The position numbers and the translations under genes are program-made. The notes beneath the pieces were generated by a model, which was not told where the DNA came from, did no database searches, and saw only the letters and a program-made list of their open reading frames with translations. Of a stretch of 64,000 bases of DNA, positions 1 to 64,000 are shown in pieces. How positions within the stretch are numbered: the first letter of the stretch is position 1; the number at the start of each line of letters is the position of its first letter. Source of the stretch: an uncultured candidate division Zixibacteria bacterium (GTDB lineage Bacteria; Zixibacteria; MSB-5A5; RBG-16-43-9). The DNA is taken from contig OY970208.1 of assembly GCA_963713865.1 (NCBI GenBank), forward strand, positions 96,001 through 160,000, read 5' to 3'.

Positions 1-1082
1 TTCAATTCAATTAAAATTGAATCTGAAATAGAGTAATCGGTTATAAATTTATTATCTAAATAAGAATCGTGGGAAATATTTATATTGCTATCAGATTTTT
101 GAATAAAACCGCTTTCCTGTAAAACCTTTAACCAGTTATCCCACTGGTATCTTTCACCTTTTAATCCAAAGATTTTACTCTTGGCAATATTTTTTAAAAG
201 CTCTTCAGTCCAGCTATAAATTCTTGCTTCTCTCAGAAGTTTTAGGATATGCAGGATAGTCTTTGGCTCATCTTCTAAATCCTTATATCTTTTTTCCATC
301 TGGTCTAAGCCTAAAACGATTGAGCCAGGTGTTCCGTCTGAGGTAACCTCCTCCCATTTCCTGCCAATCCCTTTTGCCAGCTCCTTTTCCTCTTTTTGGT
401 CCAGGACTCTTGGCTCTACTTTGTTACTCTGGCATAAAGATAAAAGAATTTCCATCTCCTTCTGCCCGAAAACCTGCTCAAACTCTTTCCCGGTTCTGCA
501 GGTGGCAAGGATTTTTAGCTCTTTAGAGTTTTTCCTTAAAACGGTAATCAGCTCATCCAAACCAAATCTACCTGCAAACTTTTCTAAATCATCCAAGAAT
601 AAGATTATCTTCTTTGGTGAGAATAAATGTGGAAACTTGAGGTTTTGAATGTCGATTTTCTCATCAGTAGGTTTTAAGATATAAAAATCTTTGAATTTCT
701 TGGCTACTTCAAAAGCACCCCTGGTCTTACCAATACGGGGCTTACCAGTTATAAAGGCAATCCCTTTCTCTTTTAATGATTTTTCAGCTTGAGTATCGCT
801 TTCCCGGAGAATATAAGTCTCATAGTAGCTGTAGATTCCAAAATCAGAAGGTTCTAATTTAGAAATAGGCTCATAAACCTGAAAATTTTTCCTGAAGTCT
901 TTTAATGTTTCCCTGTGCCAGCCATACAAACCAGGGAAGATGACTATCAAAACTAAGACCACGTATATCTCTGTAAGAAATGCCCAATAGTAAATGGGAA
1001 AATCCGGCAGGATGGTTGGCAAGAAAACAACTACAAGAGTCGGGAGGTAATATCTAACCAGTAAATTTAGAAAAGACTTCAC
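1..1082 (-). CDS. STAND-class P-loop NTPase with two N-terminal hydrophobic segments (3' end beyond window)
   Basis: Hand translation from GTG at 1082 (SD-like AAGGGG upstream) is open to base 1. It shows a hydrophobic N-terminus, Walker A GKPRIGKT (723-746), Walker B IILFLDDLE, sensor LATCR, a GxP-like motif DGTPG and a later SHD. Absent from the ORF track because there is no stop in the window. Confidence 0.8.
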   Translation of the reverse strand, partial: MKSFLNLLVRYYLPTLVVVFLPTILPDFPIYYWAFLTEIYVVLVLIVIFPGLYGWHRETLKDFRKNFQVYEPISKLEPSDFGIYSYYETYILRESDTQAEKSLKEKGIAFITGKPRIGKTRGAFEVAKKFKDFYILKPTDEKIDIQNLKFPHLFSPKKIILFLDDLEKFAGRFGLDELITVLRKNSKELKILATCRTGKEFEQVFGQKEMEILLSLCQSNKVEPRVLDQKEEKELAKGIGRKWEEVTSDGTPGSIVLGLDQMEKRYKDLEDEPKTILHILKLLREARIYSWTEELLKNIAKSKIFGLKGERYQWDNWLKVLQESGFIQKSDSNINISHDSYLDNKFITDYSISDSILIEL

Positions 1083-1178
1083 ACAATTCCCCTTTTTGTA
1101 AAATGGGTTTAAAAGATTTTAATCTTTTTTGGTGGTTTTGTCAAGTGATTTTAGGTGGGGGGTCGTAGTGGTTGCTTT

Positions 1179-1371
1179 CGTAGAGACGCATAGAATACAT
1201 CTCTTCTTTTTTCCGCGTTAGGACAGAATCCGCCTAAGGTGGATTCTGTCCCTACAAAAAATATCCCACCTTGTGGGCAAGGCGGGAATACATACTATTC
1301 ATATTTCGCAGCGCGACCTTCTCGGTACCACTAAAGCGAGGCTAATCCCGCCAACGGCGGGACGCACTACG
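1179..1371. repeat. Cluster of REP-like palindromes
   Basis: Hairpins such as aggacagaatccgcc-taa-ggtggattctgtcc. The motif gcgaggctaatcccgccaacggcgggacgc(a/g)ctacg recurs at about 5712-5747. Confidence 0.7.
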
Positions 1372-1379
1372 AAATAATT

Positions 1380-2444
1380 CTACCCCTTCAAAAACTCCTC
1401 TACCTCTTTCATCAGAGTCTTCAAAATCTCTTTTTCCTTTACCTTCTTAATAACCTTACCCTTCCTGAAAATCAAACCAATCCCTCTTCCGCCAGCCACT
1501 CCCACGTCTGCTTCTCTTGCCTCACCGGGACCATTTACCACACATCCCATAACTGCAACTTTAACCGGTTCTTTAATCTTACCTAATTTCTTTTCCACCT
1601 GCTTGACGATAGTCAGTAAATCTATTTCCATTCTTCCACAGGTGGGGCAGGAAATAAGAGTCGGACCATATTCCCTTAAGTTCAGAGATTTCAAAATCTC
1701 ATATCCGACCCTGACCTCCTCAACTGGATCACCTGTCAGAGAAACTCTTATAGTATCACCTATGCCAAGAGAAAGAAGAGTTCCAATTCCTACTGCAGAT
1801 TTTATCGAGCCTGTTCTTATTGTTCCAACTTCGGTTACCCCTAAATGCAGAGGATAATTTCTTTTCTCTGAAAAAAGCTTATACGCTTCAATCGTTGTCG
1901 GCACATCTGAAGCTTTGAGAGAGACGACAATCTCCTGATAATCCATATCTTCCAGGATTTTAACCTGCTCCAGGGCAACTTCAACCATAGCTATTGGAGT
2001 TGCCTTTCCATATTTATTTAAAATAGACTTTGGAAGCGAAGCTGCATTTACCCCTATGCGTATAGGAATTTTCCTTTCCCTGGCAGATTTTACCACTTCT
2101 TTCACTTTCCATAAAGCACCTATCGTTCCGGGATTAATCCTCAGCTTATCCACACCAGAATCTAAGGCCATCAATGCCAGCCGGTAATCGAAATGAATAT
2201 CTGCTACCAGAGGGATTTTTGCCACATTTTTCATAATCGAGAGTGCTTCAGCCGCCTTTCTATCCAAAACCGCTAACCTGACTATCTCACATCCAGCCCT
2301 CTCCAGCCTTTTTATCTGTCTTAAAGTTGTCTTTACATCTCTGGTGTCAGTAGAACACATCGACTGAACCGAAATCCGGGCGCCACCTCCAATCGGCACT
2401 TTTCCTACATATACCCTTCTGGTCTTATCACGAGCGGTAAACAT
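1380..2444 (-). CDS. ispG: 4-hydroxy-3-methylbut-2-en-1-yl diphosphate synthase
   Basis: SVQSM, ADIHF, RINPG, GDTIRVSL, CPTCGR and AVMGCVVNGPGE motifs. ATG at 2444 preferred over the upstream TTG. Confidence 0.95.
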   Translation of the reverse strand: MFTARDKTRRVYVGKVPIGGGARISVQSMCSTDTRDVKTTLRQIKRLERAGCEIVRLAVLDRKAAEALSIMKNVAKIPLVADIHFDYRLALMALDSGVDKLRINPGTIGALWKVKEVVKSARERKIPIRIGVNAASLPKSILNKYGKATPIAMVEVALEQVKILEDMDYQEIVVSLKASDVPTTIEAYKLFSEKRNYPLHLGVTEVGTIRTGSIKSAVGIGTLLSLGIGDTIRVSLTGDPVEEVRVGYEILKSLNLREYGPTLISCPTCGRMEIDLLTIVKQVEKKLGKIKEPVKVAVMGCVVNGPGEAREADVGVAGGRGIGLIFRKGKVIKKVKEKEILKTLMKEVEEFLKG

Positions 2445-2541
2445 ATTATTTATAATTTCACTTAAATTTCTTTTTGTCAACTATTTTCTTGACATAAATT
2501 TTCTTCTTTCTAAATTGTATGAGAGATTGAAAAATGGTATT

Positions 2542-2615
2542 TGGAGTGCGAACCTTTAGGTTTGCCAATTATTTTTCAAAGTAAATTAAAGGTAAAGCTA
2601 AAGCTTTACACTCCA
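2542..2615. repeat. REP doublet (GGAGTG-footed palindrome pair)
   Basis: tggagtgcgaacctttaggtttgcc ... gtaaagctaaagctttacactcca. An inverted copy lies at 47793-47846. Confidence 0.7.
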
Positions 2616-2655
2616 TTTAGCCCTCATAAAAATTTTTGAAGGATACCGATAGCTA

Positions 2656-3006
2656 ATGTTTTCCAAATATAAGCTAATTTTCATTCTATCAATCATTATA
2701 ATCCTTGCAGTAATCATGTTTTTTGCTCTACACCATAGCGGAATGAGTGAGGATAAATTTATAGAAATCTATATCCAGCTTTCCATAGCTCAAGAAAAGT
2801 TCAGGGATAATCCGGAGAAATTAGTAGCTGAAAGGAAAAAGATTTTTTCTGAATATAAATTTTCTCGAAAAGAGATGGACCGATTTCTAAAATCTTATAA
2901 GAAAAATCCGGAAAAATGGGTTACACTCTGGGAGAGGATAAACCAGCATTTATCTGAATTAATTGAAAGTCAAAGAAACCCTCAATCTAAGGTAAAAGCA
3001 TTTTGA
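2656..3006 (+). CDS. Hypothetical membrane-anchored protein (DUF4296-like helical)
   Basis: N-terminal TM helix and charged helical remainder; TTGACA at 2489 upstream. Confidence 0.6.
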   Translation: MFSKYKLIFILSIIIILAVIMFFALHHSGMSEDKFIEIYIQLSIAQEKFRDNPEKLVAERKKIFSEYKFSRKEMDRFLKSYKKNPEKWVTLWERINQHLSELIESQRNPQSKVKAF

Positions 3007-3350
3007 ATATGCTCTAACATCTCCTTTCCCGAGCTTCTATCAATCGCTATCACGTCAAACCTGAAATCACAACCCGGGAACTGGTACTTTTGCAAAAAAG
3101 CAGTTGCCACTTCAGCAATCTTTTTCTGCTTTTTTAAATTAACCCATCCCTGCGGAGGCCCAAAGGATTTACTTTGACCTGCTTTGACTTCTATGAAAAC
3201 GATGTAATTTTTATCCCTGGCAATGATATCGATCTCTTTATGACCATACCGGTAATTGGTAAATAATATCTCAAACCCTTTGCTTTTGAGATATTCAACT
3301 GCCCTTTTCTCCCCGGATCTGCCTTTTTGAACAGTTCTTATTTTCTTCAA
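2982..3350 (-). CDS. yraN: YraN family (UPF0102) nuclease-fold protein
   Basis: GE..A..YL, EIDII, FIEVK and RFDVI motifs; directly downstream of rnhB. Confidence 0.9.
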   Translation of the reverse strand: MKKIRTVQKGRSGEKRAVEYLKSKGFEILFTNYRYGHKEIDIIARDKNYIVFIEVKAGQSKSFGPPQGWVNLKKQKKIAEVATAFLQKYQFPGCDFRFDVIAIDRSSGKEMLEHIQNAFTLD

Positions 3351-4021
3351 TCGATTTTAAGAAATTCCTGTTTGACCAGGCATTCCATTACCCTTTTGAA
3401 AGACCTGCGGTGAATCTTACAGGGACCGCATTTCTGTAAGGCTTCTAAGTGTACCTTTGAGGAATATCCTTTATTCTGGTCAAAAGAAAACTGAGGATAT
3501 TTTCGGTGAAATTTTCTCATCAAGTTATCCCTCTCAACTTTAGCGATAATCGATGCCGCTGCACAGGATAATGAAAGGGAGTCACCCTTAACCACTGGTA
3601 ATTGTGGAAGTTTTAAATCAGGTATCTTCTGATTTCCGTCTATCAATATAAAATGAGGCGTATTTTTCATACATGAAACAGCTTTATGCATCGCTTTCAA
3701 GGAAGCTCTTAAGATATTCAGCTTATCTATTTCCTTTTCTTTGACAATTCCCACCCCGAAATCCAATGCACTCTCTTTTATCTTTTTATAAAGCTCCTCC
3801 CTTTTCTTGGGGGTAAGCTTTTTAGAATCATCGATCCCCGGAATATCTATATCCTCAGGAAATATTACGCAGGCTGCCACCACCGGACCAGCTAAAGGAC
3901 CCCTGCCTGCTTCATCCACACCTGCTACGAGCTTATACCCTTTACCCCAGAGCTCCTTTTCAAAAAAAAGCTTATCCTCTGCTTTTGCTTTCTTCGTATC
4001 AGTGGATTTGGGTGAGGACAT
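3347..4021 (-). CDS. rnhB: Ribonuclease HII
   Basis: GVDEAGRGPLAGPV, DSKKL, AAASIIAKV and HRRSF motifs. Confidence 0.95.
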   Translation of the reverse strand: MSSPKSTDTKKAKAEDKLFFEKELWGKGYKLVAGVDEAGRGPLAGPVVAACVIFPEDIDIPGIDDSKKLTPKKREELYKKIKESALDFGVGIVKEKEIDKLNILRASLKAMHKAVSCMKNTPHFILIDGNQKIPDLKLPQLPVVKGDSLSLSCAAASIIAKVERDNLMRKFHRKYPQFSFDQNKGYSSKVHLEALQKCGPCKIHRRSFKRVMECLVKQEFLKID

Positions 4022-4024
4022 AAT

Positions 4025-5299
4025 TCACTCCTGAGTAACTATATAAATTTCTCTCTGAATAAACTTCTTGAAAAGGAATAAAGATATTACAAAACAGAAT
4101 AATGCTCCTATTCTTACAGCCCAGATAACCCCCAGGGTCTGTCCCAAAGTCCCGGCTAAAAAACTTCCTATGGGCATAGTTCCCATAAACATCATAGTGT
4201 AAAAACTCATAACCCTTCCCCTGAGCCTATCCGGGATAATCTCCTGCAATAAGGTGTTGGAAGTGCCAACCACTGAGATCATACCCCAGCCTGCACCCAT
4301 TAAAAAGATAAGTGATAAAAAGAAACTTCCGGATAAAGAGAAAAGAAAAAGAGCAATAAAGAAAACTATTATTCCAGCCTGCATATATTTCAGCTTCTCC
4401 TCTGCTTTTCTTGAAGCCAAACCCAAACCAGCAGTGATGGCACCGATACCAGCAGCAGACATAAGAAACCCTAAACCTGAGGCACCTGCTTTTAAGATAT
4501 CACGTGCGAAGACTGGCATTAAGACCGCATAGGAAAAACCAAAGATGCTCATAGATGAAACCATAAGGATCAAAGCTAATCCCCTTTTATTTCCTATCAT
4601 GTAGGAAACTCCCTCTTTGAAGCTAATCAAAAAAGAGCTGTTCTTAGACTGGGAAACCACATCTTTCATCCTCATCAGATTGAGTCCGATTATAACTGCA
4701 ATATAACTTAATCCGTTGATGAAAAAACAACCTGCCTCCCCGGTTAAGCTGATTAAAATTCCGGCAATGGCAGGACCTAAGATCCTGGCTCCGTTGAAAA
4801 TTGCGGAATTTAAGGCAATAGCATTCAAAAGGTCTTCTTTTCCAACCATCTCTTTGATAAAAGCCTGCCTGGTTGGAGCATCAAAAGCATTCACAAAACC
4901 TAAACATAAAGCTAAGAACATTACATGCCAAACCCTTACTAATCCTGTAAAAGTAAGAAATGCTAAGATAAAAGCTAAAATCATTGCACCCGTCTGGGTA
5001 AATATGATGAACTTCCGCTTTTTCACCCGATCAGCCAATACGCCTGCAGGCAGGGAGAAAAACAGAATGGGCAGACCTGCAAAAGCACTTACCGCTCCTA
5101 AGAGGAAAGGTGAATTGGTAATCCTAAAGACCAGCCAGCCCTGAGCCACATTCTGCATCCAGGTTCCGATCAAGGAGATCATCTGCCCGAACCAGAAAAG
5201 CCTGTAATTCCGGTGCCTTAAAGAACGAAAGGTCTGCCAGAACTTTCCCCTTTTATACTCTATAGGGATTTGCTCCGAACTTTTTTGGGTCTCGAACAT
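4025..5299 (-). CDS. MFS transporter (MFS_3/DUF894-like)
   Basis: About 12 hydrophobic segments; RNYRLFWFGQ.IS.IGTWMQ, GVLADR and RGRVMS motifs. Confidence 0.9.
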   Translation of the reverse strand: MFETQKSSEQIPIEYKRGKFWQTFRSLRHRNYRLFWFGQMISLIGTWMQNVAQGWLVFRITNSPFLLGAVSAFAGLPILFFSLPAGVLADRVKKRKFIIFTQTGAMILAFILAFLTFTGLVRVWHVMFLALCLGFVNAFDAPTRQAFIKEMVGKEDLLNAIALNSAIFNGARILGPAIAGILISLTGEAGCFFINGLSYIAVIIGLNLMRMKDVVSQSKNSSFLISFKEGVSYMIGNKRGLALILMVSSMSIFGFSYAVLMPVFARDILKAGASGLGFLMSAAGIGAITAGLGLASRKAEEKLKYMQAGIIVFFIALFLFSLSGSFFLSLIFLMGAGWGMISVVGTSNTLLQEIIPDRLRGRVMSFYTMMFMGTMPIGSFLAGTLGQTLGVIWAVRIGALFCFVISLFLFKKFIQREIYIVTQE

Positions 5300-5320
5300 T
5301 TATCTCCATCATCACAGGTA

Positions 5321-5775
5321 TACCCATGTTGCCTACAACATGGGTTCAATCCGACCTTTACGGGCAAGGCAGTATTACTAAGTGCTTTTCGTAGTGTGAC
5401 CCTGCTTGTCTCGCTGTAAGCGGGGTTAGGGTCGCTCAAAAGAGGCTAAAAGCCTCGCACTATATCTGGTAGGTCAGACAGGAATGTCTTACTTACCTAA
5501 AACCTTTTCAGGTTTTGTTAAATTATACAGGAAATATGAAGGGTTGTAAAGATATTTTTATTGCAGAGGCAATTCATGAATTGCCCCTACCTTCGGGTTT
5601 ATCTTTCCATCTTGAGGACAAAATGGGATTACAAAGAGGTGAAACAGACATTTTGTCTGTTCGTAGCGCGACCCTTTTCCTATTAACGGATCCGCAGGAC
5701 AGGGTCGCATTGCGAGGCTAATCCCGCCAACGGCGGGACGCGCTACGATGGATCAGACAGGATGTCTGACCTACC
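5321..5775. repeat. Mosaic array of REP-like palindromes
   Basis: acccatgttg..caacatgggt; cgtagtgtgaccct..agggtcgc; gaggcaattcatgaattgcccctac; cgtagcgcgaccct..cgcgctacg; tcagacaggatgtctgacctac. Confidence 0.75.
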
Positions 5776-5786
5776 AAAATAAAGGT

Positions 5787-6152
5787 TTACTCTTTAACTT
5801 CCCCTTCTTCCTTTCCCCTCTCCTCTATCTTAGCTGCTTTTCCTTTCATCTTCCTCAGGTAGAAAAGCTTTGCTCTTCTCACCTTTCCCTCTTTTATCCG
5901 CTCTACACTGGAGACAAAAGGAGAATGCAAAGGGAAAACCCTTTCAACTCCTACACCGCTGGATAGTTTACGTACCGTAAAGGTCTGGGAAACCCCTTTT
6001 CCTCTCCTCTGTATTACCACACCTTCGAAGATCTGGGTTCTCTCTTTATCCCCTTCCTTGATCTTAACGTGAACTTTGACCGTATCCCCGGGACTGAAAT
6101 CGATTTTTTTCTCTTTTAGATATTTACCTTCAACTACTGAGAGTAAATCCAT
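5787..6152 (-). CDS. rplS: 50S ribosomal protein L19
   Basis: [24 protein letters not shown] and [11 protein letters not shown] motifs. Confidence 0.97.
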
Positions 6153-6224
6153 CTTGTTCCTCCTTCATTTCTAATAAATCGGCAAATGATTATCTATTCC
6201 ATACTTGCTTTATTATTACGAAAA

Positions 6225-6959
6225 TTATCTACCTTTTTCTATCTCGGAAAGTAATTTTTTATCCTCCGGGCTAAGTATTTTCTTCTCCAAAAGGTCTGAC
6301 CTCTGTGCTAAGGTTTTTTTTAAAGCCTCTTTTTTCCTCCATAATCTTATCTTCTCGTGGTTGCCGGATAAAAGCACCTCCGGCACCTTCAGACCTTTAA
6401 ACTCTGCTGGTCTGGTATATTCCGGATAACCCAAGAGCCCTTCATAAAAAGAATCAGTCTCTGCGGACTGAAAGTTTCCTAAAAAACCCGGGATTAAACG
6501 AACTAAACTATCGAGGATAACCAGAGCCGGCAGCTCTCCTCCAGTCAAAACGTAATCTCCAATCGAGAGCTCTTCTAAATCATACAAAGATTTTATCCTC
6601 TCATCTATCCCCTTATAATGCCCGCAGATAATTATCAGATGCTCTTTTTTTGAAAGGTCAAAAGCCTTTTCCTGGTCAAACTTTTTACCTTGAGCGGAAG
6701 TCAGGATGATATGATAATCTTTTTCCTCTGGAGAAGCAATTGAATCTAAAGCTAAAAACAAAGGCTCTACCATCATCACCATACCAGCCCCACCTCCAAA
6801 AGGAGTATCGTCTATACTTCTATGTTTATCTTTAGTGAAATCTCTAATATCCATTAATTTTATCTGAATTAAACCATTTGTCTGGGCTTTTTTAATTAAA
6901 CTCTCATTTAGAGGGCTTAAAAAAAAGTTCGGGAAAATGGTTAGTATCGAAATACGCAT
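6225..6959 (-). CDS. trmD: tRNA (guanine37-N1)-methyltransferase
   Basis: DDTPFGGGAGMV, SIGDYVLTGGE, YTRP and LLSGNH motifs. Confidence 0.97.
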   Translation of the reverse strand: MRISILTIFPNFFLSPLNESLIKKAQTNGLIQIKLMDIRDFTKDKHRSIDDTPFGGGAGMVMMVEPLFLALDSIASPEEKDYHIILTSAQGKKFDQEKAFDLSKKEHLIIICGHYKGIDERIKSLYDLEELSIGDYVLTGGELPALVILDSLVRLIPGFLGNFQSAETDSFYEGLLGYPEYTRPAEFKGLKVPEVLLSGNHEKIRLWRKKEALKKTLAQRSDLLEKKILSPEDKKLLSEIEKGR

Positions 6960-6982
6960 AAGTTCAAAAAATATAAAAAGTA

Positions 6983-7492
6983 TTAGTCTAAAAGACCATT
7001 CAGGGGCTCTATATAGATGAGCTTTTCTTCGAGGTTAACTTCTTTCACCACCTTTTTTACAAACGGTATATAATATTCTCTCTTATCTTTTCCAACCACC
7101 AGAACAGGGTTAACTGGGGAAAAAAGGACCTCTTTGACCTCTCCGATCATTTTACCTTTCAGGCTTTCTACCTTACAGTCAACTAAATCAAAAAGATAGT
7201 ATCTATCAGGAGGAGCAGGAGGAACATCCTTTTTCTCTATTTCTAAATATTTTCCCTTAAGGGAGTCTGCCTTATTTCGGTCTTCAACCTCTTCAAGTTG
7301 AAGCAGGATTTTCCCCTGGAAAATCCTGCTTCCCCTTATCCTGTAAATTCCCTCCTTACCTTTTGCATCAAAGATAAAGACTTTTTCTACCTGGGTAAAC
7401 CTTTTTAGATCATCAGTCAGAGGAGCTATCAAAAGTTCACCCTTGAGCCCTCTGGCACGGAGGATTTTACCTATGGCTACCTTATCCGAAAT
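6983..7492 (-). CDS. rimM: Ribosome maturation factor RimM (probable ATT start)
   Basis: The frame extends 5' of the track's TTG through ISDKVAIGKILRARGLKGEL (the RimM N-terminal motif). YY..DLV and IPFV PRC-barrel motifs; located between khpA and trmD. Confidence 0.88.
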   Translation of the reverse strand: MSDKVAIGKILRARGLKGELLIAPLTDDLKRFTQVEKVFIFDAKGKEGIYRIRGSRIFQGKILLQLEEVEDRNKADSLKGKYLEIEKKDVPPAPPDRYYLFDLVDCKVESLKGKMIGEVKEVLFSPVNPVLVVGKDKREYYIPFVKKVVKEVNLEEKLIYIEPLNGLLD

Positions 7493-7496
7493 CGTT

Positions 7497-7727
7497 CTAC
7501 TCCAGAATCTCCAGCATTGCCCTCTTACCCTTCTTGGCAGAGGCAGCCGAGATCAGAATGCGAATAGAGCCGGCAGTCTTCCCCTTCTTGCCAATCACTT
7601 TTCCTAAATCACCAGGTCCAACCCTCAGCTCATACACAGTAGTCTTCTCCCCTTCCACCTCTGATACAGTCACCTGATCTGGATGATCCACCAGAGCTTT
7701 GACTATGTTCTCGATAAACTGTTTCAT
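7497..7727 (-). CDS. khpA: KH-domain RNA-binding protein KhpA
   Basis: ALVDHPD.V and [12 protein letters not shown] motifs; downstream of rpsP. Confidence 0.92.
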
Positions 7728-7748
7728 TTTAAACCTCCTTCAAAACAG

Positions 7749-8144
7749 TTATTCAGTTTTTGGTTCAGTTGCTTGAGCCTCTTTACTCTCAGTCTCTTTA
7801 ACTTCTTTAGTTTTCCTCTTTTTCTTTTTCCTCCTCTCCGGAATAAAATTAGAGATCTCCATTCCACTCACATCCACCCCTTTTTTAAGGGCGGCCCATT
7901 TCCTCAACAAACCCATTTTTCGTAGAAGAGAGTTGACCGTATCAGTTGGCAAAGCCCCATTCTTAAGCCAATAATAAACTCTCTCTTCATTTACCTTAAC
8001 TGAAGCTGGTTTATCAATTGGACTATACTGCCCTAAGGATTCAATAAATCTTCCCTCCCGTGGACTGCGAGAATCTGCCACTACGATCCGGTAAAAGGGC
8101 CTTTTTTTAGCCCCCATCCTCCTCAGTCTTATCCTGACTGCCAA
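7749..8144 (-). CDS. rpsP: 30S ribosomal protein S16 (with C-terminal extension)
   Basis: [32 protein letters not shown] start with AGGAGGTG SD. Confidence 0.97.
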
Positions 8145-8171
8145 ATACTCACCTCCTTCAGTAATTTAAAA

Positions 8172-9488
8172 TTAAAATCTAAAAATGGTTTTTAACTTCC
8201 TTAAATCCATCTTATGAAAATCTTTAATCATCTTTTGCATCACGTAAAATTGTTTCAGAAGCCGATTGACCTCCTGCAGGTCTGTGCCACTACCTTGAGC
8301 AATTCTTCTTTTTCTACTGCCATCGATAATCTGGGGTTTGAGCCTTTCCTGCTCAGTCATCGAGTTTATGATGGCCTCGATTCTGGTCAGAGCTTTATCC
8401 TCGAATGAGATCCCTTTTAAAGCACCACTTACTCCCGGAATCAGGTTCACCACCGAGTCTAAAGAGCCCATCTTCTTCAGCTGCTGAAGCTGGGTATAGA
8501 AATCTTTGAAAGTGAAAGCTTCCTGTCTTAACTTCTTTTCTAATTTTATAGCCTCTTCCTGACTTATTGCTTCCTGTGCTTTTTCCACTAAGGTTACAAC
8601 ATCACCCATCCCCAATATACGGGAAGCCATCCTATCTGGATAGAATACCTCAATCGCATCTAACTTTTCCCCGGTCCCGGCAAACTTGATCGGTTTACTA
8701 GTTACTTCTTTTAATGATAGAGCTGCACCTCCTCTGGCATCGCCATCTAACTTGGTTAAGAAGATTCCATCTATTCCTAACTTCTGTTCAAAGCTCAAGG
8801 CAATATTTACTGCATCCTGACCGGTCATGGCATCAACTACCAGGATGATTTCCTGGGGTGAAACCTCCTTTTTTATTAAGGAAAGTTCCTCCATCAGCTC
8901 TTCATCTATATGCAATCTCCCGGCAGTATCGATTATTGCTAAATCCAATCCCTCTTCTCTGGTTTTAGCAACTCCAGCCAGGCAGATCTTGATTGGATCC
9001 TCTTTTGAAGAGAAAACTGGCAAACTGAGACTCTTTCCTAAAATTTTGAGCTGTTCAACTGCGGCTGGTCTCTGGACATCAGCCGCAACCAGTAGAGGGG
9101 CTTTTCCTTTTTTGCGGTAGTAACTAGCCAGTTTACCACAGGCAGTGGTTTTGCCTGAGCCCTGTAGCCCGACTAATATCCAGACAGTAGGACCAGAGGA
9201 AGAAAACTTCATCCCTGAATTATCTTTTCCTAAAAGCTGAGTCAACTCATCATAAACTATCTTAATCATCTGCTGTCCCGGAGTTATGCTCTTCAACACC
9301 TCCTGTCCGATCGATTTAGACTCAACTCTGGTGATAAAATCTTTAACTACTTTATAATTAACATCCGCCTCTAAGAGAGCTCTTTTTACCTCTTTTAAGG
9401 CTTCCTTGATATTACTTTCGGTGAGTTTCCCCTGACCCCTAAGCTTTTTCAGGATTAACTCTAATTTATCGCTCAGCTCTGCAAACAT
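8172..9488 (-). CDS. ffh: Signal recognition particle protein
   Basis: GLQGSGKTT, DTAGR, TKLDGDARGG and M-domain IINSMT..ER motifs. Confidence 0.97.
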   Translation of the reverse strand: MFAELSDKLELILKKLRGQGKLTESNIKEALKEVKRALLEADVNYKVVKDFITRVESKSIGQEVLKSITPGQQMIKIVYDELTQLLGKDNSGMKFSSSGPTVWILVGLQGSGKTTACGKLASYYRKKGKAPLLVAADVQRPAAVEQLKILGKSLSLPVFSSKEDPIKICLAGVAKTREEGLDLAIIDTAGRLHIDEELMEELSLIKKEVSPQEIILVVDAMTGQDAVNIALSFEQKLGIDGIFLTKLDGDARGGAALSLKEVTSKPIKFAGTGEKLDAIEVFYPDRMASRILGMGDVVTLVEKAQEAISQEEAIKLEKKLRQEAFTFKDFYTQLQQLKKMGSLDSVVNLIPGVSGALKGISFEDKALTRIEAIINSMTEQERLKPQIIDGSRKRRIAQGSGTDLQEVNRLLKQFYVMQKMIKDFHKMDLRKLKTIFRF

Positions 9489-9605
9489 AATCTATTAGCT
9501 CTTAGACTAATTTACCCAACTTCTGTATGAGTTTACTACCAGCACCTTTTTGTTGGGATATTAAAAAAATAATATAATAATCCCTATATAAAAAGCAAGT
9601 AAAAT

Positions 9606-10254
9606 TTAAGCTTCCCTTAACTTTTTAATAATCTTCTTATAATCCTTGCTTTTGAAAATCGCATCACCTGCTACTAATATAGTTGTCCCGGCGTCTTTCA
9701 CCTTTTTGGCAGTGTTCTGGATTTATCCCCCCATCCACCTCTATCTCTACCTTTAACTTATTATCCTGAATGAACTTCTTAGCCTTTTTAATCTTCTTTA
9801 TAATCGAGTTTATGAACTTCTGTCCCCCGAATCCGGGATTTACGCTCATAAGCAAAAGTAAATCAATCTCTCCCATAATAGGCTTAGCCAGACAGAAAGA
9901 GGTTCCGGGATTCAGCACGCATCCGTTTTTTATACCTAAGTCTTTAATTTTGGTCAAAGTCCGGTGGATATTTCTATTCCCTTCTGAATGAACAGTAAGA
10001 TAGTCAGCTCCAGCTTGAACGAATTTTTCTAAGTATAAATCTGGATTCTCAATCATCAGATGAACATCTAAGGGGAGTTTGGTGCACAACCGGACAAAAT
10101 TTACCAACATTGGTCCGAAGGTGATATTGGGAACAAAATGACCATCCATTATGTCCAGATGGATCAGGTCTGCCCCTGCTTTTTCGACCTTTTTTATCTC
10201 CTCTTCTAAATACCTGAAATCTGCAGATAGGATTGAAGGTGCAATTTTAATCAA
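9606..10254 (-). CDS. rpe: Ribulose-phosphate 3-epimerase (1-bp frameshift near 9718)
   Basis: IAPSILSADF, HLDIMDGHFVPN, MSVNPGFGGQ and VDGGIN motifs. The conserved tail TAKKVKDAGTTILVAGDAIF..LREA* lies in a shifted frame ending at 9606. Confidence 0.9.
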
Positions 10255-10415
10255 TTTCTACCTCTTTTTTGATTTTTTTGACTATAGCCTTTTCACCTTT
10301 AGCCTATAACCTGCCTTCTCAATTGCTAATTTTCGCAAGGCTAAAAAACTTGCTTTACACTCTTTCATACCACAGCTTTTAGCTATTAGCTACTTGCTAC
10401 GAGCTACCAGCTATT

Positions 10416-11180
10416 TTAGTCAGTTGTACTCACCTCTAACTCCACTATGCTCCCTTTCCTGACCTCAGCTCCTTCCTTGGGAATCTGGTTTAAAACTGTT
10501 CCGGGTAGAAGTTTATTCTTTACCTTATATTTTATCTTGCCTAATTTTAAACCGAAATTTTCGATCTCGGATTTGACCTCTTTAATATTTTCGCCTTTAA
10601 ATTTCGGAACCTTAACCACCTCTAAAGTATCTCCCTTATTAATCAGAACTCTGATCTCCATACTCAAAGGGACAGTAGTACCCGCAGATGGGAAGCTTTC
10701 TATCACCTCATCCGCAGGTAAACTGTCAGCCGATATGAAAACCGGCTCGCCAATTTTCAATCCACGCCCCTCTAAGGCTAATTCAGCCTGCCGTAGAGTC
10801 ATCCCTTTAAGCTGAGGGACAGTAGCTTTCTCCCCTCCTTTGCTCAGGACTACTTTGATTTTCCTTCCCTTTTTTACCTTCGATCCTGACTCGGGAATCT
10901 GGGATATGATGGTCCCGGCAACCCTTTTCAGATCATATTCTTCCCCTATGACCCTTAATTCCAGCACTTTGTCTTTGAGTATGGTGTTAGCTTCCTCCGG
11001 GCTCAATCCTAATAAATCTGGAACTGTTGACTCCTGCCCTAATCTAACGAATAATGGCATCAGAATCTGATCAAAAAGAAGTAAGAATAAGAGAATTGCT
11101 AAAATGAAAATTCCAGCTCTTATGAGCCATTTATTTTTAATAAATCTGGTAAACTTAGCTTTTATTTTCTCATTATCCAT
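10416..11180 (-). CDS. PASTA-domain membrane protein (3 PASTA repeats)
   Basis: One TM helix then three VP.L/F.G ... P..G..V repeats. Confidence 0.9.
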   Translation of the reverse strand: MDNEKIKAKFTRFIKNKWLIRAGIFILAILLFLLLFDQILMPLFVRLGQESTVPDLLGLSPEEANTILKDKVLELRVIGEEYDLKRVAGTIISQIPESGSKVKKGRKIKVVLSKGGEKATVPQLKGMTLRQAELALEGRGLKIGEPVFISADSLPADEVIESFPSAGTTVPLSMEIRVLINKGDTLEVVKVPKFKGENIKEVKSEIENFGLKLGKIKYKVKNKLLPGTVLNQIPKEGAEVRKGSIVELEVSTTD

Positions 11181-11306
11181 ATAAGTAAATATAATCTTTC
11201 AAACCTCGAAAGTCCAAAAATATTATAAATCTTTTTAGTCCGTAGGGGCGAGGTCACCTCGCCCCTACAATACAGGTCAGTCTAAAAATTATGCAATATA
11301 AAAGAT

Positions 11307-12641
11307 CTAAATTACTTTTCTGAGTTTCACTGCAAAAGTTCCATCCAAACCGTGAAGGTGAGGATAGGTTCTGACATATCCTTTTTTATTAACAACACTT
11401 TTGTCAACGAAATCTGAAGCATCTTCCTTTATAAAATTCTTTCTTTGCTCCAGGAATTGTTCGATAACCTTCTCATTTTCTTCTTCAGCCAAACTACAGG
11501 TAGTATAGACAATCACTCCATTTTTTTTAACGAGTTTTGAGGCATTAAAGAGGATAGCAGATTGAATTTTTGACAACCTTTTTATATCCTCTTTCTTCTT
11601 TTGCCATCTGGCATCTGAATTCCTGCCTAAAACTCCCAAACCCGAACAAGGGGCATCGATTAAAATCTTATCCACTGGCTCAGTTGAATAACTCCGGGCA
11701 TCTCCGATCTGAAAATCGACATTTTTAACCTCCAGCCTCTTACAATTCTCTTTTATCTTCTCCATTCTATCCTGGCTTACATCTAAAGCTATTAATTTAC
11801 CGGAATTTTTCATTAACTCTGCTGAGTAAGTTAATTTCCCCCCGGGAGCAGCACACATATCCAGAATCGTCTCCCCGGGTTTTGGGTTCAAAAGCATGAC
11901 TGGAAACCCCGCGCTTTCATCCTGAGGATAGATATAACCTTTTGAGAATAGAAAAAGATATTCTAAATCGATTTTCGATTCTATCCAGTAGAAGTTATTT
12001 AAGAAATCACCTCTTCTATATTTTATATTCTTTCTATCCAGCGCTCCCTCTAAATCCTTTTGCTCAATCTTTAAGCTATTTAGTCTTAAAGAGAGCTTAG
12101 CCTTCTGGTTAAAAGCCTCACACAGCTTGATCGTTCTTTCTTCCCCTAATTGCCTGAGCCAATCTTCGATCATCCAGTCCGGGAAAGAATGAATCGTACC
12201 AATGGCTTCAACCTTGTCTTTTTCCATCGAAGGAAAGGTAACCCTTTTTTTATCCCGGAGATAATTTCTTAATACCGCATTAACTAAACCAACTATCCCC
12301 TTATGCCCGAATCTCTTAGCTAATTTAACCGATTCATCCACAGCCGACCGATCCGGTACCCGGTCTAAATATTCTATCTGATATAATCCCAGTCTTAAAA
12401 TGTTCCTTATCCAGGGAGTCAAATCTTGAATCTTACCTTTAAGAAAAAAACTGAGGATATAATCCAGCCTTCTTCTCAGCTTGGTAACCCCATTTACCAA
12501 TTCCCGAATAAACCTATTATCTAAAGATGATAGTCTGAGATTTTTTGAATATTTCTCAATCGTCTCATTCGCAAAAGCAGATTTGGTTTCAATATCATAT
12601 AAGATTTTGAGAGCAACTTCTCTGGGATTTATCTTTTTCAT
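11307..12641 (-). CDS. rsmB: 16S rRNA m5C967 methyltransferase
   Basis: NusB-like N-terminus; LDMCAAPGGK, DAPCSG.G and YTTCS motifs. Confidence 0.93.
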   Translation of the reverse strand: MKKINPREVALKILYDIETKSAFANETIEKYSKNLRLSSLDNRFIRELVNGVTKLRRRLDYILSFFLKGKIQDLTPWIRNILRLGLYQIEYLDRVPDRSAVDESVKLAKRFGHKGIVGLVNAVLRNYLRDKKRVTFPSMEKDKVEAIGTIHSFPDWMIEDWLRQLGEERTIKLCEAFNQKAKLSLRLNSLKIEQKDLEGALDRKNIKYRRGDFLNNFYWIESKIDLEYLFLFSKGYIYPQDESAGFPVMLLNPKPGETILDMCAAPGGKLTYSAELMKNSGKLIALDVSQDRMEKIKENCKRLEVKNVDFQIGDARSYSTEPVDKILIDAPCSGLGVLGRNSDARWQKKKEDIKRLSKIQSAILFNASKLVKKNGVIVYTTCSLAEEENEKVIEQFLEQRKNFIKEDASDFVDKSVVNKKGYVRTYPHLHGLDGTFAVKLRKVI

Positions 12642-12659
12642 TTTTTTGTTTTTATCTTT

Positions 12660-12851
12660 CGTAGTGCGACCCTGCTTGTCCCGCTGTAAGCGGGATCAGG
12701 ATCGCTTGCTTTTTCGTAGGGCAACCCTTCAGGGTTGCTTATTGTTTTGGTAGGTCAGATATTCTTGTCTGACCCTAAAGAACAGACAAGAATGTCTGTT
12801 CTACCGCTTTTATTCCTTTGAACTTTTAAACCATTGAACTTTTGAACTTTT
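12660..12851. repeat. REP-like palindromes plus a TTGAAC(T/C)-type short tandem repeat
   Basis: cgtagtgcgaccctgcttgtcccgctgtaagcggg is nearly identical to 5390; gtaggtcaga..tctgacc; tandem ttgaactt units at 12818-12851. Confidence 0.7.
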
Positions 12852-15404
12852 TTAAATGACCTCCATAGGCGACAATAATTGATCCTGCCTTTTCACAAAA
12901 AGCCCTGCCCTTTTTATCAACAAACTCAAGACTTCCTTCTCCTTCATCCCGAAGCCGTAGATTAAAACCTCCTGAGGTCTTGCATGACCGGAACTGCCCA
13001 CCGATAAAAGCATTTTTAAGGTAGAACCTTCGTTTTCAAGTTTAAAGATCTCAAATCTAATATCCACTTCCCTCAACTCTTCTTTAGAGACACGGGAAAC
13101 CATCAAATTTCTTTGTGAGAGGGTATATTCTATTTTTTCTGTTATTTCCGTTTTAGCAATAGGTAGTTCTACTTTATAAAAAGCCGCATTTATAGCCGAA
13201 GATAATGATTCCGCTTTGGTAAAAATAGTTTTAGCCTCTAAGATTTTGAAACCTGAAGGTAGAGCTTTATTTAATTTTAACAAAAATTCATTTGAAAAAG
13301 GCTCGGTTAATTGTAAATCAAGATACTCGGCTTCTGAGATGAAACCTAAAGGAAGAGGTGGACCAAAGGCAATTTTAGGATGGGGATGAAAACCCTCTGA
13401 ATAGGCAATTGGGATGCCGCAACGCCTGATTGCCCGCTCGAAAGTTCTGAGCACATCTAAATGGGAGGTAAATCTAACTTCTTCACCTTTACTCCATCTC
13501 AATCTGATTTTACTTCGAGCAATCGTCGCAGTTGACACTGGAGCAATCTTTTTTTTCGTTCTGCCGTAACTATCCTCATCTTCTTTTTCAACCTTTATGG
13601 TTTTGCCTGTGATCTGCTCTATCTCTGGCTCCTTTTCTTCTATTACCTTTTCTGAGCTATAGGCTCTTTCTCTTTCCCTTTTGAGAAAATCTTTACTTAT
13701 CCCTTTATCTACATGCTCCCAGGGTAGAGGTTCATTAAAATCTCTTTGCCTGAGATACTCCTCAGGATTTATTTGATTCTTTTCAAAAGCGTTTCTCCAG
13801 AAAGCGTAATTGAAAAACTCAGTCCAGGCATCTAATCTTGCTCCACTTTTCCAGGCTGAATAGATAACCTTGCCAAGTTTTCTATCCCCTCTGCCTAAAA
13901 CCCCCTCTAAAAAGGATACCAGAGGGTCCCGATAGCTTACTTTTAAATTTCTGAAATCAAGTAAGTCCCTGAGCAGATAAATCTTTTTCTCGATTTCCTC
14001 GACTTTCTCCTCTTTCTCCCATTGAAATGGTGTATGTGGCTTGGGAGTAAAAGGAGAGACGGTGACATTCAGGCTTTTCCCCGAACCAAAATTTTTCCCG
14101 ATTTTAAAAACTTTTCTCACCAGCTCTGCAATCCCTTTTAAATCCTCTTCGGTTTCAGTCGGAAGCCCGATCATAAAGTAGAGTTTGATCAGATTCCAGC
14201 CTGAGGAATAGGCTATCTCCACGCTTTTGAGCAGGTCCTCTTCAGTGATATTCTTTCTGACGACATCTCTCAATCTCTGCGTGCCTGCTTCAGGTGCAAA
14301 GGTCAATCCGGTCTTCTTGGTCTGGGTAATAGTTTTAGCAATATCCATTGAAAATGAACCCGGACGTAAAGAGGGCAAGGCGATGGAGATTTTTTGGGAT
14401 GAAAACTTTTTCTGCAGTTTCTGCACCAACTCTGGTAAGCGGTGATAATCGGTTGAGGAAAGGGAAAGCAAGGAAATCTCCTCCCAGCCGGTACTGGCGA
14501 TTCCCAACTCAGCCTCTTTCAAAACCTGCTCTACGCTTTTTTCTCTCCTGGGTCTGTAAATCGCAGTGGCTTCACAGAACCGGCAGGCTTGGCCGCATCC
14601 TCTCATAATCTCCAGGGTAAGACGGTTATGAGTTGTCTCCATAAAGGGAACCAGAGGAGATGGAGTGTAATATTCCTGTTTCAGCTCTGGAATTGTATTA
14701 GCGTTAATCTTATCCGGGACTTCTGAGATTTTCGGTGAAAATCCTGCGAAATGATTATAAGAATTATACTTCGGCTTATAAAAAGTTGGAACATAAACCC
14801 CCTGAAGTCTGGAAAGCTCCAACAGTAACTCGCTTTTCTTTTTACCCGTCTTTTTCTTCATCTCTATTAAATCCAAAAGCTGATTTATAATCTCCTCCGC
14901 ATCGCCGATGACGAAAAGGTCAAAGAAATCTGCCATAGGCTCCGGGTTAAAAGCAGAAAACCCGCCAGCTATTATCAGAGGAAAATCCTCACCCCTTTCT
15001 TCTGAGAAAACAGGTATTCCAGATAGTTCTAAGATATTCAGCACACCGGTATAATTCAGCTCATAGCTTAATGAAAAACCGAGGACATCGAATTCTTTTA
15101 AAGGAGTAAGACTTTCCAGGGAAAAAAGCGGGATAGAGTTTTCTCTCAAAATCTCCTCGGCATCCGGCCAGGGCAAAAAGGCTCTTTCACATAAGGTTGC
15201 TGGTCTTTTGTTGATTATATGGTATAGAATCTGCAACCCTAAATACGACATCCCGATCTCATAGATATCCGGATATATCAGGGTAAACTTGAGCTTATCC
15301 GTATGATCTTTTTTGATAACGTTCAGTTCGTTCCCGATATATCGACCGGGTTTGATCACAAACGGAAGAAGCTCATTTTTAATTCTTTTAGATAAAGTGT
15401 GCAT
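12852..15404 (-). CDS. TIGR03960-type radical SAM protein fused to a TIGR03936/DUF2344 domain
   Basis: KPGRYIGNE, PD.YEIGMS, RGC..ACRFC and TFAPEAG motifs; C-terminal SHLD..R..ERA.RR..IP.AYSEGFHPHP. Confidence 0.9.
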   Translation of the reverse strand: MHTLSKRIKNELLPFVIKPGRYIGNELNVIKKDHTDKLKFTLIYPDIYEIGMSYLGLQILYHIINKRPATLCERAFLPWPDAEEILRENSIPLFSLESLTPLKEFDVLGFSLSYELNYTGVLNILELSGIPVFSEERGEDFPLIIAGGFSAFNPEPMADFFDLFVIGDAEEIINQLLDLIEMKKKTGKKKSELLLELSRLQGVYVPTFYKPKYNSYNHFAGFSPKISEVPDKINANTIPELKQEYYTPSPLVPFMETTHNRLTLEIMRGCGQACRFCEATAIYRPRREKSVEQVLKEAELGIASTGWEEISLLSLSSTDYHRLPELVQKLQKKFSSQKISIALPSLRPGSFSMDIAKTITQTKKTGLTFAPEAGTQRLRDVVRKNITEEDLLKSVEIAYSSGWNLIKLYFMIGLPTETEEDLKGIAELVRKVFKIGKNFGSGKSLNVTVSPFTPKPHTPFQWEKEEKVEEIEKKIYLLRDLLDFRNLKVSYRDPLVSFLEGVLGRGDRKLGKVIYSAWKSGARLDAWTEFFNYAFWRNAFEKNQINPEEYLRQRDFNEPLPWEHVDKGISKDFLKRERERAYSSEKVIEEKEPEIEQITGKTIKVEKEDEDSYGRTKKKIAPVSTATIARSKIRLRWSKGEEVRFTSHLDVLRTFERAIRRCGIPIAYSEGFHPHPKIAFGPPLPLGFISEAEYLDLQLTEPFSNEFLLKLNKALPSGFKILEAKTIFTKAESLSSAINAAFYKVELPIAKTEITEKIEYTLSQRNLMVSRVSKEELREVDIRFEIFKLENEGSTLKMLLSVGSSGHARPQEVLIYGFGMKEKEVLSLLIKRAGLFVKRQDQLLSPMEVI

Positions 15405-15479
15405 ATAATCCTTAATCCTCTTATTCCTTCAAAGTTAATATAATCAGAAAAGGATAAAATAGATAAAGAAAAAAGTCGA

Positions 15480-15680
15480 GAGAAGGCGGGGGTGACCCGT
15501 TCTTCAACTCCGCTCAGGATGGTGACAGTTCGATTTCTCTCACTGTCCCTGAGCAAGGTCGAAGGGAGCTTGTCGAACCGCCGGGTCGCCCCTGCTAATT
15601 GCGGGTTATCAATCAATAGACCCGGGTTGCCTCAACATGGATCAAAACCCTCACCTTGTTGGCAAGGTGGAGCTATTATC
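15480..15680. repeat. REP-like palindrome cluster
   Basis: gggtgacccg..cgggtcgcccct; gctcagg..cctgagc; ctcaccttgttggcaaggtggag. Confidence 0.6.
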
Positions 15681-15765
15681 TAACTGCAAATTGTCACTCT
15701 TAGCCTGACGAATGCTAATCAGCCTGAGATGGATACCGCTTATATAGGCGAAAAATCTTACGACG

Positions 15766-16857
15766 TTAATCTCCAAAATATGTTCCTAAGGAGCGTGCAG
15801 ATTTTATCAAGGGATAATCTAAAGGAACTGTCTTGGGTCCCTGAGCCACGGTTTTTAAAGGCACTTTAACCAATGAACTGTTTTTTACTCCAACCATATA
15901 TCCAAATTCTTTTTTTACCACCATATCAACTGCCCTAACACCTAACTGTGTTGCTAGTATCCGGTCAAAAGGGGTAGGAGCTCCTCCTCTTTGAAGATGA
16001 CCCATTACCACAGTCCGAGTTTCAAGTCCGGTTATTTTTTCTATCTGTTCTCCGAGGACAAAACCTATTCCTCCGAGTCGAATTGGATCTGCGCTCTTTT
16101 TCACTATCCTTTGTATCACAACTTTGCCACCTTTGGGTTTAGCTCCTTCAGCCACTATCACAATGCTGAACCTCTTTCCCCTCCTGTTTCTTTCTTCAAC
16201 CTTTTTAGTTACTATTTTAATATCGTATGGAATCTCCGGAATGAGGATAATATCAGCTCCTCCTGCCACTCCCGAATGAAGCGCAATCCACCCGGAACTG
16301 TGACCCATAACCTCTAAAATCATAATTCGGTGATGAGATTCTGCAGTGCTATGAATCCTGTCGATCCCTTCAGTAGCAATCCATACAGCAGAATCAAAAC
16401 CAAAACTAATATCCGTTCCCTTCAAATCGTTGTCAATGGTCTTAGGCACTCCTACAATGAGGATCCCTTCTTTAAACAGTTTGTAGGCTATACCCAGGGT
16501 ACCATCTCCTCCTACGCAAACCAGGCAGTCAAGGTCAAGGTTTTTTATATTCTGAATTGCATTTTTCGATAGATCTTTAAATTCTATTCTATCCCTCTTG
16601 ATTACAGGATACTTATATGGATTTGCGGTTTTAGAAGTACCCAATATTGTGCCACCCAGAGTAAGTATCCCTGAAACATCGTTATATTCGAGTTTCCTGT
16701 GTCGATTACTTATTAGCCCTTCATAACCATCCTCTATCCCTATAACTTCCATATCTTTCTCCAGGATGGCTTTCTTTGTTACCGCACGTATTACAGCATT
16801 TATACCGGGACAATCTCCTCCGCCAGTGAGAATTCCGATTCTTTTTTTCTTTTTCAT
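15766..16857 (-). CDS. pfkA: 6-phosphofructokinase
   Basis: TGGGDCPG, GGTILG, GGDGT, PKTIDND and GHLQRGG motifs. Confidence 0.93.
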   Translation of the reverse strand: MKKKKRIGILTGGGDCPGINAVIRAVTKKAILEKDMEVIGIEDGYEGLISNRHRKLEYNDVSGILTLGGTILGTSKTANPYKYPVIKRDRIEFKDLSKNAIQNIKNLDLDCLVCVGGDGTLGIAYKLFKEGILIVGVPKTIDNDLKGTDISFGFDSAVWIATEGIDRIHSTAESHHRIMILEVMGHSSGWIALHSGVAGGADIILIPEIPYDIKIVTKKVEERNRRGKRFSIVIVAEGAKPKGGKVVIQRIVKKSADPIRLGGIGFVLGEQIEKITGLETRTVVMGHLQRGGAPTPFDRILATQLGVRAVDMVVKKEFGYMVGVKNSSLVKVPLKTVAQGPKTVPLDYPLIKSARSLGTYFGD

Positions 16858-17101
16858 ACAGTACCTATCTGTTTTATTACTTTTTAATTATTTACTACAT
16901 CATCCATTTAGTCGATAAGTCTACCTCTGTGAATTCTTACCTAAGATACAAGCATGTTAATAAGACTGAAAAAACAGAAGTTAAGGGAAATCATAAGAAC
17001 AAGTTGAGGGGCTTTTTTGTTCTGTCAGGTACTAGACCTGGTGCGCCTTAGGCTAATCAGGAGAATTTCCTGACATATCACACAAAAGATAAAGTCAGCG
17101 A

Positions 17102-17635
17102 CTAAACCGCTTCCATCCCTTTTTTCAAAGCCTCAGTATCTAAATTTATGATCTCCTGCCTGGCACGGGGGAAGACTTTCTTTAAAGATTTTTTAAGAGC
17201 ATCAAAGGAAATCGCACCGGTAAGCCTGGAATAAGCTCCAATCATCACCATATTGGCGATCTTGGTGGTGCCTAATTTTTCGGCAATCTCATTTGCCTGA
17301 ATATAATGAACCTTTATGTCATCTCTTTTTGGCTTTCCTGAGATCAGGGAGCTATTTATCAAGAGAAGACCTCCTTTTCTTGCAGATGGTTCAAATTTGG
17401 TTAAAGAAGGTTCATTCATAACGATTAAAGTATCAGGATATGCCACCACGGGCGAAGCAACCTCCTCTGAGGAAACAACCACTGAGCAGTTTGCAGTTCC
17501 CCCCCTCATCTCTGCCCCATAAGCCGGGAAAAAGGTTACATATTTCCCCTCCGTCATCCCGGCATAGGCTAAAAGAATTCCTGCCGAGATTATTCCCTGC
17601 CCTCCGAAACCTGACATTATCACACCTTGATACAT
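17102..17635 (-). CDS. 2-oxoacid:ferredoxin oxidoreductase, gamma subunit
   Basis: GFGGQG, YGAEMRGGTA and NMVMIGA motifs. Confidence 0.9.
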   Translation of the reverse strand: MYQGVIMSGFGGQGIISAGILLAYAGMTEGKYVTFFPAYGAEMRGGTANCSVVVSSEEVASPVVAYPDTLIVMNEPSLTKFEPSARKGGLLLINSSLISGKPKRDDIKVHYIQANEIAEKLGTTKIANMVMIGAYSRLTGAISFDALKKSLKKVFPRARQEIINLDTEALKKGMEAV

Positions 17636-17664
17636 CCATTCCTCCAATTTTAAGAGAACAAAAT

Positions 17665-18456
17665 CTAAACTGTCTCCAAGACCTTCTGGGTTTTTACCTT
17701 AGCTGTTTCCTTTTTCTCGTCTATGGTTTTATACTCACCTAAAGGGTAATAGGGAATCATCATCTTATCAACATAATCAATGGCTTGCAAAGGAGTCATA
17801 AACCAGTCAGTTGGACACTGAGAGACTATCTCAACCAGAGAGAAACCTAAATCCTCCATCTGTACCTGAAAAGCTTTTTTAATCGCCTTTTTAGCTTTTA
17901 AAACATTGGCTGGCTTATGCACCGAGACTCTGGCTAAATAGGCTGGAGCATCTAAAGAAGACAAAAGCTCACACATCTTAATCGGATATCCATTAACTCT
18001 TGGGTCTCTACCAAAGGGCGAAGTTGTAGATTTCATCCCTATAAGGGTAGTTGGTGCCATCTGTCCGCCGGTCATACCATAAATAGCATTGTTTACGAAG
18101 ATAATGGTTATCCTTTCTCCCCTGGCAGCTGAATGAATCGTCTCTGCCATACCGATCGAAGCCAAATCTCCATCCCCCTGATAGCTGAAAACGATACAAT
18201 CCGGTTTAACCCTTTTCATCCCGGTGGCAACTGCCGGACCCCTGCCGTGAGCTGGCTGAATCATATCGCAGTTAAAATATTCATCTGCAAAAACTGAACA
18301 TCCAACCGGTGCAATCCCGATGGTCCTTTTTCTTATGCCTAATTCCTCAATCGTTTCTGCTACTAATCTATGGATTACCCCGTGTCCACAGCCAGGACAA
18401 TATCGCATTAAGATTTCGGTTAAACCCTTGGTTCTCTCAAAAACTTTCTTCTCCAT
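17665..18456 (-). CDS. 2-oxoacid:ferredoxin oxidoreductase, beta (TPP-binding) subunit
   Basis: YCPGCGHG, HGR, QGDGD..NN.IYGMTGGQ motifs; ATG at 18456 with GGAGG SD. Confidence 0.92.
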   Translation of the reverse strand: MEKKVFERTKGLTEILMRYCPGCGHGVIHRLVAETIEELGIRKRTIGIAPVGCSVFADEYFNCDMIQPAHGRGPAVATGMKRVKPDCIVFSYQGDGDLASIGMAETIHSAARGERITIIFVNNAIYGMTGGQMAPTTLIGMKSTTSPFGRDPRVNGYPIKMCELLSSLDAPAYLARVSVHKPANVLKAKKAIKKAFQVQMEDLGFSLVEIVSQCPTDWFMTPLQAIDYVDKMMIPYYPLGEYKTIDEKKETAKVKTQKVLETV

Positions 18457-18520
18457 AAATCCTCCCAAAAAAGCATGTAGCAAGTAGCTGGCAGCTTTTA
18501 AAAAATTCTTCTGTCTTAAA

Positions 18521-19582
18521 TCAACCTCTCATAATGTTTTTAACTACTTCCAAAACTTCCTCACCCGTGGGTATTCCACCCGAAGGTCTGCCGTGTAAAT
18601 AAACCTTGGCTTTACCTTCAACTGCTAATCTGACATCGTCCACTAATTGACCAAGGCTCATCTCCACAGTCAGAATCTTTTTAATTCGCTCTGAGAGTTT
18701 GCTGATAATCTTGGTTGGAAAAGGCCATAAAGTAGTAGGTCTTAAAAGCCCGATTTTTATACCCTCTTTTCTACCTGACATTAAAGCTGATTTTGAAATC
18801 CGGGAAGAGGTCCCGTAAGCTATCAAGAGAATCTCCGCATCCTCAACCTCGACCGCCTCGTATTTTACCTCCTTCTCCTCGATCTCTTTGTATTTTTCAT
18901 CTAATTTTAAAGTCATCTTTTCTAAAAATCCGGGCCTTAAGTCATAAGACCTAATCACTCTTCTTTCCCGACCTTCTGCATTTCCTAAAACCCATTCTTT
19001 CACAGGTAATTTAGAAGGATCAACCGGTTCAAAATCGAACTCTATCGGCTCCATCATCTGACCTAAAAGACCATCTGTAAGAACCATAGTAGCTATTCTG
19101 TACTTTTCAGCTAAATCATAACACTTCTTCGGGAAATTACCCATTTCGGAAACTGAATTGGGTGCAAAAACTATTACCCGGTAATCACCATGTCCACCCC
19201 CTCTGGTAGCTTGATAATAATCACCCTGAGATGGGGCAATATTCCCTAAACCCGGTCCTCCCCGCATCACATTTGCATAGAAGATTGGAAGATTAGCACC
19301 TGAAATATAAGAAATCCCTTCTTGCTTGAGACTTATACCAGGACCGGAAGAGGAGGTCATAACTCTGGCACCACAGGCAGAAGCACCAAAAAGCATATTT
19401 ATGGCCGCAACCTCACTTTCTGCTTGAATGAAAGTTCCACCAACCTCAGGCAGTCTCCAGGAAAGGTATTCCGGCACCTCGTTCTGGGGAGTAATTGGAT
19501 AACCGGAAAAAAACCTGCATCCAGCCCTTACCGCCCCTTCAGCTAAAGCCTCATTCCCCTTCATCAGTAACTTTTCACCCAT
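18521..19582 (-). CDS. 2-oxoacid:ferredoxin oxidoreductase, alpha subunit (VorB-like)
   Basis: GNEA, GYPITPQ, QAESE and RGGPGLG motifs. Confidence 0.92.
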   Translation of the reverse strand: MGEKLLMKGNEALAEGAVRAGCRFFSGYPITPQNEVPEYLSWRLPEVGGTFIQAESEVAAINMLFGASACGARVMTSSSGPGISLKQEGISYISGANLPIFYANVMRGGPGLGNIAPSQGDYYQATRGGGHGDYRVIVFAPNSVSEMGNFPKKCYDLAEKYRIATMVLTDGLLGQMMEPIEFDFEPVDPSKLPVKEWVLGNAEGRERRVIRSYDLRPGFLEKMTLKLDEKYKEIEEKEVKYEAVEVEDAEILLIAYGTSSRISKSALMSGRKEGIKIGLLRPTTLWPFPTKIISKLSERIKKILTVEMSLGQLVDDVRLAVEGKAKVYLHGRPSGGIPTGEEVLEVVKNIMRG

Positions 19583-19615
19583 CTTTAAACTCTCCTTTAG
19601 TTCATCAAAAAATAA

Positions 19616-19819
19616 TCACTTATAGACTTCTATTGCCACATCCGGGCAAACCAGAGCACACAGGGTACAGCCGGTACATTTTTCCGGTTTAACCATAGTC
19701 GCAGGATAGTATCCGGTAGAGGCAAACTTCTCCGACATCCCGATAACCTTGTAGGGACAGGCTACCACGCAAAGCTCGCACCCTTTACATCTTTTGATAT
19801 CTACTTCGATCCTCGGCAT
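19616..19819 (-). CDS. 2x[4Fe-4S] ferredoxin (delta subunit)
   Basis: CKGCELCVVACP and CTGCTLCALVCP. Confidence 0.92.
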   Translation of the reverse strand: MPRIEVDIKRCKGCELCVVACPYKVIGMSEKFASTGYYPATMVKPEKCTGCTLCALVCPDVAIEVYK

Positions 19820-19914
19820 ATTGACCTCTTTTGATTTAAAAAACAAAAAGATTAGATCAATTTAAAAAAATAAATCTGAAAAGCAAGCTTTTTTGTAACT
19901 TTTCTCGCAAACTA

Positions 19915-19945
19915 AAAACCGCCAAAAACAGATTAACTGGCGGTT
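19915..19945 (-). terminator. Probable intrinsic terminator
   Basis: aaccgcca ... tggcggtt stem followed by a T-run on the minus strand. Confidence 0.55.
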
Positions 19946-19992
19946 ATCAGGTAATTCAAATTTTTCTATTAAAACCTCTAATCTATAATAAA

Positions 19993-20184
19993 TTACTTAT
20001 AAAATCTATCCTGATTACATTTGCATACGCTCACATTTTTTCCCCTGAACTTCCAGGAGCCGTTATCAGCTTTGACCGATTCAACATACAGGATTGGTTG
20101 TTTAGCTCCACCACATTTTGGACAATAAACCACATGCTTTTCTTTTTTGACCTTTTCCGCAAAGGTCATCTGTTTTCTGGGCAT
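19993..20184 (-). CDS. Small basic Cys4 protein
   Basis: 63 aa with CPKC ... CKC; strong AAAGGAG SD. Confidence 0.75.
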   Translation of the reverse strand: MPRKQMTFAEKVKKEKHVVYCPKCGGAKQPILYVESVKADNGSWKFRGKNVSVCKCNQDRFYK

Positions 20185-20193
20185 ATATCTCCT

Positions 20194-20394
20194 TTAAAAT
20201 CTAAATTTTAAATCTTGAATCAGCTTTTCACATTCTTTTCGGATGAGCAAAGCTTGATAAATCAACTCAGCTTTTTTATATTTGGAGCTTTTTTTAATCA
20301 AAGCGTCTCTAAATTTTTGCTCTGCTACTTTGAACTCCTTCGATTTTAGAGACTTGATACCATCTAAGAAAAGCTTGTCATCCTTTTCCATCAA
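20194..20394 (-). CDS. Small hypothetical helical protein
   Basis: 66-aa ORF co-oriented with its neighbours; AAGGTAGG SD-like sequence. Confidence 0.55.
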   Translation of the reverse strand: MMEKDDKLFLDGIKSLKSKEFKVAEQKFRDALIKKSSKYKKAELIYQALLIRKECEKLIQDLKFRF

Positions 20395-20458
20395 CCTACC
20401 TTAATTTAAAACGTTTTCAGGGTAAAGCTTATTTGAAAATAAGAAAATAATGTTCGAT

Positions 20459-21202
20459 TTAATCTATTCCTATCTTTTTTTGTCTGAGGATTTTCCTGAG
20501 CCTCTCTAAATAAGGCTCAACCTTGTATCTATTCTGTTTCAAATAGTAGATCAGGGAGGCAGTGAAGAATTCATCCTCTTTTGAAGGTTTAACCTCCAGG
20601 TTCTTTATCTGGTAATCCAGGATGGTGAGCAGATGGTCCTTGGGTTTATAAAAATAGTCCATCAGGTCAAGCTGATAACTTAACGCTCTTTGATACCTCC
20701 CTTTAAGATCAGTTCCACCTTTATCTATAGCCCCTATCTCCTCTTTTAATTTAAGTAAAGACTCATCCAACTGCACGAAATCAACCAACCCTAAAGGCGT
20801 ATATTCCCAGCCTCTTCTTCTCAGATTCTCCCTGATAAAGGAATTTGCCTGTAGTAAGATTTTCTCTTCTCTCTGATAGAATCTTTCATCTTTACCTAAT
20901 ATCTCTTTATAGTCTCTCATCCTTTCTATACACTCGATTACCCTTTGTATGTGTGTTTTTTTAATAGATTTGGAATTAAATTCTGCCCCTTCGATTTTTA
21001 GCCAGTTCTCCAAGCCCTTAAACCTTTCTTTTATAAGCCAGTAATCCTTGCTTTTACCCAGGGCTATATCCTCCAGGCTTTCGATCTTTTGATCTAGCAC
21101 CCATTCCTCTTCCTCTTTTCTAACAGTCTTTTCTAAAAAACTATCGATTGACTTCTTAAGATTCTCCAAAACCTCTTTTAATTCCACAGGTTCATTCCTC
21201 AC
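20459..21202 (-). CDS. Hypothetical protein (charged, helical)
   Basis: 247-aa ORF overlapping the stop of the upstream gene; no recognisable motif. Confidence 0.7.
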   Translation of the reverse strand: MRNEPVELKEVLENLKKSIDSFLEKTVRKEEEEWVLDQKIESLEDIALGKSKDYWLIKERFKGLENWLKIEGAEFNSKSIKKTHIQRVIECIERMRDYKEILGKDERFYQREEKILLQANSFIRENLRRRGWEYTPLGLVDFVQLDESLLKLKEEIGAIDKGGTDLKGRYQRALSYQLDLMDYFYKPKDHLLTILDYQIKNLEVKPSKEDEFFTASLIYYLKQNRYKVEPYLERLRKILRQKKIGID

Positions 21203-21989
21203 TATATTTTTCTAAACTGCGGTTGAACTGTTCCAGGAGCTTTTCCAGCTTGTCAGTTTTCATCTCCAGACTCGGTTTTTTAACCGTTTCAATTAGCCCC
21301 GCCAGATAAAGACCTGCTAATTTTTTCAAAGTCTCGATCTTATCCGCTTTCGAATCATCCAAAATCTTTTTAATATCCCGATGACCATCCACCAAAGTTA
21401 AAAGATTCCATTCCTCAGACTTAAAACTGATATCCTTCCCCCTTTCATCCTCAGTTGGAGCCAAGCCCAGAACCGTATCAAAAGGGGGTAGTTTTTTCTT
21501 CAATCTTTCCAACTCATCTGACCTTCTAACGCTCTCTAAAATCAAATTCTCAGTGGAAATCTTTATGGTTATCTCCTCCTGAGTTGGGAATCTATTCTCA
21601 TAAAATTTGAAATTCCCTTTTTCCCATTTAAGGAGATCGTAGATCACCTCTTCCACCTGCAGACGCACCAGCTCCTCTAACTGTTTTCTGGTGATAAAAT
21701 TTTCCAGGATAAGGAGCTCCCCGATCCTTTTCTTCCCTTTAAGCTCTTTCTGTATCTGGGTAATCTTCTGTAGCTGAGCAGGAGTTATTCTCCCTTTCTT
21801 GAGGAGTAACTCTCCTAATCTGAGACGGTTATAGGGGTTATGGGCAAAGATAATGTTCCCCTCGCGGAAATAGACCATTATCACATCCTCCCCCCTTTGC
21901 ACTCCCAATGTCCCGCTTTTCCTGCAGGCGCTCAAAAGCTGAAAGATATCTGAAAGCTGAAATTTCTCTACATCACCTTGAAGTTCCAT
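21192..21989 (-). CDS. DUF4388 (PatA-N-like) domain protein
   Basis: LQGD..F.LSDIFQLL...KSGTL, RLGELLL and LL.W..G.F.F motifs. Confidence 0.85.
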   Translation of the reverse strand: MELQGDVEKFQLSDIFQLLSACRKSGTLGVQRGEDVIMVYFREGNIIFAHNPYNRLRLGELLLKKGRITPAQLQKITQIQKELKGKKRIGELLILENFITRKQLEELVRLQVEEVIYDLLKWEKGNFKFYENRFPTQEEITIKISTENLILESVRRSDELERLKKKLPPFDTVLGLAPTEDERGKDISFKSEEWNLLTLVDGHRDIKKILDDSKADKIETLKKLAGLYLAGLIETVKKPSLEMKTDKLEKLLEQFNRSLEKYSEE

Positions 21990-22136
21990 AAGTCTTATCC
22001 ACCAGTTCAAATAAAGATTTCTCAGGTAATCTATACTATTAATTCGGAAGGATAAGCGAAATCCTTAAGACCCTAAGCGATCTTAAAATCTGAAAATCTA
22101 TATAATGCATCCGAGAATATGAATTCCTGAATCAAA

Positions 22137-22238
22137 TGTCATTGCAAGGAGTCTCGCCAAAGGCGGACGACGAAGCAATCCGCTTCCGGTAGAGTAAACA
22201 GATTGCTTCGTTCCGATAAATCGGAACTCTCAATGACA
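22137..22238. repeat. Long palindromic element (TGTCATTGC...GCAATGACA type), copy 1
   Basis: tgtcattgca..gacgaagcaatc..gattgcttcgttccgataaatcggaactctcaatgaca; a near-identical copy lies at 57290-57397. Confidence 0.8.
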
Positions 22239-22358
22239 GCATAGGTATCTCCTTCTTGCCCTCTCCGAATTTGGATCCGTAGGAAAGGTGGGGTCAGAAA
22301 AAACAGAGACGCATGCTATGCGTCTCTACTAAATTAAAATCTGATTTAATATCAACAC

Positions 22359-23786
22359 TTAGAACAGCCCGAATTTTTTCATCCGGTCTCTGAGAGTATT
22401 GCGGCTCACTCCCAAAAGTTCTGAGGTCTTAACCTGGTTACCCTGGCAATACTTTAGAGAAAGATCGAAGACCGTTCTTTCCAGGGCTTCCTCTAAATGG
22501 TCGTAGATATGTCCATCCGAATTAGCCAGGATCTTGGGGAAGTTAGGCTCTAAAATCTCGGAGAAAACCTTATAGTAATCTTTTTTGATTTTTTCGAAAT
22601 CTATCTCCAGCCTTTCCCTGTTTTCGCTATGAATAGGAAAATGCTCTGGCAAAAGCAGTCCGCCTTTGCTCATCACTACTGCAGTATGAATATTATTCTC
22701 TAACTCCCGAACATTTCCAGGCCAGGGGTATTTCTGTAAAACCTTTAATCCGGAATCGGATATGCCTTCCACATTCTTACTGATTAGTCTGGCATATTTT
22801 TTAAGAAAGTACTCAGCTAAAAGTGGAATATCAGATCTCCTTTCACGCAAGGGGGGTAAATAGACCGATACCACTTTGAGCCTGTAGAAAAGGTCAACCC
22901 GGAAATTCCCCTCCTTGATACAATTTACCAGACTCTTATTAGTAGCGGCAATTATCCTCACATCAACTTTTGTGCTCTGGTTACCACCTACCCTCTCAAA
23001 TTCATGTTCCTGCAATACTCGTAAAACTTTACTCTGGGTCATCAGGCTCATATCTGCGATCTCATCCAAAAAAATAGTCCCTTTATCTCCCTGTTCAAAT
23101 TTCCCCAGTCTTCTCTGGTAAGCTCCGGTAAAAGCGCCTTTTTCAAAGCCAAAAAGCTCTGATTCCAGTAGAGCTTCTGGCAAAGCCGCACAGTTGACCG
23201 AAAGGAAAGGTTTGTCTTTTCTTAAACTATTTCGATGAATTGCCCGGGCTACTAACTCTTTGCCGGTCCCGCTTTCACCCATTACCAGAACCGATGCATC
23301 CGTGGGAGCTACCTGACCAATGAGTTTAGCTATTTCCACGATCTCTGGACTTTTCCCTACGATTAAATCTTCTTCCTCTTCTGGTTTATCTCCTTTATCA
23401 AAGCTGGATGAATCCCCTCCTCCTTTTTTCTCCTGCAGGGCTTTATCCACAACTTTGGCAAGCTTCTCCAGCTGAAAAGGCTTGGTTACAAATTCATACG
23501 CCCCCTCTTTCATGGTCTCTATTGCCGCTTCAGTGGAGATAAATCCGGTAATGACTATCACTGGAATTTTCAGTTCTTTTTCCTTCATCTCTTTCAAGAT
23601 TTCAATCCCTGACATCCCCGGTAGATTTATATCCAACAAGACTAAATCTGGTTTAAGATTATTAATGTTTTCTAATGCTTCTTTACCATCGGAAAGAGTA
23701 TGAAGTTTTAAACTCTCCGTATTAAAATAATTATTAATAGATTCACAAATCTTGGGATCGTCTTCAATTAAGAGGATTTGTTTCAT
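22359..23786 (-). CDS. Sigma54-dependent (NtrC-family) response regulator
   Basis: REC domain, GESGTGKE, GAFTGA, WPGNVREL and a Fis-type HTH. Confidence 0.95.
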   Translation of the reverse strand: MKQILLIEDDPKICESINNYFNTESLKLHTLSDGKEALENINNLKPDLVLLDINLPGMSGIEILKEMKEKELKIPVIVITGFISTEAAIETMKEGAYEFVTKPFQLEKLAKVVDKALQEKKGGGDSSSFDKGDKPEEEEDLIVGKSPEIVEIAKLIGQVAPTDASVLVMGESGTGKELVARAIHRNSLRKDKPFLSVNCAALPEALLESELFGFEKGAFTGAYQRRLGKFEQGDKGTIFLDEIADMSLMTQSKVLRVLQEHEFERVGGNQSTKVDVRIIAATNKSLVNCIKEGNFRVDLFYRLKVVSVYLPPLRERRSDIPLLAEYFLKKYARLISKNVEGISDSGLKVLQKYPWPGNVRELENNIHTAVVMSKGGLLLPEHFPIHSENRERLEIDFEKIKKDYYKVFSEILEPNFPKILANSDGHIYDHLEEALERTVFDLSLKYCQGNQVKTSELLGVSRNTLRDRMKKFGLF

Positions 23787-23888
23787 TTTATTGTATTTTC
23801 AATTTTTTTGAAAAACTCCTAATCTATTAATCGGCAAAAGGAGAAGAATCTTAAAGCAAAATGAGGTTTTTAAGAGGAGTATTATAAT

Positions 23889-23915
23889 AAAAAAAGCCCT
23901 CTACGAGGGCTTTTT
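23889..23915 (-). terminator. Intrinsic terminator after the PEP-CTERM gene
   Basis: aaaaaagccct-ctacg-agggcttttt. Confidence 0.75.
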
Positions 23916-23943
23916 AAAACAATCACTAATCACCTTTTTTGAA

Positions 23944-24573
23944 TTACTTTCTAAATCTAAACCTGGATATACCACCCAGACCCAGAAGTCCGAATCCCAA
24001 CAGAGCTAAAGTTGAAGGCTCTGGAATAGGCGGAGTAGGTGGACCAAAAGTGCCAACATAAGTATCGCCGGCATTTCCCCAATTCTCGTCGATTGGCTGG
24101 AAATGAACCTTTATATTGAGTGGATTTGTATAGGGCAGGAATCTATCCGCTGTGGGTATTGGTCCTCCACTTCTATGGAAAGTCCAGCTAAACACGCCCA
24201 TAGTATAACCCATAGCAGGCGGGGGTACACCAGGCTGACCAAAAAGCCTGTAATATCCATCTGCAGGATAAGAACCGTTACCAGTCTGAAAATCTAATCT
24301 ATGGTCAGGATGACTTCCACCCCATCCAGTTGGCGAACTCCAGTTTATATCAACCCACTCTGAAGGTGAGGCTACTCGACCATTATCCACAGTCCATTTG
24401 AATATAGCATCTCTTGCAGGTCCCATATTTGTTAAGGTAAAATCATATCTGTAGTCATTCCCTCCTAATGCTATCAGAGCTACGCTTAAATCAAAAAACT
24501 GAGCATAAGAAACTGGCATTAAAACCAATAACAAAACTATCGTACCGAGTAATCCCAGAATTTTCTTTCTCAT
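23944..24573 (-). CDS. PEP-CTERM sorting domain protein
   Basis: Signal peptide; C-terminal IPEPSTLALLGFGLLGLGG-RFRFRK. Confidence 0.95.
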   Translation of the reverse strand: MRKKILGLLGTIVLLLVLMPVSYAQFFDLSVALIALGGNDYRYDFTLTNMGPARDAIFKWTVDNGRVASPSEWVDINWSSPTGWGGSHPDHRLDFQTGNGSYPADGYYRLFGQPGVPPPAMGYTMGVFSWTFHRSGGPIPTADRFLPYTNPLNIKVHFQPIDENWGNAGDTYVGTFGPPTPPIPEPSTLALLGFGLLGLGGISRFRFRK

Positions 24574-24626
24574 TTTACCTCCTTATTTTTTTAAGGTCCA
24601 GATACATTTTTTCATCTTTTAAAAAT

Positions 24627-24643
24627 AGCAAAAGTGGTGCCAA
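24627..24643 (-). promoter_or_regulatory. Sigma54 (-24/-12) promoter of the PEP-CTERM gene
   Basis: Minus strand TTGGCACCACTTTTGCT matches the TGGCAC-N5-TTGC consensus, about 55 nt upstream of the ATG. Confidence 0.85.
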
Positions 24644-24743
24644 ATAAAAAAAATTTAAACTGTCTTATTAAGTTATTTATTTCTAAGGGGTTAAGTTGAG
24701 TAAAAGGATTTAGATTCAGAGCATTTAAAATGTCTTTTTAAAC

Positions 24744-24760
24744 TGTCCAAATCTATGACA
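24744..24760. promoter_or_regulatory. Candidate bEBP (PrsR) enhancer site TGT-N11-ACA
   Basis: TGTCCAAATCTATGACA, about 100 bp upstream of the sigma54 site. Confidence 0.55.
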
Positions 24761-24882
24761 TTGTTATCTTTCTTTTATGTTAACTATCTATCTTATAAAA
24801 GGTTATTAAATTAAAGGAAACTGGACACTTTTAGGTTTCTTTTTGGAGAAATGATGAATAAGAGAATTAATATTGTTTTATA

Positions 24883-26244
24883 CTAAATTTCTTCTTCTTT
24901 TTTAAACTTATATTTCTCGATCAATCCATAAAGGGTTGTTCTGCTAACATCTAAATATTTGGCCGCATTCGAGACGTTCCAATCATAGACGTTTAGGGCT
25001 TCCAGAATAGCCTCTTTTTCAGCATTTTCCCTTATAGTCTGCAAAGAGAGAGGTTTCTTTGATTCCTCATTTGCGCTGAAGCCGAGATCAAATGGGGTTA
25101 TCCTTTTACTCTGGCACATTATTACAGCTCTTTTGATTTTATTTTCTAACTCCCGGACATTTCCAGGCCAGCCATATTCTTTTAGCTTCAAGATACTCTT
25201 ATGACTGAAAGAAAGATTTATTTTATTGAATTCCTTTGAGAACATATTCAGCATGGCATTAGACAGAATAATCACGTCATCATCTCTATCCCTTAAAGGC
25301 GGAAGATGGATGTTAATAACACTTAACCTGTAGTAAAGGTCTTCCCGGAACTTTTTTAGCTGAACTTCCTTTTCCAATGGCTTATTAGTAGCTGCAATTA
25401 TTCTAACATTTAGGGTGATTAGCTCCTTACCCCCGACCCTTTCTATCTTATAGTCCTGTAGAAATCTCAAAATCTTTACCTGTAGAGATAAAGGAAGCTC
25501 TCCGATCTCATCTAAAAATACTGTTCCTCCATCTGCATATTCGAACTTCCCTTTTTTCTGAGCATAAGCATCAGTAAATGCACCTTTCTCATATCCAAAA
25601 AGCTCTGATTCCAATAGGGTTTCAGGGATAGCTCCGCAGTTGATAGTCACAAATGGGTTATCCCTTCTTAAGCTCTTACGATGGATAGCTTTTGCTACCA
25701 TCTCCTTGCCAGTCCCGCTCTCTCCAGTGATAAGCACAATTACATCCGTCGTCGCAATCTTTTGTATGGTTTTAAATACCTCAATCATCTTTGGACTGGT
25801 GCCGATTATATCTTCAAATATTTTTTCCTCTAATTTCTCTACAAGCTCTTTATTCTCGCGTTCCAATCGCTGGATGTGAAGAGCTCTTTTGATGATAATC
25901 TTCAGCTCATCCAAATTTATAGGCTTGGTATAGAAATCACATGCGCCTGAACTTATCGCTTTTAGTGCATTCTCCTCTTCCCCATGTCCGGTAATAACTA
26001 TCACTTTCAAAAGAGGGTCTATTTGCAGAAGGTCCTCTAGTATATCCAATCCATCTTTCTCATGTTCATAAGGGGAGAGGGCAACATCTAAAGTAACAAG
26101 ATCCGGTGTTTCCTTCCGAGCAAGCCCTAAAGCCTGTTCCGCATTCGAAGCTAAAAGGATTTCATATTCATCCTGTAATGCCCAGGAAAGCTGAGTTCTT
26201 ATCCCATCTTCATCATCGACTATAAGAATTTTCTCTTTTTCCAT
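24883..26244 (-). CDS. prsR: PEP-CTERM system response regulator (sigma54 bEBP)
   Basis: REC with QLSWAL, AAA+ with GAFTDA, and an HTH; next to a PrsK-like kinase and the PEP-CTERM gene. Confidence 0.85.
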   Translation of the reverse strand: MEKEKILIVDDEDGIRTQLSWALQDEYEILLASNAEQALGLARKETPDLVTLDVALSPYEHEKDGLDILEDLLQIDPLLKVIVITGHGEEENALKAISSGACDFYTKPINLDELKIIIKRALHIQRLERENKELVEKLEEKIFEDIIGTSPKMIEVFKTIQKIATTDVIVLITGESGTGKEMVAKAIHRKSLRRDNPFVTINCGAIPETLLESELFGYEKGAFTDAYAQKKGKFEYADGGTVFLDEIGELPLSLQVKILRFLQDYKIERVGGKELITLNVRIIAATNKPLEKEVQLKKFREDLYYRLSVINIHLPPLRDRDDDVIILSNAMLNMFSKEFNKINLSFSHKSILKLKEYGWPGNVRELENKIKRAVIMCQSKRITPFDLGFSANEESKKPLSLQTIRENAEKEAILEALNVYDWNVSNAAKYLDVSRTTLYGLIEKYKFKKEEEI

Positions 26245-26271
26245 CTATAACTTCCTCACGAATTAAACTTT

Positions 26272-28359
26272 TTACAGGGGCAGCTCTACCGTAAAAGTAG
26301 ACCCTTTGCCCTCTTCACTTTCCACCAATAACCTGCCTTTATGTAATCCCACTATCTCTCTACACTGAAAAAGACCAATCCCCAGACCTTTTTTCTTGGT
26401 AGTCTGAAAAGGCTTGAAAAGATTGTTTCTGATAAAATCTCTGGACATACCTGCCCCAGTATCTGAAACCTTCAATCGGATTAAGCCGTTTTTCTCATCC
26501 AACTCTGTTATTATAGATAAAATTCCTCCCTGAGACATGGCTTCAAATGCGTTAATTATAAGATTTTGAAAAACCCTTTCCATCTGAGACTGATCACATT
26601 TCAGCAGAGGTAGAGTTCCCAAATTCAATACCAACTTGATCTGTGTAAAATTTGAAACTTTCATCCTGTCCAGAAGATTTTTTAAAACTTTATTCAGGTC
26701 ACAGCTTTTCAAGCCTAACTTTATTCCCTCTGAAGCTGAAGAGAGTTTACTCATCAGTTTTCTCATCCTTTCAACTGTATCTGATATGGTTGCCAAAGCA
26801 CTTTTTTGAAAATCAGGATTTTTAAGCTTTTCATCCGCATTCTGTAGAAGTAACGAGAGCATAGAGACAAAGTTCTTCAGATCGTGCAGGATAAAGGATG
26901 ATAGTTTGTTGAACGATTCCATCTCCTTGGAAATTATTAGCTCCTCGCTGAGTTTTGCATTCAGTATGGCAATCGAAGATTGGTGTGCTACTCCACCTAA
27001 AAAAGAGAAATCTTCCTCGGCGAATGGCTGATTGCTTTCTTTGGCTCCTAAAAGCAAAAGTCCCACCAGATTTCTCTTGGCTATCATAGGGACGCAGAGT
27101 TCCAGCTTCAACTCCTCCAGTTGCTTCAAAAAAAGATTACCCTCTTCAGTTGAAAACTTTTTAAACCCCATCTCTTTTATTCTTACTGGTTCTCCATACC
27201 GAAAGATCCAATCCAGGAATTCCTCCTCCTTTTTCATCCTGAGGCCTAAAGAGCTTTCTTTCGGATGATAGGCTACAGAAAAATCACCCTTAGATTCAGA
27301 AAGGAGGATTACGACATTTTCACTCCGGAGGTTAGTTGAAACAACCCCTGCTACCTCTTTGAGGATCTCTTCCAAGTCCAGAAGTGAAGCGATATTCTCG
27401 CTGAACCTGGTCCATTCTGCCCGGTAATCCACTTTCCCCTTATAAAAGCCCTGATCCACAAATCTTTTTATTCTTTCCTTGATTGAGCCAGAGACAACTA
27501 ATGCAGACAGTATCACAATCACTAAAAAAGCAGCCAGAACGGATAAAAATACACTCAGGCTTCCACCATACGATTGAATCAGTTTAGCAATCAGTCCGAC
27601 TATGATTAAATACCCTCCGATCAAAATAGCCACAGTCGAGGAATAGACCACCTGTCGGGTGATTTGAATCGAAACACCCTTTTCCTTTAGATAGCGGGTT
27701 AAACTTATCGACCATAAAATGCTCAGGAACCCCTGGCTCAAAAAAGCAAATTCTGGAATCCGGACATATAGAAAACCGTAGGTGATCAAATAGATAAGCA
27801 ACAGTAAAAGGGCCAGGCTGAAGATGAAAGGGAGGGCTAACCTTTTTTTCTCTGCCTGAGTAGAGGAATGGAAGGTTTTCTCCAGATTTAAAATCGATAA
27901 GACCGCTCCCGCTAAAAGAAAGATCAGGAAAAACTTACCCTGGACACCTATGTAAAATTCAAAGTCACCGAAAATATCTTTCTGCAAAAGGATAAGTATT
28001 CCTTTATTCTGCCAGAGAAGAAAGATAATACTCAGGCAAAAAAAGAGAATGAAGGTGATCAACCCTCTTTTTAGCTCAGCTTTTGAGTCCTCCCGGCCCA
28101 GGGTGGAGGAGAAAAGTATCCAGAGCGGAGAGGTGAAAATAAGCCCGCAAGCTAAAAGATAGAAACTGAGATCTGTTTGGATTGGAGTAGTCTTCAAAGA
28201 AAGCCAGAGGAATCCTGAGAGGAAAAAGATGAATGCAAGGTTTAAAAAAAGAAATGAAGTTTTGCTGACTCCTCTGATTGATTTAAACAGAACCCAGATT
28301 TCACATCCTATCAAGACCAGAAGGGAAAGACCAATGATTATTTGAGAAAAACTAAACAT
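26272..28359 (-). CDS. prsK: PEP-CTERM system histidine kinase
   Basis: Multi-TM N-terminus, YR.EW.RF, GAF domain, FILHDLKN H-box and GLGIGL G-box. Confidence 0.85.
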   Translation of the reverse strand: MFSFSQIIIGLSLLVLIGCEIWVLFKSIRGVSKTSFLFLNLAFIFFLSGFLWLSLKTTPIQTDLSFYLLACGLIFTSPLWILFSSTLGREDSKAELKRGLITFILFFCLSIIFLLWQNKGILILLQKDIFGDFEFYIGVQGKFFLIFLLAGAVLSILNLEKTFHSSTQAEKKRLALPFIFSLALLLLLIYLITYGFLYVRIPEFAFLSQGFLSILWSISLTRYLKEKGVSIQITRQVVYSSTVAILIGGYLIIVGLIAKLIQSYGGSLSVFLSVLAAFLVIVILSALVVSGSIKERIKRFVDQGFYKGKVDYRAEWTRFSENIASLLDLEEILKEVAGVVSTNLRSENVVILLSESKGDFSVAYHPKESSLGLRMKKEEEFLDWIFRYGEPVRIKEMGFKKFSTEEGNLFLKQLEELKLELCVPMIAKRNLVGLLLLGAKESNQPFAEEDFSFLGGVAHQSSIAILNAKLSEELIISKEMESFNKLSSFILHDLKNFVSMLSLLLQNADEKLKNPDFQKSALATISDTVERMRKLMSKLSSASEGIKLGLKSCDLNKVLKNLLDRMKVSNFTQIKLVLNLGTLPLLKCDQSQMERVFQNLIINAFEAMSQGGILSIITELDEKNGLIRLKVSDTGAGMSRDFIRNNLFKPFQTTKKKGLGIGLFQCREIVGLHKGRLLVESEEGKGSTFTVELPL

Positions 28360-28432
28360 TGAAACCTTTCAAAATCTACACCCCTTATATAACTTTCGTC
28401 AAAGATTTTTTCCACTTGAGATTAAAAACCTT

Positions 28433-29275
28433 TTAATCCATCCCCTGGTCATAAAGATAGAATCGGGTGAGGGTGGAGATGAGGATATAGTTGGCAAGCA
28501 TAGAGACGAAAATTTCTAAAACCAGAATCAAAAAGACAATCTCCGGATTGAACTTGGAGATAAGGAGAGCCGCTCTTCGGTTTAAAAAGGCGAAAGGAAA
28601 AGTTAAAAGATTGGGCAGTAATACAAAAAAATAGGTGCTGAAGAAATTCCTTTTAAAGATGGAGATGCTCAAACCTAAAGCGGAGATGATATTTCTCCCG
28701 CTTAAAACTATCGCGGAGATGGTAAAGGCAAAAAGCCCGTAAAAAATTACACCTGATCCCAGACTAAAAAGTTCGAAAGCTAACTCCCTTTTAAAGCTGC
28801 CGCTCAAAAATTCCTTACCCACCCTTGAAATTAAAAAGAACCAGCCTATAAGAACTATAATCTCTATCGCCCATATTCCTAACAATAAAAGATATTTGGA
28901 AAAAGCAACCTTTATCCCTTCGGTAAGTTTGACCCGGTTATCAGGCAGAAAATAAGAGAAGAAAAGATAAGTCCCCCAGCCAATGGTAAAACTGCCGATG
29001 ATACCGCTCAACAAAAGATTAGCTCTGGAAAAAATCTTAGGCAAAAAAAGGAAATAGACGGGATAATGCAGAGCAAACTCTCCGATAAACTTTTTAATTA
29101 GAGGAATAAAGGTCAACGAAAGTAAAGGAGAATAGAAATTGACTAGAGCTAAAAGCAAAAGTATCTGAATTAAAGCATATAAAACGAAAGGTAACCAGAG
29201 TAAAGGTTTTTTAAAGGACCTTAATCCAGCCACATATACGGAGAAGAATAAATTTATTTTCTCTAAAATGTTCAT
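28433..29275 (-). CDS. Hypothetical multi-pass membrane protein
   Basis: About six hydrophobic segments. Confidence 0.75.
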   Translation of the reverse strand: MNILEKINLFFSVYVAGLRSFKKPLLWLPFVLYALIQILLLLALVNFYSPLLSLTFIPLIKKFIGEFALHYPVYFLFLPKIFSRANLLLSGIIGSFTIGWGTYLFFSYFLPDNRVKLTEGIKVAFSKYLLLLGIWAIEIIVLIGWFFLISRVGKEFLSGSFKRELAFELFSLGSGVIFYGLFAFTISAIVLSGRNIISALGLSISIFKRNFFSTYFFVLLPNLLTFPFAFLNRRAALLISKFNPEIVFLILVLEIFVSMLANYILISTLTRFYLYDQGMD

Positions 29276-29378
29276 TTTAGTTCCTATAAATGAAGACTAT
29301 AATCCAGCCCGTATCCACGAATCCGTTCCCGAACCTCTGGACATCTGGTAGCCATCTCAGAAGAAAAGATTTTATTTA

Positions 29379-30917
29379 TTAGGGCCAGCAGACCAGATCA
29401 GAAGGATCTGAGACCAGCCCTTCCTGATCATATACTACTATATAATAACAATACTTAGCTCTAATTTTAAGCTGGGAATCATTATAGCTGGTGGTAGATT
29501 GCTGGCTGATGATAGATACGCTGATAGTATCTGTTACTCCCAGGGTTGTGTCCACTCTAAAAATCTGATAGAAATCGAAATCGAGATCATGGTTTTGAGA
29601 CCAGGAAACCCTCAAAGTTATGCTATCCACAGCAGATAAAGACGCTGTAACTTTTGCGGGAGGTTTATTTTCTAAGGTTGTGCCACTTTCTACATTGCTC
29701 CCGCTTGAAAGACCGGATTGGTCATAGACATAGACCTTATAATAATAGGTGGTTCCAGAAAAAAGTCCGGTATCAGTAAAACTTGTAGTAGTACTAGAAA
29801 GAATTGTATTTACGAGAAGAGAATCATTGCTCACCAAACTCGTTTTCCCTCGATAAATCCGATAAGAATAAAAATCGTTATCCTGATTCTTTGTCCAGTA
29901 GATAGTTAATTCAGATTGAGTAGAAGAGGAAAGAGGAAAAAGGAAAACCGCAGTTGGAGGGGATTGAATAGTAACTTTACCCGGAGCAGTAAATGTGGGT
30001 GCCTGATTACCGGCCTCGTCTTTAAAATGGCCTGTAACCAGAGCATCTTCCATCTCTGAATTCAAGGGGATAAGATAATCCAGCTCATATACCCCATCTT
30101 CAGAAGTCTGGTCTCCATTAGTCCCGTCATCATACAGTTTTATATTGGTAGAACTTCCTAAATCAATTTTGGCTTCCCCTGATGTTTCTCCACTTTCTAA
30201 TCTGAAATGGATAACCTCACCCGGGTTTTTAGGTTCACCCTGTGTATCCTCAGTCAAGCTCAAAATCTGAGCCTGCATATCCAGAATGATTTTGTCCTGA
30301 TAGAAGCTGACCGATTCGTTCCCATCCTGGTCTTTATATTTGACATAGACCACCTTCTCACCATCCCCTGATTCTAAAACCCAGCTTCTTGTAGTTGAGA
30401 AATTTTCCCAGGAGGAGTTTGAAAAAACCGAATCATTTCCCAAGAGCATATAGGAGGTAATATTTGGAGCAATCAATCTCAAACTGACATTTAGGGAATT
30501 AGTTAGCTTACGGTTTTCATTGATGATTATGCCATATAAATTGGGCTTGGCTGAGACGATTTTGGATTTATACCCTTCAAACCCTTTTTTATCTAAAGCA
30601 GAGATCTGATAAAAATACTCCTGACCATTTTTTACTGACCGGTCGGCGTATTGAGCAACCAAAGTAGAATCGTATAGTGATGGCGTAGCTCCACTTGAAT
30701 CTGCTCGATAGATTTTATATCCACCTATTTTCGAGGTATCATCTATCTGCCAGAAGAGATCGATCCTCTGATCACCTACCTTTAAAATGATCTCCCTGGG
30801 AGTCGGGGGTATGAAGAAATCCTCATCCGGGCTGGTAGGGCTTTTTATCTTTCTTTCGCACCCGTTTATTAAGATTAAAAAGGGAAGCAAAAGAAGAATC
30901 GCAATTTTTCCCTTCAT
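29379..30917 (-). CDS. Lipoprotein with fibronectin type III domains
   Basis: Lipobox-like LINGC; repeated W...Y.IYR...Y.Y.V.. FN3 patterns; LYDDGTNGD..DGVY loop (choice-of-anchor X-like). Confidence 0.8.
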   Translation of the reverse strand: MKGKIAILLLLPFLILINGCERKIKSPTSPDEDFFIPPTPREIILKVGDQRIDLFWQIDDTSKIGGYKIYRADSSGATPSLYDSTLVAQYADRSVKNGQEYFYQISALDKKGFEGYKSKIVSAKPNLYGIIINENRKLTNSLNVSLRLIAPNITSYMLLGNDSVFSNSSWENFSTTRSWVLESGDGEKVVYVKYKDQDGNESVSFYQDKIILDMQAQILSLTEDTQGEPKNPGEVIHFRLESGETSGEAKIDLGSSTNIKLYDDGTNGDQTSEDGVYELDYLIPLNSEMEDALVTGHFKDEAGNQAPTFTAPGKVTIQSPPTAVFLFPLSSSTQSELTIYWTKNQDNDFYSYRIYRGKTSLVSNDSLLVNTILSSTTTSFTDTGLFSGTTYYYKVYVYDQSGLSSGSNVESGTTLENKPPAKVTASLSAVDSITLRVSWSQNHDLDFDFYQIFRVDTTLGVTDTISVSIISQQSTTSYNDSQLKIRAKYCYYIVVYDQEGLVSDPSDLVCWP

Positions 30918-30928
30918 TTTTTTCTCCT

Positions 30929-31693
30929 TTAAAAATTCTTGGTTAAGCTTAATTTCACCTCTCCGTTTTCAGGCTCAAATGAAATTGAGCTACTCACCCC
31001 CAGGCCATCTTTAACGGAAGGGAAAAATACTATTGCATCCATAAGATTAAATCCGTAGGCTGCCGCTGCTAAAATCAAACTAGTCCTTCTAAGATTCTCC
31101 GCATCATAAGCCTCTCTCTGTTTTTGATCTAAGATCTGTTTCAGTCTGTGTTTTTCTTCAACATTTTTGGCCGCATTATAATCGTTTTTAGCTGAGATGC
31201 AAGCGTCATTCTTATTAGAGAAGTAATCATCTGCTACTACATAAGCTATTGCAGCCCCCAAAGCTGAAAAACTAAAGAGGAAGGCTTTATTTTTCTCACC
31301 GTAGTAAAATTGTCCCCATCCTGGGATTAAAGCTGACCTCAAGGCACCTTTTAATCTGGTCTTGGGAACAAGGGTAATAGAAAGGTATTTAGGGGCATTC
31401 TCATCTAACCAGATATTGGTTGACCAACCCTCATAACCCTCTTTAAAAGCTTTAACCCTATATCTACCCCTTAAATTCACAGGAAGGGTAACCGGGGTGG
31501 TGGCAGTCAGGTTATATTCTCCTTCTAAGAAAACTGTTGCTCCAGCAGGAACTGAGGTAACGACCAAACCAGTCTCAGGTTTTTTCTCTTCCTCCTGAGA
31601 AAAAGCAGGCCGGAAAAGGATAAAAATCAGAATTACAAATCCGATTCTGGAGCCACAGGCTCTTATCATCCTTTTAACTTTTAGGTTAATCAT
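30929..31693 (-). CDS. PEGA domain / DUF5683-like protein
   Basis: VTSVPAGATVFL..TTP..KEGY (PEGA-like); RSALIPGWGQFY; C-terminal Phe. Confidence 0.75.
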   Translation of the reverse strand: MINLKVKRMIRACGSRIGFVILIFILFRPAFSQEEEKKPETGLVVTSVPAGATVFLEGEYNLTATTPVTLPVNLRGRYRVKAFKEGYEGWSTNIWLDENAPKYLSITLVPKTRLKGALRSALIPGWGQFYYGEKNKAFLFSFSALGAAIAYVVADDYFSNKNDACISAKNDYNAAKNVEEKHRLKQILDQKQREAYDAENLRRTSLILAAAAYGFNLMDAIVFFPSVKDGLGVSSSISFEPENGEVKLSLTKNF

Positions 31694-31796
31694 GTTTTCT
31701 CCTTGGTAATCAACCTCTTTAAAACCTTTATTCAAGATTATTTGAAAATACAGTTTTAATAAAAATAATGCAAGTCTTTTTTAACTATACGGAAAT

Positions 31797-31826
31797 AAAA
31801 AAGTCCCGCACTTTTGGCGGGACTAA
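31797..31826 (-). terminator. Intrinsic terminator
   Basis: agtcccgc-actttt-ggcgggact stem followed by a T-run on the minus strand. Confidence 0.65.
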
Positions 31827-31846
31827 AGATATCCAAATTCGTTTAC

Positions 31847-32822
31847 TCAACACGCCCCTTTTCCTGTAACTACCACTAAAACCGTCTTGAGCAATATTCT
31901 TATGTCTTCGACTATGGACCATCCCTGAATATAATTCAGGTCATGATTTACTTTTAATTTAACGTCTTCAAACGAAGAATCGTAACCATTTTTTACCTGA
32001 GCCAGACCGGTTATGCCAGGTTTAACTTTAAGCCGGTGAGGATATCCATCGATCTTTTTCATAAAATCTTTTACGAAATGATACCTTTCCGGTTCTGGGT
32101 CCCACTAAACTCATCTCTCCTTTTAAAACGTTGAACAATTGGGGCAGCTCATCTATTCTGGTTTTCCTCAGTACCTTCCCGATATTGGTAATCCGGGGAT
32201 CCTCCTTTTTAGCCCAAACGGGACCACATCCCTTTTCTGCATCCACCACCATAGTTCTGAATTTATATAGATAGAAAATCTGACCATAAAGATCTTTTCC
32301 CCTGCGTTCAACTTTTCTTTCGTTTTTATTTATTTTTATTCCTAAAATCCTTCTATCTTTTCTTCTCTTATTCAGACCTATTCTCTCCTGACGGTAAAAG
32401 ATCGGTCCAGGTGAATCTAACTTAATCAATATAGCGACTATAAGAAATAAAGGTAAACATAGAAATACGCCCAGTGCAGAACCAAGTATATCTATAATTC
32501 TTTTCAGGAGTTTCTCAGCTTTATTTAGATAATAAGCTCCTAAGCTCATTCCTTTTTTTTCCTCAGGGAGCAAGATAAAAGTCAAAATAGAGAAAAAGAG
32601 ATATAATGTAGATAAAAGATACTCTTTAATCCACATTGAGATTTTATATCTCAATGTTTTAATTTCTCTGTAGATCTTAGAGAAAATCTCAAACTTAGAG
32701 GAAGTTAACCCAAGTTCTGTTTGAGTGATGATATTTTCATCAAATCCACCAGGGATTAAAGTTCCTTCTTTAAATTTAGTATTATATTTTTTTTGAGAAA
32801 TTGTAGATATAGCATTAGACAT
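31847..32822 (-). CDS. Polyprenyl-phosphate sugar-1-P transferase (Bac_transf), split by a 1-bp insertion
   Basis: KRIID, KFRTM, DPRIT and DELPQLFNVLKGEMSLVGPR motifs. Removing one A near 32093 restores PRPER...KPGITGLAQV. Confidence 0.88.
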
Positions 32823-32880
32823 ATTTATTCCCTCGCGCCAGATTTTCTTCTGCACCTAAAAATACTTTGATAATACTTTG

Positions 32881-32896
32881 AGCAAATAAATTGCCA
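32881..32896 (-). promoter_or_regulatory. Sigma54 promoter of the sugar transferase gene
   Basis: Minus strand TGGCAATTTATTTGCT (GG-N10-GC with TTGC). Confidence 0.7.
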
Positions 32897-33179
32897 AATA
32901 TGAAAACTGGTTAGAATAAAAATTTTATAAGTGATAACAGGGTGAGATGAAGTTGTAACTTATGATTTATCAAAAACTTACAATTGTAGATTTTTTCGTT
33001 TTATGTACTGATAAATAAACATAATATAACATATTTTGTTATTGTTAAGCATAATCATATTTTTTCTGCAAATCATTGCATATTTTAGGTAACAACTTAC
33101 ATTACAAAATCTTATCCAATAATGGATCCGTGGAGCTTGAATTCAAAAGGAGATTTGAAGGCTATTGAATTTTGTGTAG

Positions 33180-34031
33180 TTATTCTTTTTCTCTGCTGAT
33201 AATTTTAATAATCCTGCTTAAAATAAAAAGAGAAAACACGGAGATAAGAAAGACTATTAATCCAGAAAGTTTATGTAGAAAATCTTCAGCTAATTTCGGA
33301 CTAACAACATAAGCACCTACAGCTGTTATTAAAATGCGGAAGATATTTGCACCTATGGCAATTGGGAAAATAGATAAAAATAAGATAAATCTTTTTAAGT
33401 TTGACTTAAAGGTAACATAGGCAAAGAAAGTACCCAAAGCCAAAAGAGAAACCAGAGACCTTAATCCGGAGCAAGCCTCAACCACTTCTAAGGAATAATT
33501 GGGAAGATAAATTATATTCCCCTGTCTGATAGAAGGAAGACCGATAGAATGGAGGATAAAATAAGACAATTTGGTGGAAAAAAGCTGCATGGGAAAGGCA
33601 ATTGAATAATAGATCACATAAGGTATAGGAACCATGAAAGTAAGAAAAGCAACCGGAAACAATAGCTCTTTAGCCCATTCCTTGCCGTTGAGATAAAAGA
33701 TGAGCCCGAAAAGGACAATAATCAGAGAAAATCTTGCTGAAAAATATTCACTCCCCGCAGTACCTATGATATAAATACCCAAACCTGAAAGAAGGATTAA
33801 AAACCCCCAGTAGGACCTCTTTTTCTCCAGAGATTTTAATCTATCCTTTTTTTTCCAGATAAGATAAGCGCTGACCAAAGGAACCAAAAAACCATGAGAA
33901 TAATTAGAATCCACCCACCAATCATTAACTAATCCGATTATCACCTGAAAATAGAGCAGAATAAAAAGAAAAACTAAAACATAAGTTGACCAGTCGAATT
34001 TAAAAGAAAATATCTGATCTTTTTTAGTCAT
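33180..34031 (-). CDS. Exosortase (EpsH/Xrt family)
   Basis: W..D.NYSHGFLVP, LEVVEACSGLRSL, N..RI and FLH motifs; Cys/Arg/His triad present. Confidence 0.92.
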   Translation of the reverse strand: MTKKDQIFSFKFDWSTYVLVFLFILLYFQVIIGLVNDWWVDSNYSHGFLVPLVSAYLIWKKKDRLKSLEKKRSYWGFLILLSGLGIYIIGTAGSEYFSARFSLIIVLFGLIFYLNGKEWAKELLFPVAFLTFMVPIPYVIYYSIAFPMQLFSTKLSYFILHSIGLPSIRQGNIIYLPNYSLEVVEACSGLRSLVSLLALGTFFAYVTFKSNLKRFILFLSIFPIAIGANIFRILITAVGAYVVSPKLAEDFLHKLSGLIVFLISVFSLFILSRIIKIISREKE

Positions 34032-34452
34032 TTGCCTTCTCTCGTCTGTCTTCTTTTGAGAAACTATTAAGGCTTATCGGAAAATATACAAAAAAAGAGA
34101 CGAAAGACAAAAGAAAAATCATCTTTTGAGAAAAATGATCTTGAAACTATATATATTTATTGAACAAAAGTTGTAATCCCACCTTATCGGAAATGTGGGA
34201 TGTATACCCACATTAAGGATAACGTCAAACTATGTGGAAACAATTATTTTGGTAGTTGCAGGCTTTAACTTGCGAAATCGGAGGATTGAAATTCAACGAG
34301 TTACGCCCAAATGAGTGGCTACCATTTCAAAACATACTTTTCACACAATCTGATGTGGGTATACCATATAAGTCATTGGTCAGGGGATCAATGATCAACA
34401 TAACTTCTTTAAACAGTAATTCCACCTTGCTCATAAGGTGGGATTTAAAAAA

Positions 34453-34483
34453 AAGATGGGCTTCCTTTCAGGAAACCCATCTT
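34453..34483 (-). terminator. Intrinsic terminator after the PorV-like gene
   Basis: aagatggg-cttcctttcaggaaa-cccatctt followed by a T-run on the minus strand. Confidence 0.65.
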
Positions 34484-34511
34484 CGCTGTTGGGAGAATAG
34501 AGAGAAGTACC

Positions 34512-35492
34512 TTAAAGTGACCTTTTTGAGCCAAACCGGTAAGCTAAGGATATTCGGTGAGAATCACCCAGGCTCTGATTTGGCGAATAGTTATAATCTA
34601 TCTCCCAGTTTGAGAATTTGAAACCACCTCCTAAGGAAAGACCAGTCCCTTCGAGTTTCTGGGCAGAGGTCTTATATTCATACCCTAAACGTAAGTATAT
34701 TGATTCCTGATACCCAAACTCGATCCCCTGTTTTAAGATAGGCTTATCATCTTTAGGCAGATCTAAATCCCAGGCTAAGCTAACCCTATCTTCAAAAATC
34801 TTATAACCGAAACCTAAGGTGAGCTTACTGGGAAGAGGCTCTTTCTCTTGAATAAATTTCATCGAGCTGCCCAGGTTAGTATATGCCATACCAAATGAAA
34901 ATTTACCTGGCTTGTAGATAAATCCAAAATCTAAAGCCATACTCGAAGCCTTCTCGTTCTCTAATTTCTCTTGAATCCCTTTTAAGCCAACCCCTAAAGA
35001 GATCGATGGAGATACCTTATAAGCATAAGCAAAGGACAAAACTACTCCATAAGCTGAAAATTCAGAAGTAGGGTTATCTAAAGCATCATATCCCTCAAAA
35101 TTTCCTAAGTTTAAATAAGTAAGAGAAAAGCCCAGGGTATTTTTCGACTTTATTGGAAGAGAATAACCTAAATACTCATACTTTACATCCTGGTACCACT
35201 CGTTATGAACAAATATAATCTCCTGCCGGTCTAATTGGGAAAGCCCGGCAGTGTTCCAGTAAATAGATGTAGCATCATCTGCTATCCCTACAAAAGCACC
35301 ACCCATCCCTGATGCCCTTGCCCCGGCTCCAATTTTCAAAAAGTTAGCCCCGGTTGATCCTTTTATACCATCATCTAAAAAACCCCAGCTTGTCTGCCCG
35401 ACAAAGAATTGAGCCACAAAGAAAAAAAGTAGAAACAATCTTAAATTGATTCTTCTACTGCGTAAAAGGTTTCTTCTGATAACTTCTGTCAA
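34512..35492 (-). CDS. PorV/PorQ-family outer-membrane beta-barrel
   Basis: FLKIGAGARASGMGGAF..ADDA...YWN.AGL and C-terminal LG.SHRISL.YRF motifs; TTG start at 35492 with a purine-rich SD. Confidence 0.85.
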   Translation of the reverse strand: MTEVIRRNLLRSRRINLRLFLLFFFVAQFFVGQTSWGFLDDGIKGSTGANFLKIGAGARASGMGGAFVGIADDATSIYWNTAGLSQLDRQEIIFVHNEWYQDVKYEYLGYSLPIKSKNTLGFSLTYLNLGNFEGYDALDNPTSEFSAYGVVLSFAYAYKVSPSISLGVGLKGIQEKLENEKASSMALDFGFIYKPGKFSFGMAYTNLGSSMKFIQEKEPLPSKLTLGFGYKIFEDRVSLAWDLDLPKDDKPILKQGIEFGYQESIYLRLGYEYKTSAQKLEGTGLSLGGGFKFSNWEIDYNYSPNQSLGDSHRISLAYRFGSKRSL

Positions 35493-35555
35493 ATTCTCCC
35501 CTTCCCAAAAAGAAAACCGATTAAAGGTACACACCAAAAATCTTACATAATAATA

Positions 35556-35572
35556 TGGCAACTTTTATGCCC
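35556..35572 (-). promoter_or_regulatory. Candidate sigma54 promoter of the PorV-like gene
   Basis: Minus strand AGGGCATAAAAGTTGCCA (GG-N10-GC with TTGC). Confidence 0.55.
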
Positions 35573-35884
35573 TTAAATCGGTCGCTCCTTCTTTATCATC
35601 CTTGATTCTTACAACCCTTTTACGGGTAACGAATTAAATTTTAGTTAAGGAATATATATCCTCCTTTAGTATAACTTTTAAACGATAATTTTTAGGAAAA
35701 CATTGAACAATTTTCAGGTTGTAATAGAAAAATTTTCCTCTATCCTTAAACTCCCAAAAGGATTAAAAGGATTGAACTTGTTTTAAACAGATACATGAGA
35801 AAGAGCTTAAATGTTTGATAAATCAGGTAAATTATCCTGCTCAAGGCAGATGTTATTATCCGCCCTATATTTACTGCTGGATGA

Positions 35885-36012
35885 TAACATCCAGCGTCAG
35901 CCGTCGCCTGGCTCTGGCAAGACTCCTACCAAAAAAAAGAGCGCATGTTGCATAAAGGCGTGCGCATACCCGCACCGCAAGGCGGTCAGCTGCACACCGG
36001 GGTTAGGTGCAC
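35885..36012 (-). other. Integron attC recombination site
   Basis: Minus strand GTGCACCTAAC-CCCGGTGT-G-CAGCTG-A-CCGCC ... GGCGA-CGGCTG-ACGCTGGAT-GTTA: R'' RYYYAAC, paired L boxes with unpaired bases, and R' GTT. Confidence 0.8.
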
Positions 36013-37067
36013 CTGCCACTCACCAATCTGACTTTCATCGCAACATAACTCAACTGATATATCGCAACCATGCAAAATTAAGATGTATCCAGAAATCTAG
36101 GTGAGCTGTATTACCAGTGATGACGCGGCAATGATGCTGCATGTACCGAGATGTAACATGAACGCTTTTTTTCGCACATCAATCATCCGGTCCGAGCACG
36201 AGTACTCGGTCCAGGATACGGCCACGATCTTCCACGCCAGTCCGCCTAAAAGCAGCGTGATTAGTGTCAGGGGGATTATTGATGCTGAGAATACAGCAAG
36301 GAGTAACGTCGCGAAAAATAGCAGCGAGAGTGCGAGAACACCATAGCGGCCAGAGAAGTGCGGGCCAAAATCAATAACTATCGTCTTGCGCCCTGCTTTT
36401 TCATCATCTACTCTACTAACGAGTTCATCTATCCAAACCCACAAGCCGGTCGCGACAACTATCGGTAGCGAAGCCAGATACACCGTACGTGTGAGGTCAC
36501 CGACCTGGACAAGGTATGCTCCAAGAACAGGAATCATGCCAAGGCTTTCAGAGATGACGATCTCGCCGCCAACTCGCCGACAGAAATTGAACGGCGGTGC
36601 GACGTAGAGCACACCCACGAATAGCACAGTAAGCCCGTAAACAATGAAGATGCTCCTGGGAACACCGTTTGTGTAGAATCAGACCGTTGTTTAGGTGCAG
36701 ACCCAGGAAGCACGCCACAACAATGCACATACCTGCGTACCTTAGGAGCCGGGATTTAGGCCACTTGGTTGTGGACCTTTTTTCAAATCATGCCTGCAGG
36801 AACGAGAATCCGGCGTGGAATAAAATAGTTGCGAAAAGAAACTCAATGGTACCAAGCCACCTGAACGAGAAACCCGGTGGGCGGAGCCAGAATGGCAGCG
36901 TCGTGCCCACGAGCGCCGGAAGCAGGGAAGCAGTCCAGTAGCGGAATCCAGCGAAGTGGAGAAATCCAGAGATACCTTCAAAGGGTTCTCCTGCCGGAAG
37001 GTTGTCTTGCGCTATTTGGGTCATGTCCCTAACTCTCCTTTTTACCTAAGAATTCTTGTGCACCTAA
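35888..37067 (-). mobile_element. Solitary integron gene cassette
   Basis: Begins G|TTAGGTGCAC (37068), the exact complement of its own R'' GTGCACCTAAC. Carries a single gene with a short leader, ends in an attC, and is visibly more GC-rich than its flanks. Confidence 0.78.
36097..37024 (-). pseudogene. UbiA/MenA-like prenyltransferase-family membrane protein, interrupted
   Basis: R.WTASLLP.LVG, LY..PPF...R..GE and D..D...G.KT motifs. In-frame TGA at 36788-36790 plus a 1-bp frameshift near 36668. Confidence 0.7.
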
Positions 37068-37089
37068 CATCCAGCATGAGCAAAAAAGA

Positions 37090-37452
37090 TTATTTCCCAA
37101 TCAGTAAAACACCTATCAGAATCAACCCCATCCCAACCCATTTATATAAAGTAAAAGGCTCTTTAAAAACCTGCCAGGAGAAAAGGGCTATGAGAACATA
37201 TCCGGTGCTCATCATCAGGGGATAGGCAAAGGAAAGATAAGTCCGGGATAACACGACCAAATAAAAAGCCACGCTTGCCACATAGGAGGAAATCCCTAGA
37301 AGCACGAAAGGGGTGGTGAAAAAAACCTTTTTAAAATCGGAGATGAGCAAAAGCGGATTTATCACTCCAATTTTATTCATCCCCGCTTTAAGGAAAATAT
37401 GCCCGCACACGTTTAAAAGGATAGCTAAAAATATTATCACCCATTGAAGCAT
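37090..37452 (-). CDS. SMR/EamA-like small transporter (ArnE/ArnF-like)
   Basis: Four TM helices; LS.AYP and F.E....KW.G..LI..GV motifs. Confidence 0.8.
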   Translation of the reverse strand: MLQWVIIFLAILLNVCGHIFLKAGMNKIGVINPLLLISDFKKVFFTTPFVLLGISSYVASVAFYLVVLSRTYLSFAYPLMMSTGYVLIALFSWQVFKEPFTLYKWVGMGLILIGVLLIGK

Positions 37453-37458
37453 CGTATT

Positions 37459-38918
37459 TTACCTCCGGTTAATTTTTTTCTTCACTCCAAAAGTTGATAT
37501 CGCCCAGTTAACTAAACCCCAAGTCTCCCTGCCTAAGGGAAGCCGGTTGATAAAAGTATACCCGACTTTCTCGATCATCTCCCGGGCAGGTCTGCTTTTA
37601 GGCTCAAAAATCTTCCTCAAAAATAAAAGCCCGAAAATCCTTCCCAACCCAGATAAAACGAAAAGTATATGAAAATTAACAAAGTTCTGACCTTTGAAGA
37701 AAAATCCAAATCCACTTAAAGATTGAGCAATTACCCCTCCTAAAGCCGAAGCTGCAAACAAAACCAATCCATTGATTGCAGCAATCGAAGCTAAATAATA
37801 AACCCTTCCTTTTTGTGGAGATAAAGCTAATACCACATTGAAAGAAGCCAGGGTAAATCCGGACCAGAAAATTCCTCCCATAATCGCATCAATCCATAAA
37901 GGAAATATATTCCGGGGAGTTACAAAAAGCCATAAGAAAGGGATAAAGAAAATAAAAAATATATTGAAAATCAAAACCGGTTTGTTGCCATATTTATCAA
38001 TTGCCTTCCCCCATAAAGGCTGCATAAAAAGACTAATGACCCCGGCTACGATGGAGAATAAAGATATCAGGTAGAAATCCAGATGCAGATTTTTCAGCAT
38101 ATGCGGAGTCCAGAAAGGGGCGGATATTCCGGTAACAAAAGACCAGTAGATAAAAAAATAGATTAAGCTTCTGAAATTTTTATCCGCCAGCGGGATTTTC
38201 AGAGTCGAAATTAAGCTTACTTCTTTATGAGGAATCATCTTGGGTTCAGGCTGTCGGTTTAGAAAAAATGCTGCTGTCCAGGCGGATAAAACTGCTAAAA
38301 GGAAAACAAACGAGAGACCAGAACCGGTTGGATTTTCTTTGATGTGCTCGTAAATGAAGTCCGGCATATAAAAAGCTATGCCAGAGCCATCCGCTTTAAA
38401 ATAATCTATGAGCTTAGCTCCGGCAAAATTCGCCCCCATAGTGATGAATCCCAGGACCGTATTTCTAAAACCGAAATATCTTCCCCTTCCCTCTTCCGGA
38501 ACCAGATCCGACATCCATGAAAGCCAGGCAACTGCTACCAAATTAGCAATGGCGGAGGATAAGGATAAAAATAGCAGAAACATTACTATCTTGATATGAT
38601 GGCTTTGAGGTAAAAATGGTAACAAAACAAAGATCAAAAAGATCGACCGGAATAAAAGCGAACCAAGTAGATTGAACTTTTTTCTCCGTTTTAATTTTTC
38701 AACCACCAGAGCACCGGGAAGTTGAAAAGCCTGAGCTAAAAAGGGAAAAGCTGCTACCAGCCCTAACTGAAAATCGTTTGCTCCCAGGAAAAGCGCATAC
38801 CCGACTAAAAAAGGGCCTGTGGTCAGAGCAATGAATATAGCCGCAAAAGAGCCCTCGTAAATCGAATCCTTAGCCCCTTCTCTGTTTGCTTCTTATCTAA
38901 CTCAGCCTGAGCACTCAT
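37459..38918 (-). CDS. MFS transporter (1-bp deletion near 38865)
   Basis: ATG at 38918 gives MSAQAELDKKQTEKGLRI, then the frame shifts to IYEGSFAA...GYALFLGA. W.SWMSDLVP..RGRYFG.R and WGKAIDKYG motifs. Confidence 0.85.
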
Positions 38919-39001
38919 ATCTCTTTCTTCTGCTTTGAATCTATACGAGTTTCAGTGGAGAAAATATCACTTAGAGGATGTTAAGTAAAGCAGATTTTAT
39001 C

Positions 39002-39230
39002 TGCAGTTGCTCGATTCATCGAGCTACAAAATAGACAGACAGGAATGTCTGTCCTACCTATTATCCATCATTTACCACCTCTTTAACCTGTAGTTGTTTG
39101 ATTTACCGAGCAAATATTGCCCAGTAAATTGGGTAACTATTTTTTTGATATTCGGTATAAGACAAGCTCTTCCTCTACGTTTACACAAAAATCTAAACTA
39201 AAAATACAGGCAAGATGCCTGTTCTACCAT
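39002..39230. repeat. REP-like palindrome cluster upstream of otsA
   Basis: gttgctcgattcatcgagctac; gacagacaggaatgtctgtcctac; acaggcaagatgcctgttctac. Confidence 0.7.
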
Positions 39231-39264
39231 TCCTTCAATAAACTCTGTTTTTTTTCGATTAAGG

Positions 39265-39293
39265 TTGACAAGATTGCAAATTCTTTTTAATTT
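39265..39293 (+). promoter_or_regulatory. Candidate sigma70 promoter of the trehalose cluster
   Basis: TTGACA-N17-TAATTT, about 55 nt upstream of otsA. Confidence 0.5.
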
Positions 39294-39346
39294 TGAAAAG
39301 ACTTAATCGGTTTACTGAGATCGAAGATAAAGAACAGAGTTAAAAT

Positions 39347-40897
39347 ATGAAATTCGACAAATTCATTGGCAAAATAAAACAAGCCGGTAACTCGGCGATT
39401 AAGAAAGCTTTAATAAAAAGCGGGAGAAATATGCCTTCTCATCAGAGTCTGATCGATTTAATTCGTAAAAAACTATCCATTTCAAAATTTATGATAGTTT
39501 CCAATCGGGAACCCTACGTGCATTTCTACGAAGGGGATACTATACGTCACATCCGTTATGCCAGTGGCTTGACCATAGCCTTAGACTCAATTGCCCGAAC
39601 AAGTCAGGGTATCTGGGTGGCACACGGGAGCGGGGATGCGGATCTGGATACTGCAGATGCTCAGGGAAGGATTATGGTTCCCACTGAAGACCCCCAATAT
39701 ACTTTAAAAAGGGTTTGGCTTTCCAAGCAGGAGGAGAATGGATATTACTATGGCTTCTCCAATCAGGTCTTATGGCCCCTCTGTCATGTGGCTTATGTTC
39801 GTCCAAGATTTGAACTTGAATACTGGAACTATTACCAGAAGGTGAATCAGCTTTTTGCCCGGGCAGTGATCGAGGAGTCAAGAGGAGAAAAAGGTCTAAT
39901 CTTTCTACAGGATTATCATTTAGCCCTGTGCTCTAAATATATAAAAGAGCTTGACCCCAACCTGACTACAATCCTTTTCTGGCACATTCCCTGGCCTAAT
40001 CCCGAGATCTTCAGGATCTGCCCCTGGAAAAAGGAGATCTTAGAGGGGCTTCTTTCTAATGATATATTAGGATTTCATCTGCTCTATCATGCGGATAATT
40101 TTTTGAAAACAGTAGCCTCAGAGTTAGAAGCTAAAATAGACAATGAGAAATGGGCAGTCATCCGAGGAGAAAAAAGCTGTTTGGTTAAATCCTATCCCAT
40201 CAGTGTAGATTTTGAAAATATCTCCTCGGAGGCAGAAAAATGGGAGATCGAAAAACAGATCCAGGAATTAAAAAAATATTACCGGCTCAAAGATTCCTTT
40301 ATAGGAATCGGAGTGGATCGCATCGACTACACCAAAGGCATCCCTGAAAGGCTTAAAGCCTTAGACAAGTTCCTGGAAAAATATCCGCAATATCAGAAAA
40401 AACTGACCTTCATCCAGATCGCGGTCCCCAGTCGAGTCCATCTGGATGAATATCAGGACACAATCGACCAGATCGAGAAATTGGTGGAAGATATAAATTG
40501 GAAATACTCCCAAGGGCATTGGTCTCCTATAATCTACATAAAAAAACATCACGACTTCCAGGAGATCATCCCCTTTTACAAGATGGCGGATTTCTGCATC
40601 GTTAGCTCCCTCCACGATGGAATGAACCTGGTGGCTAAAGAATATATCTCCTCCAAGACCGATTTAGACGGGGCCTTAATCTTAAGCTGCTTCACCGGCT
40701 CAGCCCGTGAGCTGGAACAAGCCTTGTTGATTAACCCCTATGACATAGAGAAATTCGCTGATACCATCCAGGAGGCTCTGGAGATGGGAAAAGAGGAGAA
40801 GTTATCCCGAATGAAAAGGATGAGGGAAACAGTATCTGAGAATACCATCTATCATTGGGCTGAGAAGATTATCAGCGACTTAGTTAAACTGGGGTAA
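39347..40897 (+). CDS. otsA: Trehalose-6-phosphate synthase
   Basis: VSNREP, YY.GFSN..LWPL.H, QDYHL, HIPWP, VDRIDYTKG and DGMNLVAKEY motifs. Confidence 0.93.
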   Translation: MKFDKFIGKIKQAGNSAIKKALIKSGRNMPSHQSLIDLIRKKLSISKFMIVSNREPYVHFYEGDTIRHIRYASGLTIALDSIARTSQGIWVAHGSGDADLDTADAQGRIMVPTEDPQYTLKRVWLSKQEENGYYYGFSNQVLWPLCHVAYVRPRFELEYWNYYQKVNQLFARAVIEESRGEKGLIFLQDYHLALCSKYIKELDPNLTTILFWHIPWPNPEIFRICPWKKEILEGLLSNDILGFHLLYHADNFLKTVASELEAKIDNEKWAVIRGEKSCLVKSYPISVDFENISSEAEKWEIEKQIQELKKYYRLKDSFIGIGVDRIDYTKGIPERLKALDKFLEKYPQYQKKLTFIQIAVPSRVHLDEYQDTIDQIEKLVEDINWKYSQGHWSPIIYIKKHHDFQEIIPFYKMADFCIVSSLHDGMNLVAKEYISSKTDLDGALILSCFTGSARELEQALLINPYDIEKFADTIQEALEMGKEEKLSRMKRMRETVSENTIYHWAEKIISDLVKLG

Positions 40898-40906
40898 AAT
40901 TTATTT

Positions 40907-41737
40907 ATGCGATATTTTCTGGAAAAAGAGCTCATTCAAAATTTAAAGGAAAAGATTAAAAAAGCTGAAAGGATTTTTCTCTTCTTGGACTATGACGGAA
41001 CTTTAACCCCAATCCGGAGGATACCTGAGCTAGCCTTGCTTTCTCCTTCAACCCGGAAATCCTTAGAGAGTTTGGTTTCTATACCGCGGATTGTTTTAAC
41101 AATTGTAAGCGGACGGGCTTTAACCGAAATCAAAAGGCTGGTAAATCTAGATAATTTAAACTATGTGGGAAACCACGGTTTGGAGATGAGGGTTGGAGCT
41201 TCTGAGTATAAGCTTACTCAAGCCAAAAGGATAAAAGAGAGAATGAGTTCACTATTTCGTAAAATCAAAGGAAAAACAAGACAGTTCTCAGGCATACTGG
41301 TTGAAAACAAGAGATTAACTCTGAGTATTCATTATCGTATGGCAAAAGAAGATTGTCTTCCTCCGCTAAAAGAAATAGTCATTTCAGTTGTTTCCCCTTT
41401 TAAAAGGAACTATGAATTAAGAGAAGGTAAAAAGGTTTTGGAGATAAAGCCAAAGAGTAAAAAGAATAAGGGCTGGGCGGTGGGTAAAATAATTCAACTA
41501 TACAATTCTAATCGAAAGCCTAAACCTCTATATTTCTATTTCGGAGATGATCTAACGGATGAGGATGGCTTTAAATTAATAAATTGGAGAAAAGGTTATA
41601 GCGTTCTAATAGATAAAAAGAAAGAGCATTCAAATGCTCATTACTATCTGAGAAGTCCCAAAGAGGTTCACCTCTTTTTGAGCTGGCTGAAAAAAATACT
41701 AACCCAAAAACAAAGGAGGAAACCTTGGATAACCTGA
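40907..41737 (+). CDS. otsB: Trehalose-6-phosphate phosphatase
   Basis: HAD motifs LDYDGTL, SGR, GNHGLE, NKG and GDDLTDEDGF. Confidence 0.93.
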   Translation: MRYFLEKELIQNLKEKIKKAERIFLFLDYDGTLTPIRRIPELALLSPSTRKSLESLVSIPRIVLTIVSGRALTEIKRLVNLDNLNYVGNHGLEMRVGASEYKLTQAKRIKERMSSLFRKIKGKTRQFSGILVENKRLTLSIHYRMAKEDCLPPLKEIVISVVSPFKRNYELREGKKVLEIKPKSKKNKGWAVGKIIQLYNSNRKPKPLYFYFGDDLTDEDGFKLINWRKGYSVLIDKKKEHSNAHYYLRSPKEVHLFLSWLKKILTQKQRRKPWIT

Positions 41738-42765
41738 ACGAAATCCTGATTGGCTTGGGAATTGTAGTCCTATTTATTATTCTGGGCTATCTTTCCAGAT
41801 ATATCCTAAAAAGGTATCTCAAAAAATATGCCGCTAAAACTGAAACCCAGTTGGATGATATTTTAATAAAAGCCCTCCACGGGCCAATTATAATTCTTTT
41901 TGTTATCGCTGGAATCTGGCTGGGAGGAGACTATCTAAAACTGCCAGAGAAGCTTCACCTGTATCTGATTAAAGGTTTGTTTATCTTCTTAGTAGCTGTC
42001 ACAGTTTACGTAAGCATAAAAATCATCAATAATCTGATTATCTATTATGGCAGCAGAAACGAAGCTTTGAAGCCAGTTGCCAATTTAAGCCAGAGAGTGG
42101 TTCAGTACCTGATCTTAGCCATAGGAATAATAATGGTCCTGGACTATTTCGGTATCTCGGTCTCTTCACTTTTAGCTACCTTAGGAATAGCTGGCCTGGC
42201 TGTGGCTTTAGCACTGCAGGACACCTTAGCCAATTTCTTTGCTGGACTTCATATAATGGCTGACCGCCCAATTGCTGCAGGCCATTACATTAAATTAGAA
42301 AGCGGAGAAGAAGGGTTTGTGGAGGAGATCGGCTGGAGAAGTACCCGGATTCGCTCTCTTCCAAACAACCTGATCATCATCCCTAATCAGAAGTTAGCCC
42401 AGAGTATCGTTACCAACTTCTCCTTACCGGAAAACAGGATGTCATTGCTTCTGAAAATCTCGGTCAGTTATAATGAAGACCCTAAAAGAGTTGAACAGGT
42501 CTTAGTAGAGGAAGCGTTAAAAGGAGCTGAGGAGATAGAAGGTCTCCTTAAAGAGCCTGCACCCTTTGTCCGCTTCATTCCTGGATTTGGAGACTATTCC
42601 TTGGACTTTACTTTGATCTGTCAGGTAGTAGATTTCGTCTCCCAGTATTATGTGCAGCATGAATTACGGAAAAGGATTTTTGACCGATTTAAAAAGGAAG
42701 GAATCGAGATTCCCTTCCCGATTCAAACTATATATTTAAGACAAATAGATAAACCTTTAAATTAA
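41725..42765 (+). CDS. mscS: MscS-family mechanosensitive channel
   Basis: GLAVALALQDTLANFFAG, IGWRST, IPN and GIEIPFP motifs. Confidence 0.9.
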   Translation: MDNLNEILIGLGIVVLFIILGYLSRYILKRYLKKYAAKTETQLDDILIKALHGPIIILFVIAGIWLGGDYLKLPEKLHLYLIKGLFIFLVAVTVYVSIKIINNLIIYYGSRNEALKPVANLSQRVVQYLILAIGIIMVLDYFGISVSSLLATLGIAGLAVALALQDTLANFFAGLHIMADRPIAAGHYIKLESGEEGFVEEIGWRSTRIRSLPNNLIIIPNQKLAQSIVTNFSLPENRMSLLLKISVSYNEDPKRVEQVLVEEALKGAEEIEGLLKEPAPFVRFIPGFGDYSLDFTLICQVVDFVSQYYVQHELRKRIFDRFKKEGIEIPFPIQTIYLRQIDKPLN

Positions 42766-42786
42766 AATTTATCTCAGGAGGGGAAA

Positions 42787-43461
42787 ATGCCAGAGAATCT
42801 ATCTCAATTTTTTGAAAGGCTGGGAGAGGTCTTAATCAGTATCTTAAATTTCTTGCCAACTTTAATCTTGGCTATACTCCTGCTGATTATAGGCTGGCTC
42901 CTCGCTAAGCTGATTCGCCTTTTAGTGATAAGACTTTTGAACATTTTCAAGTTTGACCGTTTGACAAAAAAGGGACCACAGGATGAACTTCGTCAAAAGG
43001 ACAGAACTAAAGCCAAGGAACTCATAGGAAATCTCTTCTACTGGCTTTTAATCTTCATCCTTTTAACTGTTGTGCTGGACGTGATAGGCTTGAATATCGG
43101 AGAACTGGTCTTAACCCGTGTTTCGGAGATACTCCCGAGGGTGTTTGTTGCTATAATGGTTTTGATTTTAGGATTGGTCTTAGCCATCTTTGTCGGAGAA
43201 ATAGCTCATGCTCTACTTCTGAACACCAGTATTAAACATCCTCAGATCTGGGTTCGGGGAATACGATGGCTCGCTTCAGCATTTGTGATAGTCCTGGCTT
43301 TAGAACAATTAGGCTTGGCTGCCCACTTAGTAATCAATTTGATTCTAATCTTAGCCGGAGCCATAGCCTTATCCTTTGCCTTAGCCTTTGGATTGGGGTG
43401 CAAAGATATTGCTAAGGATATAATAATCGAGTTTTTTAGGAAAGAAGAGGAAGAAAAATAA
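42787..43461 (+). CDS. MscS-related TM-helix repeat protein (CmpX-like)
   Basis: FLP.LI.A.LLL.IGW.LA repeats and ALAFGLG.KD motif. Confidence 0.75.
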   Translation: MPENLSQFFERLGEVLISILNFLPTLILAILLLIIGWLLAKLIRLLVIRLLNIFKFDRLTKKGPQDELRQKDRTKAKELIGNLFYWLLIFILLTVVLDVIGLNIGELVLTRVSEILPRVFVAIMVLILGLVLAIFVGEIAHALLLNTSIKHPQIWVRGIRWLASAFVIVLALEQLGLAAHLVINLILILAGAIALSFALAFGLGCKDIAKDIIIEFFRKEEEEK

Positions 43462-43463
43462 AT

Positions 43464-44246
43464 ATGGCAAAATCTCCGAAGGTTACTCCTTTCAGGTTTT
43501 TTACTTCAGTCCCTTTAGTGGAGCTGACTGGGCAGAAAGCTAAAAATCTTAAAGAACTTAAGGATATAATCGAGGTAATCGATGGCTCCTCCATCTATTT
43601 CCATACCCATCATTACGTTCGAGAGCATCATTTCTTCTCCGAGGAATATCCTTCAGATTTTGCCTACTGGGTGGCTGAGATTCTGCAGGAAAAACCATTA
43701 GGGGAGAAATTAGCCATCCTGGATCTGCGAGACTTCCCCACTATCCGTTCTTTGAGGGAGAAAATCTTAGGGCTAATCAGCGACTATCTGGATAAAAGCA
43801 GAGGGATTAGAGATGTACAGTCAGGGCTTGAGTTCCATTTTTGCAAAACAGTTAGCTTCATAATCTCCACTACTTATCAGGCAAACGATCTTTCGGAATT
43901 CAGAAGAGCTCTAGAAAAGGTCGATATTCATTCCCTCTATTACCATCTTATGGAATATCGCATCCGGGAGACCGGAGATTCGAATGACTTTTCTAAATGG
44001 ATCAGGGATAATTTGGGCAGGGAGACCTTAGCCAAAGCCATTGAAGACCTGGACCCTTATTTCTACCCACTGGAGCAGACCAAAGAAAAGATCCTGAAGA
44101 TCTTAGCTCGGGAAAGATACTTTGAGCGAGTAAAACATAAGCTTTCCAGCTACACCACCAGCACTGAGGTTGGTAAATTCCTCAAAAGTAAGAAAGGTTT
44201 TAACCGGCTTAAGGCCGGCTTCCAGAAATTAATGGGCGGGGAATAG
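43464..44246 (+). CDS. DUF5752-like protein
   Basis: Two internal repeats F.F...A.NL.E....SIY.H...DF..W; located beside a TreT-like gene. Confidence 0.75.
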   Translation: MAKSPKVTPFRFFTSVPLVELTGQKAKNLKELKDIIEVIDGSSIYFHTHHYVREHHFFSEEYPSDFAYWVAEILQEKPLGEKLAILDLRDFPTIRSLREKILGLISDYLDKSRGIRDVQSGLEFHFCKTVSFIISTTYQANDLSEFRRALEKVDIHSLYYHLMEYRIRETGDSNDFSKWIRDNLGRETLAKAIEDLDPYFYPLEQTKEKILKILARERYFERVKHKLSSYTTSTEVGKFLKSKKGFNRLKAGFQKLMGGE

Positions 44247-44251
44247 CTCTT

Positions 44252-45481
44252 ATGTATAAGAATATCTTGGAATACGGAAAAGTCATTGGTCAGCAGACCC
44301 TGGAGACCATCTTCAGAATAGCTGAGCGACTTTCAGACAAAAAGGTCAAGATGGTCAACTCCACTGCTGTGGGAGGCGGGGTGGCTGAGATCCTTAATCG
44401 TTTAGTCCCCCTGATGAATGAATTAGGGATTGAGACCTACTGGGAGGTGATCAAGGGGAATGAGGAGTTCTTCAATATAACCAAAACCATTCACAATAGC
44501 CTGCATGGTAAAGAAGAACCTATAACCCCTCATATGAAAGAGGTCTTCTTAGAGGTGAATCGTGCCAATGTTAAGCTCATGAATTTCGACGAAAACTATA
44601 TCTTTATCCACGATCCCCAACCCATCGCCCTGATCGAGCAAAGAAATAACCATGAAGCCAAGTGGATCTGGCGTTGCCATATCGATGTCTCTTCCCCCTA
44701 TGAGCCGGTCTGGAACTTTATAAAAAACTATGTGGAAAGATATGATGTCTCCATTTTCTCAGCTCCAAGTTTTGCCCATGAGCTGAAAATCCCTCAGTAT
44801 CAGATCTCCCCCTCCATAGACCCTTTGAGCTTAAAAAACAGAGAGGTATCTCTTAGGGAGATCGAAAATTTATTACAGAAATATAAAATTGACCCAGAGC
44901 GTCCTATCATTACCCAGATCTCCAGATTCGATAAGCTCAAGGATCCTTTAGGAGTGATCGAGACTTATAAATTGGTGAAAAAAAGCATCGACTGTCAACT
45001 CATCTTAGCTGGAGGAACTGCAACCGATGATCCAGAGTCAGTGGAGATCTTGCCTCAGATATTATCCCGGGCAGAAGGAGACCCGGATATTCATATTATC
45101 GAGCTTCCTCCGAATTCCGATTTAGAGGTAAATATTTTACAGCGAGCTTCTACCATCATCCTTCAGAAATCCTTAAAAGAGGGTTTTGCCTTAACTGTGA
45201 CCGAAGCTTTATGGAAGAAAAAGCCGGTGGTGGCTTCTGCAGTAGGAGGAATTCCTTTACAGGTGATTCATAACTACACTGGACTTTTAGTCCATTCGAT
45301 TGAGGGTGCATCTTATAAGATAAGGTATCTTCTAAATAACCCTGCCCTGGCAAGGAAATTAGGAGAAAACGGACAGCAACATGTCCGGCACAATTTTTTG
45401 ATCACCCGCCATCTGAGAGACTACCTATTACTCCTCATAGCCTTGAATCATCCCAATCAGAGCATAATAAATTTAGGATAA
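44252..45481 (+). CDS. treT: GT4 glycosyltransferase, trehalose synthase TreT-like
   Basis: NSTAVGGGVAEIL, HDPQP, WRCHID, SRFD.LKD and EGFALTVTEALWK motifs. Confidence 0.8.
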   Translation: MYKNILEYGKVIGQQTLETIFRIAERLSDKKVKMVNSTAVGGGVAEILNRLVPLMNELGIETYWEVIKGNEEFFNITKTIHNSLHGKEEPITPHMKEVFLEVNRANVKLMNFDENYIFIHDPQPIALIEQRNNHEAKWIWRCHIDVSSPYEPVWNFIKNYVERYDVSIFSAPSFAHELKIPQYQISPSIDPLSLKNREVSLREIENLLQKYKIDPERPIITQISRFDKLKDPLGVIETYKLVKKSIDCQLILAGGTATDDPESVEILPQILSRAEGDPDIHIIELPPNSDLEVNILQRASTIILQKSLKEGFALTVTEALWKKKPVVASAVGGIPLQVIHNYTGLLVHSIEGASYKIRYLLNNPALARKLGENGQQHVRHNFLITRHLRDYLLLLIALNHPNQSIINLG

Positions 45482-45490
45482 ATTTGAGCC

Positions 45491-45606
45491 TGTAACTGCT
45501 CGATTCATCGAGTAAAGTTGCACGATAAATTGGGCAACTACAAAAAAGACAGGCAAGGATGCCTGTCTACAACTTCCCTATCTACTGTATGCTGTCTACT
45601 GTCTAC
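45491..45606. repeat. REP-like palindromes plus a (CTACTGT)n tandem repeat
   Basis: ctgctcgattcatcgagt; gacaggcaaggatgcctgtc; ctactgtatgctgtctactgtctact. Confidence 0.65.
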
Positions 45607-46742
45607 TAATTCGCTACCTTTTTCGCCAGCCAGCTTTTCTCTAAATAAATCGCTTTCTGCGGGCAGAGTTCCTGACAGCACATACAGTTGACGCATCTGG
45701 AATAATCAAACACCGGTCTTGTCTTCCCCGGAGAGATAGTTTTAAGGGGGCAGTTCTCTACACAGATATTACAATTGGTGCAGGTGCCATTATAGATATT
45801 CGGACGAACCCAGATCAAAGGTCCGATTATATCCACTAAAAACTTGGGTACAAGTTTCAGAAACCTATTAGACGGCAGTTTGAAAGAGACAGGCTTAATA
45901 TTTTCTATCTTTTCACCGGCAATTTCAATTTGAGAAAAATTGGCTATACCCAGACCTCTTTTCACCGCTATTTTAGTAGAATCTACCTCTCCTTCTTTAA
46001 AACCTAATACTTTTGCCGCTACTGTATCCATTGCCACTGCATCCTCGCCAGCTAAAAGAAAGCCTAAATATTTAGGCTCACCCGAAGCAGGACCATCCCC
46101 CTCCATCCCTACCACAGCATCCACTAAAGTAATTCTTGGCTTTACTAAAGAGAAAATGTCAACAATAACCTCTGCGAAATTTTCTGGCTTGGGTGCTTCC
46201 TTATGATATTCACCTTTCCTGAAACCGGGAATTACCCCAAACATATTTTTAACCCCACCGGTCATTAAAGTAAGCGTATGAGTCTTAAGCTTGGCTAAAC
46301 TAATTATAACATCTGCTTCCAAAGCCGGGCGGGCAATATAATAACTCTTACCGGTTTGAGATATTCTTTTTTCCACCCCTTTTTCCTCAAATGAAACCAA
46401 AGGTACTGAACTATTCTGTGAGGCCAGGCTCATCTGGGTATTGTCCCAGACCCTTTTTACCCCTCTATCTGCACCACCTGGACTGTCTCCGATAAAAGGG
46501 ATAGCCTTTAAAGCTAAAACCTCTTCTGCTACAGCCTGAACAATTGTTGGATGGGTAGTGATGGCACGGGATGGATCTTTGGCTGACAGAAGATTGGGTT
46601 TGATTAAAACCCTATTACCAGGTTTGACAAACCTATGCAACCCTCCCAGATTTTCAAAAGACCTTTTTACTGCACCTCTTGTATTATCCAGAAGGTAATC
46701 ATCACATCTTTCTATTGAAACTCTGCTCTTCATCTTTATCAT
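45606..46742 (-). CDS. DUF362 protein with a C-terminal 2x[4Fe-4S] domain
   Basis: VLIKPN, TTHP, KLKTH, KNMFG and MEGDGP motifs; two CxxCxxCxxxCP motifs. Confidence 0.9.
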   Translation of the reverse strand: MIKMKSRVSIERCDDYLLDNTRGAVKRSFENLGGLHRFVKPGNRVLIKPNLLSAKDPSRAITTHPTIVQAVAEEVLALKAIPFIGDSPGGADRGVKRVWDNTQMSLASQNSSVPLVSFEEKGVEKRISQTGKSYYIARPALEADVIISLAKLKTHTLTLMTGGVKNMFGVIPGFRKGEYHKEAPKPENFAEVIVDIFSLVKPRITLVDAVVGMEGDGPASGEPKYLGFLLAGEDAVAMDTVAAKVLGFKEGEVDSTKIAVKRGLGIANFSQIEIAGEKIENIKPVSFKLPSNRFLKLVPKFLVDIIGPLIWVRPNIYNGTCTNCNICVENCPLKTISPGKTRPVFDYSRCVNCMCCQELCPQKAIYLEKSWLAKKVAN

Positions 46743-46863
46743 CTCTTATTTCAATTCCCAACGGGTATCCTCGCCCTGCCTCAAGGTAAGATCGACCCAT
46801 GTTGGTGGCAATATGGGTCTAACGATTTTCCCGTTTCACATCTTCCATCTAATGTCTTACTTC

Positions 46864-47733
46864 TTACGCCTTACTTTTTACCTTTTTAATTCTTACCTTT
46901 ACTATCCTCTGCCCTTTCACCCTTTCTACCTGAAAGCTCAACCCTTTATATTCGATCATTTTCCCCTCCTCCGGAACCCCACCTACCAGATCATAGATTA
47001 AGCCACCTACTGTCTCAAACTCTTTTTCCGGTAGATCTAACTCCAGGAATTCATTAAGGTCGTGAATACTTACCTTTGCCGCAACCTTAAAGTTATCTTC
47101 ATCGACCTTCTGTATGGGTGGGTCGCTTTTATCATACTCATCCTCTATCTCACCTACGATCTCTTCTAAAATATCCTCCAAGGTTATCAGACCAGCGGTT
47201 CCGCCATATTCGTCCACTACAATCGCTAAATGCACCTTCTCTTTTCTCATCTCCTGCAGGAGCTCGTCGATCTTCTTATTCTCCGGGACAAAATGAGCTT
47301 TGCGTGCCAATCTTGACCAATCTACCTTTTCCTTATATTCTTTTTCTCCCAGGAAAAGGTCTTTTACAAATACGATTCCGATTATCTGATCAATAGACTC
47401 ACGGAAAAGAGGAATGCGAGAATGTCCTTTCTTCTTTACCAGCTCTCTAATTTCCTCTAAGAGTGTGCCTTCCTCTATACAAACCATATCGATCCTGGGT
47501 ACCATTATTTCCTTAACCCTTGTTTTCCCTAATTCGAAGATGCTGTGGATCATCTTTTTCTCGTCTTCTTCTAAGGTCTGAACCTTCTCCCCTTCTGCAA
47601 AGGCTAAAGATTCCATTGCCTCTTCAACTCTTTCTTCTTTAGTTTTCCTGGCGTCTCCTAACCTGTAAGGGTATTTACAGGCCCTGATCAAAAGTTTAAG
47701 CAGAGGGTTTAATATCTTCCGGGTTAAATTCAT
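46864..47733 (-). CDS. CBS-pair + CorC/HlyC domain protein
   Basis: [39 protein letters not shown] and ETVGG motifs. Confidence 0.9.
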
Positions 47734-47792
47734 TTATTATTCCTTACTTTGTGTTAGTACTCCAACCAAGGTAAATTTTGGGAGAGAACTGC

Positions 47793-47846
47793 TGGAGTGT
47801 GAAGCTTTAGCTTTACTTTTTGGCAAACCTAAAGGTTCGCACTCTA
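47793..47846. repeat. REP doublet, inverted copy of 2542-2615
   Basis: tggagtgtgaagctttagctttac..ggcaaacctaaaggttcgcactc. Confidence 0.7.
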
Positions 47847-47887
47847 AAAACTATTTTTTTAAATCTCCGTGTAAATGTTCCAGTGAA

Positions 47888-48313
47888 TTAAGAAAATATA
47901 TACTCCTCTTCTTTTTCTCTCATCCTTTCTTCATCTTTTTTATTCTTATGTTCATATCCTAAAAGATGTAGAACTCCGTGAGCAACCAATCTTTTCAATT
48001 CCTGTTCAAATGGCACCCGATAATATTCTGCCTGATTTATGGCTTTATCTACAGATATATATACTTCTCCCAGGAAAGTACCTTTGCCTTTTAAGGTATC
48101 CTTCTCTCTGAAACCAAAAGAAAGCACATCCGTAGTCCCTTTCCTTCTGGTAAATCTCTGATTCAGTTTTTTCATATAACCATCAGAGACTAAAATTATA
48201 TTCAAATCACCTCTTTCTTTGAAATCTCTTAAGATCTTCTGAGCTAATTTTTTAAAAGATAGTAGTTTTATCTTTGAATCAGACGAAATATTCTCAATAA
48301 ATACCGGACACAT
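47888..48313 (-). CDS. ybeY: rRNA maturation RNase YbeY
   Basis: TDVLSF, LGEVYIS and HGVLHLLGYEH motifs. Confidence 0.93.
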   Translation of the reverse strand: MCPVFIENISSDSKIKLLSFKKLAQKILRDFKERGDLNIILVSDGYMKKLNQRFTRRKGTTDVLSFGFREKDTLKGKGTFLGEVYISVDKAINQAEYYRVPFEQELKRLVAHGVLHLLGYEHKNKKDEERMREKEEEYIFS

Positions 48314-49795
48314 CTAACTTTCCTCTACTAATTCCGGATAATCGATCCGGGGATGGAAAACTCCGATCAAAATGGGTAGGAAACTCTCCTCGATGATATG
48401 CAGGTCCTTTAAGGTAAGCTCGCACTCCTCTAATTCACCCTGCTCAAATTTATCCATCATTATCTTTTTGATCAGACTCATTATCCTGGCAGGTTTGGGC
48501 TCCTCTAAAGTGCGGGAGGCCGCTTCAACTGCATCCGCTATCATAAGGATGGCTGCTTCTTTGGAACGAGGTTTAGGACCAGGATACCTGTATTCAACTT
48601 CTTCAGTCTCAGTACCTCCCTTCTCTAATGCTTTTTTATAGAAAAAAGTCATCAGGGTCGTGCCGTGGTGTTCACGAATCAGATCGACTATTTTTTTGGG
48701 CAGTCGTTCTTCTTCTGCCAGCTCAGCTCCCTCCTTGACATGCGATTCCAGGATCAGAGCACTCATCGAGGGTGTAAGCTTCTCGTGCTTGCTCTTTGCT
48801 CCCATCTGATTCTCCACAAAATATTCCGGTTTCTCGATTTTACCTATATCGTGATAATAAGCCCCTACCCGTGCAAGAAGAGGATTCGCACCTAAGGATT
48901 TGGCTGCTGCCTCAACTAAATTTCCTACCACTATGCTGTGATGATAGGTCCCCGGGGCTTCCAGAGCCAGCCTTTTTAAAATAGGCCGATTCAGGTCTGA
49001 AAGCTCCAGCAGAGTAACATCGGTAGTGATATCAAATAGATATTCGAAGATCGGCAGAAGCCCCATAGCCAGAACTGTGGATATGAAACCGTTGAAAACT
49101 CCATATCCACATTTCTCTAATATATCCTGAGCTACCGTCCCTTTTAAGACTTCAAAAAAATAGACCATCACTAAATAGCTTAAGGAGATATAGAGCATCG
49201 GCCGGTAAAACTTGGTCCTTTCCTTTACTCCTCTTATGCTGAAAGTCGCCACGCTCCCCGCCACAACTGATAAAAAAGCTAAATTGAAACTTAGGTTGAA
49301 AACGATTCCCAAAAGGAATCCTATCAGAAAACTGTAAACCAGACCTATCTCATATCCTAAAAGGAGGGTCAAAAGCATCGAGCCCAGGGTAACTGGTATG
49401 AGATAAAAAGAGAAATTCCACTGGAATACCAGAAAATACGCTAAAGCCAGCTCTATTACTATCAGGAGTGCTATCATCATCAATTCAGAGAAGCTATCTA
49501 AAACCTCTTTTTTCAATAAATAGAGGAAAATCAGGAAAAAAAGAAAAGCTGATAGTATCAGAACAAAACGAATCAGAAAAGGTAGGATAACCTGCCAGGG
49601 AGTTAAAAACAGCTCCTGGTTTTCCGAAAATTGATATATAGGCTCTAAGGGGAAAAGAAAGGTTATGAAAAGCACCACAACTAACCCCAAGCCAACTCTG
49701 GGAAAATAACTCAAAACACTTTTGTCCTTTTTCTTTTCTCCATTTAAAAATAAAATACCCTTAAGCTTTCTTTTTAATTTAAGCAAATCACTCAT
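48314..49795 (-). CDS. 7TM-HD (HDIG) phosphohydrolase, PgpH-like
   Basis: TM bundle then APGTYHHS, YYHDIGK, EHHGT and ADAVEAASR motifs. Confidence 0.9.
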   Translation of the reverse strand: MSDLLKLKRKLKGILFLNGEKKKDKSVLSYFPRVGLGLVVVLFITFLFPLEPIYQFSENQELFLTPWQVILPFLIRFVLILSAFLFFLIFLYLLKKEVLDSFSELMMIALLIVIELALAYFLVFQWNFSFYLIPVTLGSMLLTLLLGYEIGLVYSFLIGFLLGIVFNLSFNLAFLSVVAGSVATFSIRGVKERTKFYRPMLYISLSYLVMVYFFEVLKGTVAQDILEKCGYGVFNGFISTVLAMGLLPIFEYLFDITTDVTLLELSDLNRPILKRLALEAPGTYHHSIVVGNLVEAAAKSLGANPLLARVGAYYHDIGKIEKPEYFVENQMGAKSKHEKLTPSMSALILESHVKEGAELAEEERLPKKIVDLIREHHGTTLMTFFYKKALEKGGTETEEVEYRYPGPKPRSKEAAILMIADAVEAASRTLEEPKPARIMSLIKKIMMDKFEQGELEECELTLKDLHIIEESFLPILIGVFHPRIDYPELVEES

Positions 49796-49978
49796 ATAAT
49801 CTTCTTATCTATTTTTTACATTTCTGTTTTCCGACGGGTCAGGGGACCCGACGAGCACACGCAATTTTGTATGTTTCCTAACCGACTTTAGCCAGGTCTC
49901 ACTAATACCACTAAAGTGACTTTAAACGATTTTAAATCTTTTCCCTTTGAACTGTTGAACTATTGAACCTTTGAACTT

Positions 49979-50947
49979 TTATTGTTTTTCTGCCTCATAT
50001 CTATCATAAGCCTTAATGATATCCTGAACCAGTTTATGCCTGACCACATCCCTTTCTGTTAGATAGATAAATTCTATCCCTTTGATTCCGGCTAAAATCT
50101 TCTGAATCTGCACCAGGCCTGATGCTTTCTTATCCTCTAAATCGATCTGGGTTATATCCCCGGTTATTACCGCTTTGGAATTAACTCCTAAACGAGTTAG
50201 AAACATTTTCATTTGAGCCACAGTGGTATTCTGAGCTTCATCTAAGATAACATAAGCGCTATTTAAGGTCCTGCCACGCATAAAGGCTAATGGCACTATC
50301 TCGATTATCCCCAACTCCATCAATTTTCTAATCTTTTCGGCAGAAAGCATATCATGCAGAGCATCATAGACCGGACGCAAATATGGGTCAACTTTAGCTC
50401 TGATATCGCCGGGAAGAAATCCTAAGCTTTCCCCTGCCTCTACTGCCGGACGCACCAAAACTAACCTGATCACCAGTCTATTTTTTAAAGCCGCTACTGC
50501 TTTAGCCACTGCTAAATAGGTCTTGCCCGTCCCTGCAGGACCAATGGAGAATACGATATCATATTGATCCATTGCGCGAACATAATCTTTTTGCCCGACC
50601 GTCCTGGGCTGGATACTCTCTTTAGTAAAAATTGATGTTACCAGAGTAGACACCTGTAAATCATTGATAGAGCCAACTTCCTCTTCCTTTACCAGGGAGA
50701 TAGCATAAAGCAGGTATTTTTCAGAAAGCTCTTTATTCTTTTTCAGGTGAGCGATCAGGTTATCGAACAAAGCCTCTAACTGCCCTATCTCCTTTTCCTT
50801 TCCTTCGAGGATGATATTATCCCCCCGTGCTATTATCTTAACATCGAACTGGCTTTCGATCATCCTCAAAAATGAACCCCCCTGCCCGAATAAAATCCTC
50901 TGGTCCACATCCCCCAGATCGATTTTTTTGATTAATTTTTTCTTCAA
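49979..50947 (-). CDS. phoH: PhoH-family ATPase
   Basis: GPAGTGKTYLA, RPAVEAGE, MRGRTL and LDEAQN motifs. Confidence 0.93.
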   Translation of the reverse strand: MKKKLIKKIDLGDVDQRILFGQGGSFLRMIESQFDVKIIARGDNIILEGKEKEIGQLEALFDNLIAHLKKNKELSEKYLLYAISLVKEEEVGSINDLQVSTLVTSIFTKESIQPRTVGQKDYVRAMDQYDIVFSIGPAGTGKTYLAVAKAVAALKNRLVIRLVLVRPAVEAGESLGFLPGDIRAKVDPYLRPVYDALHDMLSAEKIRKLMELGIIEIVPLAFMRGRTLNSAYVILDEAQNTTVAQMKMFLTRLGVNSKAVITGDITQIDLEDKKASGLVQIQKILAGIKGIEFIYLTERDVVRHKLVQDIIKAYDRYEAEKQ

Positions 50948-51003
50948 GATTTTTCTTGATTACCTCCTCTAAATCTAAATTGTTCTGACATGCTCAGTGC
51001 TGG

Positions 51004-51732
51004 TCAGGTCCCCTGAAAAGACTCCTCGCGTACGAGAGTATCACTGTCCTCAGTAAAATACAATTTTAGATTAGTATCTTTGGATTCTTTAAACCTTAAT
51101 ACATTCTCATAATATTGAATTCTAAACCTTCTTTTTGCTCCATTTGCTTCAATTTTCTTAGTTTCTACGCGACTAGGATTTCCAATCTCTTTCTCTACTT
51201 CTTCTCGAGTCATTCCAAGCTTCAAATCTAATCCTAGTCTTAAAGGTTTAGAAGAATATCCTTCTTTTATTAAAGCCCCGTTCTCAAACATAAGATTTCG
51301 AATATGAGTACCCGTCTGACCACTTGTAGAAACAGAATAATGCAGTAATTTTATCGTTCCTTTCTGGTGAATCGATGAAGGTGCACCTATACTTTCCATC
51401 ACCTGTTCTTCGGTCATTCCTTTAATAACTCTACCCTCAAGAAAAGCGTTGGCGATTCCTGCACCCCATTTTTGATACCATATTGGATATAAGGCAATTT
51501 TTTTGTTCCCTGCAATACTTTCAGTTAAATCACTCGATATTTTCGCAATTGTTAAATACAAAACACCGCCAAAGATAGCAGCAAATATTAGACCAATACC
51601 TGGAATTACAAATGGGTGAGACCCCTCACCATAACCTGTCGAGTGACTAATCATAACAATTCCTGCAATAGTACCTGCAATCATCAATATCCAAGCAAAA
51701 GCAGATAATGCCTGAGCATATGAGTTTTTCAT
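51004..51732 (-). CDS. Membrane protein with two BamE/SmpA-like repeats
   Basis: Two TM helices; KGMTEEQVMESIGAP and LGMTREEVEKEIGNP repeats. Confidence 0.65.
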   Translation of the reverse strand: MKNSYAQALSAFAWILMIAGTIAGIVMISHSTGYGEGSHPFVIPGIGLIFAAIFGGVLYLTIAKISSDLTESIAGNKKIALYPIWYQKWGAGIANAFLEGRVIKGMTEEQVMESIGAPSSIHQKGTIKLLHYSVSTSGQTGTHIRNLMFENGALIKEGYSSKPLRLGLDLKLGMTREEVEKEIGNPSRVETKKIEANGAKRRFRIQYYENVLRFKESKDTNLKLYFTEDSDTLVREESFQGT

Positions 51733-51836
51733 CTTCCCTCCCTAAATTTAATAATTAATTTTCAATCTCTTGCTATCTGTCCGCGACTTTACTTTACATA
51801 CCCAGGTTACCTTTTCACGCGATCATTTTCTTTTCT

Positions 51837-51928
51837 CGTAGCGCGAGGCTTTTAGCCTCGCAATGCGACCCTGAAAGGGTCGCGCTACGAACTTCCCTCT
51901 CCTCGTAGGAGAGGGATTAAGGGTGAGG
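51837..51928. repeat. REP doublet and hairpin downstream of aspS
   Basis: cgtagcgcgaggcttttagcctcgc-aat-gcgaccctgaaagggtcgcgctacg; ccctctcct-cgt-aggagaggg. Confidence 0.75.
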
Positions 51929-53752
51929 TCATTCATCTTTTACTATTTTTATCCCCAACTCCTTCAATTGCACCTCATCCACTTCTGATGGGGCTCCGTC
52001 CATTAAGGATTGAGCTGCAGTGGTTTTGGGGAAAGCGATAACATCTCTGATCGATTCTGAGCCACACATCAAAGCCACAATCCTGTCCAAACCCGGTGCA
52101 ATCCCGCCGTGGGGAGGGGCACCATATTCCAAGGCATTCAGTAAGAACCCAAAAGCATTTTCGGCCCTTTTATCATCCCATCCTAAGACATTCAAAATCT
52201 TTAACTGAATATCCCTCTTATGATTTCTGATACCACCTGAAGCAATTTCAGTCCCGTTCATAACCAAATCATACTGCCTTGCTCTTATATTTCTCCAGGG
52301 ATGCTCTGGATTATCTATAGGGAGAGAGGTTTTAAAACCTTGCTCCAGTTTTGGCATATCCTCCTCATACGGCTGGGTAACTATATTATGCATCGCCTGA
52401 ATCTTTTTCTCTTCAGGATTATACTCAAAAAGAGGAAATTCGGTTATCCAGAGAAGCTCCCATCTGTTTTTGTCTATCTTATTATATTTACGTGCAATCT
52501 CCAATCTTAATTTACCCAGAACAGATAAAACCATATCCGATTTATCTGCCACAATAAATACAATATCCCCCTCATTTAATTTTAATCTATCAACCATTGA
52601 ATCAAGCTCTGGCTGATTTATATATTTCATAATCGGAGAACGGAATCCCTCTTTTAACTTAGCAATCCAAACCAGACCCTTAGCTCCAGTTTTTTTTGCA
52701 CCTTCCTCCAATTCATCTATCTGCTTCCGGCTTAAAAATCCTCCCTGGTTGAAATTTATCCCTTTAACTTTTCCACCAGAACTTATCGTCTCGGAAAAAA
52801 CCTTAAAACCTGAGTTCTTAACTAAATCAGATAAATCCACAATTTCTATTCCGAACCTGAGATCCGGTTTGTCCGAACCAAACCTTTCCATCGCCTCATC
52901 ATATCTTAATCTGGGGAACGGAGTTTTCAATTCAATATTTAAAACTTTCTTGAAAACATAAGCCATCATCCTCTCAACTACCGAGAAGACGTCATCCTCA
53001 GTCACAAAAGCCATTTCCATATCTATCTGGGAATGCTCTGGCTGTCTATCCGCTCTTAAATCCTCATCCCGGAGACAGTGAGCAATCTGGAAATATCTGT
53101 CAAACCCGGAGATCATCAATATCTGCTTCAATAATTGAGGTGATTGGGGAAGCGCATAGAACTTTCCCGGATTCACACGGCTGGGAACGATAAAATCCCT
53201 TGCACCTTCAGGAGTACTCCGGATTAAGAGCGGAGTTTCAATCTCATAGAAACCAATGGAATCAAGATAATCCCGGATAGCCTTAGTTGCCAGATGCCTT
53301 ATTCTTATATTTTTCTGCAAAGGAGGCCGACGTAAATCTAGATACCGGTATTTCAACTTCAATTCCTCACTGGCATTCGTATCTTCAACGATTTCAAATG
53401 GCGTGGTTTTAGATTCATTGAAAACAGCCATTTTCTCAGCCACAACCTCTATCTCTCCGGTATTCATCTCCTTATTCTGCATTCCCGCAGGTCTTTCTGC
53501 AACAATTCCCTCAATCCCAACCACAAATTCAGTTCTCAAACTGGCAGATAGTTCCATCGTCTCTTTATCCACTAAATCCGGTTTAAAAACCACCTGAGTA
53601 ATACCATATCTATCCCTCAAATCAATAAAAATCAATCCCCCGTGATTCCGGTAACTATTCACCCACCCGTTCAATCTCACCTTTTGCCCGGAATGAGATT
53701 TCCTTAATTCCCCGCAAGTGTGAGTGCGCTTTAGATTTTTGAAATTATCCAA
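51929..53752 (-). CDS. aspS: Aspartate-tRNA ligase
   Basis: RTHTCGEL, FIDLRDRYG, ALPQSPQ, DEDLRADRQPE and GAPPHGG.A.GLDR motifs. The His in RNHGG is associated with non-discriminating enzymes. Confidence 0.96.
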   Translation of the reverse strand: MDNFKNLKRTHTCGELRKSHSGQKVRLNGWVNSYRNHGGLIFIDLRDRYGITQVVFKPDLVDKETMELSASLRTEFVVGIEGIVAERPAGMQNKEMNTGEIEVVAEKMAVFNESKTTPFEIVEDTNASEELKLKYRYLDLRRPPLQKNIRIRHLATKAIRDYLDSIGFYEIETPLLIRSTPEGARDFIVPSRVNPGKFYALPQSPQLLKQILMISGFDRYFQIAHCLRDEDLRADRQPEHSQIDMEMAFVTEDDVFSVVERMMAYVFKKVLNIELKTPFPRLRYDEAMERFGSDKPDLRFGIEIVDLSDLVKNSGFKVFSETISSGGKVKGINFNQGGFLSRKQIDELEEGAKKTGAKGLVWIAKLKEGFRSPIMKYINQPELDSMVDRLKLNEGDIVFIVADKSDMVLSVLGKLRLEIARKYNKIDKNRWELLWITEFPLFEYNPEEKKIQAMHNIVTQPYEEDMPKLEQGFKTSLPIDNPEHPWRNIRARQYDLVMNGTEIASGGIRNHKRDIQLKILNVLGWDDKRAENAFGFLLNALEYGAPPHGGIAPGLDRIVALMCGSESIRDVIAFPKTTAAQSLMDGAPSEVDEVQLKELGIKIVKDE

Positions 53753-53767
53753 ATTTTCTCCTATGAT

Positions 53768-55801
53768 TCATTTCTGTTTAGAATATTTCTCCATATACCA
53801 ATTCAAGAATCTAACCTCAGCGGAAATTATAACCTCTATATCTTCTAATTTCAAATCTTTTACATACTGGGGTAACGGATGTGAACCTCTGCTACCGATT
53901 GACCAAATTAATACAAGTAAGTTTTTAATATAAGCGTTGATTTCATTTCTATCACATAATTCATTGACCTTTTCAAGAAAATCCTTATCTTTCGAACCCT
54001 TGTAAATCTTATAAAAATACTCTTCTGCGGTACGTCTTAGCGGGTTTAATAGAATATATGGACGTGTATCACCAAGTTTTTCCACCAATTCTTTAGTTTC
54101 TTCATGATGTTCAGGAAAACTATTTTTTATACTACCTAATAAAGACATGATTCTTTTCGTGGTATCAACAGGAATATCTTTTGTCTCAATCTTGTTTAAA
54201 TTTTCTACCTCAATATGCAAATCACTTATAAACTTTTCTCTTAAATTTTCTATTTTGATTATTATCTCTTGATTATCTGGATCATATCTTTGTGCGTTTT
54301 TATATTCAGCGAAAGCATTATCATAGTCATTTTTCAGTTTATATAACTCTCCTCGGTGAATATGACAATCAGTTTGACAATTTTCATATTCACCAATAAG
54401 ATCAATCAAAGGTATATATATTTCAGGAAATCTCATCCAGTCAATTGCTAAAAGCCCAACATAAAAGGTTGAAGCGCTTTCAAAAAGTTTCAAACAATAA
54501 TTTATCAAGTAATCTTTTGAATCTTGTCGTTCCTCGGTTTGTATATATGTAAACATAGACTTAGCCGTTAAGTATGCAATGACCATTAACTCGAAATACT
54601 CCCTCACGAGAATCTTGGTACGATCCTCTAAAGGGATATTGACCATATGTTCGATTTCAGAATAATCTGTATAAACGGGAAAAGGTGTGGACAAGTAAAT
54701 TTCACCGATTTTTCGAGGTCTTCCTATCTTCCAATATAACTCAGTCAAGTTTGCAAACAACCTTGAATCCTCTAAGTCATAAAAAAGATGATAAAAATAA
54801 AGACCCTCGATAACTTGCACATTTCCTACTTTTGTATTCTTAGTCTCTTTATAATAATAATGCTCCATGAAACTAGGGTCAATTTTCTCAATCTCGTCGT
54901 ATACCTTGATTGCTCTTTCAAAATCTTCCAAACGAACCAATGCCCTTAGTTCCAAGGCCCTCACCAGAATGGGAAATGGTAGTTCTTTCGCTTGTATTTC
55001 TTCTTCAAGGACTATTTTCTCCCTTTCGAATGCGACCATGTGAGCCTTTGTCACATTAGAATCTGCTATTGTTTTCAAATCTATTTTCTCTATAAGTTCC
55101 AATGCCTTACGGAGGTCTTCTCTTCCCCCTTTCCTTATGTATAATCGGGCTAAGTTCTTGTAATACTCGTTCTCTATGGCGATCCGCGAATAAGGGTCGC
55201 AATTCTTTAAAGATAATTCAAACCAGAGTTTATAGTTATTAATGGCCTCATTGAAAAATGAATCAAAATACCATCCCTCTGTGATAGCATTTGCTAAATC
55301 AAGATAGCTTTTGGGATCACCCAGATCCAATGATATTATCTGCTCATAATAACCTTTCGCCGAGATACTCAATCCTGGCTTATTTTCAAATATCCTAGCA
55401 AGTTCCCTAAGAGTCTCTTTTTCTGAAAATTTTCTTCTTTCTAAAACCTGCTGATATTGGATCTTTTTATCAAAATATTGTGTAATTTTTTCGTGGTCAA
55501 TAGCATTTCTTAATTTGTCATCATAAATCCTTATGAAAAAAGTTAAAATCAAATATTTAATATTTAAATCTTTATCACTACATTTTTCGAGAATATTCTC
55601 CAATGGCCATTTTACAATATCAAAATCTTCCTCAAAATCATATTTCCCCTTTAAATCATTATATAATTCTTCTGCTGTTATATCATAACCACAATTCACA
55701 CACTTACCATCGAAAAGTACCATCTCGCCCCTTACACTATAATACCTGGGATTCTCAAAAGTCTCCTGATTACATTTTGGACAATTTATCCTGTCATCCA
55801 T
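53768..55801 (-). CDS. Zn-ribbon + TPR-like + DUF4145/HEPN-like protein
   Basis: CPKC..CVNC at the N-terminus; TPR-like helices (HRGELY...A..EY..A..YDP); C-terminal RRTAE..L...N.I...IWSIGSRGSHP. Confidence 0.65.
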   Translation of the reverse strand: MDDRINCPKCNQETFENPRYYSVRGEMVLFDGKCVNCGYDITAEELYNDLKGKYDFEEDFDIVKWPLENILEKCSDKDLNIKYLILTFFIRIYDDKLRNAIDHEKITQYFDKKIQYQQVLERRKFSEKETLRELARIFENKPGLSISAKGYYEQIISLDLGDPKSYLDLANAITEGWYFDSFFNEAINNYKLWFELSLKNCDPYSRIAIENEYYKNLARLYIRKGGREDLRKALELIEKIDLKTIADSNVTKAHMVAFEREKIVLEEEIQAKELPFPILVRALELRALVRLEDFERAIKVYDEIEKIDPSFMEHYYYKETKNTKVGNVQVIEGLYFYHLFYDLEDSRLFANLTELYWKIGRPRKIGEIYLSTPFPVYTDYSEIEHMVNIPLEDRTKILVREYFELMVIAYLTAKSMFTYIQTEERQDSKDYLINYCLKLFESASTFYVGLLAIDWMRFPEIYIPLIDLIGEYENCQTDCHIHRGELYKLKNDYDNAFAEYKNAQRYDPDNQEIIIKIENLREKFISDLHIEVENLNKIETKDIPVDTTKRIMSLLGSIKNSFPEHHEETKELVEKLGDTRPYILLNPLRRTAEEYFYKIYKGSKDKDFLEKVNELCDRNEINAYIKNLLVLIWSIGSRGSHPLPQYVKDLKLEDIEVIISAEVRFLNWYMEKYSKQK

Positions 55802-55831
55802 AACAATCTCTTATAGGTTATCTATTTGTTT

Positions 55832-57088
55832 CTACCCTCTAATCAACTCCTGCACCAATTTCCCAAACTCAATCTCCTTCTGTTCTTTAGTCTCCATATC
55901 CCTCAAAATCCCTTTACCTTTCCTCAGTTCATCTTCTCCGATGATTAATACTTTTTTAGCTTTCTGCCTATCTGCCTCTTTCAATTGAGATTTTAGGCTT
56001 CTGCCAAGAAAATCTATGTCGCATTTTAGACCATTTTCTCTCAGGTCTTTAACGATTTTCAATGCTAAACTCTTTGCCTCCTCTCCCAGATGAGCAACAA
56101 AAAGGTCCAGTCTTTCATTCTCAGGAGGAAACTTCTTCTGCATTTGTAAAACTAAAATCAACCTTTCAATCCCTGCGGCAAAACCAATGGCTGGCGTATC
56201 TTTGCCACCCAGTTCAGAGACCAGAAGGTCGTATCTGCCACCACCGAGCAAGGTATCCTGAGCACCTAAGGATTCAGATTTTATCTCAAAGGTCGTTCTG
56301 GTATAATAATCCAGCCCTCTAACCAGTCTGCCGTTCAGAATATATTCAATTTTCATTTGTTCCAGATAGTTTCTCACTTTCTGAAAATGCTCTCTACATT
56401 CAGAATCCAGGTAATCCAGAATCATCGGGGCATCTTTTAAAGCTTCTATACAGCCTTCATTTTTGCAGTCAAATATCCTCAAAGGATTACGATTAAGCCT
56501 GATCTGGCATTCCTGACAGAACTTATCGATCTTATCCTTGACAAATTTATTAAAAGCATCCCGGTGAGCTGGCCTGCAATTTTTACACCCGATACTGTTC
56601 AGCTGAAGTTTTAGATTTTCCAATCCAAAAGCATTATTTATCCGCACGCCAAGATCGATAAGTTCAGCATCCACCAGCGGGTCCAAAGAGCCAATCACCT
56701 CTGCACCATATTGATAGAATTCTCTTAACCTTCCCTTCTGCGGTCTTTCCTGCCTGAACATCGGACCAAAATAAAAAAGTTTTACCAGAGGAGATTTTTC
56801 ACCTATACTATGTTCTATAAAAGCCCTGACAATTGAAGCCGTCCCCTCAGGTCTTAAAGTCAGGCTCCTTTTGCCCTGATCCTGAAAAGTATACATTTCC
56901 TTCTGCACGATATCGGTATCGTCTCCGATGCTCCTTTTGAAAAGCTCAGTCTGTTCAAAAATCGGAGTCCTGATCTCTTTATAATTGTATAAAGATAAAA
57001 TTACTCGAATCTTCTCCTCTAAATATCTCCATTTAGAAGCATCCTCTGGCAAAAGGTCTTTAGTCCCTTGAAGGGCAGTATATTTCAT
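55832..57088 (-). CDS. hisS: Histidine-tRNA ligase
   Basis: LRPEGTA, FRQERPQKGR.REF.Q, LVRGLDYY and GGGRYD motifs. Confidence 0.97.
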   Translation of the reverse strand: MKYTALQGTKDLLPEDASKWRYLEEKIRVILSLYNYKEIRTPIFEQTELFKRSIGDDTDIVQKEMYTFQDQGKRSLTLRPEGTASIVRAFIEHSIGEKSPLVKLFYFGPMFRQERPQKGRLREFYQYGAEVIGSLDPLVDAELIDLGVRINNAFGLENLKLQLNSIGCKNCRPAHRDAFNKFVKDKIDKFCQECQIRLNRNPLRIFDCKNEGCIEALKDAPMILDYLDSECREHFQKVRNYLEQMKIEYILNGRLVRGLDYYTRTTFEIKSESLGAQDTLLGGGRYDLLVSELGGKDTPAIGFAAGIERLILVLQMQKKFPPENERLDLFVAHLGEEAKSLALKIVKDLRENGLKCDIDFLGRSLKSQLKEADRQKAKKVLIIGEDELRKGKGILRDMETKEQKEIEFGKLVQELIRG

Positions 57089-57158
57089 CTTGCTCCTTTC
57101 CTATGGCTCGAAAAATGATAATATCTAAAAAAAATAAAGTCAATATAAAAAGCAGAAC

Positions 57159-57397
57159 TGTAGGGGCTGACCTATGTGTCTGCCCCTGCAAAACATTCTG
57201 GGCGAACACACAGGTTCGCCCCTACATCCTACGAATTTTTTGGTAATAACCCCCACCTTGTGGTCATGGTGGGGATACCATACTCTATCTGTCATTGCGA
57301 GGAGTCATGCAAAATGCAGGACGACGAAGCAATCCACCTCTGGTAAAGTAAAGTAATCGGATTGCTTCGTTCCGATAAATCGGAACTCGCAATGACA
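57159..57397. repeat. REP cluster plus long palindromic element copy 2 (57290-57397)
   Basis: tgtaggggc..gggcgaacacacaggttcgcccctaca; ccccaccttgtggtcatggtgggg; tgtcattgcg..cgcaatgaca. Confidence 0.78.
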
Positions 57398-57419
57398 AAC
57401 TACTAAGTTTATATGTCTC

Positions 57420-57839
57420 TCAATCTGTATCTATCGTTCTTTTCCTATAATAAACCCAAAAAACTAACTGGATTAAAGCCACCCCTAAAAAATCAGCGGC
57501 AAAATCCAGGATGTCAGCAGACCTTCCAGGAATAAAACGCTGGTGAATCTCGTCTAATACTGCAAAAGATGCCCCTATAAAGATAGAGATAATCAAAACA
57601 TTCTTCTTGAGAAAATCTCTGGAAGAATTAAGAAGCGAAAAGAATAAAAAGACCGAGAAGACCCCATACTCTATAAAATGATAAAGTTTATCCTGATTCT
57701 TAAAACCCAATTCTGGAGCTGAAAGATCCGGGATGGAGGAGATTATCAAGATAACAGCAGCATAGGCCAAGGTCAGCCAGGTATAAGGGAATCTTTTTTT
57801 TGACACGATTTTAATATTCTTTTCAACCTCTTTCAACAT
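57420..57839 (-). CDS. VanZ-like family protein
   Basis: DKLYHFIEYG and DEIHQ.FIPGR....D..AD..G motifs; start position uncertain. Confidence 0.88.
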   Translation of the reverse strand: MLKEVEKNIKIVSKKRFPYTWLTLAYAAVILIISSIPDLSAPELGFKNQDKLYHFIEYGVFSVFLFFSLLNSSRDFLKKNVLIISIFIGASFAVLDEIHQRFIPGRSADILDFAADFLGVALIQLVFWVYYRKRTIDTD

Positions 57840-59388
57840 TAACCTCTGCAGCCATTTTACCCCTCACTTTTTCCAACCCTGCTGATCTGTTACCAGATCT
57901 TATTATTCTACCTTCAATCTTCGAATTTATTTGTCCTTTTCTTTTCACCTCCCGGAGAAAAACCTCCCGATCCAGATCCGGTAAGAATTCATATTTCAAG
58001 TTCTGTTTGGGAATTCCCAGAAAATCCTTTGACTGTGCCAGGATATAATCGTTTATCACTACCTTATAATTTTTATTCGGAATAATATCTCTGTTGTTCA
58101 CCTTGACCTCAATTACCCTTTCTCCAAAGGGTCTTTCCAGAGTATAACTATATTTCAATCCTGAAACCTGAAGTAAATCAATCCCCTTTCTGCAGTTCTT
58201 TTCTAAAACATTCAAGAGCTTTTCTCCGGTTAGTTCAATAACCACTAAGCGGTCAGAAAAAGGAGTGATTTCCCATATATCCCGTACCGTAATCGGACCA
58301 ACTCCCAGATTTTTTCTAATCCCTCCAGAATTTGTAAAAGCCACATCTGTTTTGGCATAGCTTTTCATCGCATCCGCTAAAAAATTACCGATATTCGATT
58401 CCTCATCATCTTTTCTGATCCAGGGAGTTACAAGCTCACCTATCTTTTCATCCAGGTCTATCCCGGTATTTCTTTCCAGCTCCTCTATTCTATTCTGCAC
58501 CAAAGAATCTGGTTTGACTCCATCTATTCGTGTCTCTATTAAATTATTATGATAACTTATTATTTCCCCCTTGGAATTTAAAAAAAGCTCCAGCTTCCCT
58601 AAATATCTTCCTCTTGAGCCAGCCTGGCAGATAAGGGTATTATTTATCTTAAAGGGTTTGAAGATGGTAGTATGGCTATGCCCGCCGATTATCAATTCTA
58701 ACCCTTCAATTTTTTGGGCTATACTTTTATCTTTCTGAACCCCCATATGGCTGACCAGAATTTGAAGATCGGTTTTTTCTTCTAATTCGTTCATATAAAA
58801 AGTTAAAGTGCTTTCTGCATTTAGAACTTCAAGCTCCTCACTTTGCTTGAGCATCTTATCTAATCCCTCTGTGATCAAACCAATAAAGGTAATTTTCAAC
58901 TTTCCCCTGTTCAGAATAATATAGGGATGGACAAAAAGCTCTTTGTTCTTTTTGTAAACTAAATTAGCACAGACAACCGGAAATTGAGCTACCTCTATAT
59001 CTTTTTTCAGGTTCTCAATACCGTAGTCAAACTCGTGATTCCCTAACTCAAAAATATCAGGTTTCAAATAATTTAAAATTTCGATCTGGGCTCTTCCTGA
59101 AGTCAAAGTAGATAGCGGATCCCCGGTGAACTCATCCCCGGCACAAACTATTATGCTGTTAGGGTCCAGAGTTTTTAATGAGTCTAAGTAACCTGCGAAG
59201 TAGGCACTTCCAGAAATCAGTGCAGAATCCTCTTCGCTTGATGGATAAGATTTTATAGCGGCATGAAAATCGTTCCAGTAGAGCAAGGTAAGTTTAACCT
59301 TTTTGTTTTGCTCGTAGAGCAGAAAAAGGGCAAAGATTAAAATTATTAAAAAAGCAAACCAGATTCTTTTTCTTCTTCTCCTGGGCAT
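57823..59388 (-). CDS. Bifunctional metallophosphatase / 5'-nucleotidase
   Basis: NDFH, AGD, LGNHEFD, GGHSHT and NSGGIR motifs; N-terminal membrane anchor. Confidence 0.92.
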   Translation of the reverse strand: MPRRRRKRIWFAFLIILIFALFLLYEQNKKVKLTLLYWNDFHAAIKSYPSSEEDSALISGSAYFAGYLDSLKTLDPNSIIVCAGDEFTGDPLSTLTSGRAQIEILNYLKPDIFELGNHEFDYGIENLKKDIEVAQFPVVCANLVYKKNKELFVHPYIILNRGKLKITFIGLITEGLDKMLKQSEELEVLNAESTLTFYMNELEEKTDLQILVSHMGVQKDKSIAQKIEGLELIIGGHSHTTIFKPFKINNTLICQAGSRGRYLGKLELFLNSKGEIISYHNNLIETRIDGVKPDSLVQNRIEELERNTGIDLDEKIGELVTPWIRKDDEESNIGNFLADAMKSYAKTDVAFTNSGGIRKNLGVGPITVRDIWEITPFSDRLVVIELTGEKLLNVLEKNCRKGIDLLQVSGLKYSYTLERPFGERVIEVKVNNRDIIPNKNYKVVINDYILAQSKDFLGIPKQNLKYEFLPDLDREVFLREVKRKGQINSKIEGRIIRSGNRSAGLEKVRGKMAAEVNVERG

Positions 59389-59426
59389 AGTATCTCATCC
59401 ACAGAATAAAACAAATTTTCTTAATG

Positions 59427-59467
59427 TCAATAAAAAAAGAGAGCTCCCGTAGGGGAAGCTCTCTTTG
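59427..59467. repeat. Terminator-like hairpin, direct-repeat copy A
   Basis: tcaataaaaaaagagagctcccgtaggggaagctctctttg; copy B at 63493-63533 differs at one base. Confidence 0.8.
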
Positions 59468-59487
59468 ATGAAAAAAAAGATATAATA

Positions 59488-62198
59488 CTATTTCAGTAGG
59501 CTCATCTTAGCGGTCTTGGTGAAAGAGCCAGCCTGTATCCGGTAAAAATAGATACCAGACCCAACCTCTTCGCCCCGGTCGTTTTTACCCTCCCAGTAAA
59601 CATTTCTTACCCCTGCACTCTGGAATTCATCTACTAACACTTTTACTTTTCTGCCCAGAATATCATAAATGGTAAGCTTAACATAAGCATCTTCAGGCAA
59701 TCCATATTCTACGCGGGTCTCTAAGTTAAATGGATTGGGATAATTTTGACCTAAGAAGAAGTTTTCAGGGAGATTTCCACTTATAGAAGCTTTATCCGGG
59801 GTTGGGGCTATCTCACACAGATTCATTCGACCGGTGGTTACACTTAACTCTGGGCTCATATAGCTGGTGTCACCTTCTGAATCGAAGTAAAAAACATTAA
59901 GCCGATAAGCCTTTTGGGGTTCCAAGCATAGAGTATCAGCCAAAGTATATATCGGTCCTTCATATCTTAACACCCCAGTTCCACTGATCTTGATCACATA
60001 ATAGTTAACAGGTAGTTTCTGGTTTACAGGCATTGACAAGGATAGAAATACCCTGTTTGAATATCCGGTACATTCAAGTGGAGGCCCGGTGCCATAAAGA
60101 GAAGGTGTTGGTGTTTGTGATTCATAAGAGGCTGGGATAACCTTTGGATAACCATAGCTCACACATTCTACAGTAGCTTCAAAATCGGTAGGAGGGTTAG
60201 GTCTGGCTTTAATGACCTTTTCATTAGAATAATCGGAAACCTGATGAACATTATGTGACTTTGCTCTATAAGTATATCTTTCACTACCAACCAAATTGGT
60301 ATCAATCCAGGAGGTATAATTAGAATCCAGGGATGCTTTTTCTGACCATAGATTACTGGTGGCGTCCTTTCTTTCGAGTTTATAGCCGAGTTCGTTTATA
60401 TTAGGATCTGTCCAGCCTACTGAAATCCAGGGAGATGCACCGATATAACTTCTTGTGGCTCCTACAGTAGAAGCCAGAAGCTTAGGCTCACCTAAAACCG
60501 AATAAGCAAAACTTACATTCTCAGGTGCACAGGGAACAAAGCCCACATAATCACCATCTAAGGTCCATACTTCGTAGACATAGGAAAATAAAGTAGCAGT
60601 TGTTGACGTTATGCTACCTGGAACTGCATCGCAAAAGCCCATACCAAAGTTCGGACTTTCAGGAGAATAGCCATTTGTTGCATCTCCCAGTCCCCAGAAC
60701 ATAATTGGTACTCCAGAACTCCCTTGACAGGGTTATATTTTTTCTTGCCTCATATCTTTTCACAAAATAAACTCCTGGCGCAAGACCCGGGGTATCAAAG
60801 AAGGCAGTAGTATATACACCAGTATTCCCTGCCCGGTAAGCTCCAGAAGCACTGAATTGAGCAAAATAATTAGGATATCTCAAAAGCTCAAAAGCCTTAC
60901 GTGCATTAATCCGACCAGTGCCATACCAAGAATCCCAACCTGGATCGCCCTTGTCATCTGCTGATATTCTGATTATTTGCTCAATATCATCATTATACAG
61001 GCCACTTTTATAACCTTTGAGCAAGCTTGCCAGAACCGGTTACAAAAGGCGCAGCCATTGAGGTCCCGGCTAAATATCTGTAAAAAGGCGACTGATACCA
61101 ACAAGAGTAAATGTCACGGAGGGTATTATTAGGATATGGGTTTATTCCGCCAGGCGCTACTACATCAATATGATTTCCCGTGCTTGAATAGGAAGCGCGT
61201 ACATCGCCATCGGTTGTTGCACCAACAGCAGTTATCCCCTGACCATATGCAGCAGGATAAATTATGGGATTCCCTCTTTCATATTCATTGCCCATAGATG
61301 CGACTGATATCCTATTCATCTTATAAGCATATGCGAAAGCGCTTCTTTCCAGAGTACTATAATTGGTACCTCCATAACTATTATTTAATACTCCTGCACC
61401 CTCATTCACTGAGCTTATGATACCATTATAAATCTTGGTCAGATCTAAGTTGCCCTGGTCGTCTGTGCAGTTTTTAGCGATTATTTTAGCATTCCAATCA
61501 ACCCCAGCAATTCCAGTATCGTTATCTGTTTTTGCTGACGCAATACCTGCCACGTGCGTCCCGTGTCCCCAGGAATAGGTAGCATCACCTGAGACTTTTC
61601 CATATAAGTCAGGATGATTGCCATATACCCCATCGTCTATTATAGCTATTTTGATATTGGGGTTTCCGGTGGTTATCTCCCAGGCATCGGTAGCTTTAAT
61701 ATCTGCACCTTGAGTACCACCAGATTGACCAGTATTTTTCAACCCCCACTGGTTGGCGAAATAAAGATCATTTGGAATTATAGGAGAATGTATCTGCCGG
61801 GTTCCATTTGGCTCTGCAAAGATAACACCGGGAAGAGTATCTAAGACATTTGCAACAAGTTTGTTCGCTACTCCCTCTGGAAGCTGAATTTTAAAGACTA
61901 AGGAAAGGTCTAATTTTTTAATCGGCTCACCAGAGGGCGAGATTGCAATAGTATCTTTTAGGTCAAAATATGGAAAAGCTTTAAGGATAAGCTCTGGAGT
62001 GAAGCTGATTAAAACCGAACGGAGCGCATCAGGGTTTATAATAACAGAGTCTAAGGGTGCGGAAATTCTCCCTTCTGGCAGGATAATTGTTCCTGGCTTT
62101 ACCATAACAATTACCTCCCTTTCTGCCACAGAAAAAACAATACTATATGCCAGAAGCAACAATATAATTATCTGCCAGATAATTTTTTTAACGGACAT
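59488..62198 (-). CDS. S8 subtilisin-family protease with FN3 and T9SS/FlgD-type C-terminal domain (two 1-bp frameshifts)
   Basis: Signal peptide; catalytic AIIDDG, GHGTHVAG and GTSMAAP. The three track ORFs join after removing single Ts near 61034 and 60698. C-terminal QNYPNPFN...IYDILG..V...SGIYFY...KMSLLK. Confidence 0.85.
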
Positions 62199-62329
62199 TT
62201 CAGCCTCCTTCTAACTTATGTTGTAAAAAATTAATTAAGTGTGAGCAGATAAAAGAGTTTTAAGTAAATCCTGTAGGGTAAATAATCATCTTTTAACCTT
62301 GCATTTTTTTAAATTATATTTATATTTTA

Positions 62330-62438
62330 GGTGGAAACGAAAAGGGAAGTTCCCCCACGGGGAATTATCTCCTTTTCGAATCCACCGATTGCAGAGTTTT
62401 CTTCACTTAGCCGGTGCAGAACTCTGCAATCCTTTTTT
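62330..62438 (+). ncRNA. Candidate small RNA (two hairpins, own promoter and terminator)
   Basis: TTGCAT-N16-TATATT at 62299-62326, then a GGTGGA..TCCACC hairpin, then a GATTGCAGAGTT..AACTCTGCAATC hairpin followed by CTTTTTT. Confidence 0.4.
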
Positions 62439-63396
62439 ACTTCCCAAAAGTCAACTGTTTTTTATTACTTCCATCTGCATTCATTATAAATATCCTTCCA
62501 TAGTCTGGATGGACGTATGTGTAAGCTATGTATCTCCCATCCGGTGACCAAACTGGCTCATCCCCGCCTTCAGGGGTTAACATTTTTAAATTCTTACCAT
62601 CTGAATCCATTACATATATCACAGGTGCTGAATAATACATAGAACTAAAAGCTATCTTCTTCCCGTTCGGGGAGAAAACAGGATATCTATTGTCATGGTC
62701 TTTTAAAAAAGTCAACTGTTTTTGATTGTTTCCATTGGTATCTGAAACAAATATCTGGGGGCCGGTCCCTGGATACACAATGTAAATAAGTTGAGAACCA
62801 TCCGGAGACCAATCAGGGAACCGACCTGTGAAGGTATTGGGGACCATTTTCTTATCCAATCCATCCGTATTTATTATATATATGCCCCTTATTTCAGGAG
62901 GTTCTGTAACATCAAGGGCTATCTTCTTACCATCCGCTGACCAGTCAGGGAAGAAATTTCTGCCCTCAAAGGTTAATTGAGTTAAGCTGTCCCCATTTAG
63001 TTTTATCTTAAAAATTTGAGCATAATCTGAGAAAGCTAACCAGTTGCCATCCGGGGAAAAGTCAGGCGCATAAGTTCCAGCACCTCCATAGAAGAATCTC
63101 TTGTCAGTCCCATCTACGTTTATCAGAAATATCCCTGCTGGATCGTCTGGGTAGTCTAAACCTCCATGGGTGTAAGCAATAGTCTTTCCATCTGGTGACC
63201 AGGCAGGCTGCATATCAGTATATCTAGGCCAGTAATGTGGTAAGCCATCATCTGGGTTAGTGGGCTTATTCTTAGAGCAGCAAAGTGAAATTAAAAAGAG
63301 CAGGAATAATAAAAATAGCAGTGGATGTTTAAGTATTCTTTTAGTTTGAGTAAATGGAGGGTCCGAAAAGGAAAAACTCGATGATTGCATAGTCAT
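62437..63396 (-). CDS. TolB-like PD40-repeat beta-propeller lipoprotein
   Basis: Lipobox-like ISLCC; six P.WSPDG-type repeats. Confidence 0.88.
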   Translation of the reverse strand: MTMQSSSFSFSDPPFTQTKRILKHPLLFLLFLLFLISLCCSKNKPTNPDDGLPHYWPRYTDMQPAWSPDGKTIAYTHGGLDYPDDPAGIFLINVDGTDKRFFYGGAGTYAPDFSPDGNWLAFSDYAQIFKIKLNGDSLTQLTFEGRNFFPDWSADGKKIALDVTEPPEIRGIYIINTDGLDKKMVPNTFTGRFPDWSPDGSQLIYIVYPGTGPQIFVSDTNGNNQKQLTFLKDHDNRYPVFSPNGKKIAFSSMYYSAPVIYVMDSDGKNLKMLTPEGGDEPVWSPDGRYIAYTYVHPDYGRIFIMNADGSNKKQLTFGK

Positions 63397-63492
63397 TCCC
63401 TCTTTCTTCAGTTTTAAAAGGATTAGCTGACTTCCTTATCAAAATAAATCCCCCCACGTAAAAAAGTCAAGAACTTTTTTCAATAATTTTTT

Positions 63493-63533
63493 TCAATAAA
63501 AAAAGAGAGCTCCTGTAGGGGAAGCTCTCTTTG
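63493..63533. repeat. Terminator-like hairpin, direct-repeat copy B
   Basis: tcaataaaaaaagagagctcctgtaggggaagctctctttg. Confidence 0.8.
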
Positions 63534-63555
63534 GGCGCAAAAAACCTAAAGGCTT

Positions 63556-63609
63556 TTATTTCTTTTTTCCTTTTTTAGCCTTCTTGGCTGGCTTTTTCTT
63601 CATCGGCAT
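63556..63609 (-). CDS. 17-aa lysine-rich microprotein MPMKKKPAKKAKKGKKK
   Basis: Extended SD AAAGGAGGTGA upstream of the ATG, TAA stop, and a terminator hairpin directly downstream. Confidence 0.6.
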   Translation of the reverse strand: MPMKKKPAKKAKKGKKK

Positions 63610-63695
63610 CCTGGGTTTCACCTCCTTTCCTACAGATCCATTTTCAGGACCAGGTATAGGGTGAAAAAGTTGGCTTGGTTTTGTATTCGTGCCAA

Positions 63696-64000
63696 CTACT
63701 TATTTATATTTTTTACCTCCAGACTCTCCTTACCGAAATTTATCAACATTCCCAAAGGTAGTTTGGTAGCTTTTAGAAAGCTTTTCATCTTGGTTACCTC
63801 TGATTCATTCATCGGCTCTCCGGCTTTGATCATTACTATGATGCTGTTCTTCACCACAAATTCTAAATCATATTCTCCAGCTACACTTCCCTTATAAGAG
63901 AGTTTTATATTTTTCTTCCTTTCATATTCTATCTTTCTTAAATCGAACTCATAAGCTAAAGCCTGGCTATAAGCTGATTCCTGAAACCCCAAACCCATAT
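63696..64000 (-). CDS. GxxExxY family protein (PD-(D/E)XK-like; 5' end beyond window)
   Basis: GLGFQESAYSQAL and G.LINFG motifs. Confidence 0.85.
   Translation of the reverse strand, partial: MGLGFQESAYSQALAYEFDLRKIEYERKKNIKLSYKGSVAGEYDLEFVVKNSIIVMIKAGEPMNESEVTKMKSFLKATKLPLGMLINFGKESLEVKNINK

Follow-up and report, generated by a model that had tools for sequence, protein, structure and literature searches.

How did a single integron-type gene cassette come to lie inside a chromosomal hairpin, with no integrase beside it? The question arises from a window of 64,000 nucleotides (positions 96,001 to 160,000 of contig OY970208.1, assembly GCA_963713865.1) of an uncultured candidate division Zixibacteria bacterium, whose genome is called G000 below. 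A preliminary description, made from the letters of the window alone, had recognised the cassette and had proposed that GTT-containing host hairpins act as landing pads that disperse cassettes through the chromosome. The features concerned are the following, in coordinates of the window.

35888..37067, minus strand: integron-type gene cassette, 1180 bp, about 50% G+C, with G|TT at both boundaries
37058..37067, minus strand: opening 10 bases of the unit (TTAGGTGCAC), forming the 3' half of R', whose complement R'' lies 1.05 kb away
36097..37024, minus strand: UbiA-superfamily prenyltransferase gene, broken, with a Pfam UbiA match on a 176-aa piece
35888..36012, minus strand: attC site of 125 nt, with R'' at 36012-36002, bulged paired arms and a last base G at 35888
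35885..35895 and 37065..37075: 11-bp direct repeat, TAACATCCAGC on the plus strand, the identity between attC end and target
37068..37082, minus strand: host half-site, made of the 5' arm of hairpin 1 (37076-37068) and the outer closing stem (37077-37082), matching the 5' part of the repeat consensus
35838..35887, minus strand: remaining host repeat, made of the loop and 3' arm of hairpin 1 (35887-35875), a spacer and hairpin 2
35864-35845 and 35843-35838, minus strand: hairpin 2 of the repeat and its outer closing stem
37090..38706, minus strand: host operon upstream of the cassette, encoding an MFS transporter (38706-37459) and an SMR/EamA-like protein (37452-37090)

The cassette, its attC site and its gene

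The unit at 35888-37067 is a true integron-type cassette standing alone. As had been claimed, a GC-richer segment of about 1.18 kb starts at 37068, its G+C content of about 50% contrasting with about 38% in the surrounding DNA (0.47-0.53 along the profile over 35850-37050, 0.30-0.42 in the flanks). Read on the minus strand, it opens G|TTAGGTGCAC, where G is base 37068 and TT... runs from 37067 downward, and it closes with the G at 35888. Its inverse core R'' is GTGCACCTAAC (36012-36002), in which ACCTAAC at 36008-36002 fits RYYYAAC, and the core R' at the boundary (G|TTRRRY), read across the circular junction, is GTTAGGT, which fits GTTRRRY. As in other cassettes, R' is split, and the cassette start complements the unit's own R'': together with the host G it pairs at 11 of 11 positions, across 1.05 kb, and excision in silico does restore the perfectly complementary attC core that had been described.

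In the predicted fold of the attC site, an R stem is followed by an internal loop and then by a second stem with bulges. In the circular-junction form, the top strand folds at z = -3.46 (none of 300 shuffles folds as well) and the bottom strand, the one that recombines in studied integrons, at z = -1.74 (14 of 300 shuffles), only modestly better than shuffles; in its chromosomal context, the site has no advantage over shuffles (z +0.15 and -0.54). The site had been called well formed. Its R''/R' boxes and bulged arms are where they had been placed, whereas the folding is only moderate, and we regard this attC as only moderately structured. MAFFT applied to 14 hand-delimited attC sites aligned their ends only, that is, the R boxes, and for this reason no local attC covariance model was built.

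A genome-wide scan for complementarity between cassette start and R'' (9-base match) combined with a closed fold returned this cassette as the sole candidate in the window, together with the cassettes at 450 and 524 kb. The scan is noisy, its 46 candidates comparing with 9 per strand when the genome was shuffled. Strict fold-based harvesting of attC sites yielded 3. An in-situ R'/R'' scan of the genome, a procedure blind to lone cassettes, gave 4 strong folds against 0 in the shuffle, none of them an integron site, and a count of R-box motif words showed no genome-wide enrichment.

The layout is that expected of a cassette, one promoterless gene ahead of the attC, and homologous units are found in arrays elsewhere. 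The gene is a single open reading frame with its own ribosome-binding site, of the UbiA prenyltransferase type; among NCBIfam models there were just distant MenA-like matches, far below cut-offs. The preliminary description was right in giving the cassette one gene, but in G000 this gene is broken, by a TGG>TGA change at 36788-36790 and by one extra base near 36670 that is absent from contigs of three runs. The intact version is a 308-aa reading frame in the congeneric genome G001, where the cassette occupies the same site; pairwise, the two coding sequences show 97.2% DNA identity, one 1-nt gap and the W>stop change. The cassette gene is decaying in the G000 strain.

Relatives of the cassette, with 69-96% amino acid identity, are found between attC sites in arrays of Anaerolineae genomes and of metagenome contigs (units L060, L067, L071, L072 and L076), in arrays of other phyla; relatives number 494 at E<=0.001, mostly on short contigs. 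The stretch from stop codon to R'' is conserved between our cassette and L060, the R''-proximal part of the attC is homologous to those of the array cassettes L060 and L076, and L064 has the same cassette start. Where starts differ, R'' follows: in L076 a T>C change in the start is matched by A>G in R'', leaving 11 of 11 bases complementary, and in L067/L071 a C>T change is matched by G>A. Compared in this way, start and R'' show compensatory changes among homologues. Both the anatomy and the array-borne homologues support the view that this is a real, solitary integron-type cassette.

The target repeat and its empty and filled alleles

Joining 35887 to 37068 creates a hairpin with a 9-bp stem and a 4-nt loop beside a second hairpin at 35845-35864, and a 6-bp inverted repeat (35838-35843 and 37077-37082) closes both; the palindrome and the enclosed sister hairpin expected upon excision were thus recovered as predicted. 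The insertion point lies within the apical loop of hairpin 1, at a G|TT on the stem-loop junction, and the intact repeat copy folds at z = -7.7 and -8.05.

This double hairpin belongs to a dispersed family. A covariance model (R1), trained without the interrupted copy, scored that copy at 44.1 bits (E 1.7e-12), which supports the claim that the cassette was inserted at the GTT of a host palindrome from a dispersed repeat family. With this model, G000 shows about 8 full copies (7 of them used in training), and among 8 other genomes of the taxonomic family there are 16-80 matches (both strands counted) in 6, with 2 matches in G003 and none in G005. Copies are intergenic, typically just past a stop codon. 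Their stem extensions co-vary, and the stem core GGATG/CATCC is kept in sequence and not just in structure. No Rfam family matches the repeat or the region, apart from sub-threshold chance hits. In relatives, loops of the repeat family contain nested mini-palindromes (L146, L148 and four copies in G013).

Two genomes of another genus, G006 and G008, carry an uninterrupted repeat at the syntenic spot, between the same two genes, so that relatives lacking the gene do have the hairpin that had been reconstructed in silico. The filled allele is common to G000, G001 and the metagenome contigs L062 and L086, and represents one insertion event. Among contigs of four public runs, none joins 35887 to 37068, and since contigs drop rare variants this does not imply absence of the empty form. 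The cassette has the same orientation as the transporter operon, a gene order syntenic with G006 and G008, and begins 22 nt past its stop codon. Between G000 and G001, the cassette coding sequence is 97.2% identical and the flanking host genes 89.6%, a difference not predicted by one simple, ancient insertion.

Choice of the site and origin of the insertion

As had been noted, no integrase is encoded nearby. The genome contains a 3' remnant of intI at G000:C1:753928-754134 (106.7 bits, TIGR02249 model positions 247-315), 622 kb away from the cassette (753.9 against 132 kb), and no other intI trace. A match to intI above cut-off was found in 3 of 41 related genomes, and broken intI genes in G008 and G024; within the order, G014 encodes a full-length integrase. 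At least three other cassette loci exist in G000: a SnoaL-type cassette adjoins the intI remnant (754 kb), and arrays lie at 450, 524 and 668 kb. Those at 450 and 524 kb begin at attI-like junctions, and in the 524-kb array G000 and G001 carry different cassettes behind a common entry junction. This lineage plainly once had active integrons. The closest other cassette locus found is the one at 450 kb, and on either side of the solitary cassette we found no attI-like motif and no further attC.

In G000 the 524-kb array is followed, some 220-235 nt after its last recognisable attC, by a degenerate solo hairpin, and one also follows the different array of G001. The reading of this hairpin, at 526.9 kb, as the end junction of the array is doubtful, homology between G000 and G001 resuming at the 5' edge of the element and not at G|TT.

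We consider it likely that a circular cassette was inserted by an integron integrase at a secondary G|TT site in the repeat hairpin, not at an attI, and was later stranded there. The circle, consisting of the UbiA-type prenyltransferase gene and its 125-nt attC, would have entered the chromosome of an ancestor of the genus, by a crossover at the G|TT of the apical loop of hairpin 1, 22 nt downstream of the transporter operon, the target probably being double-stranded. Since cassette and operon point in the same direction, read-through from the operon could express the cassette gene. The target was probably used because it resembles the R' side of the lineage's attC (GGATG|TTAT) and lies in dispensable DNA; the 8 bases shared with the attC, on the side of the strand that would have been swapped, may have helped, and the hairpins as such are probably not the reason for the choice. 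The integrase would later have been lost from the genome, leaving the cassette stranded as a single attC lacking integrase (SALIN). Against this stand the lack in G000 of an integrase able to perform the reaction, the modest folding of the attC bottom strand, an identity of 8 bases with the target that the mechanism does not need, and the closer likeness between G000 and G001 of the cassette coding sequence than of its flanks.

The site itself speaks to how it may have been chosen. Target and attC had been said to share sequence through G|TTA, and they do, in the form of the 11-bp direct repeat at both ends, including 8 identical bases before G|TT. Among some 80,000 GTT sites in G000, GCTGGATGTT occurs 8 times; two occurrences are the cassette junctions and the other six each fall within a long open frame (158-620 codons). 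Such an identity goes beyond what the known mechanism requires, and its chance is about 7 in 80,000 sites. On one contig of run X3, the homologous attC has a different right-hand neighbour and two extra letters before G|TT, and on this account the identity may be partly secondary, arising from deletions that followed insertion, rather than having pre-existed.

Secondary sites of the attG type are described as centred on GWT and used in double-stranded form, and SALINs are described in the same report (bioRxiv 10.1101/2022.09.11.507474); the sole strict requirement given elsewhere is identity of the first base of the triplet (PMC2811028). Our target fits the 5'-GWT-3' expected where attG sites are cleaved, in the middle of some 18 bp: its GTT belongs to a 22-bp palindrome, and the cut falls 2 nt away from the dyad centre. 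At +6 to +9 it reads ATCC and not the right-hand motif CRGM. That motif was defined for IntI1 hot spots and is specific to them, and its absence therefore weighs little.

The proposal that the repeat is recognised as a folded single-stranded, attC-like hairpin, its copies being preferred landing pads that scatter cassettes, seems to us unlikely. The crossover point does coincide exactly with the boundary between stem and loop, in a hairpin of great stability (z about -8). Hairpins 1 and 2 are mutual reverse complements, so a single long hairpin is an alternative fold of the element; it pairs GTT with AAC and adds an outer stem of 5-6 bp beyond an internal loop. By estimate rather than by computed count, repeat copies hold only some 20-30 of the roughly 80,000 GTT sites; the mini-palindromes nested in loops of the family indicate that these loops are accessible to something, and a solo hairpin follows the end of the 524-kb array in both G000 and G001. 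However, we found just one insertion event. All 20 lower-scoring copies fetched from relatives are uninterrupted by a cassette, and a search for the junction pattern in 34 genomes of the order gave no cassette junction beyond those of G000 and G001. Nor is any other cassette locus examined in G000, at 450, 524 or 754 kb, inserted in a hairpin loop, those at 450 and 524 kb having attI-like junctions and that at 754 kb adjoining the intI remnant. In either fold the GTT is on the 5' side of AAC, opposite to the order in an attC; the genomic secondary sites in the published report were used double-stranded (bioRxiv 10.1101/2022.09.11.507474); and at 524 kb, the hairpin's 5' edge, not G|TT, is where homology resumes. 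The idea that hairpins disperse cassettes through the chromosome, and that other cassette loci prefer them, is therefore not borne out: there is no sign of repeated use of such hairpins by cassettes.

Quite unlikely, in our estimate, is the related notion that the family as a whole provides preferred secondary att sites by mimicking the R' side of the lineage's attC (GGATG|TTAT) and perhaps also, when folded as one long hairpin, by offering a circularly permuted geometry of R box, spacer and L box. If it were true, a selfish repeat spread throughout the host genome would provide cassettes with ready-made docking points past the ends of genes, harmless to the host and transcribed, and the double hairpin could even be raw material for the origin of attC sites.

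Integration without an integron integrase was also considered, by short-homology recombination (illegitimate or RecA-assisted) of the circular cassette within the shared 11 bp. A single crossover anywhere in these 11 bp would give the observed structure, with 11-bp direct repeats at its ends, in a genome that has no integrase, and of 7 sites with a 10-base match the target alone lies outside a long open frame. But as a substrate for homologous recombination 11 bp is very short, the canonical attC crossover G|TT falls precisely within the shared stretch, as integrase action predicts, and the past activity of integrons in the lineage is plain; moreover, with two extra letters in the homologous attC of run X3, the identity may not have been there beforehand. 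We hold this mechanism to be decidedly improbable.

It is very improbable that the cassette is the last survivor of an array or integron formerly at this site, its other parts having been deleted. The genome does hold other decayed integron loci and an intI fragment, and CALINs are thought to arise partly via integrase loss (bioRxiv 10.1101/2022.09.11.507474), but the flanks join base for base into one repeat copy, intact in G006 and G008, with neither an attI-like sequence nor a further attC on either side. A non-integron, transposon-like element with an 11-bp target duplication and a fortuitous likeness to attC, suggested by the flanking repeats and by 8 Y1-transposase matches in the genome, is close to refuted: the unit has neither a transposase nor terminal inverted repeats, the pairing of its R'' with R' extends to the GTT/AAC triplets and shows covariation among homologues, and the same gene with a homologous attC sits in canonical arrays.

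Relation to known systems

Solitary cassettes are common in genomes, and the evidence on how they get there comes mainly from E. coli and IntI1. As it stands, the cassette in the repeat amounts to a single event, of a kind that known integron biology ordinarily produces; a solitary cassette at a secondary, attG-like site is a known phenomenon. Like the SALINs of the published report, as described there (bioRxiv 10.1101/2022.09.11.507474), it consists of one cassette with one attC and has no integrase, other attC or attI close by; its crossover G|TT fits the 5'-GWT-3' core, the cleaved site being short and roughly symmetric about the cut, and it lies downstream of host genes and co-oriented with them, where expression is possible. 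It differs from the SALINs described there in its target, the loop of a dispersed double-hairpin repeat copy with 8 further bases in common with the attC and no IntI1-type CRGM, and in its host, an uncultured lineage whose own integrons have decayed. A further difference from that description is that nature has kept the two alleles, empty and filled: as some related uncultured bacteria have the target still untouched and others have it occupied, every base of the insertion can be followed. The unusually long identity between target and attC offers a concrete and cheap test of what guides secondary-site choice, among core likeness, extended identity on the swapped strand and DNA structure.

The secondary sites of class 1 integrases, known since the 1990s, are core-like (GWTMW or GTT). 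In those systems, as here, the partner of the attC is not an att site but resembles the core GTTRRRY, and the cassette is then hard to excise. They are plasmid-borne and served by IntI1, whereas our target is a chromosomal repeat element. The integrase-less attC clusters and the intI pseudogene fragment of G000 are reminiscent of CALINs and of decayed sedentary chromosomal integrons, but the present cassette is solitary, has no attI-like junction and is 300 kb or more from the clusters. In a limited literature search, we found no published cassette in a REP-like element.

Like REP and BIME elements, the target repeat is short, palindromic, dispersed and intergenic, occurs as inverted hairpin pairs and keeps its structure through compensatory stem changes. 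In contrast to them, its consensus has no GTAG tag, its stem core GGATG/CATCC is conserved in sequence, and the pairing of GTAG with a cognate RAYT gene flanked by copies was not seen: of the 25 Y1 matches found in four genomes, just 2 have a copy within 1.5 kb, about the chance expectation, and no match among these 25 is flanked by copies. Other repeats that do have a GTAG tag exist in these genomes.

The cassette and its relatives

The genome under study (G000), from an uncultured Zixibacteria bacterium, is a single contig of 2.72 Mb with 40.4% G+C. Within the window, C1:96001-160000, a 1180-bp unit reaches a G+C content of ~0.5, versus 0.30-0.42 in both flanks. A single reading frame, equipped with a ribosome-binding site, is followed at the end of the unit by a 125-nt imperfect palindrome:

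35888-37067, minus strand: integron-type cassette (UbiA-type gene and attC)
37068, minus strand: host G, immediately 3' of which the cassette starts as TTAGGTGCAC
36012-36002, minus strand: R'' box GTGCACCTAAC, exactly complementary to the host G and the ten cassette bases that follow it
35888, minus strand: G, last base of attC, then TT
35885-35895 and 37065-37075, plus strand: the 11 bases TAACATCCAGC, present at both cassette ends

The coordinates and motifs of a preliminary description, which had placed a lone cassette here, were all recovered in the window.

The R'' box matches RYYYAAC, and R', rebuilt across the circular junction, matches GTTRRRY. In the circular form, attC folds into an R stem of 11 bp, which an internal loop separates from a second, bulged stem, and does so moderately better than dinucleotide shuffles (top strand, z -3.46, 0/300 shuffles as good; bottom strand, z -1.74, 14/300). 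As it stands in the chromosome, deprived of the 3' half of R', the site folds no better than shuffles. Five other attC sites of the genome gave z values of -2.5 to -4.8.

Comparison with relatives supports the cassette identity more strongly than the fold does. The corresponding 308-aa protein of the congeneric genome G001 had 494 relatives at E≤0.001, for the most part on short contigs; 3 genome and 34 metagenome loci were fetched, and 25 of these were inspected. The gene is flanked by attC sites in loci L060/L072/L073, L067, L071, L074/L075 and L076, the preceding attC ending in ...G↓TTAGG. Cassette start and R'' are identical to ours in L064, while in L076 and L067/L071 a base change in the cassette start is matched by a complementary change in R''. 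The stretch from stop codon to R'' is likewise conserved in the Anaerolineae contig L060. Such attC-bounded homologues, with co-varying start and R'', show that the cassette belongs to a widespread family that spans phyla. A second lone copy (94% amino acid identity) was found on another metagenome contig (L063, 1460-2620), in a different repeat-rich intergenic spot devoid of the double hairpin described below; its left junction is G↓TC and its attC ends early, after about 35 nt.

The product belongs to the UbiA prenyltransferase family (Pfam), and NCBIfam gave only distant MenA-like matches (22-48 bits, for cut-offs of 225-555). Relative to the intact 308-aa UbiA-family gene present at the same locus in G001, the gene differs by TGG>TGA at 36788-36790, a substitution that creates a nonsense codon, and by a single additional base near 36670. 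The additional base is absent from contigs of three public runs, and is therefore private to the G000 assembly; it could even be an assembly error. Between the two genomes (window 35560-38706 versus L018), the cassette coding sequence is 97.2% identical, and the adjacent host transporter genes only 89.6%, a contrast that hints either at fast evolution of the transporters or at subsequent transfer of this region from one species to another. Several environmental relatives (L062, L086; runs X2, X3 and X5) have lost 34-35 bp between two GTTAGG repeats (window 37027-37063), and with them the cassette 5' leader including the ribosome-binding site.

The target repeat, filled and empty

When the two flanks were joined by script, they formed a pair of neighbouring hairpins enclosed by an outer stem of 5-6 bp, the cassette interrupting the first loop at G↓TT. 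Similar elements were found elsewhere in the genome. Seven of its copies were aligned with two from relatives. From this alignment RNAalifold recovered the two hairpins, and 4 of the 14 base pairs show compensatory changes. A covariance model trained without the target copy gave this copy 44.1 bits (E 1.7e-12). In G000 it detected about 8 complete copies and about 6 partial ones. With both strands of the nearly symmetric element counted, 6 of the 8 other family genomes gave 16 to 80 matches, G003 gave 2 and G005 gave none. In G013, from a second family of the order, a variant form has a palindrome nested within its first loop. The 13 G000 copies that were examined all lie between genes, most of them no more than 40 nt past a stop codon. 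The core of hairpin 1, GGATGTTATCATCC, is the reverse complement of the hairpin 2 core, so that the element can alternatively fold as one long hairpin.

No Rfam family corresponds to this repeat. "REP-like", as it had been called, is fair as a description; unlike REP, however, the repeat lacks a GTAG tag, and its association with Y1 transposase genes is not convincing; membership is therefore not demonstrated. In sister genera, the region downstream of the SMR-like gene is dense with hairpin repeats of other families that do bear a GTAG tag (L019, L021, L022, L023). Copies of the double hairpin are often paired 1.5-3 kb apart (G006:C105 10729/13875; G008:C45 1322/2943; G004:C166 23740/26380; G006:C228 28801/31288), and in G006 and G008 such a pair brackets the PorV-like gene.

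The filled site is also present in G001 and in metagenome contigs L062 and L086, and its left junction is bridged by contigs of runs X1 and X5. By the preliminary description's own check, relatives lacking the gene should show the reconstructed element. This was borne out in G006 and G008, from another genus of the family: the same intergenic region, between SMR-like and PorV-like genes, holds an uninterrupted copy reading CGCTGGATG...CATCCAGCG at the positions of TGCTGGATG...CATCCAGCA in G000. In G003, G005 and G007, no copy was found within 260 nt of the gene end.

Route of insertion and choice of site

The unit is a real solitary integron cassette at a secondary site, and a clearly documented one. 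No attI-like sequence was found at the cassette, its boundaries fall precisely at G↓TT, and its removal in silico exactly restores the host element. This combination fits integrase-mediated secondary-site insertion, and most likely a circular cassette was inserted by an integrase. A preprint (10.1101/2022.09.11.507474) describes this route for single attC sites lacking integrase, which form at genomic attG sites with a GWT core and a minimal site of 9+9 bp cut centrally, used double-stranded. Solitary cassettes at secondary sites are already known; what makes this one of interest is the surviving empty site, the repeat element as target and the unusually long attC/target identity, rather than a new mechanism.

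Beyond the crossover triplet, attC and target have in common the 8 bases 5' of G↓TT, which begin the swapped bottom-strand segment. Among about 80,000 GTT sites in the genome, GCTGGATGTT occurs 8 times: two are the junctions and six lie inside long open frames. For IntI1, identity of the first swapped base is reported to be the sole strict requirement (PMC2811028). Other local attC sites also end in ...TG↓TTAT, one of them as GGGATG↓TTAT. Because the 8-base identity is rare and heads the swapped segment, we infer that extended identity, core likeness and harmlessness of the site explain its choice. One contig of run X3, however, carries a homologous attC with another right-hand neighbour and two extra letters in the 8-base stretch; part of the identity may therefore have been acquired after insertion, which counts against a simple identity-guided choice. 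The cassette shares the orientation of the transporter operon upstream of it and begins 22 nt past the operon's stop codon, making read-through expression plausible.

Integrons of the lineage, and hairpins as proposed landing pads

The integron-integrase model TIGR02249 found no full-length gene in G000; its sole match is a 3' fragment at 753.9 kb (106.7 bits, model positions 247-315), directly followed by a SnoaL-type cassette and its attC. This fragment and cassette have on either side a copy of a CcdA-like gene's 3' end, the two copies having diverged (L001 1353-1450 and 2545-2640; about 753.8-755.1 kb), and the 1.1-kb piece looks as if embedded in a duplicated host segment. Cassette arrays lie at about 450, 524 and 668 kb. 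The first two start at a common motif, TATAAACGA..TTCGTCTA (C1:450140, L014 about 3140; C1:523623, L013 about 2623), likely an attI-like entry site occurring twice in this integrase-less genome. At 524 kb, the entry junction is common to G000 and G001, but the cassettes differ: a peptidase-like cassette, a two-gene methyltransferase/nuclease cassette and a small Cys-rich ORF, without integrase, in G000 (523.6-526.9 kb; L013 2600-5920), versus cassettes for a 230-aa and a 549-aa protein in G001:C11 (L058). Integrase matches above the family cut-off were present in 3 of 41 related genomes, and broken copies in G008 and G024. The remnant, the differing arrays and these matches show that the lineage possessed working integrons not long ago.

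The preliminary description had further proposed such hairpins as landing pads dispersing cassettes. No second cassette-in-hairpin case was found in G000 or the relatives scanned: apart from the target insertion, none of the G000 cassette loci examined sits in a hairpin loop. Beyond the 524-kb array in G000, about 220-235 nt past its final recognisable attC, there is a lone degenerate hairpin, and one also follows the G001 array; homology between the two genomes restarts at the edge of the hairpin element, not within its loop. All 20 lower-scoring repeat copies from G004, G006, G007 and G008 were free of cassettes; two of them (L146, L148) carry small nested palindromes in a loop. A left-junction pattern (outer stem, arm, GGATG, then cassette-like TTA[AGT]G[CT]) matched 17 times across the 34 genomes of the order that were scanned, versus 7 times for a reversed control, and only the G000 and G001 matches were cassette junctions. 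Since these scans are blind to junctions of other shapes, the proposal is unsupported rather than excluded.

The repeat loops do take in another, very small element: mini-palindromes of about 17-25 nt are nested in the loops of L146, L148 and L016 (about 4900), and in 4 of 4 G013 copies found (L160, L163, L164, L165).
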